Below are positions 1 through 5,591 of a stretch of 5,591 bases of DNA, piece after piece (positions within the stretch are counted from its first letter, which is position 1; the number at the start of each line of letters is the position of its first letter). The notes under the pieces were generated by a model that worked only from the letters and a program-made list of their open reading frames with translations, was not told where the DNA came from and did no database searches. The position numbers and the translations under genes were made by a program. The stretch comes from a virus (taxonomy: Duplodnaviria; Heunggongvirae; Uroviricota; Caudoviricetes), in IMG/VR virus record IMGVR_UViG_2675903394_000001, positions 1 to 5,591 of that record. The stretch is one strand, 5' to 3'.

Positions 1-3410
<3,410 letters not shown>

Positions 3411-3439
<29 letters not shown>

Positions 3440-3917
3440 CCGCAAATTCCTTCATTTTTTCAGCAGATTCAACGCATTTATTAGCTCCCTTCGCAACAAG
3501 CTCTTTCAGATAAGCCAATTGTCTGCCTGTCAACTCAGGGAATTTTCTTTGCATCGAAAGCGGAATACTGTCCAGAACAGATGCCAGTTCTCCGGATAAC
3601 CGGGACAGTGCAAAAACAGAGAAAGCGGTATCAATCACTTTATGCTCTGCAACCTGGTTTTTTAACCGCTGAGCAATAGCCTGTTCTTCCGTCAGATTAA
3701 CCCTGGCCTGAAGTAGCCTTTCCTCAAGGTCATTTTCACCATCTGAAGATTTCTGGTTTTGCTGACGTCGCTCGCGATCTATCTCCAGTACAGTTTTAAC
3801 GTCATAGAAAACCTCTCTCCCCCGGCGCTCAACAGGAGGGACACCCCATTTATCAAATGCCTGTACTGAGATACCGATGGAGGAGGCCATGTCGCTTTTA
3901 TTCAATAAAAAGGCCAC
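3411..3917 (-). CDS. Nu1: Terminase small subunit, Nu1 family but strongly diverged from lambda Nu1
   Basis: The track ORF 3411..3941 (TTG start) translates to ...LNKSDMASSIGISVQAFDKWGVPPVERRGREVFYD...TAFSVFALSRLSGELASVLDSIPLSMQRKFPEL.... This aligns with lambda Nu1 (NKKQLADIFGASIRTIQNWQEQGMPV...TAFCTFVLSRIAGEIASILDGLPLSVQRRFPEL) at roughly 35-40% identity by eye. Position is immediately downstream of cos and the 3' end overlaps the gpA start, as in lambda. Start is uncertain: I favour GTG at 3917-3915, which has GGAGGA 4 nt upstream; alternatives are TTG 3905, ATG 3890 (which would truncate helix 1 of the winged HTH) and the track's TTG 3941. Confidence 0.75.
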
Positions 3918-3947
3918 AGCTCCTCCATAAACCACCGGCAAAAAAGC

Positions 3948-3959
3948 AATACAACAACC
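3948..3959 (+). repeat. cosB repeat copy 3 (R1-like), aatacaacaacc
   Basis: 12-bp motif about 30-40 bp upstream of the candidate small-terminase start codons. Confidence 0.5.
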
Positions 3960-4016
3960 CCGTTTTTTGTAAAACCCTCTGATTTTACATGCTTTTTCGT
4001 ATAAGAAAGCTCATCA

Positions 4017-4028
4017 GGTTGTTGTATT
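4017..4028 (-). repeat. cosB repeat copy 2 (R2-like, inverted), ggttgttgtatt on the plus strand
   Basis: Exact reverse complement of aatacaacaacc (3948-3959); inverted relative to the two flanking copies, like lambda R2. Confidence 0.5.
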
Positions 4029-4072
4029 TGTTTTTCTTTCTTATTACTTATCAAGTAGATATATCAAACGAT

Positions 4073-4084
4073 AAAACAACAACC
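4073..4084 (+). repeat. cosB repeat copy 1 (R3-like), aaaacaacaacc
   Basis: 12-bp motif aWacaacaacc, about 39-50 bp from the cohesive end; 11/12 identical to the copy at 3948-3959. Confidence 0.5.
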
Positions 4085-4110
4085 ACCACCTCAAAAAAAC
4101 TCATAAATAG

Positions 4111-4140
4111 CGAAAACCCGCGAGGTCGCCGCCCCGTAGC
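4111..4140 (-). other. cosN terminase nicking site; 12-nt cohesive end GGGCGGCGACCT on the minus strand = plus 4123-4134
   Basis: Reverse complement of 4099-4140 is GCTACGGGGCGGCGACCTCGCGGGTTTTCGCTATTTATGAGT, which contains the lambda cohesive-end sequence GGGCGGCGACCT and the lambda left-end continuation CGCGGGTTTTCGCTATTTATGA (recognised from memory). Confidence 0.9.
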
Positions 4141-4170
4141 CTGCCGGATCGCCGGAAAGGACCCACAAAA
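4141..4170 (-). other. Right-end flank of cosN, expected to contain cosQ
   Basis: Reverse complement TTTTGTGGGTCCTTTCCGGCGATCCGGCAG closely resembles the lambda right-end terminal sequence (...GGGTCCTTTCCGGTGATCCGACAGGTTACG) as I recall it. I cannot place the exact cosQ bases. Confidence 0.35.
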
Positions 4171-4342
4171 ATGATAATAATTTCATGTACATAATGTTCA
4201 TCACAACGATGTTGTGTACGCCATCAAACCACGACAAACAGTTAATTATGCAGCAGATATCGTATTAATTGATCCGCATCAAGTTAACGTAAAAGCAACT
4301 TCAGACAATACAAATCAGCAACACTGAATATGGGGCAACCTT

Positions 4343-4537
4343 ATGTCATCGAAGAACAGAACCCGAAGAACAACAACCCGCAACATCCGATTTCCAAACC
4401 AGATGATTGAACAAATTAATATTGCTCTTGACCAGAAAGGTTCAGGGAATTTTTCAGCGTGGGTCATTGAATCCTGCCGACGGAGACTAACGTCAGAAAA
4501 GAGAGCATATACATCAATCAAAAGTGATGAAGAATAA
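4343..4537 (+). CDS. Small ribbon-helix-helix (CopG/Arc/MetJ-like) putative DNA-binding protein, 64 aa
   Basis: ATG at 4343 with a GGGG stretch 7 nt upstream, TAA stop at 4535-4537. The protein MSSKNRTRRTTTRNIRFPNQMIEQINIALDQKGSGNFSAWVIESCRRRLTSEKRAYTSIKSDEE has a basic N-terminal arm, a predicted beta strand (RNIRFPNQM) and two helices (IEQINIALDQKG; NFSAWVIESCRRRL), typical of RHH folds. I recall an almost identical ORF in the lambda right-end region carried on cosmid vectors, differing only by conservative substitutions. Confidence 0.6.
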   Translation: MSSKNRTRRTTTRNIRFPNQMIEQINIALDQKGSGNFSAWVIESCRRRLTSEKRAYTSIKSDEE

Positions 4538-4797
4538 ACATCCCGGTTTCTTCCACCATCGCACCGGAAAAGCGACTATGAGGGTAAACCTGCGTCCGTC
4601 AGCGCAGTAAAACCCGGTGTGCATCGTTTTTGATTATTTCCACACACTCACGCAGAAGGAATTCCCCGTCGGGCTACGGTCATGGTTAATGCGGGAATAC
4701 GGCGACGATACAGCGCATGATGTGTCAGGGTTGAATACCTTTATCCGTTAAAAGGGATATCAGTTAAGTTATCCCGTGTAGGGTATAAGCCATTATC

Positions 4798-4819
4798 AAG
4801 CCCACCAGTAGATGGGCTT
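4798..4819 (-). terminator. Hairpin 2 nt past the stop of the 85-aa gene; weak intrinsic-terminator candidate
   Basis: Perfect 7-bp stem aagccca (4798-4804) / tgggctt (4813-4819) with an 8-nt loop. No proper U-tract follows on either strand (ttt on plus; GATAATGG on minus), so function is uncertain, and late read-through toward cos would be expected. Confidence 0.25.
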
Positions 4820-4827
4820 TGTAATGG

Positions 4828-5085
4828 CTACTTCGCTTTTGCTTCCGCTCGCTTACGCCGGCGCTCTTCTTTCCTCTCGGCTTTTGCCATGTCCATGAAT
4901 GCCTGCATGATCGAGTTCCGCATCATGTAGCTAACAAAGTGATGATTGACACAGCCGTTGAGGCGCAACTGCTCGCCAAACTCATCCACCGAGGCCAATG
5001 CTTCCATCATGCCCTTCTCGCCTTTCATGAACTCTGAGAAGTCGCGCCCCGCTCTGGAGGCGCATTCAATGACACGATCACTCAT
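4828..5085 (-). CDS. Hypothetical 85-aa protein with a Lys/Arg-rich C-terminal tail, translationally coupled to the upstream KilA-N gene
   Basis: Only long ORF in this interval. The ATG at 5085-5083 overlaps the upstream TGA (ATGA), stop is TAG at 4830-4828. Protein MSDRVIECASRAGRDFSEFMKGEKGMMEALASVDEFGEQLRLNGCVNHHFVSYMMRNSIMQAFMDMAKAERKEERRRKRAEAKAK. I do not recognise the family. Confidence 0.55.
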   Translation of the reverse strand: MSDRVIECASRAGRDFSEFMKGEKGMMEALASVDEFGEQLRLNGCVNHHFVSYMMRNSIMQAFMDMAKAERKEERRRKRAEAKAK

Positions 5086-5591
5086 CCCGGAAGCCCGGGG
5101 ATCGTTATCTGCAACTGGTTAGCCAGGGAGTTAATCTCAGCGACCAACACTGGCTTCGTATAGCGCCATGCCGCCAGCCCTTGTCCGCAGAAGCTCGCCA
5201 TGTCTTTCTTCTGGTCAAACTCATGACATTTCATGTTGAGCTGCGCACTTAAGCTGTTGCGATGCTGAAGTTCTCCGGTGAAGTAGTCATCGAGGACTTT
5301 ATAGGCCGCGTACTTGAACCCGGGGTTTAACCAAGCCGCATAATCGTAAGCAACAAACTTCCCGCCATATGTTCCACCATGTACACCGCGCTCAGTAAAA
5401 ACCACAGATTCGTGGTTTTTCTCCAGCTCAGCTAAGAACTCTTTGGTCTGCTTGTTTCGCAGGTAGTGGTAAGGCGATTCAGATTCACTTTTACCACTGG
5501 CTTTCCACATGTCAGTGAGGCAGATCATTCCTGATTCATCAACACTGAAGTGGTCAACAAAAACTGGCCACCGAGTTAGAGTTTTTCCAGT
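5082..5591 (-). CDS. KilA-N (APSES-like) domain protein, 5'-partial: the reading frame stays open to the right edge of the window
   Basis: Track ORF 5082..5528 begins at an internal ATG, but the 21 codons upstream (TGKTLTRWPVFVDHFSVDESG) have no stop. The region ...FSVDESGMICLTDMWKASGKSESESPYHYLRNKQTKEFLAELEK...GGTYGGKFVAYDYAAWLNPGFKYAAYKVLDDYF fits the KilA-N pattern as I remember it (N.T..cKaaGK...WLR...T.E....L ... GG..GT.....A..fA.WL.P.F). Same strand as the late genes. Confidence 0.6.
   Translation of the reverse strand, partial: TGKTLTRWPVFVDHFSVDESGMICLTDMWKASGKSESESPYHYLRNKQTKEFLAELEKNHESVVFTERGVHGGTYGGKFVAYDYAAWLNPGFKYAAYKVLDDYFTGELQHRNSLSAQLNMKCHEFDQKKDMASFCGQGLAAWRYTKPVLVAEINSLANQLQITIPGLPG

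Follow-up and report, generated by a model that had tools for sequence, protein, structure and literature searches.

Judged from its letters, the region at positions 3942-4098 of the viral DNA analyzed here, a stretch of 5,591 nucleotides referred to as the window, is very likely the cosB of a lambda-like cohesive-end site with the N15/Monarch packaging specificity. Three repeats in this region are almost certainly the small-terminase (TerS) sites R3, R2, and R1 of a lambda-like packaging site. The finding is correct and is not new, since the N15/Monarch kind of cosB and the tripartite architecture with its recognition sequence were published in 2015.

Anatomy of the probable packaging site

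The window covered the head-end junction of a lambdoid prophage of the E. coli type, the phage map of which runs along the minus strand, and the same gene order was also annotated by RefSeq in related E. coli prophages. The rightmost feature, on the cosQ side, was a gene of the ylcI/ynfO family (DUF3950; 4343-4537, plus strand). The terS gene (3411-3917 with the stop codon included, minus strand) encoded, from a GTG start, a 168-aa small terminase of the Nu1 family with an N15-type recognition helix. Its 3' end was overlapped by terL, the ORF of a gpA-like large terminase (1514-3439, minus strand), for which the start at 3439 was deduced from the 1926-nt length of homologues annotated as phage terminase large subunit; on the phage map, the window ended with gpW and the beginning of the portal gene. 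About 215 bp of AT-rich non-coding DNA lay between the cohesive end and terS, and the repeat region contained 69% A+T, as compared with 48% for the whole window.

The window was a mosaic. On its terS-cosB side, an identity of 99.2-99.5% to three genomes ended at position ~4167, and its cosQ/ylcI side matched other prophages. E. coli 2015C-4136CT1 is one strain with a near-identical prophage. When the phage collection was searched with megablast, only the cosN/cosQ side (4101-4348) matched lambda-like phages, in lambda over the cos and right-end region, at 86-88%, and no close relative of the window was found among the sequenced phages. The prophage of the window may be defective.

The cohesive-end sequence of cosN, GGGCGGCGACCT, was located at 4123-4134 on the minus strand. 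Because the reverse complement of these positions is the lambda cohesive end, bp 1 was set at position 4134, so that cosN occupies bp 1-12. The cosQ sequence GGGTCCT was found as an exact 7-mer at 4158-4164 (minus strand; -30 to -24 from bp 1), and it also occurred at -30 in the lambda-type DLP12, in CFT073 phage 4, and in every other cos examined. The spacer CGCGGGTTTTCGCTATTTATGA between cosN and R3 (4101-4122, minus strand; bp 13-34) was identical to bp 13-34 of lambda. Identity to lambda thus extended over the first 34 bp past the nick and was followed by complete divergence.

Beyond this point, the first-pass annotation had described three 12-bp repeats in direct-inverted-direct order, and all of them were recovered at their positions. 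The candidate TerS site R3, GGTTGTTGTTTT, lay at 4073-4084 on the minus strand (bp 51-62), R2, GGTTGTTGTATT, at 4017-4028 on the plus strand (bp 107-118) and inverted with respect to R3, and R1, again GGTTGTTGTATT, at 3948-3959 on the minus strand (bp 176-187) with the orientation of R3. Read on the plus strand, the direct copies were AATACAACAACC (3948-3959, plus) and AAAACAACAACC (4073-4084, plus), and the inverted copy was GGTTGTTGTATT (4017-4028). These offsets, together with the GTG of terS at bp 218, agreed well with the earlier estimates of about 50, 106, and 175 for the repeats and about 217 for terS.

The motif AWACAACAACC occurred exactly three times in the window, at 3949-3959 (plus), 4017-4027 (minus), and 4074-4084 (plus). 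With up to one mismatch, four matches were found where 0.17 were expected, and none of 200 shuffles reached four. Recurrence of the motif elsewhere in the genome had been named beforehand as one observation that would speak against packaging sites. We scanned 40 kb of the prophage L043, whose cos-terS region was 99.3-99.5% identical to the window, and the exact 9-mer core was exclusive to the three cosB sites. All three copies furthermore shared a T-rich 3' flank (GGTTGTTGTWTT..TTT), and the real site may therefore be 17-19 bp long.

The fourth match, GAACAACAACC at 4368-4378 with one mismatch, was considered as a part of cosB and rejected because it encodes Thr-Thr-Thr in the ylcI-family ORF. 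The ylcI gene of K-12 DLP12 held an exact GGTTGTTGT beside a cosB of the lambda type, which indicates that the fourth copy is a by-product of coding. It lay ~235 bp from cosN, on the cosQ side.

The annotation had also described an AT-rich 44-bp spacer with a partial IHF-like core between R3 and R2. Indeed, the spacer (4029-4072) contained 77% A+T and two IHF cores with one mismatch each (4049-4061 and 4062-4074). The first of them, the I1-like core TATCAAGTAGATA (4049-4061, plus strand; bp 74-86), differed by one mismatch from WATCAANNNNTTR and had an A/T-rich tract (4029-4048) on its 5' side. The sequence TATCAANNNNATA was kept in the Escherichia relatives of the complex type and in the island cos2 described below, and the candidate IHF cores of lambda lie at bp 74-86 and 79-91 on the same strand as in the window. 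Matches to the IHF consensus in the whole window were not above background (7 found, 4.1 expected), and two loci of the survey below, L018 and L019, had a GC-rich R3-R2 spacer with no such IHF-like core. A role of IHF at the I1-like core is plausible, and these features are only suggestive of it. In the R2-R1 spacer (3960-4016), comparison with L004, L005, L011, and L012 revealed a conserved ATCA(A/G)A..GGTTTT block, possibly a further bend or an element resembling an IHF site.

The small terminase and its probable recognition sequence

The window TerS matched the Pfam family Phage_Nu1 over residues 6-148 with an E value of 1.5e-21 and 77.1 bits against a cut-off of 30, and it was 47-49% identical to N15 gp1, which was also its best match in the phage collection (48.8%, tblastn). 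The Pfam match and the N15 alignment settle its membership of the Nu1 family. No solved structure matched TerS by sequence at E <= 0.01. The first-pass annotation had proposed a diverged winged-HTH domain, and this was borne out: the N-terminal HTH aligned to lambda gpNu1, and the recognition helix, the boundaries of which were set by alignment to gpNu1 residues 17-24, read ISVQAFDKW where lambda has ASIRTIQNW. The helix ISVQAFDKW was identical in the window TerS and N15 gp1, and GISVQAFDKWGV was common to both.

The likely start of terS is the GTG at 3917, which is preceded by GGAGGAG, whereas the mechanical ORF call starts at the TTG at 3941. The GTG start is supported by the length of the RefSeq homologues (507 nt) and by an ATG at the same place in relatives such as L004. 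A terS read from the TTG would run into the DNA just inside R1.

The packaging specificity had been left unassigned to any known phage. This part of the first-pass annotation did not hold, as both an N15-type R sequence and the helix identity with N15 gp1 were found. The GGTTGTTGTTT in R3 of the window (bp 51-61) corresponded to bp 50-60 of N15, displaced by +1 bp; the left end of N15 carried GGTTGTTGTTT at bp 50-60 and, within gene 1, ACTACAACC as an inverted copy at 250-258. In N15, R3 (GAGGTTGTTGTT) was mapped to bp 48-60 by the Feiss laboratory via block and scanning mutagenesis, and the remote inverted copy was named rR2 (PMC4669245, PMC9026076). N15 R3 is needed for efficient packaging, and block mutations in it lower packaging (PMC4669245). 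The published block mutation m2, at N15 bp 54-59, caused a loss of about 100-fold. The N15-specific terminase packages lambda DNA, whereas the lambda terminase does not package N15 DNA (PMC4669245, PMC9026076). A Monarch group was described among E. coli prophages in 2015; it has the order R3-I1-R2-R1 with an IHF site between R3 and R2, R sequences that strongly match R3 of N15, a TerS helix identical to that of N15 TerS, and no rR2 in terS; this description of a tripartite cosB reads as sequence analysis (PMC4669245). No binding or packaging experiment on a tripartite N15-type cosB is reported in PMC4669245 or PMC9026076.

No copy of the motif was found inside terS in the window or L043. The presence of R2 and R1, the position of terS at bp 218, and the lack of rR2 distinguish the site from the simple type of N15. 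The match of the R sequence, the identity of the helix, the three R sites, and the lack of a copy in terS together point to the N15/Monarch specificity.

Relatives of TerS were scanned in one genome per species, giving 33 loci from Escherichia, Pluralibacter, Trabulsiella, Erwinia, Pseudocitrobacter, Pseudomonas, Halomonas/Vreelandella, Aeromonas, Oceanimonas, Marinobacter, and others. All 33 encoded the S[VT]QAFDKW helix. A motif search around other cos sites had been proposed with the first-pass annotation. Exact GGTTGTTGT was present upstream of terS in 30 of the loci, and with one mismatch in 2 more. Wherever an element like the spacer sequence CGCTATTTATGA was found, GGTTGTTGT began 27-29 nt after its start, which places the motif at bp ~50. 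The flanks of the loci (71.7 kb) held a single exact copy of the 9-mer, ~235 bp from cosN on the cosQ side, at the place of the ylcI coding copy of the window and K-12 DLP12. The survey extends the pairing of GGTTGTTGT with SVQAFDKW from Escherichia to Pseudomonas, Halomonas, and Aeromonas. Helix and site were also coupled in their changes: islands with the helix VSATAFDKW carried AATACACCAACC and GGTTGGTGTATT repeats instead, one base having changed together with the helix.

R3 was conserved in all aligned relatives. An inverted copy at the R2 position was found in L002, L004, L005, L006, L010, L011, L012, L016, L018, and L019, with one mismatch in L010 and L019 and exactly in the others. Where present, R2 stood at about bp 106-118 in any genus, at a spacing of ~58 bp from R3, and this fixed position fits a TerS dimer that would bridge R3 and R2 across a bend. 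The position of R1 varied, from bp 176 in the window to a start at 187/188 (187-199) in the common form of E. coli and E. albertii; R1 was absent from L010 and L019, and L018 had its third copy inside terS, at bp 280. An rR2-like inverted copy lay 149-161 nt into terS in 13 of the 33 loci. The N15-type cosB thus came in several architectures (L010, L016, L018, L019, L013-L015, and L020-L042): R3 only, R3 with rR2 in terS (the 13 loci), R3-R2 (Pluralibacter and Pseudocitrobacter), R3-R2 with a copy in terS (L018), and the full R3-R2-R1.

Within Escherichia, including E. albertii, cosBs ~79% identical to that of the window kept R3, the TATCAA core, R2, and R1, while their spacers diverged. The R2-R1 spacer of the window type was 11-12 bp, or about one helical turn, shorter than that of the commoner E. 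coli/E. albertii type. At least 80% of the cosB query was covered in 246 of 5426 complete E. coli genomes, so that ~4.5% of them carried the tripartite form; 23 genomes had the window type (cosB at least 95% identical), and the ~79% type made up most of the 246. E. coli accordingly has at least two tripartite versions, and Monarch could be either. The cosB found here may resemble that of Monarch or belong to a sister subtype, Monarch being known here by its description.

Other readings of the repeats were weighed on the same evidence. R2 and R1, as an inverted repeat, might form an RNA hairpin in the late-transcript leader upstream of terS, for instance to regulate the translation of terS or the stability of the mRNA. 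When folded, the minus-strand RNA of 3905-4045 indeed paired R2 with R1, with an MFE of -36.1 kcal/mol (z = -3.2), and none of 200 shuffles was as stable. However, R3 has the repeat sequence unchanged and finds no partner in the fold, and its distance from cosN was constant in 30 of the 33 loci, most of which were without R2 or R1 in the leader. The arms of R2 and R1 were invariant, so that no compensatory changes supported the pairing, and the inner hairpin of the fold was not kept in the ~79% relatives. In addition, the third copy in L018 lies inside terS, and the second copy in N15 is 200 bp away inside gene 1. The R2 and R1 of lambda are likewise inverted repeats, and yet they are known TerS sites. 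We consider a hairpin function very improbable.

The repeats might instead be occupied by some other protein, for example a transcription factor of the host or the phage, and lie beside cos by coincidence; this could be argued from the report that lambda gpNu1 is a weak binder of its R sites in vitro. This reading is also very improbable given that the motif follows the recognition helix of TerS through distantly related genera and is altered where the helix is altered, that block mutations of N15 R3 lower packaging, and that no promoter-like or terminator-like signal was seen at the repeats; the latter also led us to reject a promoter or terminator reading. Given the A+T content of this intergenic region, the repeats might also be matches that arose by chance or through low complexity. 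Such an origin is effectively refuted by the excess of matches over expectation and shuffles, by the restriction of the motif to cosB across 40 kb, and by the maintenance of the sites while the spacers diverged.

For the repeats as TerS sites, we propose by analogy with lambda and with the genetics of N15 that the lambda mechanism would operate with a different pair of helix and site. The elements follow one another on the phage map as cosQ, cosN, R3, an IHF-type bend site, inverted R2, R1, terS, and terL. The winged-HTH domains of a dimeric TerS would dock on R3 and R2, brought face to face by a bend in the AT-rich spacer that is probably made by IHF. The docked TerS would anchor TerL ~47 bp away, leading to accurate nicking of cosN. 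R3 would be critical, as the TerS site from which TerL is positioned on cosN, and R1 an accessory site that raises efficiency. Specificity would be set by how the GGTTGTTGT(W)T repeat pairs with the recognition helix ISVQAFDKW of TerS. We infer that TerS binds at R2 and R1, that IHF takes part, and that the cos of this prophage is active.

Second cos sites of satellite islands

Partial matches to the cosB led to PICI-type islands of one common layout: genes for capsid and decoration proteins came first, then a cos, a gene for Rpp or TerS, and an inverted second cos. In L006 (E. coli elppa4, NZ_CP083512, 487011-489005, reverse complement), two convergent cos sites flanked a gene for a 146-aa Rpp-like HTH protein: bp 1 of the first cos was at 337 (plus strand), the gene at 438-878 (plus strand), and bp 1 of the second cos at 1107, reading leftwards to ~900. 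This second site was a complete cos of the window type, with cosQ at -30, cosN, R3 at bp 50, the TATCAA core, R2 at bp 109, and R1 at bp 187, and no terS lay behind it. An inverted cos2 of the window type in a PICI-type satellite was found in 46 of the 5426 E. coli genomes.

Other cosB-like repeat sets occupied the cos2 slot in ATCC 25922, O157:H7 E32511, and CFT073. In CFT073 (L044; NC_004431.1, 1385000-1434999), bp 1 of cos1 was at 2559 (plus strand) and that of cos2 at 3309 (minus strand). The cos2 of this island, EcCICFT073, had CATGTCCGGTTTC at bp 50-62 and, in inverted form, at bp 108-119 and 137-148, which are phage-like positions, and the resident helper phage 4 had its cos at 39745 with a different, 21-like repeat set. 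The two cos sites of EcCICFT073 are published; the role of cos2 was left open, and the phage cosB was not identifiable there (PMC6092414, PMC6739421). Our literature search found no account of the role of cos2 later than these two papers. In ATCC 25922 (L008) and O157:H7 E32511 (L009), capsid-gene-bearing islands had bp 1 of a cos at 1021 (minus strand), terS at 334-876 (minus strand), and bp 1 of the second cos at 143 (plus strand). Their terS encoded a complete TerS of the N15 family that had VSATAFDKW as a variant helix, and their own cosB had AATACACCAACC at bp 107-118 and GGTTGGTGTATT at bp 134-145, a natural covariation of helix and site. The repeats of the second cos, which was convergent with the first, were of the CGTTTC type in L008 and of the CAGATCC type in L009.

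Since either the same type of cosB or another one stands in the cos2 slot, cos2 may be a swappable, phage-type cos cassette. We put forward as a tentative and somewhat doubtful proposal that helpers of a second specificity, here N15/Monarch, would package the satellite directly through cos2, and that cos1 would serve the Rpp or TerS of the satellite itself. If true, the cassette might explain the second cos of some PICIs by direct use of N15/Monarch-specific helpers.

The satellite cos2 observation is the part of this work that could open an experiment. As a correctly read case of a published specificity, the cosB of the window changes little, and its use lies in annotating cos sites and in predicting which helper or terminase packages which prophage, cosmid, or satellite. 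Among 50,697 records of the phage collection, no TerS was more than 60% identical to that of the window, so that the tripartite N15-type cos seems to be known only from prophages. As the tripartite form is nevertheless present in ~4.5% of the E. coli genomes, an inducible tripartite phage would be a useful experimental partner for N15.

Comparison with lambda, phage 21, N15, and Monarch

The window shared with lambda the order and orientation of the sites, an identical cosQ, cosN, and bp 1-34, an IHF-like core on the matching strand and in the matching place, and a Nu1-family TerS with a gpA-like TerL. The lambda-like spacing that had been claimed was confirmed for R3 and R2, which lay within 1-2 bp of their counterparts in lambda (R3 at 49/50-65, R2 at 109-124, R1 at 151-166, and the Nu1 start at 191); R1 was 25 bp farther and terS began 27 bp later. 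The claim that the recognition sequence is unlike the lambda R sites was likewise upheld: the R sequence is of the CGTTTCC type in lambda and GGTTGTTGTWT in the window. The TerS helices differ correspondingly between the two, ASIRTIQNW in lambda and ISVQAFDKW in the window, and the proteins were 38% identical overall. In the window, the interval from cosN to terS held no repeats of the CGTTTCC (lambda) or TGTCGG (21-like) type.

Phage 21 and 21-like prophages such as CFT073 phage 4 have a tripartite, lambda-like cos with cosQ and cosN as in the window. In CFT073 phage 4, however, the R repeats are TGTCGG and the N-terminus of TerS is unlike that of the window.

The simple cosB of N15 resembled that of the window in the R sequence, its distance from the cohesive end, the recognition helix, and the lambda-like cosN and cosQ. 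It is without R2, R1, and the IHF site, whereas the window has R2, R1, and an IHF-like core. Gene 1 of N15 starts at bp 89 and contains rR2, whereas terS of the window starts at bp 218 and is without rR2. The cohesive end of N15 differs from that of lambda at bp 9 and 12, while that of the window is identical to lambda's. As for Monarch, every published feature of its cosB had a counterpart in the window, with an IHF-like core where Monarch has its IHF site, the comparison having been made with the published description rather than with a Monarch sequence.

Follow-up and report, generated by a model that had tools for sequence, protein, structure and literature searches.

What role a small DNA-binding protein whose gene is transcribed opposite to the late genes would play for a lambdoid prophage is the question raised by a short open reading frame located in the vicinity of a cohesive end site. 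The stretch of DNA analysed here, which we term the window, comprises 5,591 nucleotides and corresponds to a segment of a lambdoid prophage in reverse orientation, with its late genes residing on the minus strand (Table 1). The Nu1 allele of the window shows only about 37% identity to the lambda/NohA type in tblastn comparisons. The 12-mer at cosN, which corresponds to the cohesive end of lambda, is also found as exact copy in DLP12, Qin and other lambda-type loci, and the heptamer AGGACCC represents a putative cosQ. An Rfam search of the window did not return any match. As originally predicted, the reading frame of interest starts 209 nt beyond position 4134, the last base of the 12-mer, and it runs opposite to the late operon, with Nu1 and terminase A both encoded on the minus strand.

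Table 1. Features of the window and predicted layout of the protein encoded at 4343-4537. Positions refer to nucleotides of the window unless residues are specified.
Feature	Position	Strand	Basis or remark
Portal B, partial		-	
W	1311-1517	-	
Terminase A	1514-3445	-	
Nu1, terminase small subunit	3411-3941	-	Pfam Phage_Nu1, E 1.8e-21
cosN cohesive-end 12-mer AGGTCGCCGCCC (reverse complement of GGGCGGCGACCT)	4123-4134		Exact match
cosQ-like heptamer AGGACCC (reverse complement of lambda GGGTCCT)	4158-4164		Conserved in lambda right-end alignment
Conserved non-coding leader, putative promoter region	4222-4342	+	
ATCAAYTWA-like repeats	4265-4273; 4278-4286	-; +	
Palindrome TTGAT-N4-ATCAA	4269-4282		
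Possible -10 element GACAAT	4304-4309	+	By eye
Palindrome TCAG-N5-CTGA	4315-4327		
Antisense ORF, 68 codons in the window	4315-4521		Overlaps ylcI
Likely Shine-Dalgarno element GGGG	4332-4335	+	7 nt before ATG; conserved in lambda, DLP12 and Qin
ylcI/ynfO-family gene, 64 aa plus stop, ATG start	4343-4537	+	ORF and family matches
Predicted basic N-terminal arm	Residues 1-13		
Predicted strand N14-I15-R16-F17	Residues 14-17		
Predicted helix A	Residues 19-32		
Predicted turn G33-N36	Residues 33-36		
Predicted helix B	From F37		NFSAW motif
Non-coding stretch	4538-4827		DUF1398 gene and bor absent
Strong hairpin GCCATTATCAAGCCCA...TGGGCTTTGTAATGGC	4787-4829		Between convergent ylcI unit and orf85/KilA-N operon
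85-aa ORF (orf85)	4828-5085	-	PHROG 875; convergent with ylcI
KilA-N/ORF11CD3 protein	5082-5528	-	Convergent with ylcI

The ORF is a genuine protein-coding gene. Its comparison with the equivalent sequence of lambda reveals 12 synonymous and 3 non-synonymous changes, with identities of 97, 100 and 78% at the first, second and third codon position, respectively, and a dN/dS of 0.06 in the sense frame compared to 0.31 in the overlapping antisense frame. This pattern of substitutions reflects purifying selection. Moreover, all 44 distinct homologous DNA sequences retain an open sense frame, whereas stop codons interrupt the antisense frame in about 18 of them. These homologs extend down to about 33% identity and originate from Escherichia, Rouxiella, Pectobacterium, Brenneria, Xenorhabdus, Klebsiella, Enterobacter, Serratia, Pantoea, Tatumella, Gilliamella and a Pasteurella satellite. 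A Pfam search with the antisense ORF of the window did not yield a match.

The encoded protein belongs to the YlcI/YnfO (DUF3950) family. It matches the Pfam family DUF3950 (PF13132) with an E-value of 9.5e-19 and a score of 67.4 bits (cut-off 25), the NCBIfam model NF041551 (YlcI_YnfO_N; YlcI/YnfO family protein) with 34.3 bits (cut-off 30) and PHROG 949, a group of unknown function, with an E-value of 2.7e-34. PF13132 is in turn matched by all of the 26 aligned relatives. The Pfam entry describes small proteins of about 45-80 residues with a conserved N-F-S motif, and N36-F37-S38 of the window protein provides this sequence, with F37 and S38 being invariant and N36 conserved to at least 90% in the family alignment. 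The gene shares orthology and synteny with the two E. coli K-12 genes that gave the family its name, whose products are YlcI of the DLP12 prophage (b4589; 95.3% identity over 64 residues) and YnfO of the Qin prophage (b4533; 91% identity over the first 55 residues). A protein that is identical over its 64 residues is found at NCBI in 14 contigs as "YlcI/YnfO family protein [Escherichia albertii]", and E. albertii is thus the probable host. Since the family is catalogued and the exact protein already annotated, the observation of this gene is not new.

The membership in a named family had escaped the original prediction, which described the ORF as conserved at the right end of lambda without being well characterized. 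This description proved to be accurate, as lambda contains an ORF on its minus strand (48112-48303) whose product is 95.3% identical to the window protein and which carries no annotation in NC_001416.1 or J02459.1; other lambda-like records label the lambda-type ORF as hypothetical or YlcI/YnfO. The reference records of lambda omit a conserved gene that is under purifying selection and located 200 bp from cos. The family is small, with 133 out of 1.84 billion cluster representatives matching at E-values up to 1e-3, many of them being noisy copies of lambda, and it is essentially limited to Enterobacterales and their mobile elements. Matches of about 95% identity in assemblies of Staphylococcus, Streptomyces and other unrelated organisms were set aside as contamination by lambda control DNA or noisy reads, and so were the matching 3.5-kb ENA contigs. 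Full-text literature searches did not retrieve any functional study of ylcI, ynfO or DUF3950.

The gene is embedded in a mosaic environment. In DLP12, ylcI is found between ybcW and the Nu1 homolog nohD, and in Qin, ynfO is located beside nohA. Qin-type prophages, including the loci L035-L039 and L041, contain the DUF1398 gene ydfO on the same strand 57 nt after ynfO, and in lambda and DLP12 the next genes are the convergent ybcW/lambdap79, the DUF1398 gene (ybcV/lambdap78; Pfam E 2.2e-46) and bor. The DUF1398 gene and bor are both missing in the window and in Stx phages, and latter also contain the trio of a DUF3950 gene, a gene for a hypothetical protein and a KilA-N gene. The DUF1398 gene that resides downstream on the same strand in these relatives was not noticed in the original prediction; literature searches on DUF1398, ybcV and ydfO retrieved expression observations only.

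The stretch that follows the gene in the window had been described as free of ORFs, which holds for ORFs of at least 50 residues but not for shorter ones, as a 44-residue ORF with a GTG start and a 36-residue ORF are present. Since part of this stretch (4608-4718) shares about 80% identity with the sequence of lambda/HK629 directly upstream of the bor promoter, it is, as judged by this resemblance, a recombination relic of a DUF1398/bor-type arrangement. The hairpin at its end appears in both the minimum-free-energy and the centroid structures, with a folding z-score of only -1.75 for the stretch from 4538 to 4827. It may act as a terminator, although the promoter/terminator scan did not call any terminator in the region 3900-5100.

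The borders of the exchanged segments differ between relatives. In the comparison with lambda, homology starts at cos, covers the gene and is lost about 16 nt behind its stop codon, in Qin-type prophages a mosaic junction is located inside the part encoding the C-terminal tail, and in Stx phages a junction is found exactly at the ATG. In latter, a distance of 41 nt separates the gene from a divergent gene for an HNH endonuclease, the first of an HNH-TerS-TerL packaging module. Whatever the packaging module, the gene of lambdoid phages always resides at the lysis/accessory-packaging border in a direction opposite to late transcription, and it behaves as an independently exchanged cassette.

The original prediction ascribed a clear ribbon-helix-helix (RHH) signature to the protein, which is not reflected in Pfam. 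In scans of 26 family members with RHH Pfam models at E-values up to 10, no RHH family was matched. The model of Arc (PF03869) was matched by 0 of the 26 members, and the best RHH-type score was obtained for HicB_lk_antitox, with an E-value of 0.08 in a single member. Searches of the PDB by sequence and profile did not detect a solved homolog. Conversely, the helices of a structural model and its matches in Foldseek provide moderate evidence that is consistent with an RHH protein. The AlphaFold2 model of the monomer (mean pLDDT 72.6) shows an extended N-terminus followed by two helices comprising residues 19-32 and 37-62, with the strand being unformed. The list of structural matches, none of which has an E-value below 0.4, is dominated by Arc, NikR, MazE9, TacA, ParD and MatP and also includes VapB12 and Rv0298. 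An hhalign comparison of the family with the Arc-family alignment resulted in a P-value of 0.0014 and a probability of 17%, covering the strand and helix A only, and it places N14-I15-R16-F17-P18 of YlcI on N11-L12-R13-W14-P15 of Arc. This segment constitutes the DNA-reading strand of Arc, in which outward-facing polar residues alternate with buried hydrophobic ones. Comparisons with single sequences were weak (P-values of 0.007 for Arc, 0.12 for Mnt and 0.016 for a TacA-like protein). Residues that are invariant in the family include R16, F17, I25, F37, S38, W40, V41 and C45. Since the Pfam scans gave no RHH family, the assignment of the fold relies on the predicted structure and a single profile-profile comparison with a modest score, on which basis we predict that the YlcI product very probably folds as an RHH protein.

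The gene had further been proposed to form its own transcription unit. In support of this proposal, a study from 2025 describes ybcW-ylcI as a convergent overlapping 'excludon' pair in at least half of the analysed E. coli RNA-seq samples, and the DLP12 ortholog is thus transcribed in a cryptic prophage. Conversely, a promoter scan did not detect a consensus sigma-70 promoter on the plus strand within 4171-4340, nor any other plus-strand promoter between 3900 and 5100. A paper derived from ribosome profiling of lambda contains no mention of the region encompassing the lambda ORF.

In the window, the leader of 121 nt before the ATG shares 89% identity with lambda, versus 78% at the third codon positions of the gene, which suggests some constraint on the leader, and the region 4222-4342 may have promoter and operator roles. 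The hexamer GACAAT is located at the same distance from the ATG as the -10 element of the satellite homologs described below. Neither this hexamer nor the palindromes at 4269-4282 and 4315-4327, which were likewise identified by eye, are significant. The motif ATCAAYTWA is not enriched, with 6 matches in the window versus 3.9 expected and 9 versus 5.2 at the right end of lambda, and the window contains only a degraded form of a 13-nt inverted repeat of lambda. In Stx phages, the upstream DNA is replaced by unrelated sequence and the same N-terminal arm is retained. Since these phages keep the protein but not the DNA preceding its gene, autoregulation in the lambdoid subfamily appears doubtful.

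More distant members of the family with 33-45% identity are encoded in P4-like and PICI-type satellites, which typically contain an integrase, an AlpA-like regulator, an Icd-like gene and a primase and, in some cases, an AntA-like gene. In these satellites, the YlcI-like gene is alone on its strand and divergent from the Icd-like/primase operon, with a gap of about 190 nt between them. This arrangement is exemplified by the E. coli island L091, where PGAP annotates the Icd-like gene at 6548-6751 on the minus strand and YlcI/YnfO at 6959-7150 on the plus strand. The gap has a conserved architecture and contains two palindromes of 12-13 bp with the sequence GGTG-N6-CAC(C) that are 23 bp apart. 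The second of these abuts GTCAA, which on the leftward strand corresponds to the -35 hexamer TTGAC (TTGACG in most loci) and is followed by a T-rich stretch and a -10 element of the sequence TATAGT or TATGGT. A third palindrome precedes the ATG by about 30 nt. Sites of the type GTG-N6-CAC are present two to four times at conserved positions, with up to four per 220 nt compared to an expectation of 0.01-0.06, and they are absent in two out of 17 satellite loci.

The centres of the palindromes co-vary with the residues preceding I-R-F. Proteins containing ...TTKG are associated with the centres CACATA, CACAAA or TATATA, those with ...xYKG with TTTAAA and those with ...xKK(G/H/N) with GC-rich centres. 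The same rule fits two loci that were examined later, L091 (TYKG with TTTAAA) and L088 (TTKG with CACAAA). Between L058 and L063, the candidate operators and the first approximately 20 codons are swapped as one block, with near identity in the rest of the gene and in its intrinsic terminator. The arrangement in satellites matches what would be expected for a repressor with its operators. As the strongest indirect evidence though not proof, it supports DNA binding by the family via the N-terminal arm and strand and, indirectly, the predicted dimeric ribbon. Alternatively, the repeats could be replication iterons that are bound by the primase, for which the ori/crr iterons of P4 provide a known precedent. 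The PICI papers that were searched do not mention a repressor of Gram-negative islands and, if confirmed, the repressor-like arrangement of the homologs in Gram-negative satellites would matter more than the gene of the window.

In satellites, long ORFs overlap the YlcI-like gene on the opposite strand, including those annotated as 'transcriptional repressor' (Pasteurella phage Pmp7) and as hypothetical protein (vB_KppS-Ant). We rejected them as real genes because they lack a Pfam domain, contain frame-breaking +1/-13 indels between close relatives and cross an intrinsic terminator, and because PGAP calls YlcI/YnfO at this place. The two annotations are probably mis-calls. In Pantoea and Tatumella, members of the family are found as chromosomal singletons near cydDC or dsbD. 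We did not find cosN-like sequences near the divergent homologs, and the proximity to cos therefore characterizes lambda-type phages rather than the family as a whole.

Altogether, we consider it reasonably probable that the gene product is a stand-alone, sequence-specific regulator of the prophage with a predicted RHH fold, which is encoded as its own unit opposite to the late operon. In such a protein, two chains would pair their N-I-R-F strands to form a two-stranded ribbon in the major groove of the DNA, with the Arg/Thr-rich N-terminal arm assisting in its reading. A weak promoter of its own would drive transcription of the cassette in the direction opposite to the late operon, so that the product could be made in the lysogen. 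It would probably act as repressor or autoregulator and be neither an antitoxin nor part of the packaging machine. We infer its DNA binding and regulatory role by analogy to the satellite homologs. The predicted DNA-binding role would be cheap to test in E. coli K-12, which contains two copies of the gene, ylcI and ynfO.

In an unlikely but farther-reaching reading, the YlcI family would constitute an unrecognised class of operator-binding RHH proteins in lambdoid helpers and satellites, whose members act as repressors in satellites and as a cross-talk or immunity factor in the prophage. The satellite copies would repress the Icd-primase operon, and hence replication, via GTG-N6-CAC sites that are read by arm and strand, and the lambdoid copy beside cos, also that of lambda, would act in trans on satellites or host genes and not on cos.

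The location of the gene next to two types of packaging modules, at 209 nt from cosN in the window, lambda, DLP12 and Qin and at 41 nt from the HNH-TerS-TerL genes in Stx phages, could also be explained by a packaging-associated DNA-binding factor, where YlcI binds near cos or another packaging site and modulates the specificity of terminase or the termination of packaging. Such a role would be in line with five protein clusters in which an RHH-like domain at the N-terminus is fused to the DNA-binding, N-terminal portion of a small terminase subunit of the Terminase_2 type. The fusion proteins contain 123-142 residues and are 48-86% identical to the query P0203. DUF3950 is matched in four of the five clusters, with the fifth, P0316, containing a more generic RHH-like domain. 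Their genes reside in mini-satellites consisting of integrase, fusion gene and primase, one of which is embedded in a prophage, and they occupy the usual position of the YlcI-like gene. However, a gene opposite to the late operon would not be co-expressed with terminase, and the homologs of P4-like and PICI islands and those of the Pantoea and Tatumella chromosomes at cydDC or dsbD have no cosN nearby. Moreover, terminase, IHF and proheads suffice to reconstitute packaging of lambda, and the function of cos maps to cosQ-cosN-cosB and is not known to require the ORF. The context across the family thus argues against a cos-specific role, and we regard a function in packaging as quite unlikely. 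In light of the TerS fusions, we also considered PICI Rpp, the one published satellite factor that redirects TerS of lambda, as potential relative and rejected it due to its unrelated winged-helix fold.

Even less probable is that the protein is an RHH antitoxin that has become an orphan, or that it regulates a two-gene module together with the DUF1398 protein (YdfO/YbcV/lambdap78), with the partner having been lost in the window. The best structural matches do include the RHH antitoxins TacA, VapB12, Rv0298, MazE9 and ParD, and a DUF1398 gene is next on the same strand, either at the mentioned 57 nt as in Qin-type prophages or after the inserted convergent ybcW as in lambda and DLP12, with the downstream region of the window being a relic of this arrangement. 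However, the window, Stx phages, satellites and the chromosomal sites all lack a partner gene, and the gene is under purifying selection in its absence. For the window, this agrees with the lack of a toxin gene as originally stated, with no ORF of at least 50 residues in the stretch behind the gene and the next genes being convergent. The approximately 15 residues behind helix B constitute a short tail for a domain that would have to neutralise a toxin. The gene ybcV shows its own PdhR-dependent expression, and overexpression of YdfO is cited as protective and not toxic. Finally, the view that the ORF is incidental, with its conservation reflecting a role of the cos-flanking DNA or of an antisense RNA directed against the late transcript, as might be read from its missing annotation in the reference lambda records, the 89% conservation of flanking non-coding DNA and its location antisense to the late transcript, is effectively refuted by a substitution pattern with changes on third codon positions and low dN/dS, and it also conflicts with a frame that is always open in relatives of 33-58% identity in unrelated genomic contexts and with HMM scores above curated cut-offs.

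Among known systems, the closest relatives are YlcI and YnfO of K-12 themselves, which share with the window protein the invariant I-R-F and NFSAW motifs and whose genes are found at the same position and in the same orientation, about 390 nt from nohD and nohA across cos. They differ in what follows, which is ybcW, a DUF1398 gene and bor in DLP12 and lambda and ydfO in Qin, whereas the window lacks these genes and, like Stx phages, has a relic behind the gene, together with orf85 and KilA-N as a convergent pair. With the lambda moron bor, the gene shares its organization as an autonomous unit in the late region, which is placed on the opposite strand and bounded by mosaic junctions. Both bor and lom are expressed in lysogens. 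In contrast to these outer-membrane proteins, YlcI is a predicted DNA-binding protein and, unlike their known expression, that of YlcI in a lysogen is deduced only from RNA-seq of a cryptic prophage of K-12.

The comparison with RHH proteins distinguishes YlcI from type II antitoxins such as TacA/DUF1778, VapB, ParD and MazE9 by the absence of an adjacent toxin gene and of a C-terminal toxin-binding extension. It is also set apart from Arc by a longer basic N-terminal arm, an invariant cysteine in helix B and the NFSAW turn, and by HMM it is not a member of the Arc family (PF03869). Moreover, Arc and Mnt of P22 control ant in immI and the window does not contain an equivalent arrangement. Nevertheless, all three are small phage-encoded proteins, YlcI is predicted to have the same order of strand, helix and helix, and the strand motif N-x-R-x-P is in register between YlcI (NIRFP), Arc (NLRWP) and Mnt (NFRMP), with YlcI likely acting in an Arc-like manner as a dimer that reads palindromic operators.

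In P4-like and PICI satellites (loci L046, L051, L054, L056, L058-L060, L063, L066, L068, L072, L073, L076, L083, L088, L090 and L091), the gene of the YlcI homologue and an Icd-like/primase operon are transcribed divergently. The gap between them contains two to four GTG-N6-CAC palindromes at fixed positions, whose centres co-vary with the residues preceding the I-R-F strand of the YlcI-like protein. Together, gene and palindromes look like a so far unrecognised candidate repressor-operator module. Long ORFs on the opposite strand of the YlcI-like gene are annotated or callable in three of these loci (L058, L083 and L090), one of them labelled 'transcriptional repressor'. These ORFs are probably annotation errors rather than genes, since they contain no Pfam domain, extend across an intrinsic terminator as well as a promoter region, and are separated from the copies in relatives by frame-breaking indels, and they probably mask the small YlcI-like gene.

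The conserved proteins P0203 and P0314-P0317, which are 123-142 residues long, combine a DUF3950 or generic RHH-like domain with the DNA-binding N-terminal portion of a Terminase_2 small subunit. Their genes are found in mini-satellites consisting of integrase, fusion gene and primase, with the L087 element residing inside a prophage, where it is flanked by the TerS and tail genes of the latter.

Features in the window and in loci of YlcI-like homologues
Feature	Location	Strand	Remark
Fusion gene	L087:8001-8429		
Fusion gene	L088:4714-5103		
Palindrome-bearing gap	~200 nt ahead of the YlcI-like gene in each locus (L058:3811-4000, for example)		
Long antisense ORF	L083:2583-3257	-	Pasteurella phage Pmp7
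Long antisense ORF	L090:6997-7971	-	vB_KppS-Ant
Long antisense ORF	L058:3625-4572	-	
Perfect palindrome CACAAC-GAT-GTTGTG	window 4202-4216		absent from lambda
Promoter-like site TGAACA-18-TATCAT	window 4200 to 4171	-	directed toward cos and Nu1

Near-identical copies of the lambda right end (L005-L033, L043 and L045; ENA proteins P0001-P0120) appear in assemblies of unrelated bacteria, including Streptomyces, Cohnella, Pedobacter and Staphylococcus, and in many 3.5-kb contigs. These sequences almost certainly derive from lambda control DNA and make the host range of the YlcI/YnfO family look wider than it is. Single-copy chromosomal YlcI-like genes are found in Rouxiella, Pantoea and Tatumella (L044, L055, L067 and L081, each around position 4000), next to housekeeping genes encoding a putative cytochrome bd oxidase pair, CydDC, DsbD and a TonB-dependent receptor, with no obvious mobile-element genes nearby.

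Within the window, the cos-to-ylcI spacer is most variable at 4171-4221, which is 64% identical to lambda in an alignment containing 9 gap positions. Nearly all synonymous differences from lambda in ylcI fall into its first 46 codons (4343-4480), compared to a single differing site in the last 18 (4481-4534), which suggests a recombination junction within the gene or an added constraint on its 3' end. Further downstream, 4608-4718 shares ~80% identity with the lambda/HK629 DNA immediately upstream of the bor promoter, but the window has no bor, no ybcW and no DUF1398 gene; this segment is a recombination scar and shows that the right end of the ancestor was of the lambda type. Finally, the Nu1 allele (3411-3941, minus strand) is only ~37% identical to the lambda/NohA type, whereas terminase A shows ~95% identity to relatives having a NohA-type Nu1, thus placing a mosaic junction between or within the terminase genes, with a probable difference in cosB specificity.

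Follow-up and report, generated by a model that had tools for sequence, protein, structure and literature searches.

The put RNAs of phage HK022 are cis-acting antiterminators of about 70 nt, consisting of two stem-loops and located a short way downstream of the early promoters. Moron boundary elements, according to what Juhala et al. reportedly described in 2000, are promoter/terminator pairs that flank accessory genes. Hfq-bound sRNAs abound in the lambdoid prophages of O157 (PMC4104026), and sRNAs of the AgvB, AsxR, EcOnc, Pas and StxS type adjoin pR′, Q, stx or the holin gene (PMC4104026; bioRxiv 10.64898/2026.05.13.724894). The stretch from Rz to cos, which belongs to some of the best-studied genomes, is usually viewed as dispensable accessory DNA.

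Here, a spacer from this stretch was analyzed in a lambda-like phage. Our leading reading, which is tentative and which we rate somewhat below an even chance, is that the minus strand of positions 4541–4717 (hereafter the element) specifies a cis-acting structured RNA module of about 175 nt within the late transcript. The element is probably a structured RNA rather than junk, because its stem-loops have been kept through compensating mutations. It fails membership in every named family against which it was tested (Rfam, intrinsic terminator, promoter, ORF). Neither a prior description of it nor transcript or RNA-end data turned up in the literature searched, the lambda papers in subscription journals lying outside that coverage.

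Gene layout and late transcription

The window is the whole stretch of viral DNA analyzed, 5,591 nt in length. It corresponds to the right end of a lambda-like phage joined via cos to the left end, in the reverse of the lambda map, and its features are as follows (the two genes flanking the spacer are taken from the ORF list).

1514–3445, minus strand: terminase gene (gpA)
3411–3941, minus strand: Nu1 gene (Pfam Phage_Nu1)
4123–4134: cos overhang sequence, identified by the lambda cos sequence
4343–4537, plus strand: ylcI-type gene of 64 aa, YlcI/DUF3950 (Pfam DUF3950, 9.5e-19), left flank of the spacer
4538–4827: spacer, between the ylcI-type and 85-aa genes
4828–5085, minus strand: hkbL-like gene of 85 aa, downstream of the KilA-N gene, right flank of the spacer
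5082–5528, minus strand: KilA-N gene (Pfam KilA-N and ORF11CD3)

The left-flank gene is annotated ylcI or "YlcI/YnfO family" in E. coli genomes. The 85-aa gene has no Pfam family, and the HK620 genes hkbK/hkbL match here at 98% identity. This layout puts late transcription on the minus strand, leading from KilA-N across the spacer to cos. The ylcI-type gene is antisense to it, with a stop codon 4 nt ahead of the element. That late transcription must cross the spacer had been part of the original prediction, and this is backed by CRISPRi in lambda, where lambdap79 was polar-lethal while bor and lambdap78 were dispensable; the lambdap79 polarity supports that the homologous lambda region is crossed by late transcription (PMC10695390).

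Mosaic architecture of the spacer

Sequence comparison shows that the spacer is a mosaic of three unrelated pieces.

4541–4717, minus strand: the element (module i), about 175 nt, found in lambda, DLP12 of K-12, Stx phages and one Salmonella phage
4718–4787, no strand assigned: junction filler (module ii), with recurrent BLAST breakpoints
4788–4829, minus strand: portable hairpin (module iii), 42 nt, overlapping the stop codon of the 85-aa gene

By BLAST, the spacer matched 555 of 50,697 phage records, and the breakpoints recurred at query positions 180/181, 203 and 208. Spacer positions 1–180 (4538–4717) were present in Lambda_ev110 and the Stx phages, and the sub-part 73–180 (4610–4717, the core) additionally in lambda, HK629 and DLP12. 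Positions 203–290 were found in HK140, mEp235, HK75 and HK620-type phages, and positions 254–290 alone in P22-like Salmonella phages. The core matched 432 phage records at 80% identity or more. A resemblance to the lambda right end had been noted, and it was borne out by the core, which matches lambda, DLP12 and HK629 at about 81%. Homologs of the element lie at ~46.87–47.04 kb in lambda and at NC_000913.3 ~579,009–579,198 (plus strand) in DLP12, where the element occupies the ybcV–borD intergenic region of K-12; about three quarters of complete E. coli genomes have one. The spacer as a query matched 3958 of 5426 complete E. coli genomes, at up to 8 places per genome, and PGAP places no annotation over the match in the best 30 E. 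coli genome hits. The family is narrow: blastn returned nothing below ~75% identity, and the hosts are Escherichia, Shigella and a few Salmonella phages. A scan of genome contigs across species yielded mostly contaminating lambda control DNA in unrelated taxa and, apart from that, Escherichia alone; it left the diversity unchanged.

An eight-genome alignment, read together with the annotated regions, showed that the sequence of 4541–4717 is kept while both neighbors vary. On the cos side, the neighbor is ylcI (the window, ev110, NT1F31), ybcV (lambda, DLP12, PhiR70_1), an additional segment of 170 nt (WGPS8, Sp10) or, in VT2-Sakai, the region of the terminase small subunit. The opposite neighbor is the bor promoter region (lambda, DLP12, ev110), the KilA-N/hkbL cassette (the window, WGPS8), a different gene (PhiR70_1) or, in VT2-Sakai, Rz itself. 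When loci were retrieved via a neighboring protein, which makes the sample unbiased for presence of the element, it was found at 68 of 80 Rz-anchored and 65 of 80 YlcI-anchored loci, and its orientation was late in all 133 carrying loci. It begins 14 nt past the last Rz codon in 45 loci, which is the commonest Stx-phage arrangement. By these comparisons the element is an autonomous lambdoid module, always lying between the lysis cassette and the packaging genes in late orientation. The simplest reading would be an ancestral order of Rz, element and packaging genes, with accessory genes (bor, KilA-N/hkbL, ybcV, ylcI) inserted later on either side in other phages.

The original prediction took the entire spacer as one candidate structured RNA or regulatory element. 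What survives of that idea is a conserved, apparently structure-constrained noncoding element in the lambda-like part; the unity of the spacer does not survive, its three modules having separate histories, and comparisons of lambdoid genomes should treat them separately. Nor is the spacer as a whole rich in hairpins, as had been claimed: its minimum free energy gave z-scores of −0.93 (plus strand) and −1.28 (minus strand) against dinucleotide shuffles. Only 4735–4845 was exceptional (z −4.9/−5.2), because the 4788–4829 hairpin lies inside.

Portable hairpin and junction filler

The portable hairpin has arms at 4788–4804 and 4813–4829, 17 nt each and 88% complementary, around an 8-nt loop. Copies of its sequence, CATTATCAAGCCCACC(N)GTAGATGGGCTTTGTAATG, which span 36–37 nt at 94–100% identity, occur in lambda-like, HK620/P22-like and Salmonella phages, some of which have two; the left flanks are of at least four kinds and the right flanks of at least six. 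Each copy lies directly past the stop codon of a gene on the late strand (hkbL-like, KilA-N, a 253-aa ORF and others). The sole arm variant, GAUGGG to GAUAGG, leaves a G·U pair in the late sense and C·A in the other sense. In the late sense the hairpin is followed by GCUUAUAC, and because a U-tract is missing there it is not a canonical terminator. In the plus sense its inner stem is followed by UUUGUAAU, with 5 U of 8, which is borderline. We infer that it is a 3′ stem-loop moving with late-strand accessory-gene cassettes, and it probably does the same kind of job for accessory genes as the element does; alternatively, it may be a weak bidirectional terminator.

Module ii (4718–4787) is recombination-junction filler, of which the part 4740–4787 is common to HK140, mEp235 and HK620-type phages. 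The hairpin gggata/tatccc within it (4754–4775) is almost invariant and shows no compensatory changes; 2 of 16 variants carry a G to A change, giving a G·U pair only in the late sense.

Conserved fold and compensatory changes

The core of the element holds a long-range inverted repeat, within which four helices are nested, and two further hairpins lie outside it. All are given for the minus strand.

4610–4717, minus strand: core with nested P1–P4 (covariance model R1, 126.5 bits in the window)
4620–4627 / 4705–4712, minus strand: P1, core helix
4635–4644 / 4690–4699, minus strand: P2, core helix
4651–4655 / 4674–4678, minus strand: P3, core helix
4664–4666 / 4671–4673, minus strand: P4, core helix
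4590–4594 / 4603–4607, minus strand: H2′, followed in the late sense by GUUUAC-CCUCAU
4541–4547 / 4563–4569, minus strand: H1′, with a conserved purine-rich loop (late-sense GCGAUGGUGGAAGAAA)

Four hairpins had been named in the original prediction, and direct reading of the sequence places them all where it put them.

4590–4594 / 4603–4607: ctgcg/cgcag, identical to helix H2′
4754–4759 / 4770–4775: gggata/tatccc, within the junction filler
4798–4804 / 4813–4819: aagccca/tgggctt, core of a longer inverted repeat
4667–4671 / 4703–4707: cgtcg/cgacg, outside the supported fold

As a description of structure the list held in part. The hairpin at 4590–4607 is the covarying H2′; the main helices P1, P2, P3 and H1′ were not named, and the cgtcg/cgacg pairing is absent from every supported fold. 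Another candidate, a helix GUGUGC/GCACAC (4617–4622 / ~4642–4647), was rejected: it is broken without compensation in the Stx and lambda types and competes with the compensated P2.

In 64 distinct core variants, 97.0% of the cells were paired in the late sense, and RNAalifold alone gave P1, P2 and P4. In 70 distinct full-length copies, scored over six helices and 38 pairs, 94.6% of the cells were paired, and RNAalifold independently found P1, P2 and H1′. Compensatory double changes occurred in 21 of the 38 pairs, compared with 7.2 ± 1.6 in shuffles (0 of 500 reached the observed value) and with 6–11 in slid controls, where the partners were shifted by 1–3 columns and relatedness was kept. Further pair types numbered 50, compared with 35.8 ± 1.9 in shuffles (0/500). 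The comparative alignment that had been proposed as a check on the prediction does, in this form, reveal covariation. Judged as a conserved structured RNA motif, the element shows covariation and not thermodynamic stability.

All seven pairs of H1′ showed compensatory double changes across the 70 copies. A swap between CCGG/CCGG and CCUG/CAGG was seen in 13 copies, and the Salmonella phage SPN3UB has UCUCGAU/AUCGAGA with the loop almost unchanged. No kissing partner for the H1′ loop was found within the window. H2′ displayed a compensated swap between CUGCG/CGCAG and CCGCG/CGCGG; its alignment is partly unreliable because VT2-Sakai, SPN3UB and L090 carry other sequences there, which still form hairpins. 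The most divergent copies, SPN3UB and L090, were the most informative for the fold. SPN3UB has UAUCAUCGCA/UGCAAUGAUA as P2, which against the consensus UAUUCCCGCA/UGCGGGAAUA amounts to three consecutive compensated pairs and one C·A. L090 has UACUGU/ACAGUG as P1 and a GC to AU change in P2, and the lambda type has in P2 a compensated double transversion, CG to GC. Moreover, single-sequence minimum free energy folds of the SPN3UB, Sp10, lambda and window copies all draw P1 and P2. A structure-aware covariance model gained 25.7 bits over a sequence-only model on the held-out SPN3UB, compared with 16–18 bits on copies of the training types, a gain that counts as weak support because the two models are weighted differently.

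Three features of the sample bear on these counts. Part of the first sample was retrieved by a pattern fixing one arm; the independent events are few (about a dozen) because the family is narrow, at 75% identity or more; and haplotype linkage could mimic some of the covariation.

Conservation, folding energy and neutral inheritance

The element is 80.7% identical to lambda, against 78.5% at the third codon positions of ylcI next to it. This level of conservation does not exceed the neutral one; the signal of the element lies only in its substitution pattern. The prediction had proposed conservation without coding capacity; the coding signature is indeed absent (see below), but the conservation does not exceed neutral expectation. 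Folding energies were also modest. The full 108-nt core, in 81 variants, had a mean z of −0.67 in the late sense and −0.33 in the opposite sense, no better than shuffles, and a core trimmed to 96 nt had −2.42 and −0.53; because they are sensitive to the boundary chosen in this way (108 vs 96 nt), z-scores were dropped as support. The window copy is degenerate and among the weakest: the 3′ arm of its P2, UGUGGAAAUA, makes one C·A mismatch and one G·U pair, and its z is +0.9.

The near-neutral identity to lambda, the folding energies no better than shuffles and the degenerate window copy would all fit a neutral mosaic remnant, that is, an old intergenic recombination patch whose inverted repeats were inherited or arose by template switching (quasipalindrome correction) and which has no RNA function. 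So would the sharp, recurrent breakpoints at the module edges, and relaxed homologous recombination at patches of ~80% identity is documented for lambda and defective prophages (PMC3945230). We nevertheless consider such a remnant unlikely. The number of compensated pairs exceeds that in the slid controls, which keep relatedness, and the H1′ stem varies while its loop stays fixed. Paired columns show few transversions, and the main one, in the lambda-type P2, is compensated. The strand asymmetry of G·U pairs described below is unexpected from DNA template switching, and an orientation invariant across the 133 loci also speaks against a neutral remnant.

Strand polarity of the element

One-sided changes in the helices are mostly transitions, which leave G·U in the late sense and A·C in the opposite sense. 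Over all helices, 202 G·U wobble cells were counted in the late sense versus 58 in the opposite sense, and 94.6% versus 89.2% of the cells were paired. Because the first sample partly fixed one arm, the wobbles were recounted on the protein-anchored loci. This subset, which has less power, gave 67 versus 21, or 67 versus 8 after removal of the doubtful outermost pair. The portable hairpin and the 4754–4775 hairpin, with few variants, have the same late-sense G·U polarity. Strand-biased C to T pressure on the non-template strand could be a source of the wobble asymmetry.

The lambda/DLP12 subtype folds better in the opposite, bor-directed sense (z −4.06 vs −2.10), which raises a plus-strand role, as 3′ UTR or terminator of the preceding accessory gene and/or as upstream regulatory region of bor. 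The element does start 4–10 nt past the stop of ylcI (the window, Lambda_ev110) or ybcV (lambda, DLP12, PhiR70_1). The plus strand carries a conserved T-run, CATCGTTTTTGATTAT, where a terminator-like site was called by the scan in lambda. Moreover, the HK629 record annotates a sigma-70 promoter facing bor in the lambda-type core. However, VT2-Sakai-type phages have no plus-sense gene on either side, the DUF3950 gene of the Sp10/WGPS8 type has a strong terminator of its own ahead of the element, and the window copy received neither a terminator nor a promoter call. The bor promoter region with its PhoP-box-like sequence falls outside the element, and the wobbles favor the other strand. We regard a plus-strand role as distinctly unlikely.

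Two regulatory sites were rejected as reasons for conservation. The promoter annotated in HK629, TGGACA-N15-TACAAT, occurs in the core of the lambda subtype only and is lost in the window, where the −10 hexamer is destroyed (TACAAT to TACGGC); the substitutions that define the lambda-type promoter fall in columns unpaired in the fold. A PhoP-box-like sequence, TGTTTAGGGTTTGTTTAA, is present in lambda, DLP12 and HK629 within the bor-proximal module, which the window lacks.

Known families, terminators, reading frames and small RNAs

An Rfam scan had been proposed for the spacer, and it matched no family. With Rfam 15 (including AgvB, AsxR, STnc100, Esr41, IsrK and Proteo-phage-1), neither the window as a whole nor, under lax filters, 4500–4860 gave a hit at E ≤ 10. 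At the gathering threshold, there was none in the lambda, DLP12, VT2-Sakai, WGPS8, PhiR70_1 or ev110 loci, and the Sp10 copy gave only chance snoRNA hits outside the element. A tRNA/tmRNA scan found none. Intrinsic terminators, defined as a GC-rich stem of at least 5 bp with a loop of 3–8 nt followed by at least 5 U in the next 8 nt, were absent from both strands of 3900–5591; on visual inspection, GUUUAC comes after H2′ and GAUGUUUAUU after H1′. A sigma-70 promoter scan of the window spacer (−35/−10 hexamers with 16–18 nt spacing) also found none.

The spacer had been called free of ORFs longer than about 12 codons. This was mistaken, as the following frames are present.

4617–4751, plus strand: ORF of 44 aa, GTG start
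4514–4624, minus strand: ORF of 36 aa
4524–4610, plus strand: ORF of 28 aa
4576–4647, minus strand: ORF of 23 aa

None of the four resembles a gene. The 44-aa frame was the strongest case for a small protein: a count of open frames in all six frames found it open in 53 of the 63 core variants, the records of PhiR70_1 and Lambda_ev110 annotate it, and the translations of divergent copies look similar. Its variable columns, however, are distributed 18/12/13 by codon position, with no third-position excess, and in 14 of 15 type pairs more codon differences are non-synonymous than synonymous, the remaining pair having as many of each. An in-frame TAG interrupts the lambda and DLP12 copies, lambda also has a 1-nt deletion, and the GTG start has no Shine-Dalgarno sequence, no Pfam family matches and PGAP makes no call. 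The ORF was rejected as a gene; we find a small protein scarcely credible, and the 44-aa "hypothetical protein" that some phage records list here is probably a spurious annotation.

A discrete trans-acting sRNA, excised from the late RNA or transcribed from a weak internal promoter and directed at host or phage targets, would suit the layout of the element, with its structured 5′ domain, a conserved unpaired AAUAAUCAAAAAC (A-R-N-like) and a GC hairpin followed by GUUU. It would also suit the many Hfq-bound sRNAs known from O157 lambdoid prophages (PMC4104026) and a −10-like hexamer, GATAAT/AATAAT, conserved on the late strand inside the core. We consider it very unlikely: there is no −35 hexamer or promoter call, the U-tract after H2′ is just 3 nt, the H1′ loop has no complement in the window, and the Hfq-CRAC sRNA list of O157 Sakai has no peak on the element. 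The nearby peak of the Hfq-bound EcOnc10/11/12 of O157 Sakai was rejected as a match. Once corrected by the +144 nt that separate the published coordinates from NC_002695.2, a value calibrated on AgvB1, it lands on the adjacent promoter-plus-terminator unit 3′ of the DUF3950 gene, which is missing in the window. Pas, AgvB and AsxR were likewise rejected, their loci lying elsewhere in the late region.

Proposed role of the element

The cis-acting structured RNA would, from 5′ to 3′ in the late sense, consist of a long bipartite P1–P2 stem-loop capped by P3–P4, then the short GC hairpin H2′, a conserved CCCUCAU linker and H1′. P1 has 7–8 bp and P2 10 bp, with a 5/7-nt internal loop between them; RNase III sites comprise ~20 bp of coaxial dsRNA, in many cases interrupted by internal loops. 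From lambda biology, the element would be transcribed within the Q-antiterminated late transcript and would presumably act in cis on that RNA. By analogy, our guess for its most likely role is a processing site, a barrier to 3′-exonucleases or a protein landing site, by which it may separate the stability of the lysis and accessory mRNA from that of the downstream packaging mRNA.

If this is true, the late operon would gain a regulatory layer over lysis, toxin release and packaging, and a structure-constrained RNA would be common to Stx-converting phages, lambda and the DLP12 prophage of K-12. A further-reaching proposal is that the element is an undescribed, selectively maintained late-operon RNA of ~175 nt with a specific partner, and so a new class of lambdoid functional RNA rather than a generic stabilizer; this we hold to be doubtful, though by no means far-fetched. 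Candidate partners would then be a nuclease, an RNA chaperone, RNA polymerase, or a host defense or phage protein.

Comparison with known systems

The element shares with the prophage Hfq-dependent sRNAs (AgvB, AsxR, EcOnc, Pas, StxS) the phage group, the lack of coding, the position at a late-region moron junction and the richness in hairpins. It lies, however, between Rz and the terminase genes instead, the Rfam models of AgvB, AsxR, STnc100 and Esr41 miss it, and it has no promoter, strong terminator or Hfq peak. Like the put RNAs of HK022, it is a candidate cis-acting lambdoid RNA with adjacent stem-loops within an operon. In contrast to put, it is far from any promoter and belongs to Q-dependent late operons, and no sequence similarity was seen.

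The element also behaves like the intercistronic or 3′ stem-loops by which polycistronic mRNAs are stabilized or processed, namely REP-type stabilizers and RNase III sites (phage T7, lambda N leader, sib). Like these, the element is located inside a long phage operon past a gene block and has no U-tract, and its P1 and P2 form an interrupted helix of ~17–18 bp with an internal loop, accompanied by accessory hairpins. Its helix is shorter than the canonical two-turn RNase III substrate, its sequence is unrelated and its architecture more elaborate (six helices, conserved loops). As for the moron boundary elements, the hairpin at 4788–4829 differs from them in having no late-sense U-tract, and the 175-nt element in being tied to no single accessory gene. 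The spacer overall is nonetheless a moron junction, and the 4788–4829 hairpin, as a boundary element would, moves along with accessory genes of the late strand and is placed precisely at their 3′ ends.

Copies of the element and the ORF across it

A scan of genome contigs gave exact matches in Pseudomonas, Cohnella, Flavobacterium, Shewanella and Nanosynbacter MAGs and in other taxa (loci L129-L163). The contigs were of about 48.4 kb or about 3.5 kb with lambda-type sequence, and these off-taxon matches are almost certainly lambda control DNA remaining in the assemblies. Two viral contigs each carried two copies of the element, the proposed structured RNA, at 5057-5245 and 6007-6195 (L016) and at about 10790 and 12457-12638 (L044). 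The spacing of 0.95-1.7 kb was measured between paired copies, and the pairs suggest a duplication, or two accessory cassettes with one copy each.

In the window, one arm of P2, a proposed helix of the element core (4635-4644 with 4690-4699), carries two extra changes compared with the closest relatives, NT1F31 and ev110. These are G to A and C to T in the late sense, and the element copy of this prophage may be decaying.

Window 4617-4751, plus strand (PhiR70_1, L001, 2575-2709; Lambda_ev110, L002, 552-665): ORF of 44 aa (or 37 aa) across the element

PhiR70_1 (XSB43559.1) and Lambda_ev110 (VUF54201.1) carry this ORF in their records as a "hypothetical protein". A coding signature was absent in it, and the ORF is likely an annotation artefact.

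A unit of promoter-like site and terminator in Sp10 and a sub-threshold Rfam match

L169 2647-2747, O157 Sakai prophage Sp10 (record NC_002695.2, minus strand, about 1946946-1947046): promoter-like site plus strong terminator

This compact unit lies directly 3' of the DUF3950 (YlcI-type) gene, with a promoter-like site TTGAAA-18-AAAAAT and a strong terminator (ACTGCTGTG..CACGGCAGT, then T7). With a coordinate shift of +144 nt, the EcOnc10/11/12 peaks of the Hfq-CRAC data published by Tree et al. (2014) fall on it. The unit is probably an sRNA of about 60 nt; the window lacks this segment.

The Rfam family Proteo-phage-1 RNA matched window 1547-1628 (minus strand) at 18.9 bits (E 6.4), below the gathering score of 42. 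The match falls in the terminase large-subunit gene, within its 3' end, and is probably due to chance.

The joined cos site

Window 4123-4134: AGGTCGCCGCCC, matching the lambda cohesive end as reverse complement

This site is the reverse complement of the 12-nt lambda cohesive end, and the window therefore spans a joined cos, of the kind seen in a prophage, circle or concatemer and not at a virion end.

Putative promoter signals beside bor

HK629 (L164) 1784-1810, window about 4676-4702: annotated promoter TGGACA-N15-TACAAT, facing bor (record annotation)
HK629 (L164) 1871-1888: TGTTTAGGGTTTGTTTAA, PhoP-box-type direct repeat, about 50 nt ahead of the start codon of bor

The annotated promoter sits within the lambda-type element and arises from substitutions in columns that the proposed fold leaves unpaired; in the window type, CGGTCA...TACGGC stands in place of TGGACA/TACAAT. 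The direct repeat, which lies outside the conserved element, is perfect in HK629 and identical in lambda (L003) and DLP12 (L006). The repeat fits reports of borD as a member of the Mg2+/PhoP stimulon.

Follow-up and report, generated by a model that had tools for sequence, protein, structure and literature searches.

The two adjacent genes at the end of the 5,591-nucleotide stretch of viral DNA analyzed in this work (hereafter, the window) are, almost certainly, a copy of the hkbK/hkbL pair of phage HK620 whose first gene has been interrupted by the insertion sequence IS911. The pair is also found in Stx, HK97-like and Klebsiella phages; it represents an already known and widespread cassette of the so-called Bro network, disrupted by IS911 in this copy. 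This network is a domain-swapping one, which includes the KilA-N, pRha, Bro-N, P22_AR_N and ORF11CD3 domains and others related to them (PMC10111431). In its intact form, the first gene (gene 1, hkbK type) codes for a protein of 165 aa with a KilA-N and an ORF11CD3 domain; the second one (gene 2, hkbL type) codes for a protein of 85 aa belonging to the family phrog_875. The best explanation that we can offer for the whole, that is, a conserved mobile cassette whose two products might act through a two-subunit antirepressor-type mechanism, is put forward tentatively.

The two genes and their surroundings

All the large genes of the window exhibit the lambda late-operon order on the minus strand. 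They include a Nu1-type small terminase subunit (3941-3411, minus strand, PF07471), a large terminase subunit of 643 aa (3445-1514, minus strand), which we take to be very close to lambda gpA, and then a small ORF (1517-1311, minus strand) at the position annotated as the W head-tail joining gene in PhiR49_1. The cosN site, GGGCGGCGACCT, is located at 4123-4134 (minus strand), with the exact lambda sequence and in a lambda-like context. Upstream of cos, two small ORFs are found on the plus strand, i.e., a DUF3950 YlcI/YnfO gene (4343-4537) and a 44-aa ORF (4617-4751). Records that name an organism for exactly this YlcI sequence come only from Escherichia albertii, which hints at the source of the DNA. 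The pair itself lies on the late strand at the right end of the genome, approximately 700 bp before cosN, and in the intact relatives Rz is directly upstream of it; thus, the position between the lysis genes and cos proposed by the sequence-only reading, a model's interpretation of the letters alone, holds. Between gene 2 and the convergent plus-strand ORFs there is a 6-bp GC-rich hairpin (AGCCCA-N8-TGGGCT, 4799..4818), kept in PhiR49_1 with a G-U wobble, which fell short of passing the terminator scan and is a possible, weak and T-poor candidate for a bidirectional terminator. No promoter or terminator was called around the pair in the window, and no Rfam RNA family was detected in it.

The ORF with the KilA-N match, as read in the window, spans positions 5591-5082 (minus strand) and includes the IS911 sequence at 5546-5591. 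The hkbK-type part proper, delimited by Pfam matches, identity and junction alignment, runs from the second base of codon 12 through the stop (5082..5545, minus strand), and shares 92-96% amino-acid identity with the intact 165-aa proteins. The KilA-N assignment made from the letters was correct: the domain (5277..5540, minus strand) matches PF04383 with 53.5 bits against a gathering cut-off of 23.8 (E 2.4e-14). The match begins at position 13 of the 107 of the profile, so that the domain is incomplete in the window, where it is devoid of its first strands, β1 and β2; the predicted model of an intact relative exhibits the APSES-like alpha/beta DNA-binding fold. A further domain had escaped the earlier reading, namely ORF11CD3 (5097..5255, minus strand), which occupies the C-terminal third of the protein and covers the full PF10549 profile (positions 1-54, 51.4 bits against a cut-off of 25, E 1.3e-13). 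It is predicted to be a helical hairpin made of two helices of about 20 residues, which the AF2 model places at 110-130 and 134-156, with a low-confidence linker lying between them and KilA-N. No Pfam match to the ANT/KilA-C domain (PF03374) was retrieved in the gene 1 product at E values up to 1, and NCBIfam holds no model for either protein of the pair.

The 85-aa gene (4828..5085, minus strand) had been described as having no recognizable family, which turned out to be incorrect: its product matches phrog_875 from end to end (positions 1-85 of 85, E 3.2e-54), no family for it being present in Pfam or NCBIfam. The family is small, with 138 homologues in a set of 5.8 billion proteins; a set of 1.84 billion yielded only 21 clusters at 50% identity, and all its named sources are Enterobacterales. 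The identical protein occurs on at least 1000 public contigs and is labelled "hypothetical" every time. The dN/dS values obtained against seven homologues (0.05-0.31) indicate that the ORF is a real gene under purifying selection. According to its AF2 model (pLDDT 93.4), the protein consists of three helices (3-20, 26-42 and 48-84), the first of which bears the motif ECASRxGRDFSxFxxGEK, invariant in the family. The C-terminus, MAKAERKEERRRKRAEAKAK, does carry the poly-basic tail noticed from the letters, with 10 K/R and 4 D/E in the last 20 residues; it forms the end of the C-terminal helix and is encoded at 4831-4890 (minus strand). A fold search with the model retrieved nothing significant in PDB (best E 1.8) or in BFVD (best E 0.22), the nearest matches being generic helical bundles, so that the fold gives no functional lead. 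A candidate zinc site (C8/C45/H48/H49) was rejected because it varies across the family: C8 is replaced by S in the divergent member P0179 and by A in the relative P0189, and C45 and H48 by V and S, respectively, in the relative P0191.

The IS911 insertion in this copy

The true N-terminus of gene 1 had been expected just past position 5591. This is not the case, since positions 5546-5591 belong to IS911 and the gene is interrupted in codon 12. The segment (5546..5591, minus strand) is the right end of IS911, a member of the IS3 family, and comprises the IRR and the last transposase codons with their stop. Thousands of sites in E. coli, bearing the annotation IS911 or IS3-family transposase, are identical to it over 46 of 46 positions, and in an annotated example only 8 nt separate the end of the CDS, labelled "IS3-like element IS911 family transposase", from the terminus. 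In the window, the transposase stop TGA lies at 5554-5556 on the minus strand, the terminus begins with 5'-TG, as required of IS911 ends, and the transposase is read in the direction of the late operon. The element continues past the edge of the window. Unrelated viral contigs, more than 119 of them, share a 30-nt piece of the segment, which is frequently located at their ends and in one case forms an inverted pair.

The homology to intact KilA-N genes ends at 5545 in all phage records and in all complete E. coli genomes. In a four-way alignment of the junction, the IS911 end (...GACCACTTCA) is directly followed by GTGTTGATGAATCAGGAATG, where the sequence matches that of the intact gene, starting with base 2 of codon 12 (..I R|V D E S G M..). 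The element splits the gene after nucleotide 34 and separates its first 11 codons from the rest; the in-frame residues TGKTLTRWPVFVDHFS are, on six-frame translation, IS911 sequence in a frame other than that of the transposase. The insertion takes away the start codon and the RBS of gene 1, and the KilA-N strands β1 (3-6) and β2 (9-13) are lost or cut. The first in-frame ATG of the remnant is M18 (5528-5526), with an AGGA abutting it, and the interrupted gene could at best give a 148-aa product, with a poorly placed start and without β1-β2. Gene 2 is preceded by a weak Shine-Dalgarno-like CCGGG only, located inside gene 1; because of this and of its presumed dependence on coupling to a split gene, its expression is probably lowered in this copy, even though transcripts of the IS or of late read-through would still include it. 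A hybrid outward promoter at the IS911 end was considered and discarded, TTGACC being available at -35 with no acceptable -10 at a distance of 16-18 nt, and the promoter scan retrieved none at the junction between IS911 and gene 1.

The remaining gene 1 codons contain no frameshift or stop and are about 95% identical to those of an intact relative (P0121), which suggests that the insertion is probably recent; the junction itself is present in no complete E. coli genome. The copy of the window is thus an ordinary example of the cassette and probably a crippled one. As such, it should not be taken to show that host manipulation or anti-defence is active in this genome, and pipelines extending the gene 1 ORF into IS911 would yield a chimeric protein. 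The observation from which we started was therefore largely right but incomplete, the IS911 end having been missed, and its interpretation is supported in part.

Pairing, partners and position in the relatives

As proposed from the letters, the two late-strand ORFs overlap by an ATGA (5082..5085, minus strand; tcat on the plus strand), the TGA stop of the upstream ORF (5082-5084) sharing two bases with the ATG of the 85-aa ORF (5083-5085). The same junction is found in HK620, in PhiR49_1 and in 80 viral loci, and on its layout the overlap can be read as translationally coupling gene 1 and gene 2. In the IMG/VR loci harboring an identical 85-aa protein, the KilA-N/ORF11CD3 frame ends at the start codon of the 85-aa gene in every case (80/80). 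In one of these loci, the KilA-N/ORF11CD3 frame is shortened by a frameshift. When the divergent KilA-N/ORF11CD3 protein of phiEt88 (about 50% identity) was used as a query, the small gene was found directly downstream in 72 of 80 loci and was absent in the other eight, i.e., phiEt88, L291 and the L224-229 group. Hence, the small partner is not obligatory for the KilA-N/ORF11CD3 gene. In L291, an HNH endonuclease follows the KilA-N/ORF11CD3 gene; in the L224-229 group, the overlapping slot is taken by a 57-aa ORF that ends in a KRNKKR tail. The 57-aa ORF was rejected as a member of the 85-aa family (hhalign probability 0.1%). The neighbourhood survey suggested along with the initial reading thus returned a consistent pair, and the idea that the two genes might fail to co-occur elsewhere, which would have spoken against that reading, is not borne out, since the pair recurs in other genomes. 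We consider it rather probable that the two proteins act together.

The 85-aa family always lies immediately 3' of a protein with a Bro-network N-terminal domain, whatever the C-terminal half of that protein. The partner embeds KilA-N and ORF11CD3 in the window, HK620, PhiR49_1, the Stx phages and the Klebsiella phage RAH1, and KilA-N and P63C in mEp235 (gp59/gp60), in the Klebsiella phage ST11-VIM1phi8.1 and in Scandinavium, Raoultella and Trabulsiella prophages. In RAH1, the small protein behind the KilA-N/ORF11CD3 one belongs to the other sequence clade (about 70% identity); indeed, both clades pair with both KilA-N architectures, which suggests that the association is tied to the N-terminal domain, or the function, that these architectures have in common. 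A third architecture is found next to the divergent member P0179 (86 aa, profile E 9e-27), whose gene overlaps by an ATGA the end of a gene for a Phage_pRha protein; the latter is the third gene of a series Arc / Arc / P22_AR_N (Ant-like) that resembles the antirepressor region of the P22 immI type. Moreover, in P0189 and P0191 the same N-terminal two-helix domain (hhalign 95.9%) is fused to T5orf172/MUG113. One of these fused relatives adjoins a KilA-N+P63C gene and an Arc/Arc/Bro-N cluster, and the other is located between lysis genes and the small terminase subunit. Judging from these arrangements, the 85-aa domain appears to behave as a further, unnamed element of the Bro network, usually carried on a separate polypeptide, and the consistent pairing of phrog_875 with KilA-N/Rha proteins represents a useful lead, a description of which was not found in the searchable literature. 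A single small helical family coupled to three Bro-network architectures names, in fact, a likely interaction partner.

Neither an Arc/Mnt-type RHH repressor gene nor an Ant (P22_AR_N) gene is present in the window. Neighbours of this kind surround only divergent members, i.e., those of L299/L300, of L298 and of the Klebsiella ST11-VIM1phi8.1 locus (L213), and the immI-like neighbourhood may have arisen because these genes insert at the same hot spots of late operons, and not because their functions are alike. The literature on gene names and domains offered nothing functional: the matches to hkbK/hkbL and P63C were irrelevant, KilA-N and ORF11CD3 are mentioned together only in domain lists, and no usable source was retrieved for Rha/Roi/IHF.

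As to its position, the cassette adjoins unrelated terminases, namely lambda Nu1/A in the window, a P22-like one in HK620, where the pair lies between Rz and two small ORFs preceding the P22-type small terminase subunit, and HNH plus TerS in mEp235, where an HNH endonuclease is found just before the genome end, near the cassette. It is also present in PhiR49_1, with a lambda-type Nu1/A, and in the Stx-converting phages 1717 and 2851 (annotated "kilA"), among others, and in Klebsiella and Raoultella prophages it is embedded among tail genes, far from the terminase. These unrelated neighbours argue for an accessory module, rather than a lysis or packaging one. The "moron" position previously attributed to the pair is therefore correct as far as an accessory unit with a variable slot is concerned, present or absent between conserved neighbours; however, the consensus scans revealed no promoter or terminator of its own, and the base composition does not deviate, the GC content of the pair (0.51-0.56) being similar to that of the terminase region. 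In the intact relatives, L210 and L002 included, the consensus scan found no sigma-70-like promoter between Rz and gene 1, and the 120-340 nt separating them contain terminator-like hairpins, one of which is annotated as a rho-independent terminator in mEp235. Hairpins with no promoter fit late read-through expression, and the simplest reading is that the cassette is expressed within the Q-antiterminated late transcript.

Possible roles of the pair and comparison with known systems

A remaining question concerns what the two proteins do. The immI-type neighbours, together with the way in which the characterized Bro-network proteins act, make a regulatory role of the antirepressor type the likeliest one. 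Precedents for antirepressors or dual regulators are provided by AriS, a modular protein of the Bro network whose two halves can have separate activities (PMC9043618), and by the small trans-acting antirepressors of Gifsy and by P22 Ant (PMC3121763). That the pair has such a role, aimed possibly at co-resident elements, is a possibility that its domains and neighbours suggest and that we hold loosely; indeed, it is hard to see what an antirepressor expressed late would act on, once the cell has become lytic. According to this model, the cassette would be transcribed as part of the Q-antiterminated late transcript and the two products would be made in a fixed ratio and work as a hetero-complex. 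The KilA-N domain would be responsible for DNA recognition and would be joined by a flexible linker to the ORF11CD3 hairpin, the latter (or P63C) providing oligomerization or effector contacts. The small protein would dock on its partner via its conserved N-terminal helices, including the invariant helix 1, and its basic C-terminal helix would add affinity for nucleic acids, the T5orf172 domain replacing that helix in the fused relatives. The complex might then modulate transcription or antirepress, its targets being DNA and repressors of the phage or of a co-resident element, and it would not be a structural, lysis or packaging component. The narrower idea that phrog_875 and its T5orf172-fused relatives represent a dedicated partner subunit of Bro-network proteins, docking on those with a KilA-N or Rha N-terminal domain and supplying a basic nucleic-acid-binding helix, is a speculation to which we attach only limited credence.

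Different roles have to be weighed against the antirepressor-type one. The sequence-only reading had regarded the pair as the best place in the window for a host-manipulation or anti-defence function, and nothing ties the two genes to anti-defence or host killing, the PADLOC scan having retrieved only a partial match to PDC-S22. This match, to a candidate defence system and over 48 N-terminal residues (13-60, E 5e-9), might recall a prophage defence like that of BstA (abortive infection or superinfection exclusion), in which the KilA-N protein would sense or bind the DNA of an incoming phage and the small basic protein would be a co-factor or a regulator; the accessory and mobile nature of the cassette would be in agreement with it. 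However, the match covers only a part of the KilA-N domain, no BstA model was matched in the same scan (whose library possibly has no such model), and the C-terminal part of gene 1 is ORF11CD3 in a protein of 165 aa, against approximately 307 aa for BstA. In addition, with no promoter of their own and lying behind terminator-like hairpins in the late transcript, the two genes are not expected to be expressed in the lysogen, as a defence would need, and we regard this role as unlikely. Even less probable appears a kil/anti-kil pair, i.e., a KilA-N protein toxic for the host that the coupled small protein would neutralize or tune. The tight coupling, the small and charged second protein and a weak similarity to P1 kilA (28% over residues 11-127) are in its favour, and the KilA-N domain takes its name from the host-lethal KilA of P1; but the gene 1 product does not have the ANT/KilA-C half of that protein, and gene 1 is found alone in some phages. 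The larger protein comes first and both are strongly conserved, which is atypical of type II TA systems, no family of which was matched in Pfam, NCBIfam or PADLOC, and no promoter was found. Furthermore, the small domain is found in T5orf172 fusions and next to Rha as well, so that an adaptor function seems more plausible for it than that of a specific antidote.

The location of the cassette immediately upstream of cos/Nu1, and before the small terminase subunit in HK620, phiEt88 and mEp235, might also suggest a packaging accessory binding near cos or the terminase, as with the HNH endonuclease beside the HK97-like terminase, and both proteins are predicted to be plausible DNA binders. This is very improbable, since the same cassette accompanies three unrelated terminase systems, is surrounded by tail genes, well away from the terminase, in Klebsiella and Raoultella prophages, and is absent from lambda itself and from many of its close relatives, so that it is not required for packaging. 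An assignment of the two proteins to a structural or lysis family, which had been mentioned as an outcome contrary to the initial interpretation, was not obtained either, the profiles returning KilA-N/ORF11CD3 and phrog_875 instead, and the varied neighbours exclude a lysis role.

Bro-network proteins (KilA-N, Bro-N, Rha) rank with the most frequent accessory genes that temperate phages carry, and very few of them have a known role. If phrog_875 and its fused relatives were such a dedicated partner subunit, many "orphan" KilA-N/Rha proteins of these phages would be two-component antirepressors or cross-talk factors, whose action late in infection would be directed at co-resident prophages, satellites or host DNA, and a concrete biochemical handle would be available on a domain network defined in 2002. 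HK620 or mEp235 would represent a tractable system for studying the function of this network.

The comparison with known systems places the pair at different distances from them. The resemblance to the fungal APSES factors (Mbp1/Swi4 DNA-binding domain) concerns the fold only, because the sequence identity is about 15% and these proteins are eukaryotic cell-cycle regulators. With P1 KilA, the N-terminal KilA-N domain is shared (28% identity over residues 11-127); P1 KilA is a host-lethal protein with a C-terminal ANT/KilA-C, encoded in the kilA-repL replicon operon, whereas gene 1 of the window has a C-terminal ORF11CD3 and a late-operon location. BstA, of the Salmonella prophage BTP1, is likewise encoded by a prophage and carries a KilA-N-like DNA-binding domain at its N-terminus (PMC8585504). 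It is, though, one polypeptide of about 307 aa with two domains, which the prophage expresses and which is associated with the aba DNA element conferring self-immunity. More instructive is the likeness to P22 immI (mnt-arc-ant), Rha, Roi and AriS, which, like the pair, combine swappable N-terminal DNA-binding domains (KilA-N, Bro-N, pRha, AntA/B) with C-terminal effector domains and are carried within late operons as accessory genes. Two of them, Rha and Roi, are inhibitory to phages growing on IHF mutants. The divergent 85-aa member that is the last gene of an Arc-Arc-Ant-Rha operon adds to the likeness with P22 immI; unlike the latter, the window contains no Arc/Mnt repressor gene and no Ant (P22_AR_N/ANT) domain.

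The closest systems are the phages carrying the cassette itself. In mEp235 (gp59/gp60), HK022 (p55 region) and HK97 (p61), the small protein is 95% identical over 66 residues, occupies the same slot and again follows a partner with KilA-N; that partner, however, carries P63C and not ORF11CD3, the two genes are 2 nt apart rather than overlapping, and in HK97 the small gene is truncated, coding for 77 aa. Lastly, HK620 (hkbK/hkbL, NP_112071/NP_112072), the Stx phages 1717 and 2851 and PhiR49_1 share with the window an 85-aa protein at 100% identity and a KilA-N/ORF11CD3 protein at about 92-96%, together with the ATGA junction and the slot between Rz and terminase/cos; in these phages both genes are intact, whereas the copy of the window is split by IS911.

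Interruption of the KilA-N gene and its altered relatives

The window ends in the right end of an IS911 element (IS3 family; 5546-5591, minus-strand stop codon of the transposase at 5554-5556), which breaks the KilA-N/ORF11CD3 gene at codon 12. The fact that the window stops inside an insertion sequence suggests that it represents the end of a draft-assembly contig. When the product of 5082-5591 was compared with candidate defence proteins, its residues 13-60 gave a partial match (E 5e-9) to the PADLOC entry PDC-S22 (281 aa), which does not extend beyond the beginning of the KilA-N domain.

Another sign of the decay of the KilA-N gene with persistence of the small gene comes from one viral contig (L003, 4506-4955), where a frameshift has shortened the former to 149 aa, ending in VTGD, and, after a 46-nt gap, the small gene is intact and slightly longer (91 aa). 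HK97 exhibits the reverse arrangement, its small gene being truncated (77 aa).

The pair is also present, at 99% identity, on a 4-kb contig (L083, JARKOR010000234.1) from a metagenome bin assigned to 'Candidatus Nanosynbacter'; this placement almost certainly results from erroneous binning of enterobacterial phage DNA.

From the cos region to the small gene

The exact lambda cosN sequence, GGGCGGCGACCT, lies at 4123-4134 on the minus strand with lambda-like flanks, and the cos region as a whole (3950-4350) is AT-rich with a strong AT skew. Upstream of cos lies a YlcI/YnfO (DUF3950) gene (4343-4537, plus strand), convergent with the pair, whose exact protein is found, among named records, in Escherichia albertii only. 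This points tentatively to E. albertii as the source and would account for the lack of any complete E. coli genome matching the window end to end.

In most E. coli relatives, the plus-strand gene ybcV (DUF1398) is located between ylcI and the gene of the 85-aa protein; about 460 nt including ybcV are missing from this interval of the window (4538-4827), as they are in E. coli 2017-02-2CC. The interval embeds a 44-aa open reading frame (4617-4751) sharing 84% identity with a 53-aa protein annotated as hypothetical in PhiR49_1, a phage in which the pair is intact, and a GC-rich hairpin with a 6-bp stem (AGCCCA N8 TGGGCT, 4799-4818) placed between the convergent genes. This hairpin is retained in PhiR49_1 with a G-U wobble; a weak T-run accompanies it on the plus strand and none on the minus strand.

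Other possible partners and neighbourhoods at the coupled position

Where the KilA-N/ORF11CD3 protein belongs to a subclade with a length of 180 aa (L224-L229), the overlapping position downstream of the KilA-N gene is occupied by an unrelated 57-aa open reading frame (3040-3213 in L225) with, like the 85-aa protein, a basic C-terminal tail, KRNKKR. Since this product is not homologous to the 85-aa family, it may represent an analogous partner. Lastly, in two further loci (L299, 154-3154, and L300) the small protein is represented by an 86-aa homologue, with an ATGA overlap, in an immI-like operon embedding, in order, a divergent Arc/Mnt-like gene, Arc, an Ant-like P22_AR_N protein, a Rha protein, the 86-aa homologue itself and a 93-aa putative lipoprotein.
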